Below are positions 1-64,000 of a DNA stretch of 64,000 bases, piece by piece. How positions within the stretch are numbered: the first letter of the stretch is position 1; each line of letters starts with the position of its first letter. Source of the DNA: Fistulifera solaris (taxonomy: Eukaryota); contig AP026136.1 in the NCBI GenBank assembly GCA_030295235.1, positions 806,001 to 870,000 of the forward strand. Direction: 5' to 3'. The notes beneath the pieces were generated by a model. It saw only the letters and a list, made by a program, of their open reading frames with translations. It was not told the origin of the DNA and did no database searches. Made by a program: the position numbers and the translations under genes.

Positions 1-162
1 TGCTTTACTCAATACCACTGTACTAAACGAAACCTCTCCGTCGGCCGCTTGTCCGCTTTTTCACCGTTTGTTTCTCGCATTCGAAGAACCCACGCAATTG
101 CTTGGTGTGAGAGTCAATTCATTTGCTAATTGAAATTCATTGAAACATCGTAACACATCAAC

Positions 163-679
163 ATGTCTGAGGAAGAAGTCGCTGCCGCCCCCGAGGTTGT
201 CGAAGAAGTCGAATTGAGCGTTTTGGATGCACTCAAGCAGGTAAGAAAGATATGATACAGTGACTCCCGACAGGGGGGATGACCTGCTATCGTTTACTCA
301 CGTACATCATTCCTTCATTAATTAGGTCCTTCAAAAGTCCATGATCCATGGTGGATTGAAGAAGGGTCTTCACGAGTGCGCCAAAGCCCTCGACCGTCGT
401 GCCGCCCGTCTCTGCTGCTTGGCCAAGGACTGCGAAAACGACGAGTACAAGAAGTTGATCAAGGCATTGTGTGCCGAGGGCGAGGTCCACGTTATCATGG
501 TTGAAAGTGGCAAAGACTTGGGCGCTTACTGCGGTCTTGCTAAACTCAACGAAGACGGCACTATCAAGAAGGCTGTACGAACGTCGTGCGCTGTTGTCAC
601 CGATTTCGGTGAAGAGACACGCGCCTTGAGCGTCCTTTTGGACTTCTTGCAAAAGCACGCCGACGGTGCTGAGATCTAA
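163..679 (+). CDS. RPS12: 40S ribosomal protein S12 (eS12); exons 163-240 and 326-679
   Basis: ATG at 163 (MSEEEVAAAPEVVEEVELSVLDALKQ). GT..AG intron 241-325. Exon 2 reads VLQKSMIHGGLKKGLHECAKALDRRAARLCCLAKDC...SCAVVTDFGEET, typical of eS12. Confidence 0.97.
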
Positions 680-818
680 AATGTAATGATAGATACACTA
701 CGTTTTATCTTTTCGTAGCAAGTTTCTTACTGAAACTCTTTCGCTTGGTATATCTCTGAATTCAATCTAAGGTTAGCATATGTACAAGTTTAGCAGCCAA
801 GGATTGATTTGTAATACG

Positions 819-3800
819 TTAGATTCCATCTTCACTAGTTCCGGTAATCGGGTAAGCTACAGCAGAATGTAGCGGGGGATCCGACGCGTGGAAAGGGCCT
901 GGCTGTGAAATCGAAATCGGCAATTCGTACCCGTTTCTTCGGAGCGACAACTGAACATAAGAAGACAAGGTTCCTGGCCGAGTTGGAATACCTACAAGGT
1001 CCAATTCCGCGTTTTCGGGGAGCGGCCCTTCCGTTCTGCCACTAATGATCCAGTCGCTTGCATCACTGGTAACTTTATAACATACTTCTTGTCCACTTAA
1101 TCCGGAAGCATCAACATTGCACTTGATGTGCACAGGGCGACCAACTGTACCTTGTATAGCCGAGGGCATTAAGTTGACTGAAACCGGTGGCATCTCAGCT
1201 AAGGGTAACGGCATCTTTGGACAAGCTTGGCGAAGTATATGGGATTCTTCGAAAGCTACTCCCTCCTCATTATCAAAGACCAGTACAACCGTAGCTTTCA
1301 CGGTATTCGGCACATCCCCAGTCACGCGACATTCAAAGTTCAGCATGATCGTTTCACCGCAGCATACATCTGTATTGGCCAAGGTTTCGTTTAAATCCGC
1401 AGTAAGTTTGAGATAAGCAGGTAACTCAATTTTCCATTTTCTGACCAAAAACGATTTTGGAGCATGACACTCGAAAGCAGCATGAAGCACGAGCCGGTCC
1501 GATCTGTACGGGATAACAGTAACCTCCTCTATGACAAAGCCAGTCTGACCGAGTGCTGGAACCGCTATATCCAGCTGTGCCTCGAACTCTTCACCTTGAT
1601 CACGGCAAAATCGTGTGTTTGTTTGTACCTTCAACACACCACCACCACCGTTATCGGCGCATTGCACCCTAATTGGAATGGAAACGATGCTATCCGCTGA
1701 TGTAGAATCCAGATCGATCTCCAGAGCGGATAGCAATGTATCATCGTCTTGTTTCCCAACGAAAATGCCCGGGGATCCCACAAGCTGAGATTTGCCTTGT
1801 ATGATGGTGTCCTTTCCGCTGTTGAATTTCAGTAACAAATTCTGTGTGTGCCCAGGAATCAGGTAATCTGGTGCAATCGTTAGCGTTTGTGAATGCTCGC
1901 AAGGAATTACATCCACGCGAATGGTGGGTTGTTTTCTTTTCTTCGGATTATAAGTAAATATGATATTGTTCCAACTCATTGAGATGGTCGAAAGAATAAA
2001 TTGCCCAGACCGATTCGGGACCCATTTGTACTGATACTCATTCCTCCCAGGCTTAACAGTGACGTCGCTCAGCTGCAGCTCGATAAACACTTCAGATTCT
2101 TTCACTTCGATGCTGTCTTCCATTGCCGCAACGTAAGATTGAAAAGGAACAAGCGAAATCGAAAGTGACCCGACTTTCACATCCTCTGGCAATTGACTCG
2201 TCACAATGATTTTAACAGTAACTGTATCGCCAATTGTGTAAACTCGTTTAAAGAGCTTGCGCTCAGTACCATTAGCAGCACTCAATTCAAATTCATCAAG
2301 CGATACGATCGTCTGGAAGAGTGGCGCGCCCGACAATATTGTTGTAGTGTCACATCCTGATATGACCGCAAGCAAATCTCTGAACACAACATCTTTGGCT
2401 TTAGGAGGTGCATGTGGGGCACCGAAACAGCAGACAAGGGTTTCGAGATATTTCGTGCCTGATTCGAACTGACGCTCTAATTGACAAAGGCGAAATAGTA
2501 AGAAAAAATAACAACTCTTCCATTCCTCGCATTCCTGAGCCACTTTAAACATTTCTTGTGCAGCAGTTCTTAAGCGATTCTGCTTGATGGCAATGTCGAT
2601 TGCTTCTAGGCGTAAGCAAGAAGCAAGGCGCTTCTTTCCTGAGGCTTCTTGATTTGCAGCTAATAACTTAGTCAGACTCATGTAAATCCACTCAAACCCT
2701 TCTTTAGTCGAAAGAGCATCCGCGACAACATTTGCATTGTTGCGCAAGCTCGCTTCTTCAGGATCTTCGCGAGAACTGTTGGTGGGTTCGCTCCATGGTG
2801 TCCATTCAACATTTGTCTTCAAATCGTCTGGAAAATCCTGTCCGCCAAGATTAGGAGTAACAGGAATCTCCATCAGTTTGCCCATTCTTAGCAACCTCAA
2901 GCGCGTGAAACCCATTAGTTCACAAAGCGTTGCCGAGAACGCCTGGTCCTCAAAGTTTGGATTTTCCGTGTATGAATACGTCGCCTCCTTCACGACCCAA
3001 CCGAATTCCAGACCCCATTTGTTGACTTCGATCAATCGATTAGTGTCATTTCCCGCCCGACCTTCTTGTACTTGCCACATCTTTCGGGCAAAACCTAAAC
3101 AGCGCTGCAGAACGGCATTCGCGTCTTTCATTGCGAACAAGTATTTTGTTTCTCGCACGAGGAAGTAATATTCCAATTCGTAGGCGACCTCAGTAACACT
3201 AGCCGCTGCACGAGCATATTGTCGAAAAGCAAGAGGATCGCCCTGTAGTGCAATTTGCAAAGAGGTATAGTTTATAGCCAATCCTCGTTTCGCACTCTGC
3301 TTGTCCCAATTCGGAAGCATGGCCCGCAACTCTTCATATTGCACCAGTGCATCCGCATATAATTGACACTGCTCATACGAAAAAGCCATGCTCTCTTTCA
3401 CCAAAAAATATTGGCGATGATCGGCAGATACTTTCTTCAACACCTCTTTATAGTTGCGACACTTGTCTTGTAAATTATCGACAATGGTGGCCCCGAGTGC
3501 CGAAAGAAAGCTTTCCCATTCCAGGAAAGGCGGTGTTTCATCTCTCGCAAACGAAGCCAACGCACACACTCGGGCACTGGGAAAATCGGCATGCATTTTG
3601 CGCAACAAATCTCGTTCGAGTTTGGTTTTGTGACGAATGGGTGAATCTGCTACAATGACATCCATTTCATCGTCCGAACTGTTGTTGCCACCACCACCGC
3701 CACCCAGTTCTTCGGCACTTCCGGCCGTCCCACTGATGCGGTGGCGTGCGGCCGCGACGCGACTGGCAAAGGCGGCGACGCGGGATTTTGCGCCGGACGA

Positions 3801-4430
3801 TGTGCTTTCACCGACCGAAGACGAATTGGATATGGTGCTGGCATCGTCCGAGATGGATTGATAATTGGGGACCACGACAATGAGGAAGTTCGGTAACGTT
3901 TCGTTGTTTTTAAATTCAGGATTGGCTTGTAATTGACTGACAAAGATTTGAATGGAAGGCTTGACTTTGAGCCGATAATGCTCGAGACTGTGACATTCCG
4001 CCAGGTAAACGTAAGTCATGGGATTCTGGTGCCATTCTGATGCATCTTCGGCTCGATCAACCATGAGAATACCCCCATGACTCACGGTCGGCTGCAGTGA
4101 AAATTCGGGGATGGTAATGGACTCTCCGGTACGGACGTTCTTGTACGGTATGTCTTTCAGTGTGTTTTTATATTCGCGCGACAAGATCTTGGTGATCTTT
4201 TGATAGAGCTCTAAATGGCGCGATGCATCGGCGGTTCGGGGTGATTGAATTCTTCCCGAAGCAGCAGAGGTCGGATCGAGAAAATGAACGGATATTTTTG
4301 ACCGGGGTACATCATTGTCAGTGTCCGTTGACTTGTCGTTGAGGTAAGCGAAGCCGCTACTCAAGTGTTCGAGAAATAAGTTTTCTTGATCAAAGTAGGT
4401 AGCCGACGCGGTAGGTGGATCTGCAGGCAT
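819..4430 (-). CDS. TRAPPC10: TRAPP II complex subunit TRAPPC10/Trs130-like, 1203 aa
   Basis: Long intact ORF. YFLVKESMAFSYEQCQLYADALVQYEEL matches the TRAPPC10/Trs130 motif. C-terminal beta-rich region with WIISGRTEG and LVGIPTRPG. Confidence 0.8.
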   Translation of the reverse strand: MPADPPTASATYFDQENLFLEHLSSGFAYLNDKSTDTDNDVPRSKISVHFLDPTSAASGRIQSPRTADASRHLELYQKITKILSREYKNTLKDIPYKNVRTGESITIPEFSLQPTVSHGGILMVDRAEDASEWHQNPMTYVYLAECHSLEHYRLKVKPSIQIFVSQLQANPEFKNNETLPNFLIVVVPNYQSISDDASTISNSSSVGESTSSGAKSRVAAFASRVAAARHRISGTAGSAEELGGGGGGNNSSDDEMDVIVADSPIRHKTKLERDLLRKMHADFPSARVCALASFARDETPPFLEWESFLSALGATIVDNLQDKCRNYKEVLKKVSADHRQYFLVKESMAFSYEQCQLYADALVQYEELRAMLPNWDKQSAKRGLAINYTSLQIALQGDPLAFRQYARAAASVTEVAYELEYYFLVRETKYLFAMKDANAVLQRCLGFARKMWQVQEGRAGNDTNRLIEVNKWGLEFGWVVKEATYSYTENPNFEDQAFSATLCELMGFTRLRLLRMGKLMEIPVTPNLGGQDFPDDLKTNVEWTPWSEPTNSSREDPEEASLRNNANVVADALSTKEGFEWIYMSLTKLLAANQEASGKKRLASCLRLEAIDIAIKQNRLRTAAQEMFKVAQECEEWKSCYFFLLFRLCQLERQFESGTKYLETLVCCFGAPHAPPKAKDVVFRDLLAVISGCDTTTILSGAPLFQTIVSLDEFELSAANGTERKLFKRVYTIGDTVTVKIIVTSQLPEDVKVGSLSISLVPFQSYVAAMEDSIEVKESEVFIELQLSDVTVKPGRNEYQYKWVPNRSGQFILSTISMSWNNIIFTYNPKKRKQPTIRVDVIPCEHSQTLTIAPDYLIPGHTQNLLLKFNSGKDTIIQGKSQLVGSPGIFVGKQDDDTLLSALEIDLDSTSADSIVSIPIRVQCADNGGGGVLKVQTNTRFCRDQGEEFEAQLDIAVPALGQTGFVIEEVTVIPYRSDRLVLHAAFECHAPKSFLVRKWKIELPAYLKLTADLNETLANTDVCCGETIMLNFECRVTGDVPNTVKATVVLVFDNEEGVAFEESHILRQACPKMPLPLAEMPPVSVNLMPSAIQGTVGRPVHIKCNVDASGLSGQEVCYKVTSDASDWIISGRTEGPLPENAELDLVGIPTRPGTLSSYVQLSLRRNGYELPISISQPGPFHASDPPLHSAVAYPITGTSEDGI

Positions 4431-4930
4431 ATTTGTGAGTCAGTTCTAAGTAATGAGACGAAAGACGATGAAAGGAAAAGCAAGAATCGTCCTTTCAAGC
4501 GTCAAAGTGTCGGCGTATCATGGTCGCAAGAAGTCGTCGGACGAAGGGTAGCAGTAGCAACATCATGTGGTGAGATGTCGCAGTGGGCTCTCGAGCTAGG
4601 TCTGTGCAAACAGCCACAACGATTACAAAAGAAAACATACCGTAGAAGACGAGCCGCTTAGAACTTGGAATGCGTACTCAATTCACAATTTTCATTATCT
4701 CGAACATCAACACCGCGATTGCAGAGGTTCAAGGGCTCAACGGAATCGAGCCGCGACTGCAATTCAAAAAATATTCGGGGCCAGATTGCTACGTAACATT
4801 CGCTCGTTCGCCTAACTTGGTAAGATAAAATTGTCTTTGACACAAGTCAACTTCCTTCAGCATGCCATACAAGCCTCGATGATTCATGATGTCGAAAAGC
4901 ATAGGATAGAGTTGACTTTGTTATGTACTA

Positions 4931-5130
4931 TAGACCCAAAGTGTTGTTCGTTTTTCACCACGACTGCATTTCAGTCATGAAGCATGAATCTTTTCAAGCC
5001 ATACATTACTTTTAAGCTCAGCTGGTTCTTCTAACTTTCTCACATACATTTCTCATTATCACAGTCCAACTTCATCAAAACATTTTCATTTTACCCCTCG
5101 AGTCATGATGTCGAAAAAGTCTTGGGTCTA
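4931..5130. mobile_element. ~200-bp non-autonomous MITE-like element with imperfect TIRs and an internal hairpin
   Basis: TAGACCCAA (4931-4939) and TTGGGTCTA (5122-5130) are inverted. Hairpin CACGACTG-cattt-CAGTCATG at 4959-4979. Related copies at 21488-21535 and 52501-52728. No clear target-site duplication. Confidence 0.5.
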
Positions 5131-5398
5131 AGGTCCTATTGGAATGCGTCCCTATAAAACAGTAACATGTCGCAGTGAGTTATTTATGTACGACTGCGCT
5201 GACAAAAGAAAAAACAAACACGATGATGAACGAGGAAAACAGAAATACCAGGTGAGGTCGAAACATTCAATACATTTTGTCTCCATTACCATCAGTCACT
5301 ATTACCCAGGAGGAAGCGCATTAGGAATCGAGGGTTTCACGTCGTCGATCGGCTACACATTCCAGTTTATTTTGAAAGCTCCGCACTATCAAACGACC

Positions 5399-6200
5399 AT
5401 GGCGGCGGACCATTCAGATACACGCGAAAAATCCAAAGAGTTAGAAACACTCTATGCTACTGTCCTCGTGTTCGGTGCACTGACAGCATTGATTTTTACA
5501 TTTTTCATACGACCCATGTTTCGTCATATTCCTGCCACTACTGCTACGAGCGAAGGGGCTACCAGCGCGACGACGACAACTCCACGCACCCCGACAAACA
5601 ACTCCTTCGGAACGATCGTTAGCCAACAGTTAATGGCTCGTCAACCCAGTCATGTCTCTTCCCTATTTCAAGGTGATCCTTCTTCGTTACTGAATACCGA
5701 AAGCTGGATGATTTCGTGGCAACATTGTCGTGTCTCGCAATTGACTCCCGACGAAGTAACTCGGAAGGAACGGGCCCGACTATTGTCACGGCTGTTACAC
5801 GACCATCCCCCCTCTCAAAGGGAGCACAGTGATTCTCGGGGTTCCTTCAAACGATATCGAATGTCTTTTGCTGAAACGGGCGGTTTATTTGTTGGCCACA
5901 TATTACAATTTAGTTCTTTTGGTAGCGACGGAACGCGAGGATCGTACAACATTGCTGTTGCGATTGCGAGGGGAAAACGTTGTGTCGGAAGATGTATTAC
6001 CGGATCATCGTGTAGTAAGGACAGGGAGTCCCTCGGGACGAGTGGCATTTTGTCGACAAGTACAACGTGTTGATTGGGTCTTGGATTTTGAGCAGGAAGT
6101 ACAAGATCAGTTAGTACGATTTGGTTATAAGGTTGTGTTGTATGGGACCGAACCAGCAGTAGAAGGTATCTCAAAGCTTGGACAAGTCCTACGATCATAA
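5399..6200 (+). CDS. Peroxin PEX22-like membrane protein (one frameshift at C6 run 5807-5812)
   Basis: N-terminal TM segment (LYATVLVFGALTALIFTFFI). After the frameshift, HRVVRTGSPSGRVAFCRQVQRVDWVLDFEQEVQDQLVRF resembles the plant-type PEX22 C-terminus (GRxSFVRQLEPDWHID...QLARF). Confidence 0.6.
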
Positions 6201-6466
6201 AATACTTGAAGATTGGAAGAGAATCGTTTAAAATGCTAAGTTAATCATGAAATACCGTTGCAGCTTTCATTCATATGTTCCTCGCAGGGTTAGATCAGTC
6301 TCAACTCCCACCATCATTTCCAACACGAAGAGAAAAGCAGCTAGCTGCCAGCTCAAAAGTAGAAAGCGACCTTTAACTATAATTTATTGAAGCTTATTAA
6401 TCTATCATAAAATGATAAAAGCCATGTCGTTCGTCAAAGATCAGAAAAGCGTGTTTCGAATACGGG

Positions 6467-7274
6467 TTACTCCTCTTTCGGCTCCTCTTTTTCTTCCGAA
6501 GTGGAAAGTCCAGCTAATGCTGCAGCGGCTTCATCGGCAACACCTTCTGCATCCTCGGCGTCTTTTCCTCCCAACAATTTTTCCATTTCACTCTGGCACT
6601 CGAGAAATTTGTCGCGAAACTCATTGGCTATGTCCGAGTCGCCAAAACGAATCGCGAAAATGGTTTCCTTGAGTTCTCCTTCCGCAAAATCAAAGGCAGA
6701 CCAAACCCACGATCGATCACTGCCTACATTGGGTTCCAATTTGATTTTGGGGTCTACTACATGGTTGGCGATCACCTTCATTGTCTTTTTCTTGACGCAT
6801 CAACAATCGGATTTTTTGATGCTCCCGATGTTTCAACAATCGTACTTCACCAATGCCTCGTTCGCGCCACGTCTTGTTGCCCGTTCCTTGGTCAAGCAAA
6901 GTCTCGCCGTAAATGAAGAGCTTGGATCGTTTCGTGTAAAGTACTTCCTATAATGATAGTCAGAACGAGAGTATTTGAGATGAGTCGGGGCGCCTCAACA
7001 TCAAATAAATATCACAACAAAAATGAACTTACCTCTTCTTCTTCACCTGATTTGACGTCTACTTCCTCTAGTTTTACCTGAAAATAAACAGAAATGATAC
7101 ACAAGAATGCAAAGTATTTAGGACAAAGGTATGCATTTCAATAAGATGGACAGGGAAAAGACTCACCACCGGTTCGAACGTTGCGGTACTCTCTTCCTCC
7201 TTGGCAGGGACATCATCACCTTCTTCCTCTTCACCTTCCGCAGGAGCTGTTTTTGGTTCGTCTTCTGCGCTCAT
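6467..7274 (-). CDS. RANBP1: Ran-binding protein 1; exons 7274-7167, 7077-7033, 6947-6467; +1 frameshift at T5 run 6786-6790
   Basis: FEPVVKLEEVDVKSGEEEE / EVLYTKRSKLFIY / WRERGIGEVRLLKH / MRQEKTMKVIANH / NVGSDRSWVW / FAIRF. Canonical GT-AG introns. Confidence 0.95.
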
Positions 7275-7635
7275 GATTGTTTTGTTGGCTGTTGTTGTTG
7301 TTGTTGTTTACGAAAAAGCTTATATCCACAGTGATGGGCGGGCTCGTTTTGTTTATGTGGCCCATCGTGATCGCCATGTGCCCGTGCGTGCCCTGCGTCC
7401 CGTCGAGGGTATTTTCGCTGGACGTGAAAACTCTACGGAACGTTCGTACGGCGTACGGTCAACCAGTCAGGAGAATCCGGAATTTAGAATGTAATTGTAA
7501 TTTTCTAAACAAATCAGTGCGAAAAAAACTCTCGTTCCGACACGGCCCATTTTGATTCCGCGCCACATTTTGGCATTCTTTGGCTTTTTTGGATTATTTT
7601 TACACACCAAAGAGGGGAGTTGATAATATCATACA

Positions 7636-8901
7636 ATGGAAGCATGGCCTGTACGAGGCATTGCGAATCCTAACGGAACGTCTTGTCACGTCGGTAGCGC
7701 TCTCCTACTCCTCAAATATTGCCTGGAGCCACTCGCGTCTCAAATTGTGGCCGACGCAGCCGCAAATGCTGTGAACGATGACGTTGTTCACGTCGTGGGG
7801 CAGTTTGTCCGGCATCACGATACGAATGTGAAGCTACTGTTCGATACGTTACGAAGTGCGGTAGAAATTGAAGCGAGAGATCTGGGCGATGTTATTACTA
7901 CCTTTATGAAATTGATCAATTATTTTTGTCAGCTCACCAAGGGAGACGACGACGACGAACACCGCGACACAAAATCCAACCTAGCATCGATTTGGAATCA
8001 ATGTTGCAACGCAGGAAAAGTCCATTCGGTACTGCTGGGAAACGTCAAAGGAGAGGACGGAGGCAATGCTGCAACTCATCGTAAGGAAACGAAACCCAGG
8101 TGTATGCCAGTTCCATTCCGAGTAAATGTGTCAAGTCGGAAACAACTTTCCCTCATCGATATGATCCGCGATACTCTTCAACCACAAGTGGTCAAGGATT
8201 ATGTGTGGGAAAATCAAAGCAACTCGTGTGTAGAAATACAGACATCCAGGACATTAGTTATCGACAATCTGCCTCCGGTGTGGCTTCTTCATATCGATTG
8301 GTTTGCACCATCACCCGACGGAGAAAATGATTTTGGCACACTGTGCGTACCATCGAAACTCATGACACATAGAATACTCGATACCAAGGATACCAGTAGT
8401 TACTATGAACTCATTGGCGGAGTATTGTTGTCTCAAGTACATGATGAGGAAATTACGGACGAACGCGATCGGCGACACTATATTCCACTCATTAGCAAAG
8501 ACAGCGTTTGGTATATGCTGGACGATGATGAAGAACCGCAAGAAGTGTCTGAAGAGCGCTGTCTCGAATTATTTGGCGGTGTCTCGCACGGTGAGGAATC
8601 GCCGTTTCGAGACAATGGCGAAACGGTCTCGGTTCGTGGATATTTGTTGGTATACCGTGACCCATCGCAATGTGAAAAACTGAGTTTCGTTCCCGATCAA
8701 GTCCAGAATCCGACCTGCATCGATTGGACCCTTCCTGTGACATTCGTGGGACGTCGATTGCGCGTCCAATGGGCCAAAGGAAAACGTTATGATGGTGTTG
8801 TCACCTCCTACAATGAGACGACGGGCAAACATCAGATTCGATATGACGATGGCGACGTCAAAGAGTACGTCCTTTGGAAAAAAACAATCGAATGGCTTTA
8901 A
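7636..8901 (+). CDS. Ubiquitin-specific protease (C19)-like protein with a C-terminal Tudor-like domain
   Basis: Cys-box-like GIANPNGTSCHVGSAL. His-box-like YELIGGVLL...HYIPLI...WYMLDDD. C-terminal VGRRLRVQWAKGKRYDGVVTSYNETTGKHQIRYDDGD. Confidence 0.7.
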   Translation: MEAWPVRGIANPNGTSCHVGSALLLLKYCLEPLASQIVADAAANAVNDDVVHVVGQFVRHHDTNVKLLFDTLRSAVEIEARDLGDVITTFMKLINYFCQLTKGDDDDEHRDTKSNLASIWNQCCNAGKVHSVLLGNVKGEDGGNAATHRKETKPRCMPVPFRVNVSSRKQLSLIDMIRDTLQPQVVKDYVWENQSNSCVEIQTSRTLVIDNLPPVWLLHIDWFAPSPDGENDFGTLCVPSKLMTHRILDTKDTSSYYELIGGVLLSQVHDEEITDERDRRHYIPLISKDSVWYMLDDDEEPQEVSEERCLELFGGVSHGEESPFRDNGETVSVRGYLLVYRDPSQCEKLSFVPDQVQNPTCIDWTLPVTFVGRRLRVQWAKGKRYDGVVTSYNETTGKHQIRYDDGDVKEYVLWKKTIEWL

Positions 8902-8937
8902 CAGTTGTTTGTTATATGAAATTAATGTTTACAGGGA

Positions 8938-9721
8938 TCATTCTTTCTGTGCAGGCTCGACGGGTAGTATTCCGGCACCCGTAATCTTCACGGCCACGGA
9001 TGGTCGTCCCGATGAACTTCCACAATCTTCAATCTTCTTGACGACATCCCACCCTTCTTGCACGCTACCAAATACGACGTGGCGTCCATCCAAATGCGGA
9101 GTACGAGCTGTGGTAATGAAGAATTGTGTAGTGTTGGTGTTGCGACCCGCGTTGGCCATGGACAAAACGCCCGGTCCTACGTGTTCCAGGATAAAATTTT
9201 CGTCGTCAAACCTCATATTGCTTGAAGTGGGCACAATTTGTCCACCTTGGATCATAAATCCCTTGTAATTTTGCGCTCCGTATCAGATATTACTCGCAAA
9301 TACTGACAACATACATACAATTTTTTTACAACGTACCGGAATAATCCGATGGAAAAGAGTTCCGGAATAACCCTGATGACAATATTTTTGAAAATTAGCC
9401 ACTGTTTTGGGAACAACATCACCATACAGTCCCAGAACGATGCGTCCCGCCGGCTGTTGATCAATCGAAACATCCAAATACGCTTGCGACGTGACTTGTG
9501 CGAGTGGGGCCACCGGTCCCGCATTCGTTTCCCTCATATCGCCACGACTTGTCATTCAAATAATTCCCTACTACAGCAAATGTGGTACCGACTGTAGCAA
9601 ACGTGGCTAATTTCCACAGCAACGAACTCGTTTTGGGGTTGGTGGAAGAAAAGGATCGCACGGCTTTCACGCCGCATGACGGTTTCATTCGTAAGTAGAT
9701 GGCTCGTGGCGTCCTTATCAT
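8938..9721 (-). CDS. Cyclophilin-type PPIase with a mitochondrial-type presequence; intron 9262-9336; frameshift near 9531
   Basis: GRIVLGLYGDVVPKTVANF, FHRIIP|GFMIQGG, DENF, LSMANAG, QFFITT, HLDGRHVVFG. The N-terminus is Arg/Ser-rich (VRSFSS). Confidence 0.88.
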
Positions 9722-10194
9722 GGTACCGTAGTTACAAGAAAAAGCTGTGGAATGTTCGATGATGATGACAGTTAAAGCTTGATACTACGAAGTATGGTAT
9801 TGTTTATGACGAGGGTACCACGGTACGAAAGAGATGTCATGTCATTACTACGTACTCCGTATTCATTACCAGGTAATGCACCTGAACTGGAACTGGAATG
9901 TGCGAGGTTCGAGATGCGACAGGGATTGGGATAATACCCCCTCATTTCTACGACTGAGCGGTTCATCAGTCCCGGAAAGGATGAAAAGCTCATTACCTCA
10001 AGACATTCTCCTCCACCAAACGTCAAAAAAATTGTTGTTTCTTTTCTTTAGTTTACGCCAAACGAGAAAACATCGGATGGCCATATTCTCTTCAAAGCAA
10101 TGAAATTAGAAGAACGACAATAGAAGCACAGTGAAACAGTCGAGTCTTAATAAGCGAAAAAAGAAAGAAAGCGAGAAAGGAGTGAAAAACAGCC

Positions 10195-12847
10195 ATGCCG
10201 GGACACCATCACCGCGCGGGCGGTTTGCGTCAAAGCAACAAAAAGAACAAACGTAACAAATCCTCCAAACGGAGCGTCGCTCGTGCGGCCGGAGGAAAAG
10301 TCATGGGTAGGACGAGTGCCTTGCATGGCATTGCGCAACAAAGCAAAGCCGATCGTCGCAATCATCTACAACAACGACGGGATGCCAAACGTACCGAGCT
10401 TTTGCGCAAACGTCGGGGAATCGATGGTCAACCGGCTCCTCCCCGTGTCGTCGGTATTATTGCCTTGGGAAAAGAACCATCGGTGATTGAAGAACGAGTG
10501 CGCGATGTTTTGATTAAAGATGCGGACAAGATTGTTCGACCGCATGATGCGGAACAAGCCACTGTGTCGTGTCGCTACGAAGTGCACAAGAAACAAGGAA
10601 ATTTGACGGTTCTGACGTGTGGAACGGCGTTTGCACATTACGGCAAGGTGATAACGCTGCCGTCTTAGCTGCTCTAGACTTGGCGCGAGTTTGTGATTTG
10701 ATTGTTTTCGTTTTGGATGGGAATGCTACGAAGCTGGAGACTGACATTTCGGAGATTCATATTGGAAATAGTCACATGGATTCTTCTTCCCAAAAGGGAT
10801 CGTCTGTCTCGGCAAACGAATGGGATCATTTAATTAGCGAACGTGGTGACCGCATTTTGACATCACTAAAAGCTCAGGGACTTCCATCGCTACTCACTTT
10901 GTTACTCAACACGGATTTCGCCTTGGACGATGCTATGACAATGCAAAGCACAAAAAGTCTACGCAGATCCAAAGTAAAACGAAATCTCGATCTCAAAGAT
11001 ATGCCAGTCGCTTTGCAACGACCGAATTTGGAACCGGAAATGACAAAGTTATTGAGATTGACTTGGACCAAAAGAGTGATGACGAAATGATGGACGAAGA
11101 TGTCGATACGTTTTCTGTGACGGATAAACTGAAAACGCAGTCCATTGCTAACTTTATTCGCGCGGTGTGCTCCATGTCCGCATCACCGTCCAAGTGGGTC
11201 GAAGCATCTCCACGGCCCTATGTACTCTCAGATTCTTACAGATACGACCATGCCACCAAGGAGCTCCACCTGACCGGATTCGTTCGCGGACCGGTTCCAT
11301 TGAATGTGAATGCCTTGTTCCACATTCCTGGAGTCGGAACACATTTGTGCAAATGTATAAAAGAAAATGCGGCGCCGTTGTCGCGAAGGAAAGAGACGAG
11401 CAAACCCACCATAGAGTCTGATCCAGATCAACAGGAAAGTTTGGATATGTTTGCTTCTCCCGACGCTTTGGAAGGTGAACAGAATCTTATTGGTTTCGAT
11501 GAGGAGGAAGAAGAAGACATGGAAAATGAGGCTGATGGTGATAGATTTGCTCGACCTGCTGGTTGGTCGGATTATCAATCTGCTTGGTTAGACGCCGTAG
11601 ACGAAGACGCTGTAAGTGAGCATGAAGATAATGGCGAGCTAGCGGACGAGTTAAATGCCAAGTTTCACGAATCATCGAAGCAAGCGGACATGGATTTAGA
11701 AGATTCAAATATTATTTCACCGGAAGAACGTCACATGCTGCACGAACAGCGTAGAAAGGAAAACACGGAGCACCAGGAATTCCCGGATGAGGTTCAAGTT
11801 GACGAAAATGTGAACGCCAGAGACCGCTTTGCCAGATACCGATCCTTGAAAAGTTTCCGCAAATCACCTTGGGATCCGAAGGAGAATCTTCCCGATGATT
11901 ACGCTTCAATTTTTCACATATCAAACTTCAAAACAACGCAGCGCTCAGTGATGAACTATATGAAAGACGTTGCCAAAGAAGCCGATTTTACTGAATCTAA
12001 ATTTTGGGGATCTTCTTTAAAAGACTCACAAATGGCCGACGATGAAAGCGAAGACGATGATCTTCTGCAAGGCCATGTACCGAGCGGTGCTTACATTACT
12101 TTGACCATGGACAATGTCGAGCCAGACGCTTTTGAGAACGTTTCCTCGGGATCACTATTAGTAGCAGTAGGACTTTTGGAACACGAAAATAAGGTTTCAG
12201 TATTGCACATGGGACTTACGAAGAATGCCGAAGTTGAGGGCCCAGAAAATCTCCCAATAAAGAGCAAAGATACTCTCATTTTTCGTTGTGGTTGGAGGAC
12301 TTGGAAAGCCAGGCCAGTTTTTAGTCAGCACAACTTGAATTGTGACAAGCACAAGTTTGAGCGCTATGCTCCTCCGGCCGGAGCTTTCTTTGCCGCCAGT
12401 GTGTTCGGCCCTGTTACCTATTCACCTTGTCCTGTGCTAGTTTTTCGCAAAGACAACTATGACGAGGTGTCTCCGGATTCTGCCGGACAACGACTCGTCG
12501 CCTCAGGAAGTGTGATCGGCGCAGATGCCGAACGCATTGTTGTAAAAAGAGTCATTTTGACTGGTTACCCCGTGAGGGTCCACAAGCGCTTCGCTACCGT
12601 AAAGTACATGTTCTACAACCCAGAAGACGTGAAGTGGTTCAAACCGGCCTCGTTGTACACCAAACATGGTCTTCAGGGAAATATTTTAGAAAGCGTTGGT
12701 GACCACGGGACAATGAAATGCTTATTCAATGCGCCCATTAAGCAGCACGACACCGTGTGCTTGCCTCTCTTTAAAAGAGTGTTCCCGAAGTTTGCGGAGT
12801 GCGACGCTGCAAGGAATCAAGGAGCACCCGTGCTTAAGATTTGGTAA
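10195..12847 (+). CDS. TSR1: Pre-rRNA-processing protein TSR1 (two frameshifts, near 10642 and 10995)
   Basis: HHHRAGGLRQSNKKNK; FPDEVQVD...ARDRFARYRSLKSFRKSPWDPKENLP; LLEHENKVSVLH; VKRVILTGYP; YMFYNPEDVKWFKP; HGTMKCLF...HDTVCLPLFKRVFPK. Confidence 0.95.
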
Positions 12848-12901
12848 TTCTAAAGCAACGGTCAAATAGATGCATTAACTTAAGTTTGCAGAAGTTATTA
12901 T

Positions 12902-14280
12902 TTATTCCTCATTCCCAACCTTTGTATCAAAATTATTGAAAAATTCTTCCACCATGTTCTCGTCGGAAACAATCAAAGGGTAGCCAGCCGAGAGACGGCC
13001 AGCTTCAGAGATGTCGCAAAATACTCTTTCTCTGTTTTCGAGGCAGTCTCGAAAATCCATGAATTTTCCAGAGTGTTAACCTGGACACATCTCTCTCGTT
13101 TTGCGAATGGAAACAAATTGCGATCGATGAATGTCACATCCAGGATCCGTTTGATATCTAAAAGATTGATCGATTCCAGCATGTCGTTGTGCTGTACAGA
13201 ACTCCAACTCGTTCGTTGGCGCTTCTTACACCAAACAAGTCGGGGAGCAAGCATGTCACTGTGAAGAAATTGACCCCGCTCGATCCATAACGACACAGCT
13301 CGAGATTCCCTTTTGTCGATTCATGAAGAACAAAGTTATGTCTTGCGTTTAGAAAGGTTTGAACGACCCATCTAGCATTATGAACTGTTCTTTCACACAT
13401 TTCAGGTATTGCATGAACCTGAATGGCTTTTAAGGTGCTTACAGTTGTTCTATTTTTGGCGAAATCTTCGGGGTCACTATCATACTCTTCCATATCACGT
13501 CTATAGCGCACGACCGCTGGTGACTGCCGGGTGTTGCTTTCATTCAAAATGTGGTCGCAATCCAAAGAAGCCAGCCAGCCATTTTGCTTGCTTGGTGTAT
13601 TTGTTATAGTAAAGTTGCCACTTTGAACAGCGGAAAAGGAACGTGTTCTTTTGAAGGAGATCCCTTCCTTCCCTTCCGATTCTTCGAAAGGATGGAGTTC
13701 GTGTCGCAATGATTCTAGCCTTTCATTTCGAGCCGAAACGTTCAAGTTTCTATGACGAATTGTTGACTGGTATTGATTTTGTTTTGTCATGTTTGGTGGG
13801 GAGTCATTGCAACCCGGTTTGTCTTTTTGTGTGAGAGGCAAATTCAAACACTTGCCAAGCACCACACAACGCATCGAGGTTCACAGTCAAGCCCCATAAG
13901 GAGGTTATGTGATTATCATGCAAAGCAGTTAATTGACACTCATTCGAACTATCCTTCTCTTCCACATTCGAGTCTATGGAAACACCACAAAAAGACAGTC
14001 GTTGTGACAGATTTCCAAACGGACTTTCTGGATCGAGGTCCGCTTTTGTGGGAGACAGGTCGTCGTCCGGCAGAGCATTCTCATTGAGATATACTAGATA
14101 ATCATTGTTGGACGCAGGACTGTGCCAGGTCACTTCCGCCTCATCGTCACCCATAAATATGGTGGTGGTGGAGATGGGTGACACTTCATGAGAGACTTTC
14201 GATTGTCGACTGTTTTTGCCGAGGACAGGAGTAGAAGCATTGCCACGCGATGACGGTGAGCGCCGTCTACTCAATCTCAT
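12902..14280 (-). CDS. Hypothetical diatom-type protein with a C-terminal PH-like region (frameshifts near 13826, 13305, 12975, 12950)
   Basis: Three overlapping minus-strand ORFs join at short runs. YDSDPE motif. The C-terminal VSLWIERG...PRLVW...SINLLDIKRI...FPFAK...WIFETAS...FATSLKLAVSRLA has a PH-like pattern. Confidence 0.55.
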
Positions 14281-14762
14281 CTCGATAAGGAAATACTACA
14301 GAGGTTCTTTGTCATCAAACTGAAGTAGGAGTAAATTTTCATCATGAACGTCTCCCATTTTCTTTGTGAAGCGGATGATGTCAAAAGAAAACCGAACGCA
14401 CCTCTGAACCCTGAAATGGCTGTTTCAAGTTTCAAATTTGGTCATTAAACTTATACAGCATGAATATTGAATATAAACACAAGACTACTTACCGTCAAGT
14501 AGTAAAACTGGAGCTATCAAAAAATGTACTTTAGGGATCGTTCCTGTGTGACCTTTTGAAATCAGTATATAATAGAGAGTAGGTATCGATGTTTTCACGT
14601 TTTAGGTAATTAAGCGGGGCTCGATATGAATCAATCACGATGCCACCAGAATTCTCTTTTCTTCTTCGACACAAACGCACGGCCAAAAATTGGAAGGAAC
14701 TGGCTACTACAACACTACAACAACATCATACCTTTCCACAAGTTTCTAATTGCGAGCCGAAC

Positions 14763-16023
14763 ATGAAGAAGAATTTTATCGAGAAACTAGTACAGAATCG
14801 ATTTCAATCCAAGGCAAAAATTCGTCGTATCTTAGACGAGGCGAAATCGTCTAGCGCTCAGAAACCACTGCCTCGCTATATTACAGGCACTCGCAATGGA
14901 GTATTTTATCGCATCAAAGTTCCTCCCCCGAAAAGTATCTTGCCCGATATTCCCAAGCTTCCATCTTCTCGGCCGGCTCCCAAGAGTTTCAAGCAAGTGA
15001 AAGCTGAACCCGAGGCGAAAAACGAGCATGTGAGCGATGTCATCGCCCAATTGACTTTATGGCTGAAAAAGAATTGGTCCGTTTTACTCTTCAATTGTGG
15101 CTCCGTCTGCACTCTGATAGGTTACACACGGTCCGATGTCTTGGAGCTTCGAATGTTCGCAATTGCTGGCACTTTGAGTGGTCTCATTTACAGTATTGTG
15201 GAAATTCGGAAATTTCCCCCCATGCTATGGGGCTGCTTGTTTGCTGGAATCAACGGATACAAAATCTTTGAAATTTTGCGAGAACGCAATGCAAGCGTGC
15301 ATCTTTCGGCGAGCCAGGAAGAAGTCTATGTCAAACACTTTCTTCCGCATGGTGTTACTCCCAAACAATTTGAAGCAATCGACCAGGCTGCAACGACAAT
15401 GAAATTCAAAGAAGGAGAAATAATCGTCAAACAAGGCGAAAAACATCGCTATGTTTACTTGGTTGTAACAGGAAGTACAAAAGCTAGTGCATTGGGTCGG
15501 TATATGACAGCCGCGTCGGTGAAACCGGAGCATCATGAAAAGGAGGGTGGAGCAAGTGGGGCATGGATCGGTGAAATGGCAATGCTAGAGTTTTTGTGGA
15601 GGAAACAAGGAGGCGGAAAGGACGAGGATTCTGCGGAACAAACCGAACAGCTTGATGCAGACGATAAGGATAGAAGGCTGCCGAAGCCTGCTCCACTGAA
15701 ATCGGATCGCAATATGTTCACCATCATTGCAAAAGAGGACTGTACTCTTCTCCGATGGACTTTTTGACGAAATGGAACATCTGATGGAGCGCTCAACCGA
15801 TATGAGATCCGCCTTGACAAGGGCGATGGCATCTGCCATTGTCGGCAAAGTAATAAACTTTACGGTTAGCCGTTCGCGGCGACATCCCTGGTCGGCATGG
15901 TTGGGCGACTGGAACAATACTGATGGAGCTAGAGTGTTTGTTGACGAGTCGGATTCATCGGCTGACGAGGATACATCCCCAACAGAACAATTGCCATCTC
16001 CCGTTATTAAGAAATTCGCTTGA
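14763..16023 (+). CDS. Popeye-domain-like membrane protein with a cyclic-nucleotide-binding fold (extra T in run 15761-15765)
   Basis: Three TM helices with DVLELR and W..LF..IN, then EEVYVKHFLPHGVTPKQF, GEIIVKQG, WIGEM and TIIAKEDCTLLRW. The reading frame continues as FDEMEHLM after the indel. Upstream ATG at 14640 is also possible. Confidence 0.75.
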
Positions 16024-16066
16024 TCTACTGTTTAAAATTTCTTTTCTATCTCTTACAAATGTACAA

Positions 16067-17977
16067 TTAATTTCTTTGACAACACTCACATGCCACCCCG
16101 ACATCAAAATCAGCCCATTTTCCTTCACGTTGAGTTCGAAGCGTTTCACGTAAATCTACAATCTCTTTGGAGCAGCACTTGGTTCCCTTGAGTTCCAGGC
16201 ATTTGATAAGACCAACCAGCGCCCATGGATTTTTCGGATGTAGCTTTAAATCATCACGAAATACACGTTCGGACTCGTCGATATGACCTTGCTCTAAAAG
16301 CAACCCGCCAAGGGCATGGCGTATCGGCTGCATCTTGCCCCATGGTTCGTCGTAGTTCAACTTATCTTGCATGTCCACTGCTCTCCGCAATTGGTTGAAC
16401 GCGATTTCGTAATGCCCTTCTCGGTAGGCTATTTCGCCGCGCAACATGACGGAATCCACAGCCAAAAGGTCTTTGACTGTATTGTTGTGAAGAATACGGA
16501 ACTCAGCGTCGGGGTCCTTACGGAGTTCGTCAAAGTGCTCTGCCTCGGTTTTCGCCTCCTCCACGGAACCCAAAGCAGCCAAAGCAAGACCGCGTGCAAA
16601 GCGAATAGAGGCTGCCCGAAAGAGCATCAGTCGCGGATCTTTCGGCAGTTCTACCTCGAGCAGTTCTCTCCAACGACCAAATCGAATCATGACATGAATT
16701 TCCAGAGCAGAATACGTCTCCAGGTAGGACGTAAGATATGGAAATTCCCCGAACATCTCTTCATTAACCAATATATTCAATTCTTTCGCCACCTCCATGC
16801 CTTTCCCCTCCATTCCTCCAAGAATAGCTCCATAGACGGCCATGTGATAATCATGAACGACATATCCAAAATAGAAACTCTCCTTCCCCGCAGTGGAAGG
16901 ACTGATTTTCATAGCAAACTGGTCGGCCTGGATTGCGAGACAATTGTATTCTACACAGGACTCATAGTCTCCCACCAAGACATCAATGTGTGTTGGCATA
17001 TGTATCAGGTGCCCAGCGTGGGGGAAATCCGCTCGCAAATGACTACAAGCTTCCAAAGCTAAAGCAGGATGGGCCGACATCTCCGACAGATGAACATACA
17101 TATGACACAAGCCAGCGTGCTGTGGGTGAATTTTTAGAGCCCGTTCTAGTACGGCACGGACTTCCACAGTATCTGGACTGTAGGGCTTGCCTGATGGAAA
17201 TTCATATAGGTTCCACGCATTCAGCACCATCAAAGATTCCGCAAGACAATATGCTATTTCAGGGTCCTCCGGATACTTCTCGTACACTTTTCTCATTGCA
17301 TTTGCATAGGGTCGTCCTACGATGTCTTCACTCAGACCAGAGTCAACACCCGGAACACACGTTAGTACCCGAATGGCTGTCAATAGTTGCGCTTCGGCAT
17401 CCGATACCAATGTTGGTCGCTCATCATCGTCATCGCGCTTACTCTTTTCTTCTTCCTTACTTGTTGTCCCTGTTTTCTTTCCCTTTTTTCCTTTACCTTT
17501 CTTTCCACCTCCGGTACTTTTCCCACGATGTAACTTTCTTAATTCTTCAATCTTTTCCACCGCTAACCTACTGTGGCGATCCGCAACTTGTTGACTCGGA
17601 AACATGCACAACAAATCATGCTGAGTGATGTCTTCCAAATGATTTGTTGACTCGTAATAGGCTTCGCCTTTAAAATTATAATTCGGAGAGTGACACAGGG
17701 CGATAAAGCCATGCGCCAAAACACAGTAGGGACTCAAAGCCAAACAGGACAGGAACGCTTTTGATGCCATCTCGTGTTGATAACTCAACATTAATCTCAA
17801 TCCCAAATCAAAGTATGCCCGCGCTTCCGCATTATGATCGAGATTGGAAACATTCCGTCGCTGATACGTTCCTAAATTGAACGCCTCTCGCGCCTCTTGC
17901 CGAATGGTTGAGAGTATGTTGTCTCCTTCCAGTTGCTGATGTTGCGACGGTTCTACGCCCTGCTTGATGGTCATCAT
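16067..17977 (-). CDS. TPR-solenoid protein with His-cluster motifs (uncharacterised family, recalled from bacteria and fungi)
   Basis: EARAYFDLGLRLMLSYQHE, HAGLCHMYVHLSE, HAGHLIHMPTHID, LNYDEPWGKMQPIRHALGGLLLEQG, HPKNPWALVGL, C-terminal CECC. Confidence 0.75.
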   Translation of the reverse strand: MMTIKQGVEPSQHQQLEGDNILSTIRQEAREAFNLGTYQRRNVSNLDHNAEARAYFDLGLRLMLSYQHEMASKAFLSCLALSPYCVLAHGFIALCHSPNYNFKGEAYYESTNHLEDITQHDLLCMFPSQQVADRHSRLAVEKIEELRKLHRGKSTGGGKKGKGKKGKKTGTTSKEEEKSKRDDDDERPTLVSDAEAQLLTAIRVLTCVPGVDSGLSEDIVGRPYANAMRKVYEKYPEDPEIAYCLAESLMVLNAWNLYEFPSGKPYSPDTVEVRAVLERALKIHPQHAGLCHMYVHLSEMSAHPALALEACSHLRADFPHAGHLIHMPTHIDVLVGDYESCVEYNCLAIQADQFAMKISPSTAGKESFYFGYVVHDYHMAVYGAILGGMEGKGMEVAKELNILVNEEMFGEFPYLTSYLETYSALEIHVMIRFGRWRELLEVELPKDPRLMLFRAASIRFARGLALAALGSVEEAKTEAEHFDELRKDPDAEFRILHNNTVKDLLAVDSVMLRGEIAYREGHYEIAFNQLRRAVDMQDKLNYDEPWGKMQPIRHALGGLLLEQGHIDESERVFRDDLKLHPKNPWALVGLIKCLELKGTKCCSKEIVDLRETLRTQREGKWADFDVGVACECCQRN

Positions 17978-18567
17978 AGATGATGAGAAAAATACCCCTA
18001 TTTTTCCCCTTGCTCCAAATATATCATTGTAGATCTTACCTGATAATGCCAAATTGGCAATTTGTGCTCCGGATTACGATGATTCGTAAATTCCGAAGAG
18101 ACTTCTTCGATCATCTTTGATTCTTTCTTGTGCTTGTGTTCAGCTGAGATGACGTACGACTGCGTTCCTGAACACGACGCTCTGATTCCTTTGAACTAAT
18201 CCTCTTTTGATGAAATCAATCTATCTATCAATCTCAATTGATGAGAAAGTGTTTCCAAAAATAGACACAAATGGTAAATCGAACGATTATTTATGCAACA
18301 AAAAAACGCCAACTCTTTTATTGCTGCGGCTGCGGCATTTTCGATGAAACGACAGATACCCGGACAGATGAGCAGACAGCAGACGACAATGAGTCCCGTG
18401 TTTTTCTGGACTGGAAAATGCGATGCGCCGCAGCACAACAACAACAAAACGCATTAAACATTATTTGCCGGCTGGGCAACAGTAAAATAGCAAGAGCCTT
18501 TCAGCATTATAATATTACTGACGACTTTTTTTCTGCGGGTTTCATAAACACGCATAAAAGGGCACAT

Positions 18568-20184
18568 ATGACAAACGAGGAGACGAGCCCCACAAAAGAG
18601 GAAGAATCATCATCTCCTCCGGCGACACTCCCCTCGAAACGGTTCAGTCCGTGGCGACAGCCGAAAGATGCACGCGATCCAGAATCCGCCGCCTCGCTCA
18701 ATTGGTCCAGCCGTCCCACGAACAATCCCACGAAATCAACCAAAGAAAAGTCTACACGCAAACTGTTTCAAGAATCCATCTTTATACAAATTCCCCTCAA
18801 TGTCACGGCCGATTTGGGTGTCGCCATCCGCAAGACCCGCGAGAAACGTATCCAGGGATTGTTGAAAAACTTTCCTCAACTGAATCAAAAAGCAACAACC
18901 GAAGATACGCCAATGGAAGATGGGGTCAAGGGGGATTTGACGCAAGACAAGAGTGAAGACGAAAGTAACAGCAAGGCGCAAAAGAACAAGAAGAAAAAGA
19001 AAAAGAGAAATCAACCGCAGCCGGGGGATTTTGGAAATATTGTGGATTATTTAGAAGCAAAGTATGTGCAAGGTGTCATGGTAGACGATTCCGGATCCGA
19101 GGACGACCATGATGAAGGTCAGGGGTCTGTCTATTCCGAGACGAGCTTTCTCGACGATACCGACCTGCAGCGAACTGTCGCCGAGCAGGTCCTAGCACAA
19201 ACGACAACGACCAAGCTAGAACTCCGTGATGACGACGAATTCTTTGTCAATGTTGGTGAGCTGGAGGTTGAAGAAACCGATCTAACCAAAGATGAATATG
19301 ATCCATTACAAGATACCAAGACGAAGTCTCCGAAACGAAAACGCAATGACACTGAGAAAGACAAGGATGACGACGCAAAGAAGAAACAGAAAGTCAAGCC
19401 TGAACTTGCGGATAAAAAAGGAAAAGCGGTGCTTTCGTCTACCAAGAGCGTCAAAGCTAGTACTTCCGAGGAGTCGCAGAAGACCGACACGGCAAAGACG
19501 GGGTCATCGAAGGATACTCAAAAGAAAAGCAAGGAGTGCAAGAAAATATACGAAAATCTGTACCAAAAACTGGTTGAAATGATCAAGAAAGCCTCGCCGC
19601 AAGAATTGCCCAAACGAAAGACCAAAGATAAGGTCTCCATCAAGTGTCCCGAAGATAAAAAGCCAGGAGACACTGTTATTTTCGCCAACCCCCATGTGCG
19701 AGGTCAGAAATTAAAAGTCAAAATTCCGGACAATTGCAAACCGGGCGGCTCGTTCAAAGTCACAGTGCCAATTCCGATAGACGAAGATGACGAAACAGAT
19801 TACAACAAGTTGAGTCGGGACTTCTACTACGTTCTCGAGCATTATTCTCGAGCGTTTGATGAGTGGTGTGAAGCCGAAGGTGATTATCGCAAAGCAATCG
19901 ACGACACCGACTTCACGGCGCACTTTGAAAAGCGAAAGAAGTTTGACAAGTTGGTGAACGAATTTCCGAAAGATTTGAAGACTCCTGTGGACAAGTCTTA
20001 CCTTCAGAAAATTTTGAGACGAGCACGACAAAGTAAAAGCAGGAAAGAGGCCGGGCACGACAAGAGCGATTTATCCGTAGCGAGTGAAAGTTTTGTGCCC
20101 ACCACGAAGGCTTTCGTGCCGGTAGCGTCTAAGAAATTCACTCAAGTCGAGTTTAATATGGACGACTTTAAGTTATCAGATTAA
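18568..20184 (+). CDS. Ubinuclein/Hpc2-like (HUN-domain) subunit of the HIRA histone chaperone complex
   Basis: IVDYLEAKY followed by YSETSFLDDTDL...FFVNVGELEV matches the HUN pattern (Y...F.DD.E...F.VN.G.LE). Lys-rich NLS-like stretches. First ATG in coding-like context is 18568. Confidence 0.65.
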   Translation: MTNEETSPTKEEESSSPPATLPSKRFSPWRQPKDARDPESAASLNWSSRPTNNPTKSTKEKSTRKLFQESIFIQIPLNVTADLGVAIRKTREKRIQGLLKNFPQLNQKATTEDTPMEDGVKGDLTQDKSEDESNSKAQKNKKKKKKRNQPQPGDFGNIVDYLEAKYVQGVMVDDSGSEDDHDEGQGSVYSETSFLDDTDLQRTVAEQVLAQTTTTKLELRDDDEFFVNVGELEVEETDLTKDEYDPLQDTKTKSPKRKRNDTEKDKDDDAKKKQKVKPELADKKGKAVLSSTKSVKASTSEESQKTDTAKTGSSKDTQKKSKECKKIYENLYQKLVEMIKKASPQELPKRKTKDKVSIKCPEDKKPGDTVIFANPHVRGQKLKVKIPDNCKPGGSFKVTVPIPIDEDDETDYNKLSRDFYYVLEHYSRAFDEWCEAEGDYRKAIDDTDFTAHFEKRKKFDKLVNEFPKDLKTPVDKSYLQKILRRARQSKSRKEAGHDKSDLSVASESFVPTTKAFVPVASKKFTQVEFNMDDFKLSD

Positions 20185-20217
20185 GAACGACTAGCGTCTA
20201 GGTTTTAACTAAGTAAA

Positions 20218-21333
20218 CTAGGACGTTATTTCTAGCGAGAATATCTGCACATTTCCACCCTCTCCGCCTGTGATCATACGAGAAATTCCTTTCGGGCACT
20301 GCTGAATACACCAAATTGGATCATCGCTCTGAAAGGAGTGAACCGGCTGATACATCTGTCCAACATCCCAAACATGGATTTTGCGGTCTGCCCCCGCCGT
20401 CGCGAAACGCTTCCCGTCGTTCAGTTCGGCGATACCCATAATCCAAGTCTGATGAGCGCCCAACACATGCTGTACAAGTGTGGGTGTTTTTCTCTGTACA
20501 TCCCAAATGGACAAGAAACCATCATCACTGCCACTGATCAACAAGCTTCCGTCGCTCGTGAACGAGATGGCTCGTACGGGCGCTTTGTGCAAGGGTAGAC
20601 GATGCTGTCCTTTGTTCATGTGCGGCTCTGGTGCTGCATTTAATATATCAATGGAACCATCTTCTCTTCCTACAGCCAAGGTAGGCACATCGACGGGCTT
20701 GGGGTTGCACGACAAGCAGAGAGCCGTTGAAGCCGTGCTGCCCTTGGATGATACAATCGTACCAGCTTTCGTCGGATCTTTTGTTGCTTTCGGCGTGATG
20801 ATGCCAGTTGCCACCAATGCAATGGTCCCGTCCAAGCAACCCACCGCCACTAACACGTCTCCAACTCCGGTCAAGCGCGGCGGCAGAATTTCCAAAACGA
20901 CCCCAGAAGCATTCTCTACAGAAAAAGTCGCAACCGGCTCCACCTGTTGTATTTCTGTAAGCCGTATTTCGTTGTCGAGATCCTCTGAAAACGTCCATAA
21001 TTGAATTTTGCCACACAATTGAAGTGACGATACTACGAGATCGCCCGCACGATCGTCATCGCCCACATAATTTCGTGCCGTGGCAACCCGACTACATCCC
21101 AGCGGTGACAGCTTTCCGAGCTGGTGTGTACAAAAAAGACGCAAAGCCGATGCATCGAGTGTCTTTTCTTCGTTCAAGGATTCGTTGACGACCCAGGATC
21201 GGACCGCGCCGTCGGCGTCGGCGCTCCACAACCTCCAACCTGTACGTTGTTTTCCTAACAGTTCCGTGGCTTTCAAGCTCCAGAGAGAGGCCGATCCCAG
21301 TTTATCCCGATGTATACAGCGATATCCGCTCAT
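20218..21333 (-). CDS. WDR61: WD40 protein WDR61/SKI8/VIP3-like
   Basis: HKAPVRAISFTSDGSLLISGSDDGFLSIWDV and HQTWIMGIA...FATAGADRKIHVWDV...VHSFQ...IWCI match the last WD blades of WDR61. Confidence 0.7.
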   Translation of the reverse strand: MSGYRCIHRDKLGSASLWSLKATELLGKQRTGWRLWSADADGAVRSWVVNESLNEEKTLDASALRLFCTHQLGKLSPLGCSRVATARNYVGDDDRAGDLVVSSLQLCGKIQLWTFSEDLDNEIRLTEIQQVEPVATFSVENASGVVLEILPPRLTGVGDVLVAVGCLDGTIALVATGIITPKATKDPTKAGTIVSSKGSTASTALCLSCNPKPVDVPTLAVGREDGSIDILNAAPEPHMNKGQHRLPLHKAPVRAISFTSDGSLLISGSDDGFLSIWDVQRKTPTLVQHVLGAHQTWIMGIAELNDGKRFATAGADRKIHVWDVGQMYQPVHSFQSDDPIWCIQQCPKGISRMITGGEGGNVQIFSLEITS

Positions 21334-21487
21334 AGTGGAAGACGACTTAGGTTACTACAAAGTATGGATCTGAATCATCAATGATAAAAGAAATCACTTC
21401 TCAGCACGATGAGCCAAATGTTATTACCGTGTATTAAGCTTTCTATTATTTTAAATCCATCAAATTGCCGGTAACCAGTACCTGGTA

Positions 21488-21535
21488 TAGACTCCAGTGT
21501 AGCATAAAAGCTCACGACTGAATGCAGTCACGAAG
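21488..21535 (+). repeat. Truncated left end of the MITE-like family
   Basis: TAGACTCCAGTGT...CACGACTG-aatg-CAGTCACGAAG, compared with TAGACCCAAAGTGT...CACGACTG-cattt-CAGTCATGAAG at 4931. Confidence 0.5.
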
Positions 21536-21645
21536 AAATAGAATGGCAATATAATCCGATTAACTTTTATTCCGTAGAAGATAACGCTTTGCTAGTAGAT
21601 TCGATGTGTCTCTACCCAATAAAAATCGTCTATCATTCAGACTCG

Positions 21646-23885
21646 CTACCTTTTACTCTTTCGTTGAGGCCAGCAACTTGAGCAGACACACAGGAATAAG
21701 ACGAGTAGAACAATCACCAGCCCAGCTGCCCAACCCCAGGATGCTGTGGTCCACGCATCAGGATGGTCCACAAATACAGCGAGCAAAGGATCAAACATAT
21801 TTTCCTCCAAGTTGTTGAAAAGACCGGTCGAGTCCAAGAGGAAGTCTCCATCCGGAACAAGTGAGTCCGAGCATCCAGGTGATTTGTCGGTTTCGTCGAA
21901 GCATTCGCACACGGGTCGGATCGTGCCATTCACAGTATTGGTATAGTTGCATATTCCCCGTCCTGCGCAATTGAATGGACAGAAGAGATCGGGACAGGCT
22001 TGAGCGAGACGTGGACAGATGAGGGTCGTCTCGAGTAGCCCCTGCCCGACACGAACCGAATGCCTTTGAAAGTCATATTCACAGACAATCCACCCACCCA
22101 ACACATTAATCCAAAGCTTCATTTCCTCTTTGACACATGCTGTTTGATAACAGAGCGCTTCGCCGGCCGTGGAAGGGATGCATTGACTTTTTTCTCCGTA
22201 CACCTCACTATAAGGGAAAAATTCGCTGTCAGAAAATTTGTTCAAAGTGAGATGAAATAATGTGAGGACGTGGGTCGCTTACCTGTAAATGTTGAAAATG
22301 GGTGCATTGTTCTGATCCGAACAATCCATACCACCAGCTTTTATGCTGTCGTAGGTGCTGCCATAAACAGGACAATAATCGGCTTGTCGTGGTCCACCTT
22401 TACCAGGTTCATCTGGAAAGTACTGATATTGTTGCTCGGGCAGTTCCTGCGGAACATTGTAGTTGTAATCAACCACGGTACAGGCCATCTTGTGGGTGTG
22501 TTCCGACGAGCAACCCTTTTCGTCCGCTGAAGTGCAGAAATATCCTTCGCCATAGGCAGGCACTTCCGTATCACCACTCGATCCTTGTACCAGACAAGGT
22601 TCGTTCACAAACGCGCATCCCACCGACAGGCCCCACGGATTGCTTCTACTGTTTGTATAATTCGCCCTGTACCAGCCGCTGTCTTCCATTAGCGCCAACG
22701 TCAAGGAACTTAAAATATTCGTCGTCGGCGAAATCACCGCCGTGAGGGCTTCCGGATAAAACATACGCTCATCCCAATGATCCCCCGCACACGACTCGGC
22801 TCGGGTGGGCTGGTTTTCTAACCGTGCTCCTTCCAAGGACGGGCAATTGAATTGATTCCTCGCAATGGTCCGGACTTTCGGAGTGACAATACTAGCAAAC
22901 CGTCCGCCATTGGGATGCTCACCAAATACCATGGTATTCTCATCCGGCAAAATGAGCGATCGATCGATCCCATCGACACACGTTACCGTTCGAGTTTGAA
23001 AGGGGCGACTTGTGCGCGGCTGACCCGTTTCCGGATCCCAAAAGAATCGGTAACTGTTCGACGAATGACCGAGAACATGTCCTACTTCATGGATCGTCAC
23101 ATCGACATAATCCTTTTCGACTTCGGGACTGGCCGTTCCGTCCTCTTTTAAGACAATGTTGTCCAGACATACATTGATAGCTCCGGCCGTAGGTCGATCG
23201 AACTGATCGAAATTGCACGGGACGGCCACCGCCAGCGTCCGATCCGGACAGAAGCGATCCGAATTGGAGCCACTGACGTACAATATCAGATCCGCCCCTT
23301 CGACACCTTCACTTTTGTGACTACTGGGAATTTCGGTAAATTCCGTGTCCCCACAATGACTGTAACCATTCAATTCGGTGCTGGATATGCGCAAGGGACC
23401 GCTGACCGGAATCACGGACAACGTACTGCTCCAAAATTGGGCGGTTTGGGGCAGAATGATATTTTGTACCAATCAATCTTCGCGGCGTTGCTACTGTCGC
23501 GCATTTCATCCAAGGCGTCTGCGACAAACACAATGCGGATGGGTTCAAAGGCGTTGTTTTCTTCCCCAGTCGTTGCATTGTTGGTGTTCTCCTGCAAATT
23601 CCTTTCTCTGTTTAGTTCAAATGGATGATTCTTATACGGAACAATGTGATGAGGATCCGGTGGTAATCCTATTTGATATCGTTCCATCTGTTCTTCGAGA
23701 CGACTGATTTCTCGACGCACATTGGCATTTTCTTCTCCGTACAAACGTCGAATAACATGCATACTTTCCCACATCGCTTCCGATCGGAGACGCTTCGTTG
23801 ACTCTGCTGCTTGTGTCAGAACAACGAGTAGTAGCCAGATGGTCATGCCCAAGGACGATCGCTCATATTCGAGTACATTTCTCAT
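21646..23885 (-). CDS. Leishmanolysin/invadolysin-like M8 zinc metalloprotease, type I membrane protein; intron 22208-22282; frameshift near 23463
   Basis: Signal peptide MTIWLLLVVLTQA (alternative start 23846). HEVGHVLGH zinc motif. LENQPT...HWDER, LTLALMEDSGWY, ADYCP, EGF-like CPFNCAGRGIC, C-terminal TM helix. Confidence 0.9.
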
Positions 23886-24681
23886 TTTTTTTCAATTTGC
23901 GCAACTGATTGAATACGCCGGCTACCGAGATTCCGTGAACGTCTCCGCCTCACGACAACTATCAATTTGAAAATAAACAATCCCCCCTAATCAAAGTTGT
24001 TGACATCCGCACCACTCGGATTAAGTGTTCAAGTTTGGTTTGAACGAAGACTTCAAGAAAGGAGGTGGAGATATGCTAATGAATAAATATACAATGGTGC
24101 ATGAAAAGGATAGATCCGGCGTGCTGTGGGCTTTTTCTCCGATCGTGTACAAGTATGAAGTATGTTCTTTTTTACAATGGAGGGAGATTTCGGTTGGTGC
24201 AGAGATTGGCGAAACGTGGACGCCGGCACGCCGACCACCGTCTCCAATAAAATAATAGACACTCAATCAGAGTGTCAAACGTAGGGCGACTTGACTCAAC
24301 TCCAGTTTAAGTCCCGGAATTGTGTTGGTTTCTTTTTTTGCAAAACACTGGCAAAAGCAGATGATTCTTCCACCCTAAGTGAATAATCAAATAAACATCT
24401 AAACAAATTCATTGTAAAGGTTACATTGACGCTTTTTTTTAACGTGATATCGATGGATGGCATCGCGTGTGTTGCATCGAAGGAATCAATGGTGCTGCAC
24501 TATCTGATAAAGTGTAGGAGTGACATTTCCCGACTCCACTCATGGCAGTCCCGGCATGCATGTGCTTTTTTCCGCTTCGCATTTCGACAACACATTTTTT
24601 CGTTTTCCTTCTCGAAATTCATCTTCTTACAAATTTTTCGCAAGTGTTGCTCCTTTCTCTTAACTCCCTATTTCAAATATC

Positions 24682-25296
24682 ATGATCATTGACAATAAAC
24701 TTTTACAATGCGGAATTTGCCGTGTCGCCGTGGTCGACGATGGAATCGATTGGTTGGATTGGGCGTCGAAACTGTCGAAACCCACACTCGACAGTTTGAC
24801 ATTTGAAGGAGACAGTCACTATGCCTTTTATCGAAATATCATGGATGAACCAAGTTTTCCTTTTCCCATTATTCTAAATCATGTTGCGGCAGCAGTACAG
24901 AAATACTTTGACGTGAATAGCATGGAGGAGATGCGATTGGACGACGCTTTTTGCGTGCATTACAACACATCGCAGAAGGATTCGTCGGGGGCGAAACATA
25001 CCGATCCGAGTGATATTACAATCAACATGTGTCTGGAAGTATCCGATAATATCGAAGGAAGTCAAGTGAAGTTTTACGGGACAAAGAACTTACACGATGT
25101 GTTGCCTCTCAAGGACGACGACTCTGCTTCAGCGTTTTTGGTAGAACAGCAACCAGGATACGCCACAATTCACTGGGGTGATCATCCCCATGAAACTTTA
25201 CCGATTGAACATGGAAGACGAACAAACGTTATCATGACGTTGATGTTCAAGGACAAATCCAGGAGCCAAGCGGCAAACCGGACGTGCTACTACTAG
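24682..25296 (+). CDS. 2-oxoglutarate/Fe(II)-dependent dioxygenase (PLOD/OGFOD2-like catalytic domain)
   Basis: AFCVHY...HTDPSDITINMCL (HxD), GYATIHWGDHPHETLPI (distal His), GRRTNVIM (2OG-binding Arg). Confidence 0.8.
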   Translation: MIIDNKLLQCGICRVAVVDDGIDWLDWASKLSKPTLDSLTFEGDSHYAFYRNIMDEPSFPFPIILNHVAAAVQKYFDVNSMEEMRLDDAFCVHYNTSQKDSSGAKHTDPSDITINMCLEVSDNIEGSQVKFYGTKNLHDVLPLKDDDSASAFLVEQQPGYATIHWGDHPHETLPIEHGRRTNVIMTLMFKDKSRSQAANRTCYY

Positions 25297-25633
25297 TCTA
25301 GAGCAAGTTTTCAACGGGAGGGACAATCTAGGCTGGCGTTCTTTTGTAAGTTTATAGATTCAAGCTGATCTGGAACAATGGGACTTTTTATCATCATCTG
25401 GTTGTTGGAGCTCCAAAGTTTTGCAGCGGGGGGATTAGGGATCAGGGGAAAGTCCCGTACGTCCGTATGCCGTCATCGACGCTCGCAACAATGATTCTGA
25501 AAAATGAGTGCCGATTGCCAATTTTGACTTTAGCTTTCGATGCAAAAAAAACAAAACGACAAGCTAAACCTGTTACACCATAGATAACTTAACCAGTACC
25601 GTTGTTGCTTGTTCTATTTTACAATTGACCAGG

Positions 25634-26458
25634 ATGTTGACTTGTAGGCGGCGTTTCGTGCTCGTGCTCTTCTGCCTTTTCGCCGTTTTGTCAACTGGCC
25701 GTGCCAACGACGATGACTATATGCGAGAGGTCCTTGAAGAAGCTCAAGAATACATGGAAGATGAGATGACTGACGATAACTACTTGGAAAGAAACCGACT
25801 TCAAATGGAGGAAGAACTGAAACGACGGCAAGAGCAGCAAAAACACGACGAGCAACAACGCCTGGCCGAACAGCAACGGCACGAAAATGAACGAATACAA
25901 GGAGAACGGGAGGCGGCCTTTGAAGCCGAATTACAACGAATGAGTGAAGATTTGAAAAAAGAAGCGATTCGACGAAAGAAACAAGATGGGAAGGTAGTAC
26001 GGAATGTTTTGAAAGCTGCAGAACGAGGCGATCATTATGGTACTTTGGGGATTCGTAACTTTGAATTTCAACTTCCTCCAGTCTCTTTGAAACTTGGAAA
26101 GTGGAGTCTTCAGTTACCCACCTTTACATTGTTTCGGATTTCGAGTAAAACCATTCGGAGGGCCTATCGAAATATGGCTCTTGTGGTGCACCCTGATAAG
26201 AACCGGGATGGCCGAGCTGTACAGGCTTTTGTTGCCGTCGAGAATGCTGCCTCGATATTAGGCGACGAAGAAACGAGAGAGAAGTACGATACCGATCGAT
26301 TGCTTTTGAGAAAAGAACGGACGGAAGCGGTGAGGCTCTTGATACGAACGTCTGTTTCTCGCGTCATGAAAGCGACCAATCGATCAATATCGACGTTTCG
26401 AAGAGTGCTTGGGCCCTTTGCTTTTCCGGTGGCTATTATTGGTATTTTAATAGTCTAG
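25634..26458 (+). CDS. DnaJ-domain protein with a signal peptide, coiled coil and C-terminal hydrophobic tail (probably ER)
   Basis: DHYGTLG...IRRAYRNMALVVHPDKN...AFVAVENAASILGDEETREKYD. Confidence 0.85.
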   Translation: MLTCRRRFVLVLFCLFAVLSTGRANDDDYMREVLEEAQEYMEDEMTDDNYLERNRLQMEEELKRRQEQQKHDEQQRLAEQQRHENERIQGEREAAFEAELQRMSEDLKKEAIRRKKQDGKVVRNVLKAAERGDHYGTLGIRNFEFQLPPVSLKLGKWSLQLPTFTLFRISSKTIRRAYRNMALVVHPDKNRDGRAVQAFVAVENAASILGDEETREKYDTDRLLLRKERTEAVRLLIRTSVSRVMKATNRSISTFRRVLGPFAFPVAIIGILIV

Positions 26459-26800
26459 CCAGTTGTGAGGCATGGCTTCTCCTTTTCCAAATGGGAACAA
26501 AATGCTTTCGTGCAACCAGGGAGGGTTAATCTTTGATAACATCTACCGGTTCTGTGATGCTAATGTAAATCTCGGGCTCGGTTCTGCTACTGCTCTTGAA
26601 CATCTCCGAGTTGATCTTTGTGCTTACTAGGTTTAGGGTGTTATCTATTCTAGCTTTTGGTCCCTAGATTCATTCCATGTAGTCTTGCAGAAAGAAAGAC
26701 TTGCGCTGCGACCGATCTTTCAAAAATTTACTATATCTTGATATGTACCTACCTTGTTCCGATCTTAACTAGATTTATGCAACAACTGAAGCGGCAAATC

Positions 26801-26838
26801 TCCCGCCAACGCGCGCCTGACTTTCGCGCTTTGGCGGG
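26801..26838. promoter_or_regulatory. Cluster of E2F-like sites upstream of CDC6
   Basis: TCCCGCCAA (26801-26809), TTTCGCGC (26822-26829) and TTTGGCGG (26830-26837), about 130-160 bp before the CDC6 ATG. They match TTTSSCGS. Confidence 0.65.
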
Positions 26839-26964
26839 GCGGACTTTTAAAATCAGCACAACACAATGAGCTTTGGCGACCCTTTCCTCATTATAATATT
26901 ATGATCTCGTCTTATCCTTCGATCAAACACTGCATATTCTTCCCTTTAGCACATTAACAGGAGC

Positions 26965-29900
26965 ATGGATGTCTCTTTTCTGATCGATCATTTCTGCTTC
27001 ATCAAGCTCGATGACGGAAAAGAATACCACTGTCTCAAGTTTGACGACCTCGAACATTGTGATAATGTCCTCAGGGCAGCTGGTATGATGACAGAGGACT
27101 TGGTCGGCACGTTCTTTGCCTTTTCTATTATGTACGTCCACGACGATCTCAAGAATGGACTTGTCTTTCTGCTGGATGACGATGCGCCGATGAAGGTGTT
27201 GGCTGTGACAAACGAAGAAATGACAACTTGGAGGTCGAGGGGATACCTTTCCTACTCTGAGAAGACGAAGAACGTCTTGACATATCTCCGGCAGCATCTT
27301 ACCTCATCTTCTTATGTACGCTCGAAGCCTCCTGCTTGCTCAGAACCGAATCAAGTTGTTGCCATAGAGGGGGTAGAAACGACAAAGAAGCGTAACGACG
27401 CAACCCAACCTGCTTCTGAGCCCATTCTGGCATCTACGTCGGACCGCAAACCCCAGACAGACCCGAACGGATCTCAAACAAACAGTGATGACACCAACGG
27501 GTCGCACGAAGCAGCAGAAGCCGAATCTGAAAACAGAATGGAGGTTGATTCCGATGAAGCAAATACCAAGCAGTGTGTCACTGAACCGACACTGACGTCG
27601 GAAGACCAACCGGAGACAGACCGAAGCACTTTCCATCAAACAGCAGAAAACGACTGGGAAGGCAGCATGGATGTTGATTCGAAGACTACCGATCAACCAG
27701 CAAGCGACGCGTCGACTTCCAAGAAAACTGCCGGGCAACCGAAGAATGGATCATCAAACAAAAGAACGCCCTCAAGCCAGCAGCTAGAAAGAGCCCCTCT
27801 TCGGCATCCATTGCATCTAGGACGACGGATGATTTGATCTGTTGCGTCACGGAAGAGGAGGGTCAAGAATCCCAAAAGACAAGCCCGCCCAATCAGGAAA
27901 CATCGAAGAAAGCGGCGAGCCGTTCTTCTCAATCCAATAAAAAAAGCACCAGCAAAAATGATCTTATCACACCTCTTGTCAGAAATAGCACGAAATCGTC
28001 CAAGAAGGATTCACAAGAAAGTGCAGCGGAGAAAGAAGACGTGATATGGGACGATCCCATTACATTTAGCGATCTCAAGAAAGATTTCGAGCGGGCTGGC
28101 TTTTGTTTTATCGCAAAGGTCTACGCTTTGCCGAACAAGCACCCTTCTGTTAACAAGGATGCCACGCTCGGACGTGACTATTTCACAACTGTTTCTGACT
28201 TTCGTAAGCATCTGTGCGCTTTTGGAATGGACGATTGCAAGGATTGGGATGCCGAGACTCGTGAAAACATTCATGTCTGGGTACGCTATCACATTGTCGA
28301 TCGTAAAGGCAAACTTCCTCGATCAGTACCTACGAAGAGTAATCTCTGGAAGACTTTGATGCAGATTGGATTTGTTTATCGTGACACATCACTCTTTGGG
28401 CCTCGCTATTGTTTGCCTGGGGAAGGTGGGCTCGAATTTGACTCCGAAGCAGCATGTGTCGAGCATATTTCAAGATATGGCTTCCCCGATAATTGTGATT
28501 TCAGTTCCATGACAGACATTGAAAAGACTCGCTTACAAATGACGGTCGCCGAAGCCGTTCGTGTCAACACTTTGTAAGTTTACAGTGACTTGGATATGCG
28601 ATAATGTTTCTCAACTCGTCTAACATCACCTTTTTCTGCAGTGAACCGATTGATCCGGACTGGGACTTGAATGTTAGCACTTTTGGCAAAAGGACATCTA
28701 CTTTGAAAAGAAGACACGCGCCGGGTCCGCAAGAAGGAATTCACTCGGTCACCAAGAAGCTCGAATACAGCAACAGCGCAAAACGAACCAAACGACAAGG
28801 TGCTGCTGCTCCTTTGAAAGCCCCTAAAACTCCGCCGCAGACAATGGAGACGTCGCAATCAAGTAATCCCCCTATTCACATCCCAACGACCGTCACTTTG
28901 TCTCCCGAACCTTCGTTTGCATTACCCGAATTTGGTGGTACTGATAAAGAAAGGTTGCGAGCATGCTTGGATGCTTTGAAGCTCCATCACTCCATCGGAC
29001 TATTGCGTTTCGATCCGGACGGGACGTCCAGGTTGCGGGCAAACCTGGCTCGCGTGGAAAACTTTCTGACAGGTGTTTTCAAGAAGAGAAGTCAAGATTT
29101 TTATCTACCTGACGATGAAGACGACACGTCATCTTCTGCTTTATACGTATGCGGCGAACCAGGTGTTGGCAAAACAACGGGGGTCATGTATTGCTGTGAT
29201 AAGTTGAAGGAGGAGGAGGCAATGCATGGTTTCGACATCCGAGTTATCAAGGTCACTGCAAACGACTTGAAGGACAGCAAAGATCTTTACGAGGCGATGG
29301 CATCCGCCCTCAAGACGACTGCAACCAAAAAGACTATCATCTCTAAACTAAAGGTCAGGCAACTGGTGGGAAAGAATAAGCCACTTTTCTTGGTTTTATT
29401 ACTGGATGAAATTGATATGATGCTTTCAGCGAGCGACAGCGTTCATCCGCGCCGAAAGTCCGAATCGGTTGTTAAAGAACTTCTCGAGTTTGCGAACAAC
29501 CTGGAACTCAATTTCGCTCTCATCGGACTAGCGAACTCGACTGGTAATGATAAGTACGCAAAGCTTCATCAGCTTGGAAAGGTATGTTGAGAAGTGCTCA
29601 GTACAACATGACGCTGCATATCCCACTTTCGCTGATTTCTGACACAGCTACATCTCCTCGTTCACACAATTAAGTTTCAAGAGGTGGTAACGTTTAGTCC
29701 ATACTCGGCCGTGGATCTTAAGCGCATTTTGGAAGTCCGGGTTGGTCATTCCGTGATCCCCGAGTCGGTGCTAGAGACAATTGCCATGAAAGTACAAAGC
29801 TCGAGCGGAGATGCCCGAAAAGCCTTGGACATAGCTGCCCGAGCGGTGACCGCTTGTCTTCATCGAACGACGGACGATGCGGTGACTTACGGAACGCTCG

Positions 29901-30337
29901 TCAAAAGCGTAGATGTCATAAAAGTATTTCAGTCCTTCGACAAGAACTACAAGCAAATCATGGAAGGTCAACCGATGGCTGGTAAAGTCGTTATGTGCAT
30001 CGCTTCAGTATTTGCCGAAAAGAACCGAACTGTGACTCTCGATGAACTTTACGAGATCACCAACGAAGTGCTGTCCGCTACCGGCCGGGTAGACGATATG
30101 CTACAATCCGAAGACTTTAACATTACGGTCAGCATTCTAGTTGACAATGGCTTATTGAAAATTGGCTCGGCACTGAAAAAGCGAGGAAAAAAGAAGAATA
30201 ATGAAATTGACGCAAAGGCCAGCTCGCTCGTCAACTTGGAAATGCCGGTGGGAGACATATGTTCTCTTCTCGGTGCAGAAATGAATATTGCTTTCTTCAA
30301 ATTAATTCGTGAGCGAGCAGAAAAAAGAGTGAAATAG
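26965..30337 (+). CDS. CDC6: Cdc6-like AAA+ replication-licensing factor with a long N-terminal extension; introns 28574-28641 and 29582-29674; frameshift near 27760
   Basis: Walker A LYVCGEPGVGKTT, Walker B LLLDEID, LIGLANS, VTFSPYS..DL..IL..RV, SGDARKALDI, winged-helix-like C-terminus. Both introns restore the frame. Confidence 0.8.
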
Positions 30338-30417
30338 TTTCCTGCGGGTGGTTTTTATTCAAGAGAATCCATTGGCGGTTGTTTGTTTTATGTTATTAGT
30401 TTTTGAAATCTTTCATT

Positions 30418-30921
30418 TTATATGAAGTGGGTCCGTTTATTCAAGGCGCTCATTATTTGGGCTCGTAACTCGAGGCATTGTTCGTAGGAGCAGGGCGTTG
30501 CTCCAGGAAATGCTTCTATCAGTGCTATCTTCTGGTCATCTTCTCGTATCCGTAAACAAAGTACACTTTCTACCGCATGAACCCGTATGTGTTCCACGAC
30601 GATGCAATCCAAAATGTCGCTCGCCGGCCAAAAACGGGGCACCGACGCGTTGCATCCGTGCTCGTCGCGTGTTACCTGTTGCAGGCCTAGGGGATATGCC
30701 ACAATGACTACATCCTTTTGCTGTCGCTTCGGCGACAAAGCCGGCTTGCTTAGGAAAGAGCATAGTATCAGAAGAGGGAGTAAAACAGGAACATTAATTC
30801 TATCTCGATCGGATGAATGAAAGAAGATTGCGAGGATGAGGACAGCAATGATCCAGACGATTCCTCCGCCCGAAGCATAGTTCGTAGAGGAGGCCGCTGG
30901 GACCTTTATTTCGTGGGGCAT
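30418..30921 (-). CDS. PIGH: GPI-GlcNAc transferase subunit PIG-H/Gpi15-like
   Basis: Two TM helices, then VVIVAYPLGLQ...RFWPASDILDCIVVEHI...LCLRI...LIEAFP, following the PIG-H pattern. Confidence 0.65.
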   Translation of the reverse strand: MPHEIKVPAASSTNYASGGGIVWIIAVLILAIFFHSSDRDRINVPVLLPLLILCSFLSKPALSPKRQQKDVVIVAYPLGLQQVTRDEHGCNASVPRFWPASDILDCIVVEHIRVHAVESVLCLRIREDDQKIALIEAFPGATPCSYEQCLELRAQIMSALNKRTHFI

Positions 30922-31104
30922 GAGAGGTTTTGAAATGACAAATGAATAGCAAAGAATAAATAATGTTCAACACTGGGTCTTTTAAAATATTGCAGATTGG
31001 GGCTGTCCTTTGTTGATGCTTCTGCTTGCGCGAAGTGCGAAAAAATGAGGAGGAATGCATTCGTGTCTCAATCCAGTCATGAGAAAGTGCATGATAATAA
31101 TCCG

Positions 31105-31120
31105 TACCTGGTACCAGGTA
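31105..31120. promoter_or_regulatory. Perfect 16-bp palindrome TACCTGGTACCAGGTA (two overlapping TACCWGGTA motifs) in a divergent intergenic region
   Basis: The sequence equals its own reverse complement. Further copies of the motif at 31219 and 31605 in the same spacer. Confidence 0.55.
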
Positions 31121-31768
31121 TTGTGGGGATAAAGGCTGGTGCCTGTGAGGCGAAAATCTCATAATGGCATGATTAACAGCAGCAACACCGATACATTGAA
31201 GCGTATGGTCATTAAATGTACCAGGTAGCATGGCCATTTTTATTTTTAATTTTTTATAACGTTATAAATACCGTAATATTGTTGGCAACGAGTCCGGGAC
31301 TGCTCTTAAGTTGGGTCACGCATTTGTAGAATTACACCGTTTAGTTGATTTTGAAGGGAATCAAAACAGGCAGCTTACGTAAAATAACGCCACAACACAT
31401 CCGATTGTGAAGCACATGCAAGCACGGCGTCCTAAATGCGCTAAACGACTTGTTGAGAGTTGTAGCCTGACATTTGTGTTGCAGTATGACAATAGTTCCC
31501 GGGACTGGAGTTATTATGAATCACGTGTTTGTCACTTCTTCAACAGCAAAGAGCGCTTACACTCCAAAGGAGTGTAACTCCTTGTGCACTCTACAAAGTA
31601 GAATTACCTGGTATTACAGAAAATGTTTGTCGTGAAAGGCGGCGGTGCAAGAAAGTCCTTCAAGACGACCGACATAACAACAGCAACAACAGCAACTAGA
31701 GAGTGAATATCGAGTGCGAATACAACACAGAATACCCAGCATAGCTCATAATACTGAAGTCATCAAGA

Positions 31769-32408
31769 ATGAGCGACGAGAACACAAAAAGTGAACCGCT
31801 GCTGTTGAAGAGTATGACTGGCTGGTTTTCCTCGCACCTCAGTCTATTGGAGTTTATGCAGGAATTGGAGCTAAAATCGCCGGACGGAAGACACCTCATG
31901 AATTACGATGTCGCGGAACGCGTTGCTTCCTTCTTACCGTACCTAAAGTAGATCTGAATCAAATTCAAGTCGTCGGTTGTTCCTCGAGTGACGGCTCGCA
32001 TCCCATTTCCGATTGTCTTTCACCGAGTGAAGATACGTGGTGGATTTCTGGCGCCGAATCGATGCCCGGAGGGAAAGGATCCGAATTTGTGGAATTCCAA
32101 TTACATCCCACCAACATACGACGCTTGTCCCGTGTCGGCATTCATATACCACCATTGCCTCAGGGACCGCTGTCGGTACGCGATTTTGTCATTCAAGCGT
32201 TCGATGGGGGCGTGTGGGAGACCATTTCTCCCACATGGCGGTGTGAGAATGTTCCGGAGATGCAGTATTTTGTCTTTGATCCGCCCGAGTCGATGCGCAA
32301 CTGGTGCGCGTGGTCTGTCTTTCCAATCAACTCCATGAATTTTACAACAATCGTTTGGTGACCTTTAATTTCAATCGAGTGGGATTTTATTCCGTGGCGT
32401 TTGAGTAA
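31769..32408 (+). CDS. Small galactose-binding-like (jelly-roll) domain protein; two frameshifts (near 31935 and 32287)
   Basis: Reconstructed: ...VAERVASF|VPKVDLNQIQVVGCSSSDG...DTWWISG...GSEFVEFQL...VGIHIPPLPQGPLSVRDF...|VDAQLVRVVCLSNQ...VGFYSVAFE*. Confidence 0.55.
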
Positions 32409-32497
32409 TGATAATTTTTCCTGTAACCATATCAGATGATCTTGACCTAATTTTCACAATTTAGAACTACTGCGTATTTGGTAATCTCCTTTTCTTA

Positions 32498-33862
32498 TTA
32501 TTTCGCCATTTCCTCCGAGAGCGCAAACAGTCTACCCTTTCGAACGGGACAAATTACATATTCATCCACAAACGGATCTTCTTCTCGCTGGGCATTCACT
32601 TCGTGCAGTATTACAATGGCATCTCCTTGGATGTCTTTGGGCAAGAATGTCGTCCCTGTTTTGGTAAAGAAAATTTCTCCGCCCTCGTCCGGTGTTTCAC
32701 ACAACACCAGAACACTCGCCAATACGTTGTCTTCGTTCGCCAGAGTGACGCGTATCATGGAATCATCACTTTCTAGTAGGTCAGCAGTAGTGTGGCACGT
32801 CGTAGAACCATCCGCATCAATGCTGCAATCTTCTTGTTTCTGGGTAGGCTCCATCCAACGCACTTGCATCAACGGATCTTTGTCGATGTTGGCGGTCATT
32901 TCCGTAGCATACGATACCAGTTGTTCTACTTTCTCCATAAACAGTCCCACCAGTTTATTCGAAGACTTGGCTTTGCGAGGTAGAGCATCGTGTGTCACAG
33001 CTTGTCGCAAGGCATGACACTCGGAGCCCGTGACAAATTGTTGCACACGCTGAATTTTACTATAATCCGATTCAAACAACTTTTGCGTTTTGAATTTTTG
33101 TTTTTGTCCCCGTGCCGGTTGAAAGGTCCAAGTGGAATTGACTATTGAAGTGGTGGTGGTCGTATTCATCGTATCCCGACACGCGTACGTACTCCACGAA
33201 CGTCCCATTTGTTTGCGCAATTGACTCTGAAATTGAATTTCGTCCGCCGTTTCTTGCATCGATAATGCCAATTGTTGTTCCATACAATCGGCGAGTCGGT
33301 CTATTTTTTCCGTGTCACTCAACGAAGTGTCATTTTGCACGGATTGTTGACATTCTTCGAGGGCTTCTTTGGCTTTTCTCCGGGCCCGTGTTTTATGATC
33401 TTCGACTGTCACAACAAAGTTCTCGTCCACAATGAAAACTGAATAACAAAGAGATTCAGTGAATGAGTACGTGATAGAAAATATTATGATTGTAATGACT
33501 CCGCATGTAAGACTTACTTTGATCCTCATTCGCACTGACAGTGAAATAGGCTTTGCGACATTCTTCTTGCTTGCAAGTTCCGGTCTTTTGCTGGGCAATT
33601 CTTGCACTTCAAACGAATGCGTCACATACGAATTAATGGAACTATCCCCTCCATTAACTAATCCGCCATCGGTATTGGAACCCGCCAATTCTTTCGTTTG
33701 CGGATGAATCCAGAAAAAGTCAATTTTACAACCCGCTCGATTTTGTACGACAATGTTGCGCGACGAAGGATTCCCGTCTTTGCGGTATCGTGCCGTGCCA
33801 AGGGAGAAACGACTTAAGAATAAGATAGTGGTGAAAAGAAAAGAATTGAATCGATTCATCAT
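32498..33862 (-). CDS. Secreted/ER prolyl-4-hydroxylase-like protein with an N-terminal VHL-like beta domain, probably catalytically dead; intron ~33440-33518; frameshift near 33587
   Basis: Signal peptide. NIVVQNRAGCKIDFFWIHP...INSYVTHSFEV. P4H-like C-terminus SVLVLCETPDEGGEIFF...PK..GDAIVI...CPVRKG lacks the HxD and distal His ligands. Confidence 0.6.
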   Translation of the reverse strand: MMNRFNSFLFTTILFLSRFSLGTARYRKDGNPSSRNIVVQNRAGCKIDFFWIHPQTKELAGSNTDGGLVNGGDSSINSYVTHSFEVQELPSKRPELASKKNVAKPISLSVRMRIKVSLTCGVITIIIFSITYSFTESLCYSVFIVDENFVVTVEDHKTRARRKAKEALEECQQSVQNDTSLSDTEKIDRLADCMEQQLALSMQETADEIQFQSQLRKQMGRSWSTYACRDTMNTTTTTSIVNSTWTFQPARGQKQKFKTQKLFESDYSKIQRVQQFVTGSECHALRQAVTHDALPRKAKSSNKLVGLFMEKVEQLVSYATEMTANIDKDPLMQVRWMEPTQKQEDCSIDADGSTTCHTTADLLESDDSMIRVTLANEDNVLASVLVLCETPDEGGEIFFTKTGTTFLPKDIQGDAIVILHEVNAQREEDPFVDEYVICPVRKGRLFALSEEMAK

Positions 33863-34315
33863 GGTTAGTGGTGGTTGTTTTTATGACCTTTTGGTTCGAG
33901 CGTTTGCGCTGAGCGACGCGATGCGATGATAGAGATGGCAATGCGAACAGTGACTTTTTTTGAAACGGTCTGGCTTTTCTTTTTACGCTACGTAAGAGTA
34001 GCCTTACCGGTATTCAGGTTAGCTGATTGTAAACCAACTTCGCACGTCTCAACGTCGTATGGTTATAACCCGTACGTTAATGAAGTGAAAAGACTTGCAA
34101 TCTCTACGACCTCTTTTCTTGTACTGTACCAGGTACGAGACCACGTCTCCTCGCTCCTCGCTCCTCGCTCTTCACACATCTGAATCAACAATCGACACGG
34201 CCATTATTTTGGATTCCTTCCTTTCTCAAACTTTATCGCTGTCATTGTCGCAATCGCGTCTGGATCTGCTTTTCTACTATACTACAACAACTACTTCTTC
34301 TTCTTCTTTTTTAGA

Positions 34316-35614
34316 ATGACAAAAGGAGATTCATTTCCGTACGAATTCGGTGGCCCCATCGGTACCGCCTTGAATATATTCTTCCTTCCGATCCTCATTT
34401 TGTGTTTGACACAGTGGAGTGCGGTCGGATCGGTCGATTTGGCAACGCTACAAATTCCCACCAATGTCGATACTTTGGCGAAATGTATCGTGGGACTCGT
34501 GACATGGTTTCTCTTTCAAGTTTTATTAGAACGTATGTTGCCTTGTAAACTCGTACAGGGAACGCCCTTACAAGGTGTCTTTGTTTGGAAATCGATTTCC
34601 ACCAAAGAATGCCTCGAATATCGCATCAATGGTCATTTGGCTTTTTGGGTCACGTTTTTAGTTTTACAAACGGGCTGGATCGTAAAACACGAAGAAAGTG
34701 GGACCTGGCAATTCACTTCCTTTCCTCTCAGTGGTCTTTACGATGTCACCGCTGAATTGGCAGTGGGGACATCTATACTGTGTTTTGGATTGAGTCTCTA
34801 TCTTTATCTGTCGTCATTTATCGGAAACAGACGATTGGCTGTTCCCGGGACGTCGGGGAATGTTGTTTACGATTTCTGGATGGGACGGGAACTCAATCCC
34901 CGCATTGGGAGTTTCGATTGGAAAGAATTTTGTGAATTGCGACCGGGTCTCATGGGATGGATGATTCTCAATCTAGCCTATTGTCAAAAACAAAAAGAAG
35001 TACAGGGATATGTTTCTATGAGTATGATGTTGTTGCAATGTTTTCAAGGACTCTACGTATGGGATGCCTTGTATCAAGAGGAAGCGATCCTCACGACGAT
35101 GGATATCACCACGGATGGCTTTGGTTATATGCTCGCATTTGGAGACCTGGCGTGGGTGCCCTTTACGTACACGTTACAAGCTCGTTATTTGGTACTGCAC
35201 GACCCACAATTGAGTGTCACGGCGCTGACAGCGATTCTCGCTCTTCATATCGTGGGGTATGTAACGTTTCGCGGAGCAAATGGACAGAAAGATATCTTTC
35301 GAAGAAATCCCGAAGATCCCGCTGTGGCTCACTTGACTTACTTGAAAACGAAACGCGGTACAAAACTGTTGACGAGTGGCTGGTGGGGTATGGCTCGGAA
35401 AATCAACTATACGGGCGATTGGATCATGGGCCTTACATGGTGTATGGTATGTGGATTCAACAGCATCGTACCTTACTTCTACGCCATTTATTTCTTGATT
35501 CTTTTAATCCATCGATCGATTCGCGATGATCATGCTTGTCAGGAAAAGTACGGCAGCGATTGGGATGAATACAAACGAAAAGTTCCGTATCGATTCATTC
35601 CCGGTCTAATTTAA
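34316..35614 (+). CDS. ERG24: Delta(14)-sterol reductase (ERG24/FACKEL/TM7SF2 family)
   Basis: YEFGGPIG, YDFWMGRELNPRIG.FDWKEFCELRPGLMGW, TTMDITTDGFGYMLAFGDLAWVPFTY, LLTSGWWGMARKINYTGD, HR..RDD..C..KYG..W..Y...VPYR.IP. Confidence 0.93.
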   Translation: MTKGDSFPYEFGGPIGTALNIFFLPILILCLTQWSAVGSVDLATLQIPTNVDTLAKCIVGLVTWFLFQVLLERMLPCKLVQGTPLQGVFVWKSISTKECLEYRINGHLAFWVTFLVLQTGWIVKHEESGTWQFTSFPLSGLYDVTAELAVGTSILCFGLSLYLYLSSFIGNRRLAVPGTSGNVVYDFWMGRELNPRIGSFDWKEFCELRPGLMGWMILNLAYCQKQKEVQGYVSMSMMLLQCFQGLYVWDALYQEEAILTTMDITTDGFGYMLAFGDLAWVPFTYTLQARYLVLHDPQLSVTALTAILALHIVGYVTFRGANGQKDIFRRNPEDPAVAHLTYLKTKRGTKLLTSGWWGMARKINYTGDWIMGLTWCMVCGFNSIVPYFYAIYFLILLIHRSIRDDHACQEKYGSDWDEYKRKVPYRFIPGLI

Positions 35615-35658
35615 CCAAATAAGAAAGTCTCTTGTAGCGCTGGTGTTGTTATGAATTA

Positions 35659-37439
35659 TTACAAAGTTTCTGCTAGTTTCATTATGCGATTTTTCCATGC
35701 GTCCACGGTGACTCTGCTTGTTGGAGGAGCCAACGATAATTCATCGAAAGGGCTTTCTCGGGCAATTCGGATCATCGATGCAAGAACTCCCGGATGACGT
35801 GCAACGCATCTTTGATTACCGGGATTATTGGAGAGAACCCATAGGATCTGTATTACTGGAGCGTGCAAAGTTTGCCACGTAGTCGCCCGAACGATGACTG
35901 ACAAGAAATGCGGCTCGCGTGTCAGCCGCGACCATAAACATTCATCGTGGCTGTTGGAAATGACCATCTGGCGGAATGCAAAATCATACTCTTCACTATG
36001 TGAAGCGAAGGTGACGGGTGCACAGATATGACTTGCGACATGCAGTCGATCAATCCAACAAAGTCATGGATAACTTCGCAATGCGCTTGTGCTATTTGCA
36101 CGAGGAGACGGGAACTCATTTCGATTGTTCGATCCACGACTTCGTCGTCGTGAGGGATGACTAATAGTGACTTGCAGATTGCTATCAAATCATCGCGGGA
36201 TATCATCGCCGTATTTTCGTGCGTCAGCAAAACGAACAATATCGGTAGGAGAACACGAGAGGCCTCTCGGCTGGTGTGCACGGTGCCAGCTAACGAAGTT
36301 ACGTCGTAATCGTCCTTCGGTTTACCGATTAAAGGAGAACATACGAGAATCTTTCGCATAAGCAATGAAATCAAGTCTTGGAGCTCTGTTTTGCTTTTGA
36401 CTGAGGTGAGCATCTGCTGTATTTCTTTAGTTCCATTTGTTTCGGCTCCAACGTCGGATGACCAAAACAAATTTAGGGCGGGAAATGTCAAGCCAAAAGA
36501 TTGCTCTAGAACTGCACTGATATCAATGTAGCAATGGCCAATCTCACTAGGAAAATCCTTTCCATTACACGATTCTCTCTTTCTCGATAGCATTTCTGTT
36601 AAAGCCATTGGTTCTTGTGAATGGATCACATTAGCTTTGGATGAGTGTCTAGAAAGCCTTTGTTCAAGCTGGACTAGCAGCTTTTGTGCACTAGATTTGG
36701 TTTCGATGTCTTCATGACTGACACAGGTCAAGTTTTTGATGACAAATGAGATATACGCACTTGAAATCTGACGTTGTAAAATGCACTTCTTAGCGGTCGA
36801 TCCGGTAGGTTTCAAGATCGACGTAGCCATTTTCATGAGAGGACATCCCAGTTCGTTCCAACACCGCCGAGGCCATCGTTCGAGACTGTACTCCGAAGCT
36901 TCATCTATGTTCTGTGTGTTAATTGAACTCAATCGTAGGATTAATGGCAAAAGAAGACTCAGCATCTCTTCCTGTTCTTCAATCGATAGAAATTGGACGT
37001 CGAACTGCTTGTGTACTGAAACCAGCGTGTTTGTCATATCCCTCACCAGCAAGTAACCTGTTTCAACTTCATTTTTTCGAACAAGATTTTGGTGGGCGTT
37101 GCTCGAATATATGGCATTAAAATGGGAAAAATTATCGAGCAAAATTCGGCAATGATACGAAATCGACAGTAAGAGCAGGTTAATTAGGACCTTCGCGGAA
37201 TATTGGAAATCCGACCGCTGCAATGGATTTGACGCTTGTTTGAAAGTGTTGACAACACGAAGAAGCACATTTGCCCGCTTTAGCACTTCGTGGAAGTCTT
37301 CTTTTCTACGAGACCCCTCAAAGATCGCTACGGGCAGATCACGGCTCAAGTCGGTCACATTGTAATACAAGTCCTCCGCTAAGATTCTATCCTGCTGAAT
37401 GCAGTTTGTTACTCGAAGCGGCTGGCTGTACGAAGCCAT
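35659..37439 (-). CDS. Hypothetical helical (ARM-like) protein; frameshift near 36030
   Basis: A 505-aa ORF joins the 35659-35967 frame. The C-terminus ILWVLSNNPGNQRCVARHPGVLASMIR is ARM-like. Confidence 0.55.
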
Positions 37440-38697
37440 CGTTCATTATAATTGGTAAGCAATGTTCCATTTAAACTCGCTGGATGAATGGTTTTCATTC
37501 GCAGATTGTCTTCACAATTTGCTTTGTATTTATCCTTCCGTCACACATAAACTCCACATAGCCATTTCGGCGGAGTGGGCGACCTTGTCTTCGCCGATTT
37601 CGAGTTCGTAGCGGTTTATTGCACTATCTCTTTGTGTATAATTCCAGTACCGGTTGAATTGGCTGTTCCGGGAATGCAATCAGAGTGATTTAGTCACGAA
37701 TTCCTAAGGTGGTCCTGTATGTCCGTGCGTCCACCTACGACATTCGTCATACGTCGCAGCATTTCGCTACTCTGTAGTCTATTACGGCCCACTAGAGTAT
37801 TCTTTGCCCATTCTTCATGATTGTGAACGTTCGGTGGATCATGATCCTCGAATGGGGAGGTGTGATTTCGAATTTGAAACAAAAGCTGACGTTAAGGTTG
37901 GGGCGCCCGTCGGCTCTTTGGTTTGAAAAACAAATGGCTTATGTCTTACCTGGTACAGTATAGTAGTACCTGGTAGTGTCATGTCGTGCGAAACCATACT
38001 GGTGATGATTCAACGGATAAGGTTTGAGTTACTCGGTGAGCTTTTCGCATTTTTCTGCCTTGTGATTACTCGGCAGAGCGGACCATCTTTCTTTCATTTT
38101 AAGCCGACTTTATACACACATGATCCCTTTAACTGAGACTTTGATGTATGGTGTAACAGAATCTGGCTATCCTACGCTTACCGCTCATTATGACCGTCTA
38201 TAATAGGCGACTATCGTCGCGTTATACATGGATACCAGTACCTGGTAAATCCTTCTCCGTATTCCCTCGACTCGGCTGTCCAATACGGTCACGTCTTTCC
38301 GAGAAACGTAAGGCGTGATGAGAAAGTTCTACCACGACACAAACGTTTGAGCGTCAGAGTACCCCAACAGCTCTGAAAAGGAGAATCAGTTGAGCTTGCA
38401 AAAACGAGTTTTTTCGCTAATAACTGCATAGGACTTTATCCGTCAACCATTTGTATGCGTTCCTGTTGTGACACCAGAAGAAACATTCTCGAATTCCTGA
38501 TAGCACAAAAGTCTACCGTTGATCGAATTTGATTGTTCTTCTTGCATTTCAAAGCCGTCGTAAATCGTGTATCTACAAACCAGCATTTCCTTCTTCACTA
38601 TCGTTATTTCACAGTATTCACTCGCCAAGGATATCCAGTTTAATATCAATCATCTGGTAAAGCATCTGGCGAAGCGCCACTCCATTCCGATGCTCAA

Positions 38698-41600
38698 TCA
38701 TTTTGTTGAACGCGCTAGTGCTCGAACATGTTCGCAAACGCAGTCAATAAAACCTTCTGCATAGCATTTCTCTAGTCTCGCTTGAAGAGCAAGTGGGACC
38801 TGGTCGTCCATATCCGAAGGAAGGTCATCTCCCAGATCAAGTAATCGGGAAGGCTGAAGAAATGAATTAGGGACAGTGCTGCCGCCATTGGCAGCGGACA
38901 GAATTTGATTGGGCACAGATGAGTTTAGAGTTACGCCGTCGTCTTTCTCTCGGTGATCGGAGTCAGTGATCAACTTTGTTTCTGAGACGCCAGCGGTATC
39001 TTTGCTAGTAGTAGTAGCATCATCTTGGAACACATCTGCAACGCCGTTTTGGGAGGAGATGGTACACGTCGGCGTAACACCGACACCCAAACACACTGAA
39101 GACGAAATCGAAATGGAGTCCCCATTTGCATTGCGTCGTTGTTCTCTACAGCAAGGAACACCTGTTTTGACGAAAACAAGCCAAGCGCGTATCCAAAATT
39201 AGAGAGAGTCTTTCACGTTGCCGTTTCATTAATTCTAACTTACCGTACCCCCCTTCTAAGATGCTAACGACTCTTCCGCTGCAAAACTTCGCAGCGAGAG
39301 AGCATATAACGTCTGTTATGTGGCCAAAATCAGCTGCAGATAATCCACCTAGTCCCATCGGATCGCATTTGTGGGCGTCAAAACCGGCGGAAATAATGAC
39401 CATATCGGGTAAGAACGTTGACACTTTTGGGACAACCTTGCTGATAAGAGCCAGGCCGATATCGTGAGATAAAACCTTTTCACCAAGCGGAATGTTTAAA
39501 ACGCCTTCGTGGGGCGATGTGTCACCGCACCGACCTGGATAGATACCTTGCTTGGCACTGCCGGCTAGGACGTGCAACTGGTGATCAGGGTCATCTTCCA
39601 TTGTAACCCCGTTCACATGAGCACCGCCTGCGTGCATTGACACGTACAAGAATCGAGGATCGTACGTCGAGCAGAGAATATCTTGTGTCCCGTTGCCGTG
39701 GTGGACATCAAAGTCGATAACACAGACTTTGCTCAAACCAAGTCCCCCTTCTGACACCGGCGCGACGGCATAGAGCGCTGCACAAGCAGCCGCGTTCAAT
39801 ATACAGAAGCCGTTTGAAACAGCTTTCATTGGATGGAGCATCTTTCCTGCATGATGACCGGGTGGCCTCGTCGCACAGAATGCAGTAGAAGCTTCTGCAT
39901 AAATGATTTTGTCTACCGCCGACACAACAGTCGCCACTGCAGCGACGGCTGCATCCCATGTACCTTTCGATCCCCCTAGGAAAAGTGATTAGCAGTACTT
40001 TCCGCAGTTACAGTCCAAAGCTGGAATCCACTTACTTGTGTCTGCCCCTCCATCACCAGAGCTGTCATCTGTGAGTATGAGTCCTCTATCGCTATCTCTT
40101 GCCAAAGCGCAGCGCATTCTCATCCGTTCAAGATATGATTTTGCATGAGCCATCGGCAAAACCTTTTTCAAAACAAAATCAATGTAGACGTCATTAACCG
40201 ATGGCACAATACTGTGGTATGGATTAGTGCCAGCACCTGCTAGCTTTGCTCCCTTCAATGCTGCTGGTAGCCGCACAGCCCGCTCAAAGCATCCGTCAGA
40301 AGTCCTGTGTCCGTTGCAACGATAATCACTCATGACAAGAGACACACGCTTGCAATGGCTCTCTCCAGCAACGGTATGAAGAATCTGTTTGTAAACTCGT
40401 TCGATGAAAAGATTCCACTCTGCTAAGACTTCATGTCTCTCGCCACCATACATTGTTAAAGTTTCTATGCCGATGCGTTTCACCATTATCCAGTATTTGA
40501 TAGTTGATTTTTGCTTTTTCCGATTCTCGGCGGGTGAGTTACATTTTAACATTTCACTTAACAGCGCAAATAGCTCGCCAACTGACGTCCGAAGCAGAGT
40601 CACACTTGGAGCAACCTGTTTATCGTTGAAAATGCTTTTCAGAATCGATAGCCCAGTTACCATCGTCTGAAACAAATCATTAGTAGGACCCGAGTTCTTG
40701 TCCCCTTCAGCGAACAAGGTGGCCGGTGGTAGGCAACTTGTGTCACTCTTTAAATCAACGCTTTGAAATGGGGACAAAGCCGGTGGTGCACCATATGTGA
40801 CGGCTTGAGTTGTTCCTTCCGCCGAATGAAATCCCCAACATCCTGGAGGCTCCATCACCTTTACGATTTCGTGCAATTGAAGGGGTTGCTCCTCTTCCGA
40901 CATAAGCCGCTTGCCATCATTGACTCGATTTAACTGGTCAAGAATGTAAGCAAATGGTAGTTCTAGTATGACTCGGGGAAAATGCGGTGCTTGAATTGAC
41001 ATGACATGCGTCTCAAACAGACCAGCACTTGCTCGATCCGTTGGCGTCATTTTTGCGTGGAGATGATTCTTCGCGTACAGTTTCAGTGCCATTGCCAAGC
41101 GGTGGCCGTCTACATATCGCTGAAAAACTTGTTTGGGTAATCCAGTAAATTGAAATGACATGCGCAACTCGTTCATGTCAAGTTTACCGTTCGCACCAAA
41201 CGTGTATTCCTTGATCATTTCATCAGTCGCTTCCACCGATTCGAGAAGAAACAAAGGCACTGATGCAAAAGCCGAGACTGGCGCTTCCGACATTCCGTCC
41301 GGCTTACGAGATCGGGCTGCACTGTGATCGGCTTGCCAATAGGGAGCCAAGAATATCAGGTCCACCTTTTGTTTGGCACTGTTTCTTTTTCCCACTTGAG
41401 TAGTTCCCACCGCTTCGGACACGTGCATAACTCTTGCTGGCCAATAGACACCCGGTCTTGCTCCTTTGCCGAAACTAGCCGCTAATACAATCCCGTAATG
41501 AATTCCTGGAACGATGTAATCGGCGTTTCCTCCGTATCGAGCGGACTTGCGATTGTTGTCGGTCTGTAAAGAACTGATGTATTTGCGTTCCCACTTCCGT

Positions 41601-42609
41601 TTCGCCTTGAGCACCTCTTCGTATTCCAAATCAAAGCATGTCTTCTCATCGATCCACAATGCTTTCCACAAATCACCAATTTCTGCATCATGTACGTAAG
41701 CGATGATGACAGCATCACTTTCCATCCAACGGATTTTGGCAGCAATGTGATAGGCTCCACCCGTAGCGCCCACCGGTGTGAGGACTCGTTTGGTGACCCA
41801 ACCATCTTCACGAAGCACATCCGGATCGTAACTCATTCTCCGTACGGCTTCTTCCATCGCTTGGACATTGGACGCGTCCACGGACCGGATCATGGCTCTG
41901 GCCGATGAGGGTGTACCATCCTTATGATAAACGTAGCGTAGCAGATTGTATACCCACGTTGCCGCACCGGGGATATTCTGGGCCCAAGTAATGAAGGGCT
42001 GTTTGAACGACGACTTCTTTTCTTTGACTGGCACTTTCGGGTTGGTGACTTCCTTATCCAAGTAGGCGATATTTCCGCTCCAATCGGGTCGCCACTCGTC
42101 TTGTTCGGGAGGCACATGGAATTGAAGAACGCGTTCCAGTTCCTTGATTTCGAAATCTGACAAAGGAAGGACTGTTCGGATATTAACGTTTCGGTTGGGG
42201 TGGTCCTTTTCCAAATCGACAAAGGCACGTACAACTTCATCATCGAGGCTCACAAACGGATCCGTGGGTAATGAGGTATCGGCAAATGGATTCGATGGTC
42301 CTTTTTCTTTTCAAGTTCATCGGTCTTCAATTGCTTTCCGCTCTTTACATCATTATCTTGAGAAACAAAGGAGGTACTTCTCTTTCGACTCCCCGCCGCG
42401 GTGCTCATCTCTTCGTACTTTCACTGTTGCGAGAGTGGCACGCACTTGCAAGTATTGCAATGAGAATACTGATATGCAATTACTTTCACTGCAAGAACAA
42501 CCCTTAAAAAACTCCGCACTTGATTGGTTGGAAACAACTCTTTCGTGCACTTTAGTTTTACGACCATTCGGCTGGGAACGCCAATGCTTTCGCCATCATT
42601 TGCCGCCAT
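38698..42609 (-). CDS. Large zinc-dependent histone deacetylase-family protein with N-terminal Tudor-like and PWWP-like modules; introns 39976-40035 and 39162-39243; 5' end uncertain (frameshift near 42302)
   Basis: HRT...ERAVRL, RPPGHHAG, NGFCILN, DFDVHHGNGTQ, SAGFDAH..DP.G, LEGGY. Upstream GIVLAAS...GVYWPARV...VDLIFL is PWWP-like. Confidence 0.85.
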
Positions 42610-42900
42610 TACGCGCGCGCGGCGGAGGACGAGGACGATTATTATAGGGAGGGGGTTTTCAATACCGTATCGCAACGGCATGCGGTACACGACTTTGCAG
42701 GTAAAAAGTGAAAAAGTCGTTTGAACGCGGAAAGACATTTCCTGCGTTCCTTTAACACATTGAGCACTTTTCATCACTACCACTAAATACGTACTGGTAT
42801 CACAACAATTACCAAGCACAATAGGAGCGCATAATTCTTTTACATAAATTGAACCTTTCACTCCTGGTTATACGGACCTACTGGTGCCTCTATTCACACA

Positions 42901-43057
42901 ATGGAAGCCATTCATCAAATTGCTTCGACAATCAACAACGGTCTCAAGTACCTTCAAGATAATTCACTCGTGATCTTCACTGGCGTGGCGGTGTTATGGG
43001 TCATCCGCGGGCGGTTTATGCAATGGCTCGATCCGTCCAAGCAAGGTGTCACTCTAA

Positions 43058-43095
<38 letters not shown>

Positions 43096-43470
43096 CCATC
43101 ACCATCATCACTGGGTACAAACCAAGACGAACGCTTGAATGATATGTTGCGTGTGCGCCAGAAACAGCAAGAAGAAGCGGAACGAAAATCCAAACTAGCC
43201 GCACAAGAGCGAAAAGTAAAAGAAGCGGAAGAAAAGAAACGACGGAACGAACTCAATTTGAAAAAGAAGAAAACTGAAACCAAAGGAAATACTTTGGGGA
43301 GCAGTGGAGGCGGCTATAATCCTTTACAACCATGGTCTTCTGGTTCGGGTGGAAGTTATAAGTAAGTGCAACGCGTTTCGCGTCTCTCTTGAAGATGATC
43401 CACTTTCACTCACAAATGGCAATGTCTTTTTAGAGCCCAACGGCGTACTGTTAACCGCGGCTGACGTTAG
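42901..43470 (+). CDS. SELENOS: Selenoprotein S/K-like ER membrane protein; exons 42901-43361 and 43434-43470; in-frame TGA 43462-43464 as candidate Sec
   Basis: Single N-terminal TM helix. Coiled coil MLRVRQKQQEE..K.....RK.KE.EE.KRR. Gly-rich GGGYNPL motif as in SELENOS. Splicing of the GT-AG intron 43362-43433 gives ...SYKAQRRTVNRG-U-R-stop. Confidence 0.78.
43060..43110 (+). repeat. (TCA)n trinucleotide microsatellite encoding poly-Ser
   Basis: Run of tcatcatca... within the SELENOS-like exon 1. Confidence 0.9.
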
Positions 43471-43616
43471 TTGTCCGACTTTGATCAACCAAGCATGACT
43501 TTGGGAAAAAGTCGGAAACTACAACAAAACCATATTCGATTAATGTGTGCTCGCACTAAACTTATACGGCAAACTTGAATGACATCAGTACATGGCTGCT
43601 GATTGAACAGTAGTTT

Positions 43617-43645
43617 GCTGAGCTGAGCTGAGCTGAGCTGAGCTG
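43617..43645 (+). repeat. (AGCTG)n pentanucleotide microsatellite, ~6 units
   Basis: gctg agctg agctg agctg agctg agctg. Confidence 0.9.
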
Positions 43646-43956
43646 TATCTTACTTTGTTTTCAACTATGAATTTCATAATCTTTTGCCAAGCCGTTTCCA
43701 CAGAAATTCTTAATTAATAAATAGAGCTTTGTAACACTTTCACATGGATAATTCATTAGGCGAATGTAAGCAAACCTCCTTTTCGAGTTTCACTATCTGA
43801 TCAATGTCTAGACGACCTTTTTCACGGAATTCCAGTCTTATGAGCTGGAGCCAGGCTCTAGAAATTATAGGTCACGCTGCGACTGCGTTTCCTACCCGCA
43901 TTAACAATGCGCAGCATTTTATCGCATTACCAGTATTACACCTCAACCTCAACAAT

Positions 43957-43992
43957 TACCGTACCGCACCGTACCGTACCGTACCAGGTACC
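43957..43992 (+). repeat. (TACCG)n array ending in TACCAGGTA, ~30 bp upstream of an ATG
   Basis: taccg taccg caccg taccg taccg taccaggta cc. Confidence 0.8.
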
Positions 43993-44021
43993 CATGTAAA
44001 CAGTTCGTCATGAAATAAATA

Positions 44022-47000
44022 ATGATCCGCATGTTACAGCCCATAATGAACGAAACACTTCAACAATGCCGACAAAGTTCGCCTACCCGGACGCCAGATA
44101 ATGATCGTATTCTAGCAGGGCTTTGCGATGCCGCACGAAATAACGACGCTAGCTCGGTTGCAAAATCTTTGGGTCTTCGAAGACGATCGTCCCCTTCGGT
44201 TCATTCCCTCTTCTGCTTCAGGATCAAACAGTGATCCTTCACGTGGAAAATTTGATCTTTACGGATTCTTTTCACTTGATTTTCAAAGCTCTTTTAATGG
44301 CACCAACGGCTTACGATACGCCTTGGCATGCTGCGTTGAGAGTGGTCTCCAATTTACAAAAATCAAACCACCAACCCGGCATCCCAGAGCTCATACAGAT
44401 GGCTGCTTTAGAAATTCAAACCTTTCTTCAACAAAATGTTGCTTTCTGGTTGAATGAGGACAGAAAACAGTCGCTGTCTACCAATTCGTCTCCGCGACAG
44501 CCGTCTGCTTCGGACGAAAGTATATCAACGCCTGGTGATTGGATGATTCAATTGGCGAATTGCGTCATGATGCCTTTACGAAATCAAGGCGATCAATCAC
44601 AGAAGAATGCTTCTTCAGCAGAGAGTGACTGGGAACCAGCATTGGGAATTGTCTCATGTCTTGTCGTCCTGACAGAGCACTTAGACTTGAGGCTGCATCA
44701 TGCTCTCCTTGACGTGGTGGCCAAGCCGATTGATGCAAACTGTTTGATGCCCTTTGTTCGACTCGTGGTTGATATTCGCTGTTTCTTTCGGGAACAGGAT
44801 TGGAGGTTTCTATTTGCTCAATTGCAAGGGTCGCTAGCGGATCCATTCTCAAACAACGCCTTACCCTTTCTTATGGAATGTGTCTTAAAACTGAACACTG
44901 AGCTGCTTTACAAATTCGACATTTCATTTGCTTCTTTATGGCGTGTCATCGTTTTCCAAATCATGATGTTGGCGTCTGGAAATGCATCGACTTTTGGCTC
45001 CGTCGAACGTACGATATCGACTTATGTATCGTCGCTTTCCGGCGTGACACAGTGCCAACTGATTTCCGCTTTGCGAAAGGGCGATCATCCTGAAGAAGAC
45101 AAGCATCCCCGCTGGCTAGAGGCATGCATGCTGCTTCAACTCACCGACGCAACATCTCGGTCTAAGTCCGAATTAGTGTCCCACATGTTGAAGAGGTCGT
45201 TTCCTCAAAGTTCGAGAATCAAGTCAAGACGTGATTCGAATTTAGGATCAAATCTGCTTGAAGATATCTTTGCTTTGACCGACTGTGGGGCTTCACTGGA
45301 TCTGGTCGAGAACGATTGGCTTTCACTTTTTCGAGATCTGAAGTACGAAGGGAAAGGACAGTTTGTTGGGGAAAATAGTCCTCAATCTGCGCTAGTAAAT
45401 GCCTGTGGATCTCTCGTATGGGAAACTATTTGTCTCGGTGGTTCTAGCTTTGGCAACTGCGCTGAAACAAGAAGAATTGAGGCTTGGATCAACTGTTGTG
45501 TTCAAGTATTAGGCGATTCTAATTCTTCCCACCGAAGACTTTTTACGGCGCTCGCCGCTTTGACGACAATATTTTGTGAGTTACCAGACTTTCAATCAAA
45601 GCTAAAAGATCTCATAGTTCACTGTTTCGACCAAATAGATGGCTGTGAGGAGTCAACAACAGAACGCGCGGTTCTTTACTGCTTGCTGTTGTCCAAGTTG
45701 TCACAAAGTGACCCTATAAACCACCTTAAAGCCATGCAAGGCGTCGAGAGCATCGTATCCACTCCCATGACATTCAACTTGTTTATGGATGTTGTTGATG
45801 CCATAGTCGATCGACCTTACGGCCGCGAAAAGCTGCTGTTTGTGTCACGCTCTTATTTGGATGGTCTCTCTTCCGATGACGCGTACGCTTCGTTCCAAGC
45901 GAACGTATCGGCCTCAAACTTATTGAAGTGCGGTCTACATGGACTCCTTGCTTTAATCTCTGTTCCTGATTGGAATGACCTTGAGGAGGATGCATGGGGT
46001 ATTCTATCAAATTTTATCGTCGAAAACCAACCCAGGTATACTGCTACACACCGTACTTGGTTCTATGAGCACGTTCGTCGACATATCCAAAGCCACTCCT
46101 TGCCTTCTTTGTCTGCAGAACACCTGCTACGCAGCAGCATCGCTCGTCTCCTTGTGTTTTATGTTTCACCAGATGACAAAACGTTATACCTGGCACCTGA
46201 ACGCGTTTTTTATTTCAACAAGGTGAATACTGACGAAGTCAATATGGTCGAAGATGTAATTAGTCTTGTCGGACTCGCGATGGATCTTCTACACTTTCTC
46301 GCGGTTGAGATGAAACACGTCGAAGTCAGAGATACCATCGGTATAGTTTATCAGGGCTTAATTCGTGAAATCGATTTGAAAGGTGCTGATATGAGCCCGA
46401 GCAACATTTGCTCGAGTGTTTTGTCGGCTGTTAAACTCGGGCAGGCTTCCATTTATGCAGTCGCTCTTGTGTGCTTGATTGCCATTGACCTGGAGATGCC
46501 ACATGCCATTCCTTCCCCTTTGGACCGCATGTCGTGCATTTCTGTTCAAGATTTGATGACGTTGAATGCCGACGAGGAACGTTCAAAATTGAAAAATTTA
46601 AACATAAAGTGGGATGAATATACAACGCATAGCAATACGAACATTGCTCCGGAAATGAAGCATGCTGCGATTACGCTACGTATGCAAGTCACTGATGTTC
46701 TACTCGATTTTGTTTTTGGTCCTAGGTGGAAAGAGACTAGGGTTTCGTACCAAAGTGAAATTCTTGTTCAGCGACTGAGCGCGATTTTGACATTGAAACG
46801 TCAATGGAAAGTTGAAGTACCAAGGAAGCAGTTGAAGACGTCCGCTACGCATAGCGAAGTCGGCATATGTACTTGCGACCACTTGCTCAGCGTAATGCTC
46901 CCCTCGATCGATGAGATAATCCAGTTTGATTGCTCACTGGGTAAAATCGATAGTGTTCTCTCGGTAGTGTTGGATATTTGTGAGCTGCTTAAGGGAGCAA

Positions 47001-48905
47001 TTGGAGCAGTCTCTGACAAAAAGTTGCACCTTCTTTGCTTAGAGAGTATCCGCTCTCTTTACCTCATTCTTTGTGCTGAGTCCAAGTGCTGCGAACTTAT
47101 TGTACGGATCGAGAAAATACTAAGTACCAAAACGACCATGGATGAACACAGACAGCAACTTTTTGTCTCAACTCCGTAAAGCATGAAGACGACATAGATG
47201 ATTTTGTTCGATATCTTCGCTGTTCAATACTTGGGGTCATTATCAGCGTTTTTGAACCTTCGTTGAATGAACACATTTATACTTCAGCCGTTGTCAGCCC
47301 TCACCACAAACTACGCCTTCTGGAAACAATTTATAGCCTTCTAGATGCATTCTGCAATGACATGCTCTCTGGTTTGCAAGGTAAAAGCGGTGGATTAACG
47401 TACGAACTTTTCGAATTGCTGCTTAATGCTGCCGAGACCGCTGTTTACCAGCTTCAGAGTTTAGAACAGTCTTACTCTATCATGGCTACAAAATCATCCA
47501 CAAGAGCTATCGATCTAAGCGGAGCGATGAGCGCTTTGGAAGAGATTCTTCAAACGACATCTTTCTCCCAGAGAAATGTTCACAAAAAGATGTTCTCGCT
47601 AGCAGCTGAGACTCTTCCTCGTTTTTACCGTTCTATCTCGCGATTTTACATATGCTGCAAACCGGTTGTGCTTATGGCTGGTCCCCTTCTCAAACACAAA
47701 CTTTTAAATGGAGCTGCTGCTTTTATACAAGCAATTGGTTTTCAGCTCGACACTCTTCAAGTGCATTCTTTGTGGAAAGACGATTTTTTGTTGACATGGA
47801 AGACGATTGTTCGACATGTTCGGGAAAGCCCAGAGACTACTGCTCTAAGAGTGGAAGAGAAAACGTTGATACAGCAAGTCCAAGCACTAAGACAATTCCA
47901 GCCGAATGTCCAGCAGCATCTAGGGAATTAGTAGTGCAGATTTTTGATTCGAAATCTTGGACATGGACAATGAGTTCGTCTCTACATGCTATCCTCGTTT
48001 TCATGGAAGATTTTCGCGCATCACTTGATATGAAAACGCGGGTTCATAAAGGTCCAAGTATCAGGCAATTCATAAGAGCACGAACGGTTGAGATGAATGG
48101 TATCTTTGTGGCTTTGAACTGCGTTCTAGATTTGTCTGACACAGGACCTAAAGCAAGCGGAGATACACATACAATCAAAGCGATGGTTCTCCCTTCCAAT
48201 CTCAAAATGAAAATCTGCTGTGTTCTCGATTGTGTTGCCTCTACTTCGATGAAGTCTTTGAAACTGATTCAGGATCTGGCACGTGATGTCTTAAATGAAA
48301 ACACACAAGCAATGTCTTTGGCGGTGACAGAGGCTTTGAGCTTTATAGTCAGCTGGCTCTCTTATTCTCGATCGGAAACGCTAGATATCTATCACAAAGC
48401 TCGACGCTGGCGTCATCTAGAGACTCTTCATTGTAACGAAGATGCTAGACAAAATGGGCTCGCTTCGGATAATAGCGTCACTCTCAGGTTACGTAAAACA
48501 GAAATGCGCATGGATGAGTCCGAGGGGATGTTACACAAAGTGCTGGCATTCATGCAAAATTGTAAAGAGAAGCGAAGTTGCAATCGAGACGAATTCCAGT
48601 TATTTTTAATGGAATACATCGATTGTGACTTGGTTGAGTTATTGGAACACAAGTCCACTCAACTCACACAAGGCCATGCTGTTATTGAACATCAGTTCGG
48701 TCCAGCAGAATGTGAAGAAATTAAGAAAAAGCGAAAGATAACCGAGAACATGAAACGACGCCTGAACAAAGAACGCCGTCGGCGAACTCTTCGAAGCCGA
48801 AACGAAGTAGTGGACAAGTGGCTACAAATTGACCGCGTCACGGGCGACGAAATGGTGGAAGACGATGCATTTGCCGATCTCGAAGACTTTTTGGTAGACG
48901 GTTAA
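44022..48905 (+). CDS. Very large (~1600 aa) hypothetical alpha-helical protein; frameshifts near 44163, 47162, 47786
   Basis: Four consecutive ORFs join by single-base shifts. Leu/Cys-rich helical composition. Basic tail followed by LRSRNEVVDKWL...DDAFADLEDFLVDG. Confidence 0.6.
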
Positions 48906-49027
48906 ACACCTCATGTACAAGACAGCGGCAATTAAATTTTGTAATAAAAGTCTAATAAAGTACGCATTATAGACCCTCCATCGTTTGTCCTATTTTCAAT
49001 CTAATGATGTCCGTTCAAATTAGTCAA

Positions 49028-50128
49028 CTATGATGTTTTATTGTCTGGCATGGTCAAAGCTTTTGTCGCGTTCCCGGAGTCAGCAACAGCCTTCATCGCG
49101 GTTGCTGCTTGCGCCAAGAGTGAGTTCATATCCGCAGGTCGATCATTGAATAAAATAGTATTGCTTTGCTTGCCCATTTCGCCATACATGGCAACATAAT
49201 CTCGGGCCAGCGCCAGTTGGGCAGCTTCCTGACCACCTGGCTTTAATAGTTCCGCTGATATCTTTCTCAAGGCGTCCGCTTGAGCACTAGCGATCAATTG
49301 AATGGCAGCCGCTTGACCTTCTGCCTCCAATAATCGTTTCGTCTTTTCTGCTTGCGCTTCATTCGAAATTTTGATCAAGTTACCCTCTGATTCGTTCGTT
49401 AGACTAATTTTGACACCTTCCGACTCAAGCTCTGCACGTCGCTTTTCTCCCTCAGCTCGGAGGACTTGTTCTCTTCGGGCACGTTCGGCAGCCGCCTGCT
49501 TGTCCATGGCCACACGAATCTGCTGATCCGGCGTAATCTCGGTAATTTCGTACCTTCGGATTTCGATTCCCCAAGGCTCCGCCGCTTCTTGCAAACTTCC
49601 CTTAATCAATGCATTGAGCCGAGCCCTGCCGTGCAAAATTTCGTCCAATTCCATTTCTCCGATAGCGGAACGCATCGCCGATTGGGCGTGCTGTGTGACC
49701 GAATACAACGGATTAAAGGCACCGTACGCCGCCTTTTGTGGATCCAGGAATCGTAAAAACAAATTACCGGATACTTCAACGGAAACGTTATCCCGCGTAA
49801 TCGCGGCTTGCGGAACAATATCGAGCGCTCGTTCACGAACATCTACCACATACGCAATTCGATCAATCAAGGGAATGGCCCAGAAAAATCCCGAATCATG
49901 AATGGCGTGTAGTTTCCCGAGACGTTCGACGACGTATTGATGTCCTTGCGGCACGATATTGAATACAGTATTCGTCTTGGTGACAGGCCAGTTCCAAATG
50001 GAATCACTTCCGAGATTTCTTCCACCAAAACCTTCCAGTTGGTAGGAAGAGAAGGCACGAAACGAGGAAGGATGAGATTGTAGTTTGCGAATGAGAGTAG
50101 TGGTAGTTGCGGTGCGCATTTTTATCAT
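49028..50128 (-). CDS. STOML2: Stomatin-like protein 2 (SPFH/Band-7), mitochondrial
   Basis: Mitochondrial presequence. IVPQG..YVVERLGK, Q.AITRDNVSVEV, AQSAMRSAIGEMELD, PWGIEIRRYEI, QAAAERARR, LA..YV..YGEMGKQSNTI. Confidence 0.92.
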   Translation of the reverse strand: MIKMRTATTTTLIRKLQSHPSSFRAFSSYQLEGFGGRNLGSDSIWNWPVTKTNTVFNIVPQGHQYVVERLGKLHAIHDSGFFWAIPLIDRIAYVVDVRERALDIVPQAAITRDNVSVEVSGNLFLRFLDPQKAAYGAFNPLYSVTQHAQSAMRSAIGEMELDEILHGRARLNALIKGSLQEAAEPWGIEIRRYEITEITPDQQIRVAMDKQAAAERARREQVLRAEGEKRRAELESEGVKISLTNESEGNLIKISNEAQAEKTKRLLEAEGQAAAIQLIASAQADALRKISAELLKPGGQEAAQLALARDYVAMYGEMGKQSNTILFNDRPADMNSLLAQAATAMKAVADSGNATKALTMPDNKTS

Positions 50129-50567
50129 TTTTCAAACTTTGCGGCTGGATCCAGCTATTCGATTGATTCACGACAACAAATATATAGTAGAATTTATAGT
50201 TGATTCTCTCACTTTGTTGCAAATGCGATGATTATGATTGTTTGATGTTGTTTGCTTTCATCATTATTATTTCCTCTCGACGATGTTCTCAACGAGCGGA
50301 TGGTGAGTCAGGACGTCATGCCCTTGTCACTGTAGCCACGAAAGTGAGTTTGGGTTACCGTTCCGACTTAAAGTAGCAACATCTCAACTATTCAACGGTA
50401 CTGAAACTTGCAGACACCCCACGAAAGATCTCCGCTTCCTTTGGTGGGACTGTATGCAACGCGATGAAGCTTTCTCATTATACTTGTACTTCTAATCAAT
50501 CTTTGTGACGCTTTTCTACTCTCTTCATTTTCCTGTTTCACGTGAATTAGGCTTTTTTCATGTCGCG

Positions 50568-51398
50568 ATGCGAGCTGAAAGAATGCTCAAGAAGATTAGT
50601 TTCGTTCTAGTTCTTCTTGTGCAGGTGCTTCACATCGACGGTTTTGCTTCAACTCGTCTTCTTCGGCATAACAAGCGATGCTCTATACGTTCTTCTTGCC
50701 AACAATTTCTCTCCATCGACGATCTAAAAATAACAGAATCAGTTACCGATTCTCTTTCGTTTCTGACGGCGAACCCTTCTGTTGTTGCCAGCAGTCTCGC
50801 CCTGACCGGCAGCTTACTGTACGCTACGACACGGCCACCCCAACGACTAATTGACGACAACACTTTACAGGCAATTCTAGAAAACACTTACATGGAAAAG
50901 CAACAACAGAAAGGCACACTGCAGTGTCTTTATAAAGCAACACGTGATGGTTGGAAGGCGAATGCATTTCATGGCAAAGTCGACTTTGCTGGATCCGGAG
51001 TTGTGGTAGTGCAGGCACAAGGAAAAGTGTTCGGAGGCTATAATCCCAACGGCTGGCGATCGACGGACGACTATACCACGTCCACGACGGCGTTTTTGTT
51101 CCGGGTCGTAAGCTCGGGACGGGTCGAAAAGTATAAAGTGCAGGCGAATGGGCCCGCACTTTTTGATTACGCGAGTGCCGGTCCATGTTTTGGAACCACC
51201 GATTTGTTGATCGGCCCACCACAAGCGGCCGTTTTGGGGGGTTTCGCGGGGCCGAATATGGAAAATGAACCACCCGGCAGTCTGCAAGTGGCTACTATCT
51301 TGCCGGGACAAACGTACGATACCGACGCTCGATGGAATGTGCGGGGTTACAAGATTCGCTTGCAAGAAGTGGAAGTGTATTGTTCAGTAGAGAGATGA
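50568..51398 (+). CDS. TLDc-domain protein, probably plastid-targeted
   Basis: Signal peptide plus IDG-FAS cleavage. LYKATRDGWKANAFHGKVD, VFGGYNP.GW, AFLF, GPCFG..DL, LQEVEVY. Confidence 0.85.
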   Translation: MRAERMLKKISFVLVLLVQVLHIDGFASTRLLRHNKRCSIRSSCQQFLSIDDLKITESVTDSLSFLTANPSVVASSLALTGSLLYATTRPPQRLIDDNTLQAILENTYMEKQQQKGTLQCLYKATRDGWKANAFHGKVDFAGSGVVVVQAQGKVFGGYNPNGWRSTDDYTTSTTAFLFRVVSSGRVEKYKVQANGPALFDYASAGPCFGTTDLLIGPPQAAVLGGFAGPNMENEPPGSLQVATILPGQTYDTDARWNVRGYKIRLQEVEVYCSVER

Positions 51399-51871
51399 AG
51401 TTGTTTGGAGTTTGGAATAGAATAACATTCAGCTAAATTCAAGACATAAACTCACATGGGTATACTATAACATGTAATATTCTAACTACTACTAACAAGT
51501 AGCTGTATGTTCACAACACCAAACTTGGAAATGTCGTAGCAGTAGTAAGTATTCACATTTAAAAACGTATCCGGTACCCGTTTACGTAATGTGAAACCTG
51601 ATAAACGGAGTGGACTCGACCGTACGGGCGAGGACGATTTTGTCGTTATCGTTATGATGTACTTCTTTGACAATTGCTTGCCTTGATTGCGAGTTTTGCG
51701 TGTTTCAGCGAATATCTTTTTATCTCATGGGAAACTCACAGCAATAAAGGGTGGGAGATACACGAAATGTCAGACATATGAGGTCTATCCGAAAGAGTTG
51801 ACGGTAGACATCAAAGGTTATTGATTTGCGGTTTGCATCTTTCGTCGCCCTGTAGCTAATTTGCAGCAAAG

Positions 51872-52207
51872 ATGTTTGCTCGTGCAAGTCGCCATTTTCG
51901 ACAGTTACAAAGAACACGGTGTCGATGGAACCAATCAGAAGCATTATCGTCGGAAAGCAAAACGTATCTGCACATCGGACCGTCCGGAGATTGCTGGACT
52001 GGCCCCAGCCTCTTTGCTGCAAAGCATTTGACACCCGATTATGTGAAAAGCATATCTTTAGTTACATTGGACGAGGATGCAATCACACGACTCTTAGATC
52101 TATTGCATGAGGAACCGGAATGGTGCTCCAAAATGTACGACTCCCAACAATTGCCGGATGAAGTCTTGTCGCGCGTCACAAGCAAGATTGTGGAAAAGAC
52201 GAAATAA
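51872..52207 (+). CDS. Small hypothetical protein with a mitochondrial-type presequence
   Basis: Arg-rich N-terminus MFARASRHFRQLQRTRCRW. Conserved-looking core HIGPSGDCWTGPSLFAAKHLTPDYVKS. Confidence 0.55.
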   Translation: MFARASRHFRQLQRTRCRWNQSEALSSESKTYLHIGPSGDCWTGPSLFAAKHLTPDYVKSISLVTLDEDAITRLLDLLHEEPEWCSKMYDSQQLPDEVLSRVTSKIVEKTK

Positions 52208-52500
52208 ATACGCTATCATAGCAGTTTGAACAGCTGTGCAAGTTGGTCGAATGCCTGAATGAAAGAAGCGAATATCGTTACTGATGGTCTGGCAATTAGA
52301 GAAATACGGTGTAGCAAAACTGCAGAGACCTTGACCCATGAAAAAGTTGAAGAAAAGCAACGAAATTTGCCCGCGCCTGTATTACGTACTAAATTAAAAT
52401 TCCGAATGTTTCTGGTGCTAGAGCTAGTCTGCTAATCAATTACCAGCAATCACATGAATAATCATCAAGTCGGCAAACCAGTTTGGAGCTCGTATTCTAT

Positions 52501-52728
52501 TAATTCATGACTGAAAAGCAGTCGTGGTTGCTGAGAACGAATACTAGGAGCCCTAATAAAACGGTAAAAGACCGGTTTGGCAACATTTCAACCATGAATA
52601 AACGATGCCATTGTGCGAGTAACCTTCAAAATGTTTATGCACATACGGCTATAATTCGGCGGAAGTTAAGGAGCATGGACTTGCTTAATTTCCCCTTTGA
52701 TTTAATTCATGACTGAAAGGCAGTCGTA
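52501..52728 (-). repeat. Two direct copies of the MITE-family hairpin core, 202 bp apart
   Basis: TAATTCATGACTGAAA(A/G)GCAGTCGT at 52501-52525 and 52703-52727 (24/25 identical). It is the reverse complement of the 4959-4981 core. Confidence 0.75.
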
Positions 52729-53083
52729 CTTGAGTGTCGCCTACACCGTAGGTTATAGTAACAAAGAGAGACCTCATCCTTATTGGATTTGCAACGCATT
52801 TGCGCCGCGCATTCGAAAAAGACCGTTGCCGTTATTATTGTTTGGTATTCGTTGTTCTTGAAAGGAAAGCCATTTGATCATCTCTACAGAATATTTTCTC
52901 TTTTATCACATCTCATAACGACAAAGCTATTGTGGGTGAAGACACTTGAGATTCAGCGTGTTGTACTTTTTTGGAATTACCGTTTTGCGAACGAACGCAA
53001 ACCACGATTATATTGATAGTCACTGAACGCCATTCACGCACGCATGCACAAGTTGATCTCATTTTACAGTCAATGTGAGAGTC

Positions 53084-54625
53084 ATGTCATTAAAAGCTTC
53101 TATCGGGTCGAGCAGTCCCTTTCGCTTGGCTTCCAATAACAATACACGCCTAGCCGTGAATGCCCCGACCCAAATTTCTTCATCATCGTTCTCCGAACAA
53201 AAATACCAGCATTTATACGTATTACCGGTATTGCTCTTGGAGTTTCTCGCCATTGCTCTCACACGAGCCATTCTACCGGGTCTACTGCTACAAAAATACG
53301 GAGATAGTGTCTATTTGGTCATGGGGTGTACAGAGTGCGTGCGAGGTCTGTTAGCATTTCTGGCCTGTCCCTTCTTTGGGAAGCTTTCGGATGTCATTGG
53401 GCGAAAAGTGTGTCTGTTTGTCACGGTCCTGGGGACATGTGCTCCCGTTTGCGTCCTAGCATTCTTTTCTTGGGATACGCAGCAACAACAAACGGAAGAA
53501 AGTAACATGTCCACGAGCACCGACGACAACTTTTGGTCGTCTCTCTTGGACCCAGCCGCCAACGAAGTCGCGATGAGCGCTTTTCATCCCAATGCTGTCA
53601 CTGTCTTTGTTATTCTCCTCGCACTCTCCGGTATTTTTTCGTCCACATTCACACTGGTCTTTGCTTACATATCCGATACGGTGCATCGGCAAGACGAGCG
53701 AGTCTCTGCCTATGGACTCGCACTCGCCACCTTTGGATTGAGCTTCACCATGGGACCCATCGTCGGTGGTTACTTAGCTCAGCAGAACAAACAATACGTC
53801 TTTTTGACTTCGCTACTCCTGACGGTCGTTGATCTTGCTTACATATATTTCATTCTTCCCGAATCTCGGTCCATCGACGTTCCATCGAGTGCAGCAAGTA
53901 CAATATCGCTCATGACGTTAGATCACAACTTTTCTTCGTCCTGGAAGCCATGGGATTCCTTGCGACTGATTGCGACGGATCCATTTTTACGGAAAGTAGG
54001 AGAAGTTGCTTTCTTATACTACATTGGGCTGTGGGCCATAATCTCGACCCTATCTGTTTACGCTGTCAAACGATTTCATCTCACACCCGAGCGATTGGGT
54101 GAACTCATGTCCGCGCTAGGATTGTCGACAATGCTAGCGGAAGCCGTTCTGGTTCGCTTTATGGTGCCGTGGCTTGGCGAAAAGAAGGCCATGAAAGTAG
54201 GTCTCGTGTCGTTTGGCCTTCAATGCGTCGTTTTGGGATTTGCCACCGAAGGATGGCATCTCTTTGTATGCGCTATGTTTTCTTTGTTGGGAAACCTGGT
54301 TTACCCGTCACTTTCTTCTCTAGTTAGTGGAAGCGTAGAACCTGACGCCGTTGGAGAAGCACTGGGTGCCATTAACGGAATCAAAGCACTCACCGAGGGC
54401 ATAGGGCCACTAGTCTTCGGAAGCCTAATGACATTATCCGAAGCATCCCCATTGCCTGGATGGCCATATTTGCTAGCTTCACTTCTTGTGTTTGCTGCTT
54501 ACCGAGTTGCGGACGAATTACCGGATCTGGAGGAAGATGACTATATTCATGAGCTGGAACGAAAACAAAAGGAGGATTCGAACTCTTTGCTCTCGGGCGC
54601 CACCGTCAAAACGATGATGAAGTAG
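53084..54625 (+). CDS. MFS transporter, HIAT1/MFSD14 family
   Basis: GLLAFLACPFFGKLSDVIGRK, GIFSSTFTLVFAYISD, ERVSAYGLALATFGLSFTMGP, LPES, YPSLSSLVS, GAINGIKALTEGIGP, PGWPYL. Confidence 0.9.
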   Translation: MSLKASIGSSSPFRLASNNNTRLAVNAPTQISSSSFSEQKYQHLYVLPVLLLEFLAIALTRAILPGLLLQKYGDSVYLVMGCTECVRGLLAFLACPFFGKLSDVIGRKVCLFVTVLGTCAPVCVLAFFSWDTQQQQTEESNMSTSTDDNFWSSLLDPAANEVAMSAFHPNAVTVFVILLALSGIFSSTFTLVFAYISDTVHRQDERVSAYGLALATFGLSFTMGPIVGGYLAQQNKQYVFLTSLLLTVVDLAYIYFILPESRSIDVPSSAASTISLMTLDHNFSSSWKPWDSLRLIATDPFLRKVGEVAFLYYIGLWAIISTLSVYAVKRFHLTPERLGELMSALGLSTMLAEAVLVRFMVPWLGEKKAMKVGLVSFGLQCVVLGFATEGWHLFVCAMFSLLGNLVYPSLSSLVSGSVEPDAVGEALGAINGIKALTEGIGPLVFGSLMTLSEASPLPGWPYLLASLLVFAAYRVADELPDLEEDDYIHELERKQKEDSNSLLSGATVKTMMK

Positions 54626-55197
54626 AAGGTCTGTTGAGCGAAATTGATGAGTATTCAGATCACGAGGAGACCAGTACACTTTAATCAGTTGCAATACTTG
54701 CCGTAAAATGCAACTGCCTACTATACCGGGCAACGATTTTTGCCTAAACTAAAGGAAGCATCAGAGTCTGGTGACAAGAGTTAAAGATAGAATCATAAGG
54801 CTCAAAGTATCTATTGATAGTTTTGTTCTAATGTAAAAGCCCATCATGATTGTTGAAACTAACAAATCAATCCAATGCAGTCGTCGATCATCATTACCTT
54901 TTTGTCAGTAGCTGCACGGTTCATTCTAAGTTGAAGTCGTACCGCAACTCCAGGACGTAAGAAGAGTGAGACGCGCGCGCGCCACCAAGTGCCCAGTCAT
55001 TAGCTGACTGACGTATGTCATATCTGCAAAAAAACCAACGTGGACCATGGCGGGCGGACGAAAAGACGCCGTTTGGTTTGCGACGTACCTTTCGTTGCGA
55101 CCGTGTCGACCACCGATTAACGACATCTATGTTGTTGGTGATAAAAGAATCGAGTCTTCCATAACCTTTCGTCGCATCAAAATAATCAAAAGATACC

Positions 55198-56094
55198 ATG
55201 AAGTTCACCACTTTTTCTCTCGCCGCCCTATTTGGCTCTGCATCGGCATTCACCGTGTCCGTAAGTGCCGATGGAATATTGTCGAATTTTCGAAACTTGA
55301 TTGCCCTCTCACAAAGAATCTTTCTCTCTTGTCTCCATTTTGATTGTATATCCGTCAAACAACAGCAAAACAGCCCTCGTACTTCTACCTCGTTGAATGT
55401 CTGGGGAGATAAGGACTATTTAATCGCTCCCTCCATTCTTTCCGCTGACTTTGCCCGTCTTGGTGAGGAAGTCGACAACGTCTTGGCCGCTGGAGCCGAT
55501 GTCGTTCACTTCGATGTGATGGATAACCACTACGTACCCAACTTGACCATCGGACCCATGGTGTGCAAGGCTCTTCGTGACCATGGTGTTACGGCTCCTA
55601 TTGATGTTCACTTGATGGTGTCTCCGGTGGACGCTGCTATTACGGACTTTATCGCTGCCGGCGCATCGTACATTACCTTCCACCCGGAAGCCACAAACCA
55701 CGTCGACCGCTCCCTTCAGTTGATCCGAAACGGTGGCTGCAAAGCTGGATTGGTCTTTAACCCGGCTACTTCGTTGGATGCCGCAAAGTATGTCATTGAC
55801 AAGTTAGACATTATCTTGCTCATGTCGGTAAACCCAGGCTTTGGTGGCCAAGCCTTTATTCCGGCCGTCCTGGACAAGGCCCGAGAAGCCCGAAAATTGA
55901 TCGATGAAGCCGGAATTGACTGTCGTTTAGAAATTGACGGAGGTGTCAAGGTCGAAAACATCCGAGAAGTCGCCGAAGCTGGTGTCGACATGATGGTAGC
56001 CGGAAGTGCTATTCTGAAGGAACCCCGAACAATGGAGGCTTACAAGAAAACGATTGATGCCATGCGTGCGGAACTAGCCAAAGTAAAGAAGTAA
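55198..56094 (+). CDS. RPE: Plastid ribulose-phosphate 3-epimerase; intron 55261-55365
   Basis: Bipartite presequence [78 protein letters not shown]. Confidence 0.96.
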
Positions 56095-56322
56095 ACCACT
56101 TCTGTTGGACCGAAATAAAATACATTGCGTAAGAAAATGATAACCTTGGATAGGTAAATGAAAACATCATACAAACGTTAGAAGCAGTAATATATTTAAT
56201 TAGCCGTAGATCTAGTCACAATCTTTTGGAACATCTACCCCGTAGCATTCGACCGCAGAGTGTGAAAGGCAAGGTGCCTACAGGATCCGATTGTCTCCTC
56301 TGGTAAAAAGCGCGTCGGTCAT

Positions 56323-57070
56323 CTACGAGCTACTCGATGTGATCCAGCTTAGACACCTTCCCATACACAATGCCTGAAATCGAGCACATGCAATAAATAG
56401 AGGCTTTAAAAGATGTCCCATGGCGGCGAATACGTATTTCAGACCAGCAGCGCCACCGGGCAGAAAACTAATAAGGTACCAAAGTAAAGCAACTAACTGG
56501 ATTCCCGAGGACAACATGACCATGAAATAACCCGAAATACCTCCATACGAGAAGGTACAGAACAGAGTGAAAAATAATGAACCAAGGTAGATTGTTGTAA
56601 AGAGCATACGATCGGGTTGTAACATACTTTTGAAGTGCTCCATCGGCCCTTTCAATATGCCAAACGAACTCATAAACATTAAAGAACCCATAGAGAAGCT
56701 TAGGGAGAATTTGTGTGGATGTACGGCCATAGTCGGTAGGCCCACAAAGAATGCCAGTGCGAAAAAGACGGCCGATAAAAGAGCAATCCACAGAATACCT
56801 GCGGCAAAGAAACAACACTCAGCATACGAATCGTGCTGCCTTGGAAATTCACTTATCTCGTACCTGAAAGCGTTGTTGGTAACCCATACCCATGATTTTC
56901 TTTGGCATTTGTGATTCCATGGCAGATTTCATGCTCGCGAAGCTAAAGTTCGGCATGGATTCCGTGTCAAAGAGGGGTAACATTTGATCCGTACCGAACC
57001 AGCTACTGCTGCCGTCTCCACTTTCTCCTGACTTTTGTTCGTCATACCATTGACCGAAGGATGTGCTCAT
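56323..57070 (-). CDS. SFT2: Got1/Sft2-family vesicle transport protein; intron 56799-56863
   Basis: GMGYQQRFQ|VFCGLL, PHKFSLSFSMGSL, GPMEHFKSMLQPDR, QLVALLWYLISFLPGG. Confidence 0.88.
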
Positions 57071-57296
57071 TATGTTAGTTACGTGTGAGACTGTGTCAAT
57101 TGCAGGCTTTGTTACTACGGAGTATGATTGACGGCTTATTTTGTTGCTTTGTTATAATTTCGGCGACGCGACAAAGGCACGATTAACGAGCACGTTTTGG
57201 AACGAGAAACTATGTGCGAAAAACTTGTCTTTAGTACCGTTACGATATAATTATTCAGTACATAAATCACCAAAAGCGCAACGTTTTCGCACATCC

Positions 57297-57335
57297 TACC
57301 TGGTACAGTACCGTACCGGTACCGGTACAAGTACC
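57297..57335. promoter_or_regulatory. TACCTGGTA followed by a GTACC(G)-rich array in a divergent upstream region
   Basis: tacctggtacagtaccgtaccggtaccggtacaagtacc. Confidence 0.5.
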
Positions 57336-57515
57336 ATCTTTTCGAACTTCATGCCACTACAATCAACCCTTTCTATTCATTCAACATTCGTGAACGAGAA
57401 CACACCAAAGAGACGCCTACCGCTTGACAAGATTATACGATATAGACGGCAATTAACCGTTTTTACGAATATAACCTCTTCATTGCTTCGGCATTTTTGT
57501 GTCCTTGTCATACAA

Positions 57516-57961
57516 ATGCCAACTTTTGGTTCTCCTCCTGTGGGTACCGATAATCCCAATGCTCTTGCATCAAACGACTGATGCGTTCCCGAGCCGGGTA
57601 CCAGTAATGATGGTATTTTCTGCGTAAAGTGGAGTCCTACAGCGAATATTCTTGTTTCAGGAAAATGGGATGGCGATCTACGATTCTGGCGAGTCCAACA
57701 ACAACGAGGACAGATCCAGGCCATGCCCACAGCTCAAGCGCAAGAGACGAGGTGTTTCGTTATCAATTTCATATTGCCAAGCTCATTATTTTCGCCTTCT
57801 TCTAGTCAACCACCAAAAACAATGCACCTGTTCTGAGTGCGTGTTTCGGTGCGGACGGAACAAAGGTATTTTTGGGAGGTTGTGACAAGGCGGTGCGCAT
57901 GTATCAGCTAGGACAAGCCCCTCCGAATAACGTCTCTTATCAAGTCGGAGCACATGATCAG
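57516..57961 (+). pseudogene. RAE1: 5'-fragment pseudogene of mRNA export factor RAE1/GLE2
   Basis: MPTFGS..NPNAL.ND*CVPEPG..DGIFCVKWSPTANILVSGKWDGDLRFWRVQ...MPTAQ / VNH..NAPVLSACFGADGTKVFLGGCDKAVRMYQL...QVGAHDQ. In-frame TGA at 57579-57581, degenerate donor near 57738, homology ends near 57961. Confidence 0.75.
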
Positions 57962-58083
57962 TGTTTGGCCATCGCAGCCACAAAATTCTTTGTGACCATA
58001 TCTAGAAAACACCGATCCCATCAATTAGCATGTGGCGGCCGTGGGACTTCGAAGGTGGAATATCATCATCCCTACAAACTCTT

Positions 58084-60561
58084 CTAGTCGAATCTCGTTT
58101 TCCTATCCGATATTGGTGTCTTGTACTCGGAAACGTCCAGATTGCTAAACCGGATGTTTACATGTGTCTTTAAAAGACGCTGTAAGTACCTTTGGCGTTC
58201 CATGCTTGCCCAGAACGGAATTTTGTCAAACTCATAGTAAGGGACGCGAACAACTGTCCAGCCCTGTCTTTTCAAAATTCGGTATTTCAAATTTGTATGA
58301 CCAAGCGCTCGCGGTAGCACTTTGTTGTGGCAACCCGTCGAACGGGCAAAATGGGTTGGTCCATCAAACTCAACGGCCACTTTCATTCCTGCCGTACCGC
58401 ACATAACATCTGTTTCGTGCGTCCAAGAGGCCTGGGACTTCAAAATGATAGCAACGTCAATGTCTTCATCATGTTCATTGACGTGAGCGACCCCCATAAG
58501 ACGAAGCAAATCACTGATTGACTTATGTCGTAAGCTGCTTGTCTTAGAACGAGATTTCTCGGCAAGCCATTTGTCTCGCAAAGCCTCACGGAACCAGGAA
58601 GGAACGCTCGAAACACATTCCTGACATTCTCCATCGAGAATGTACAAAGCCTGCCAAAGCTGATGGGCATGTTCCAGCTGAATTGTACCCTCAACCGTGC
58701 AGGCGGATGCTGCATCTCTGAAAAAGTCGTTAAGCAACGCCTTCGATTCATGACTTCGATACTCTTCCAATACTGTCAATGACCACACAATATTGGCCTG
58801 CTCTTGTGCCCCTATGCCTAAAGATTCCATCGACGCCTTGTTACTAATCGAGTCATAGAGAGTCTTCACCGCCACCTTCGTGAAAAGATCATATTCCTTC
58901 GACTGTGCACCTGTCAAGTGCAGCCGAGCTTGCGACCATAGTAAAATACTTAACTCCCACGGTAAGAAAGACATGCGCCTGCCATCCGTGCCCTTCGTGT
59001 GAAGAAAGCCAGGAGATAAGCGCTGGCGGGCCTCACGGTACAAATTTTCCAAAAGAAAAGAGTCATCAAGACGGGTATGCGCGAGTGATAAAGCAACCTG
59101 AACAATGTCCGCGCAGCTCCAGTCACGAAAAGGACGATTCTTTGTGGCATCCATAAAATCACTGTTCACTGCATTGATAAACTCAATCAATCCATCGGCC
59201 AGTCGAAAATTGTCTGCTTGTAGTGTTCCAAGCGACCAAATAAGTTGCGCGACATCTCTACTGAGAGGTTTACCAGCTGTCTTCTGTCGTAATCTTCTTG
59301 TTGCTTCGTACGCGATTTGCAACATCAACTCCTGTGAGTACGATGAGCACGACCGCCCATGACTAGCAAATGCCCAAGCGAGATTAGCAAGCTCGTTCCA
59401 TTTACAGGACTGAAGTCGTAACCCATTATCACGAGCCGTCTCTTGAGTGAAGGGACTCAAAGGCATGGTTAATGTCTGACCAATTCTATCGAATAGTGAA
59501 TCCGTCGGACTGCATTCATCCATGTCGTCCACTTGCATCACCCCGCTGTCCCAGCTTTCGAAATGTACGAAGTCAAGCGCTTCATTACCTTTCGAAACCA
59601 TTTCAGACGCATATATTGTAGGAACTGTACCAACTTGAGGTTCATGGCTCCATCCTGGTGGTCTTCGACGTCTTCTAAGAAGACCAAATGCCCAACTCGC
59701 CATACACAGCTCACCCTCTTTGGCAGCCCAGCTATCATTCTCGAGTACAGTTGCCAATTGCTCTGCAATTTTATCAATAATGCCATTTAGCTTATAGTCT
59801 GGACCCTTTCTGTCATCCTCTCGTAAATCCAATCGTTCGGCTTGGCCTCTGGCCCCTGGCGAGAGGGCGATTTTCTTTGTTTTGGCTGGTAACAGGAGTG
59901 GGTCCCTATCATAATGCTTCGCAATAGCCCACGCTACATTACATAATTGTCGAGCGGATAGTTGTTTCCCGATCAGTAGTTGATCTAAAATACCAAACGT
60001 TTTTTCGCAACAGCGAACGAAAGGTGTCGTTCGTTTCGCTGCCAATGACTTTGGCACTGAGAGTCAAAGCACAGACGAGATTGGCAGAATTGCATCGTTC
60101 CGGAGGAATTGAAAGAAAAGTGGAAAGTACTTGCGTTGCTCGCTCCACCGAAAGATGTTTACCTTTCGACGCGGAGTTCTGTATTCGTTTCTGCGATTTT
60201 AAAGAAGTGTGGTAGCCCGCTTGCCACGGCAGTCGCTGTAAAGACGACGCAATGCTCGGCTCCTTTGATTTGACAGAACTGTCATGATGGTGTATTGCGG
60301 ATGAGTTGGTCGGATTACAGATACTTAATTCGACAGTTTTGGGCCTATTATTGTGTTTGCGACTGACGGTGCCTTTCGAAGATAGTGCGGCTTCTCTGCT
60401 AAATGCAGGCACAAAAATGGTTGCCTTTGCCTCTGATATACATTCCTACCGACAGGATTTGCGCTATATAAATCGGAATGGAAGGGACTGGATATGAAAG
60501 CCGATGCAAAATTGCAGCCCACAAGAAGTGCGAAGAAGAACGGAAACGCAGAAATTCTCAT
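58084..60561 (-). CDS. Plastid-targeted helical-repeat (OPR/FAST-like) RNA-binding protein with a C-terminal RAP domain; frameshifts near 60003 and between ~60330-60420
   Basis: Signal peptide plus ASA-F. Repeats such as RQLCNVAWAIAK, NELANLAWAFAS, RDVAQLIWSLG and QEQANIVWSLT. RAP motif VAVEFDGPTHF...LKYRILKRQGWTVVRVPYYEF. Confidence 0.85.
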
Positions 60562-61383
60562 TCTACAGGTTGCTTCGTTTTTCTTCATTCTCCCCTCAGC
60601 GAAATACGTTTCACTTCACTTCACTTTCCCACTTTTATTAGTTTGATGTCAACTAATACAATTTGTGAATTATTCAATAGGACCAAAGACACGTAGAGAA
60701 CGGAATGAGATCAGAGTCGAGGAATAACGCAACCTCACAACATACCTTTCATCTCGACGTTCGTCCTTTTCCTCGGCGTTCGGCATTCGATCCTTCATCG
60801 CACACGACACACGACCATCAATACGGCAAAGATCGGCTTGCGACGATGAGTTCAACCTATTTAAAGTACCTGTACGACATCATTCCTAAGGCTCGTAATG
60901 CGGCACTCAAAAGACATTTGCACTATCTTATATTCAGTTGTCTGGAGGAACATGCCTGTTCCACGGAACGGCAGCTGTCGGAAATGTTGAAATGGATCTC
61001 ACAAATTCATGTAGAGTCAACATATCACTATATCTTTTAAAGTTGAATGATGACGATTTCAGTGGTGGTCCGACTAACTCCTTATCACAAAACATTGGGA
61101 CCTCTTTCAAGTTCGCTCTTTTCGTGTCTGTCGGAGGAAATGGCAGAAGGCTTGTTTGACATCAACCATCAACGCAACCTTGGGCATACTAAAAGTGTTC
61201 CTTCTTACCGGAGAATCGAAACAACAAACATTTGAAAAATAACCGCGAGTCTAACAAAGCGAGCGATCAGCGAGAAAAAGTAGTCTATCGCTTGTGACTT
61301 GCATCCGTTCACAACTACTTTGTACACAAGCTGTGCTTTAGCGGTGCCCATCACTGTCCATCGTCTCCCTTTATCTTCGAAAC

Positions 61384-62262
61384 ATGGTTTTCCTTCTGAA
61401 GCAATTCACTTCCTGGAAGATTTTTCTCTTAATGACAATAACAGCAGTATATTCATTTAGCCCGTCCCCGATCTCATCGACTCGAGTACACAAGCAACAT
61501 GAGCATATACTTTTTTCAATCTACTCTTCAAAAATTGACTCGAGCACAAGGCAGCGATCAATACAAAGAATGGTATCCACAACAACTCCAGAGTCACTTA
61601 CACTTTGGGAAGAGCACATGATTGGAAAAATGACAGTATGGTATGACAAAGCTCTTACTTTAAAATGCCCTTTCATTAGGCGGAGGGCATCCGATATTTT
61701 GGATAGTTTGGATTACGTGCTACGTTACTATTTTGTGCAAAATCCCTCACTCATGGGACCTCCTTTGGCGTATCGATGTATTGGTGATACCTGTGAGAAG
61801 CAATTTGGTATGACTGTCGAAGAGTTGGCGGACGAAATACGAAAAGACTGGCGGGAAGACACACGGAAGGGCTACTATATCACCGGGAAGGTAAACACCG
61901 CCATCTATCGTGATGACTGCATGTTCAATGGCCCAGATCCAGATATGCCGATTCGAGGCCTACGGAAGTATTTGAACGCCGCGTCACAGTTGTTCGATCC
62001 CAGCAAAAGCGTTTCGGAGTTGTTGTCATTAAAGGTAGAAGGCCAGGTCGTAGTGGCGAAATGGCGCATGAACGGCAGGTTACGACTACCCTGGAAGCCG
62101 TGGATGCCCGAAGTTACGGGGACGACGACTTATTATACGGATATGAACGGTCTGATCTGTCTACACGAAGAGGAGTGGGATATATCTGTATTCAGAGCTT
62201 TTCTTCAAACGTTGTGGCCACAGGCCGGAGAACTGATATGGGGCAAGAAAACAGGCACTTAA
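61384..62262 (+). CDS. NTF2/SnoaL-like (DUF2358-type) protein, probably plastid-targeted
   Basis: Signal peptide plus VYS-FSP. YYITGK...IYRDDCMF.GPDPD...GLRKY, W...GRLRLPWKP....GTTTY.....GLI..H.E.W. Confidence 0.72.
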   Translation: MVFLLKQFTSWKIFLLMTITAVYSFSPSPISSTRVHKQHEHILFSIYSSKIDSSTRQRSIQRMVSTTTPESLTLWEEHMIGKMTVWYDKALTLKCPFIRRRASDILDSLDYVLRYYFVQNPSLMGPPLAYRCIGDTCEKQFGMTVEELADEIRKDWREDTRKGYYITGKVNTAIYRDDCMFNGPDPDMPIRGLRKYLNAASQLFDPSKSVSELLSLKVEGQVVVAKWRMNGRLRLPWKPWMPEVTGTTTYYTDMNGLICLHEEEWDISVFRAFLQTLWPQAGELIWGKKTGT

Positions 62263-62847
62263 CCGCCGCGTGGCTTGACTTTCCATCTTCTTATTGCACA
62301 GTACCAGAATCACGTTGACCTATTATAACTATTGCACTCGAGAAAGGGTGAACGCAAAAAATAATGTAATCATTTTTTAGAGCACGTCTACTTTGTTTGC
62401 TACGAGGAAGATCTGCGACTCGAAAACTGGGATTTCGTAGTGCCAATCAGAATATGAAGCAGTTGTCTATAGACAGGCTCTCTAGCTATTGATGGGATAC
62501 GAATGTGAAACCTAAACCGCTAAACAGGTAAACAGGATCGGATCTTCAACGTTCGATCGTCACTCGTCCGTCGCAAACGGGGTGATAATGACGCCAAATT
62601 CGTGACAAGGATTCCCATTTGAAATTTGGTCGTTTTGCGTTTGTCCTTTGTCGGTGTCCGTCGGTGAGACATGCACCGCACAATCGCCCCGACGACTTTC
62701 AAAAAAAAGTTCAACGATTTTGTGTTGCTTCTATTCGTGGAATGATTGCCCACCATTTTATCAAAATATCTCCCCCATATGCCAGCAGAGCATGATATAG
62801 GTGCAAAAAGATTATTTATAGGCCTAGAAACATTTCTGGTGAATTAC

Positions 62848-64000
62848 ATGACGACTGAAAATATTGTCGGCTTCGTCGAACTGCCCAGTGCCACTGACAA
62901 GCTGCACTGCTGGAAAGTTCGAAATGGTTCATCGGTGCGAGTAGGGGAAACAATAGGTCTTATCAGTAAAAATGCAAATGAGTCCGGTGCGGGTGCGAAC
63001 ACGAGCAACTTGGAAGTCAGCGTAGTCAAGTCGCACAAACGTCCTAAGCGACGGATGCGACCCGGAGACACGGTCGTCGCGACTTTCGAGGTGACGACGA
63101 CAGCAGACAGCATAACAACAAACAGTGCCGTAGAGAGCGCATCGGCCAGTGAGCCCAAGCAAGATTTGTGCCCGCTCATTTGCAGTACCGACGGAATTTT
63201 ACGAATAGGAAGGCCCCCTAGCACGACTGAAGGACAGAATTCTGCTACCATCATAGGATACATTGTCAAATGTTTGCATCCGACGGTGATCGAGGGATTG
63301 TGTGCCGTTTGCGGGAATTCTATGGAGCTGCTGACATCAAACAAACAAGCTTACTCACCGGAGAAAGTCGACGACTCTGTCAACATGTCGCGTGTGACTG
63401 TTGCGGGGGTGACGGTCACCATTAGCGAATCCGAAGGACAGCGGATGGCAGAGGAAGATGCCGAACGACTACGGAGTCAAAGGAAGCTTTCGCTGGTATT
63501 GGATCTCGATCATACACTGGTGCATGCGACGAACGATGTTCGCGCTCAACAGTACTTGCACCGCGAAGACGTTCGAAATTTGGTGCTGCCCATGATAACA
63601 GTTTCGGAAAGTGGACACGAGCAGGCAATGCTGAAAAATAATTTTTGGATGCAGCAGCACTTTGTTAAACTGAGGCCTCATGTGAAAGAATTCTTGGAGA
63701 TGGCCCTGGCTTTGTACGAAGTTGGAGTTTACACTGCTGGAACGAGGGAATATGCCGAACAAATAACAATTATGTTGGCTCGGCATTTAGTGGGAGCGAC
63801 GAGAGACCAACCCGATCTCGAACATTTGCGCTACCAGGTACAATCTGCCGAAAGTGAATTTGCACGACACGAAGCAAAGAGTGGCGGAAACACTGATCAA
63901 GCACATGATGCCGACCACGCTGATGAGCAAGGAAACCAAGCAGCTGAAACTACAGATGGTAAGAGCAGAAAGCGAAAGCGAGTGACATTTACAGCTTCAA
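62848..64000 (+). CDS. FCP1: RNA polymerase II CTD phosphatase FCP1 (5' part, runs off the window; absent from the ORF track)
   Basis: Translated by hand from ATG 62848: WKVRNGSSVRVGETI, CLHPTVIEGLCAVCG, RKLSLVLDLDHTLVHA (DxDxT at 63502), FVKLRPHVKEFL, YEVGVYTAGTREYA. Confidence 0.92.
   Translation, partial: MTTENIVGFVELPSATDKLHCWKVRNGSSVRVGETIGLISKNANESGAGANTSNLEVSVVKSHKRPKRRMRPGDTVVATFEVTTTADSITTNSAVESASASEPKQDLCPLICSTDGILRIGRPPSTTEGQNSATIIGYIVKCLHPTVIEGLCAVCGNSMELLTSNKQAYSPEKVDDSVNMSRVTVAGVTVTISESEGQRMAEEDAERLRSQRKLSLVLDLDHTLVHATNDVRAQQYLHREDVRNLVLPMITVSESGHEQAMLKNNFWMQQHFVKLRPHVKEFLEMALALYEVGVYTAGTREYAEQITIMLARHLVGATRDQPDLEHLRYQVQSAESEFARHEAKSGGNTDQAHDADHADEQGNQAAETTDGKSRKRKRVTFTAS

Follow-up and report, generated by a model that had tools for sequence, protein, structure and literature searches.

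A diatom SELENOS gene with a predicted penultimate selenocysteine and a miniature SECIS candidate

Results

A diatom SELENOS gene interrupted by a short intron

The window, a 64-kb stretch spanning positions 806001-870000 of contig C12 in a 51.7-Mb genome, contains on its plus strand a two-exon gene (42901-43470) that is a diatom SELENOS, a member of a known family with an annotation short by two residues. With high probability, the gene encodes a SELENOS orthologue whose second-to-last residue would be selenocysteine (Sec), inserted at a conserved TGA in a genome that encodes the Sec machinery. What sets it apart as a variant is the missing resolving cysteine and the miniature SECIS candidate.

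The frame opens with ATG at 42901 (+) and, unspliced, ends at a TAA (43363-43365) that lies within the GTAAGT donor starting at 43362. The first-pass annotation had placed here an intron ending with the acceptor TTTTTAG at 43433. This proposal was borne out by a contig of run X3, which joined 43361 to 43434, skipping a 72-nt GT-AG intron (43362-43433, phase 2) whose in-frame TAA stops gene callers. Exon 1 (42901-43361), delimited by the open reading frame and by RNA contigs covering it, encodes a short N-terminal helix, a transmembrane (TM) helix, a poly-Ser insertion, a coiled-coil helix and a Gly-rich linker with GYNPLQPW. The coding part of exon 2 (43434-43470) encodes an Arg-rich tail, UGA, Arg and TAG. 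The spliced coding sequence of 498 nt specifies 165 amino acids. The TGA (43462-43464), the predicted Sec codon at residue 164, is followed by CGT and then TAG at 43468-43470 (+), and the protein ends NRG-UGA-R-stop; the initial reading of a TGA one codon ahead of a TAG was correct, coordinates included.

A loose end in run X2 opened with the same exon 2 letters, and the second subgenome copy of the gene was spliced at the equivalent place in both X2 and X3. Both X2 and X3 stem from a single study, and their RNA label is a guess; we took them as RNA because their contigs are spliced. Run X1 was unspliced and looks like DNA, and runs X4-X13 contributed only small shares, with nothing from X10. 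Use of a different acceptor would have spoken against the proposed tail. An acceptor at 43435, 2 nt further on, would give a short Cys-ending tail; it was absent from every listed RNA joint. Six AG sites within 200 nt were also translated as possible acceptors and set aside, as the RNA showed only 43433.

The second copy (the homoeolog) is located on contig C11. Gene pairs of this C11/C12 kind occur throughout the genome, and the C11 product falls into one cluster with a public protein of Fistulifera solaris; the organism is thus apparently an allodiploid pennate diatom. The homoeolog also has the intron, and two environmental sequences (L012 and L015, see below) have an intron at the equivalent position. 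Automatic annotation had been expected to miss the Sec codon; for the homoeolog, the public model removes the intron and already bears the name Selenoprotein S, and only its end, at the UGA, falls short.

The genes flanking SELENOS (634 amino acids upstream on the minus strand and 960 amino acids downstream) gave no convincing Pfam match and no link to it. Elsewhere in the window there are an L7Ae-family gene at its start (317-574), a TRAPPC10-like gene on the minus strand (819-4430) and a CCGTA-type repeat near 43958-43985. A bacterial promoter and terminator scan found nothing; bacterial models do not apply to this gene.

Conservation of the TGA codon

The homoeolog keeps the intron and the TGA CGT TAG ending, while intron and UTR sequences drift: within exon 2, 35 of 37 nt are the same and the final 33 nt are unchanged. 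A metagenome scan yielded seven loci. L012-L014 represent one sequence, ending in RRG-TGA plus six codons, and L015 and L018 another, ending in RRG-TGA plus two codons. Two loci were left out of the count: L017, which lacks the tail and matches the motif by chance, and L016, which ends inside the intron before exon 2. TGA was found in 4/4 distinct sequences with DNA over the codon (three lineages, window and homoeolog included), and substitution by TAA or TAG, which would argue against Sec, was seen in none of these four independent sequences. Of the pattern anticipated in the first-pass annotation, conservation of the TGA stood; a second stop exactly one codon later did not, being displaced to two and six codons in the other two lineages. 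In L012 (1006-1027), the six residues past the UGA include a Cys at the fifth position after Sec, which might serve as a resolving cysteine on the downstream side; this extension falls inside the stem-loop next to the UGA.

Among 76 representative proteins, 22 contained the spliced tail, 19 ended at the intron donor, 29 ran into the intron and 6 were unclassified. The 22 spliced-tail homologues all ended at the Sec position or shortly ahead of it (18 of them in Gly), and none had Cys plus further residues there. P0087, available as protein only, runs on as G-W-G-R at the point where the other members of its cluster end; translation of a TGA as Trp would produce such a sequence.

Could the TGA be an ordinary stop, in a SELENOS homologue that has lost Sec, ends at Gly and acts as a membrane adaptor only? 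The resolving cysteine is absent, no canonical SECIS is present and all database models end at the TGA; a conserved ordinary stop would account equally well for database proteins that end at Gly, and the DNA over the codon comes from three lineages. Against this reading, every sequence that covers the codon at the DNA level has TGA, the codons past the TGA and the second stop are kept in the homoeolog, a kink-turn hairpin specific to the Sec genes of this genome follows the gene (see below), and algal SELENOS is described as almost exclusively of the Sec form (PMC7539508). We therefore regard an ordinary stop as highly improbable and read the codon as Sec.

Assignment to SELENOS rather than SELENOK

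The protein has one TM segment (residues ~22-40, mean hydropathy 1.6), which is modelled as a helix at 22-43; the structure model further shows a long, 56-residue helix (71-126) and a disordered Gly/Ser tail. Like SELENOS/VIMP (PF06936), it thus combines a single N-terminal TM helix, a cytosolic helix, a disordered Gly-rich tail and a penultimate Sec, predicted in the diatom; a TM helix, a cytosolic helix and a loose tail are described for human SELENOS (PMC3628699). The diatom protein is 165 amino acids long and the human protein 189. The diatom protein ends U-R and the human U-G. A TCA-type triplet repeat (43054-43112) encodes the poly-Ser/Pro insertion of ~15 residues, which is private to the window copy, being absent from the homoeolog and the relatives. 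Human SELENOS contains GGGYNPL.

The first-pass annotation had called the gene SELENOS/SELENOK-like; the SELENOS half of this name held and the SELENOK half did not. Neither the window exon 1 product nor the spliced homoeolog product matched Pfam Selenoprotein_S, and the Pfam matches of exon 1 (SR-25 and others) were ascribed to the poly-Ser stretch and the charged coil. Of the 63 aligned relatives, 10 did match Selenoprotein_S at E<=0.1, and among 13 proteins scanned, P0034 and P0064 passed its cut-off over profile positions 106-192. P0064 and the homoeolog product could be aligned from end to end (34%, pairwise E 1e-18). In UniRef, the name Selenoprotein S is given to the homoeolog product of 148 aa and to a member from Grammatophora, each ending at the Gly before the UGA, and the best three ESM Atlas feature hits were Selenoprotein S clusters (0.94-0.90). 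No solved SELENOS fragment was matched in PDB sequence searches or Foldseek. The passing relatives and the UniRef name led us to assign the gene to SELENOS rather than SELENOK.

SELENOK (PF10961) is likewise a small selenoprotein that spans the membrane once; its Sec is close to the C terminus, and it has no internal resolving cysteine. A basic residue after Sec and the missing resolving cysteine would be SELENOK-like. Together with the lack of a direct Pfam match and a low-complexity coil that inflates similarity, they could indicate SELENOK, or a separate diatom family resembling SELENOS only in composition (TM helix, charged coil, Gly/Arg tail). However, the diatom protein has the long coiled coil and the YNP motif of SELENOS; the relatives that pass the Selenoprotein_S cut-off do so over positions 106-192 with the non-coil YNP motif and tail; the tails of relatives resemble the human peptide printed in PMC6844570; and the Atlas hits are SELENOS. 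SelK_SelG (PF10961) did not match the protein and was absent among the 25 families listed for the 63 relatives. A genome search with PF10961 matched nothing anywhere, controls included, and so says nothing. Membership of SELENOK or of a separate family is accordingly very unlikely, and the gene is treated below as SELENOS.

The protein contains no cysteine at all, and the equivalent of the human resolving Cys174 is absent. Among 21 scored spliced tails, only P0034 and P0064 keep this cysteine; most of the diatom group therefore cannot form an internal selenenylsulfide. A resolving cysteine is typical of vertebrate SELENOS and not of the whole family.

A short SECIS candidate downstream of the gene

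The first-pass annotation gave no SECIS element. We found a non-canonical candidate of 52 nt at 43568-43619 (+), identified by its fold, its alignment with the homoeolog and its match to a relaxed rule. Helix 1 pairs 43568-43575 with 43612-43619. AUGAC (43579-43583) and UGAA (43604-43607) form a kink-turn core between the two helices, and a 7-bp helix 2 is capped by a 6-nt apical loop without AA or CC. The homoeolog retains the core and both helices, with changes that are wobbles or lie in the loop. As in type I/II SECIS elements, there are a helix 1, an internal loop and a kink-turn core of the form AUGAN/NGAN, which contains a pyrimidine-pyrimidine pair and whose first pair is purine-pyrimidine; the predicted location is in the 3' UTR, 114 nt from the UGA. 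Compared with that of SELENOS elsewhere, the candidate is much shorter and has no AAR. A GCTGA-type pentamer repeat (43619-43645), shorter in the homoeolog, lies directly 3' of it. Further downstream, an AATAAA/ATTAAA hexamer (43716-43721, +), the only one in 43471-43900, may be a polyadenylation signal; it is not kept in the homoeolog alignment. RNA contigs of the window copy end at 43467, short of the hairpin. A spliced homoeolog contig (X2) runs 104 letters beyond 43482, approximately to the 5' arm, and none bridges the hairpin.

Rfam SECIS families did not match the candidate, nor did they match any of nine further loci, GPx and SelT genes among them; an Rfam miss is thus uninformative in this genome. 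The primary SECISearch pattern requires AA or CC 10-13 nt past the quartet and then 15-39 nt to GA (PMC2375036), whereas the diatom candidate has 20 nt between the core strands and fails it. Seven of the 25 listed candidates pass the pattern, three of them with AA. Folding of the hairpin was no better than that of shuffled sequences in the homoeolog (z +0.4), L012 (z -1.3) or L015, and the best candidate of L015 has GG in place of GA in the 3' core.

We formulated a relaxed rule consisting of the core, at least 5 closing pairs and 16-50 nt inside, with AA not required. Within 500 nt after the gene, it matched 15/19 Sec genes, 0/8 Cys paralogues and 12/254 window tiles, with thresholds set after seeing this gene and GPx, most tested genes being homoeolog pairs, three anchors (two controls and one Sec gene) lying away from the stop, and the register matched at L032 later rejected. 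The four misses were L015 (GG for GA), L035 (GGA core) and L036/L037 (a longer, bulged, near-canonical hairpin). GGA-core SECIS elements occur in Toxoplasma. In both copies of the SELENOS gene, the candidate was the sole relaxed-rule match within 500 nt after the stop. It was also the sole match of model R1 in the 64-kb window, being itself among the R1 training sequences. The first pair was purine-pyrimidine in 25/25 listed elements (six picked by eye), and GA stood ahead of the core in most of them; the rule required neither. SBP2 prefers a purine-pyrimidine closing pair (PMC1874613). Pair counts from alignment A5 (98% paired, 67 two-sided changes) were discarded because its rows had been chosen for pairing.

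A held-out test covered 33 loci of the MsrA and Pyr_redox_dim families. Two matches of model R1 fell below E 0.01, and both lay ~190 nt behind the two TrxR genes ending in GCUG. The frozen rule, applied up to 500 nt from the match end, matched 3/4 Sec genes and 3/26 non-Sec genes.

Inner lengths ranged from 16 to 39 nt: SELENOS (20), GPx (24) and SelM-like (16-19) elements were miniature, and those of MsrA and SelU1 near-canonical. The genome thus spans miniature to near-canonical SECIS elements. Each of two SelM-like loci (L032:1983-2144 and L035:1871-2029) has a pair of hairpins built on an AGGAC/UGAU core, with 6-7 bp and a loop of 4-5 nt. The 3' regions of L033, L034, L043 and L044 also show two tandem SECIS-like hairpins behind genes with a single Sec codon. 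Our literature search, which covered mainly open-access papers, found no description of a short or AA-less diatom SECIS.

If the UGA is Sec, recoding might be driven by an element other than 43568-43619, either one lying further downstream or the proximal stem-loop by itself. Helix 2 of the candidate is about half the 12-14 bp of type I elements (PMC13059024); it has no AAR, mutation of which prevents Sec insertion in mammals (PMC2792357); and the folding scores in the homoeolog, L012 and L015 are weak, with an imperfect core in L015. On the other hand, neither the relaxed rule in the 500 nt after the stop of either copy nor R1 in the window, the training caveat applying, found any other match, the GPx genes of this genome have a similar 24-nt AA-less hairpin and nothing else, and all 25 listed cores close with the pair type that SBP2 prefers. 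We consider a different element unlikely and retain 43568-43619 as the SECIS candidate.

A stem-loop next to the UGA

A second hairpin, the proximal stem-loop (43468-43521, +; folding z -3.2), follows the UGA, with its main stem (43474-43482 with 43508-43516) starting 9 nt past it. Equivalent hairpins of different sequence were found after the UGA in the homoeolog (z -3.8), L012 (z -3.7) and L015 (z -2.7). We did not accept the AUGA at 43495 as a SECIS core, since it is missing in the homoeolog. The diatom stem-loop resembles that of human SELENOS, which also begins 9 nt after the UGA (PMC3628699). Six of eight human C-terminal Sec genes can form a UGA-adjacent stem-loop, and in a later study deletion of the human SELENOS stem-loop alone raised recoding, leaving its role unsettled (PMC6844570).

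Sec machinery and duplication of eEFSec domain 4

Six tRNA-Sec matches exceeded the Rfam cut-off, and the TCA anticodon was confirmed in the loci scanned. Four contigs carry these genes (L004-L007, L048, L049): C27 and C29 have a tandem pair each, and on C3 and C4 the tRNA gene follows a ribosomal L7a gene at a distance of ~300 nt. The L7Ae gene beside tRNA-Sec was considered as SBP2 and rejected, since it reads as ribosomal L7a. SepSecS is encoded in the genome, as are SBP2 (an L7Ae-domain protein with SBP2 chain 7zjw_B as best PDB match, E 3e-20) and eEFSec (E 3e-79 to 5izk). GPx, SelT, SelM-like, SelU-like, TrxR and MsrA genes have an in-frame TGA at the catalytic place. By gene content, namely tRNA-Sec, SepSecS, SBP2, eEFSec and TGA in known Sec genes, the organism can insert Sec. 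Single-base frame slips in homopolymer runs were noticed at L065 and L066 (near 1495-1510), L003, L022, L035 and L043; at L065/L066, the two MsrA copies, the slip comes directly behind the Sec codon. These are probably assembly errors.

The two eEFSec copies, on C12 (L091:1081-2871, minus strand) and C11 (L090), each contain two tandem PF21131 matches. Like human eEFSec (5izk, 7zjw), the diatom protein has domains 1-4, which align to residue 464 of a 596-aa open frame; unlike the human protein, it goes on with a linker and a second PF21131-like domain. The two domain 4 copies are 30% alike (pairwise E 8e-5). Alone, the second scored 26.8 bits in Pfam (cut-off 27), and it scored 30.5 and 27.4 in the genome search; its ESM Atlas lead was under 0.9. 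Because a single-sequence fold of the two copies gave a pLDDT of 38, the fold of the second domain rests on the Pfam, pairwise and Atlas evidence.

Both domains were present in 41/41 homologues retrieved with the first domain, of which 23 were new, and in 48/48 retrieved with the second, the latter by construction. Two-domain eEFSec proteins occur in Fistulifera, Seminavis, Epithemia and the centric Thalassiosira profunda, so that pennates and centrics are covered. Judged from sequence, the duplication looks diatom-wide in a sampling composed of diatoms. In a literature search covering mainly open-access papers, we found no description of a duplicated eEFSec domain 4.

Discussion

We propose that the observed transcription and splicing yield an mRNA with the UGA and a 3' UTR hairpin. 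SBP2 would bind the kink-turn core of 43568-43619, at a spacing from the UGA that lies beyond the reported minimum of 51-111 nt (PMC3753652). eEFSec would bring Sec-tRNA to the UGA, and one further codon would be read before the TAG. The hairpin right after the UGA may slow the ribosome or tune termination. Under selenium shortage, the UGA would act as a stop and give a 163-residue form.

By analogy with its family, the product would be a single-pass ER membrane protein, with the coiled coil and the flexible Gly/Arg-rich tail in the cytosol. SELENOS/VIMP functions in ERAD (PMC12936836), and the diatom protein is somewhat likely to reside in the ER membrane and serve ERAD in the same way, possibly as adaptor and reductase. 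Having no cysteine, the window copy is unable to make the intramolecular Cys-Sec bond known from human SELENOS; the Sec would most likely react with a partner or a second copy and be re-reduced from outside.

Algal SELENOS, almost always of the Sec form, is also among the least widely found algal selenoproteins; the survey reporting this includes Fistulifera solaris, so the present gene may already be listed there and diatom SECIS elements drawn (PMC7539508). Since SELENOS is known from algae, the gene closes a small gap; of wider interest is the decoding signal. For mammals, both the apical AAR and helix 2 length are regarded as required, and SELENOS and several other Sec genes here seem to manage without the apical AAR and a full helix 2.

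A broader, tentative reading, which we hold to be possible but on balance doubtful, is that diatoms rebuilt the Sec signal, many of their SECIS elements being a kink-turn core with a 6-8 bp cap and without conserved apical adenines, read by an eEFSec with a double domain 4. The window SELENOS would then carry one of the smallest such elements. Domain 4 of mammalian eEFSec binds the SECIS apical loop (PMC12254956); the second domain 4 might make up for the missing reach or replace the AAR contact. A causal link of the second domain 4 to short SECIS elements is hypothetical, and it is disfavoured by the 16 Thalassiosira selenoproteins found via canonical SECIS patterns (PMC2375036) and by the near-canonical elements in this genome.

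If this link is real, SECIS-based searches would undercount diatom selenoproteins. It would also explain the missing SelS and SelK in the SECIS-led search of Thalassiosira, neither of which is listed in Table 2 of PMC2375036. Diatoms would then offer a natural minimal SECIS with a matched factor, with which the purpose of the apical loop could be tested, and a cysteine-free SELENOS tests whether the function of the family needs the Cys-Sec bond.
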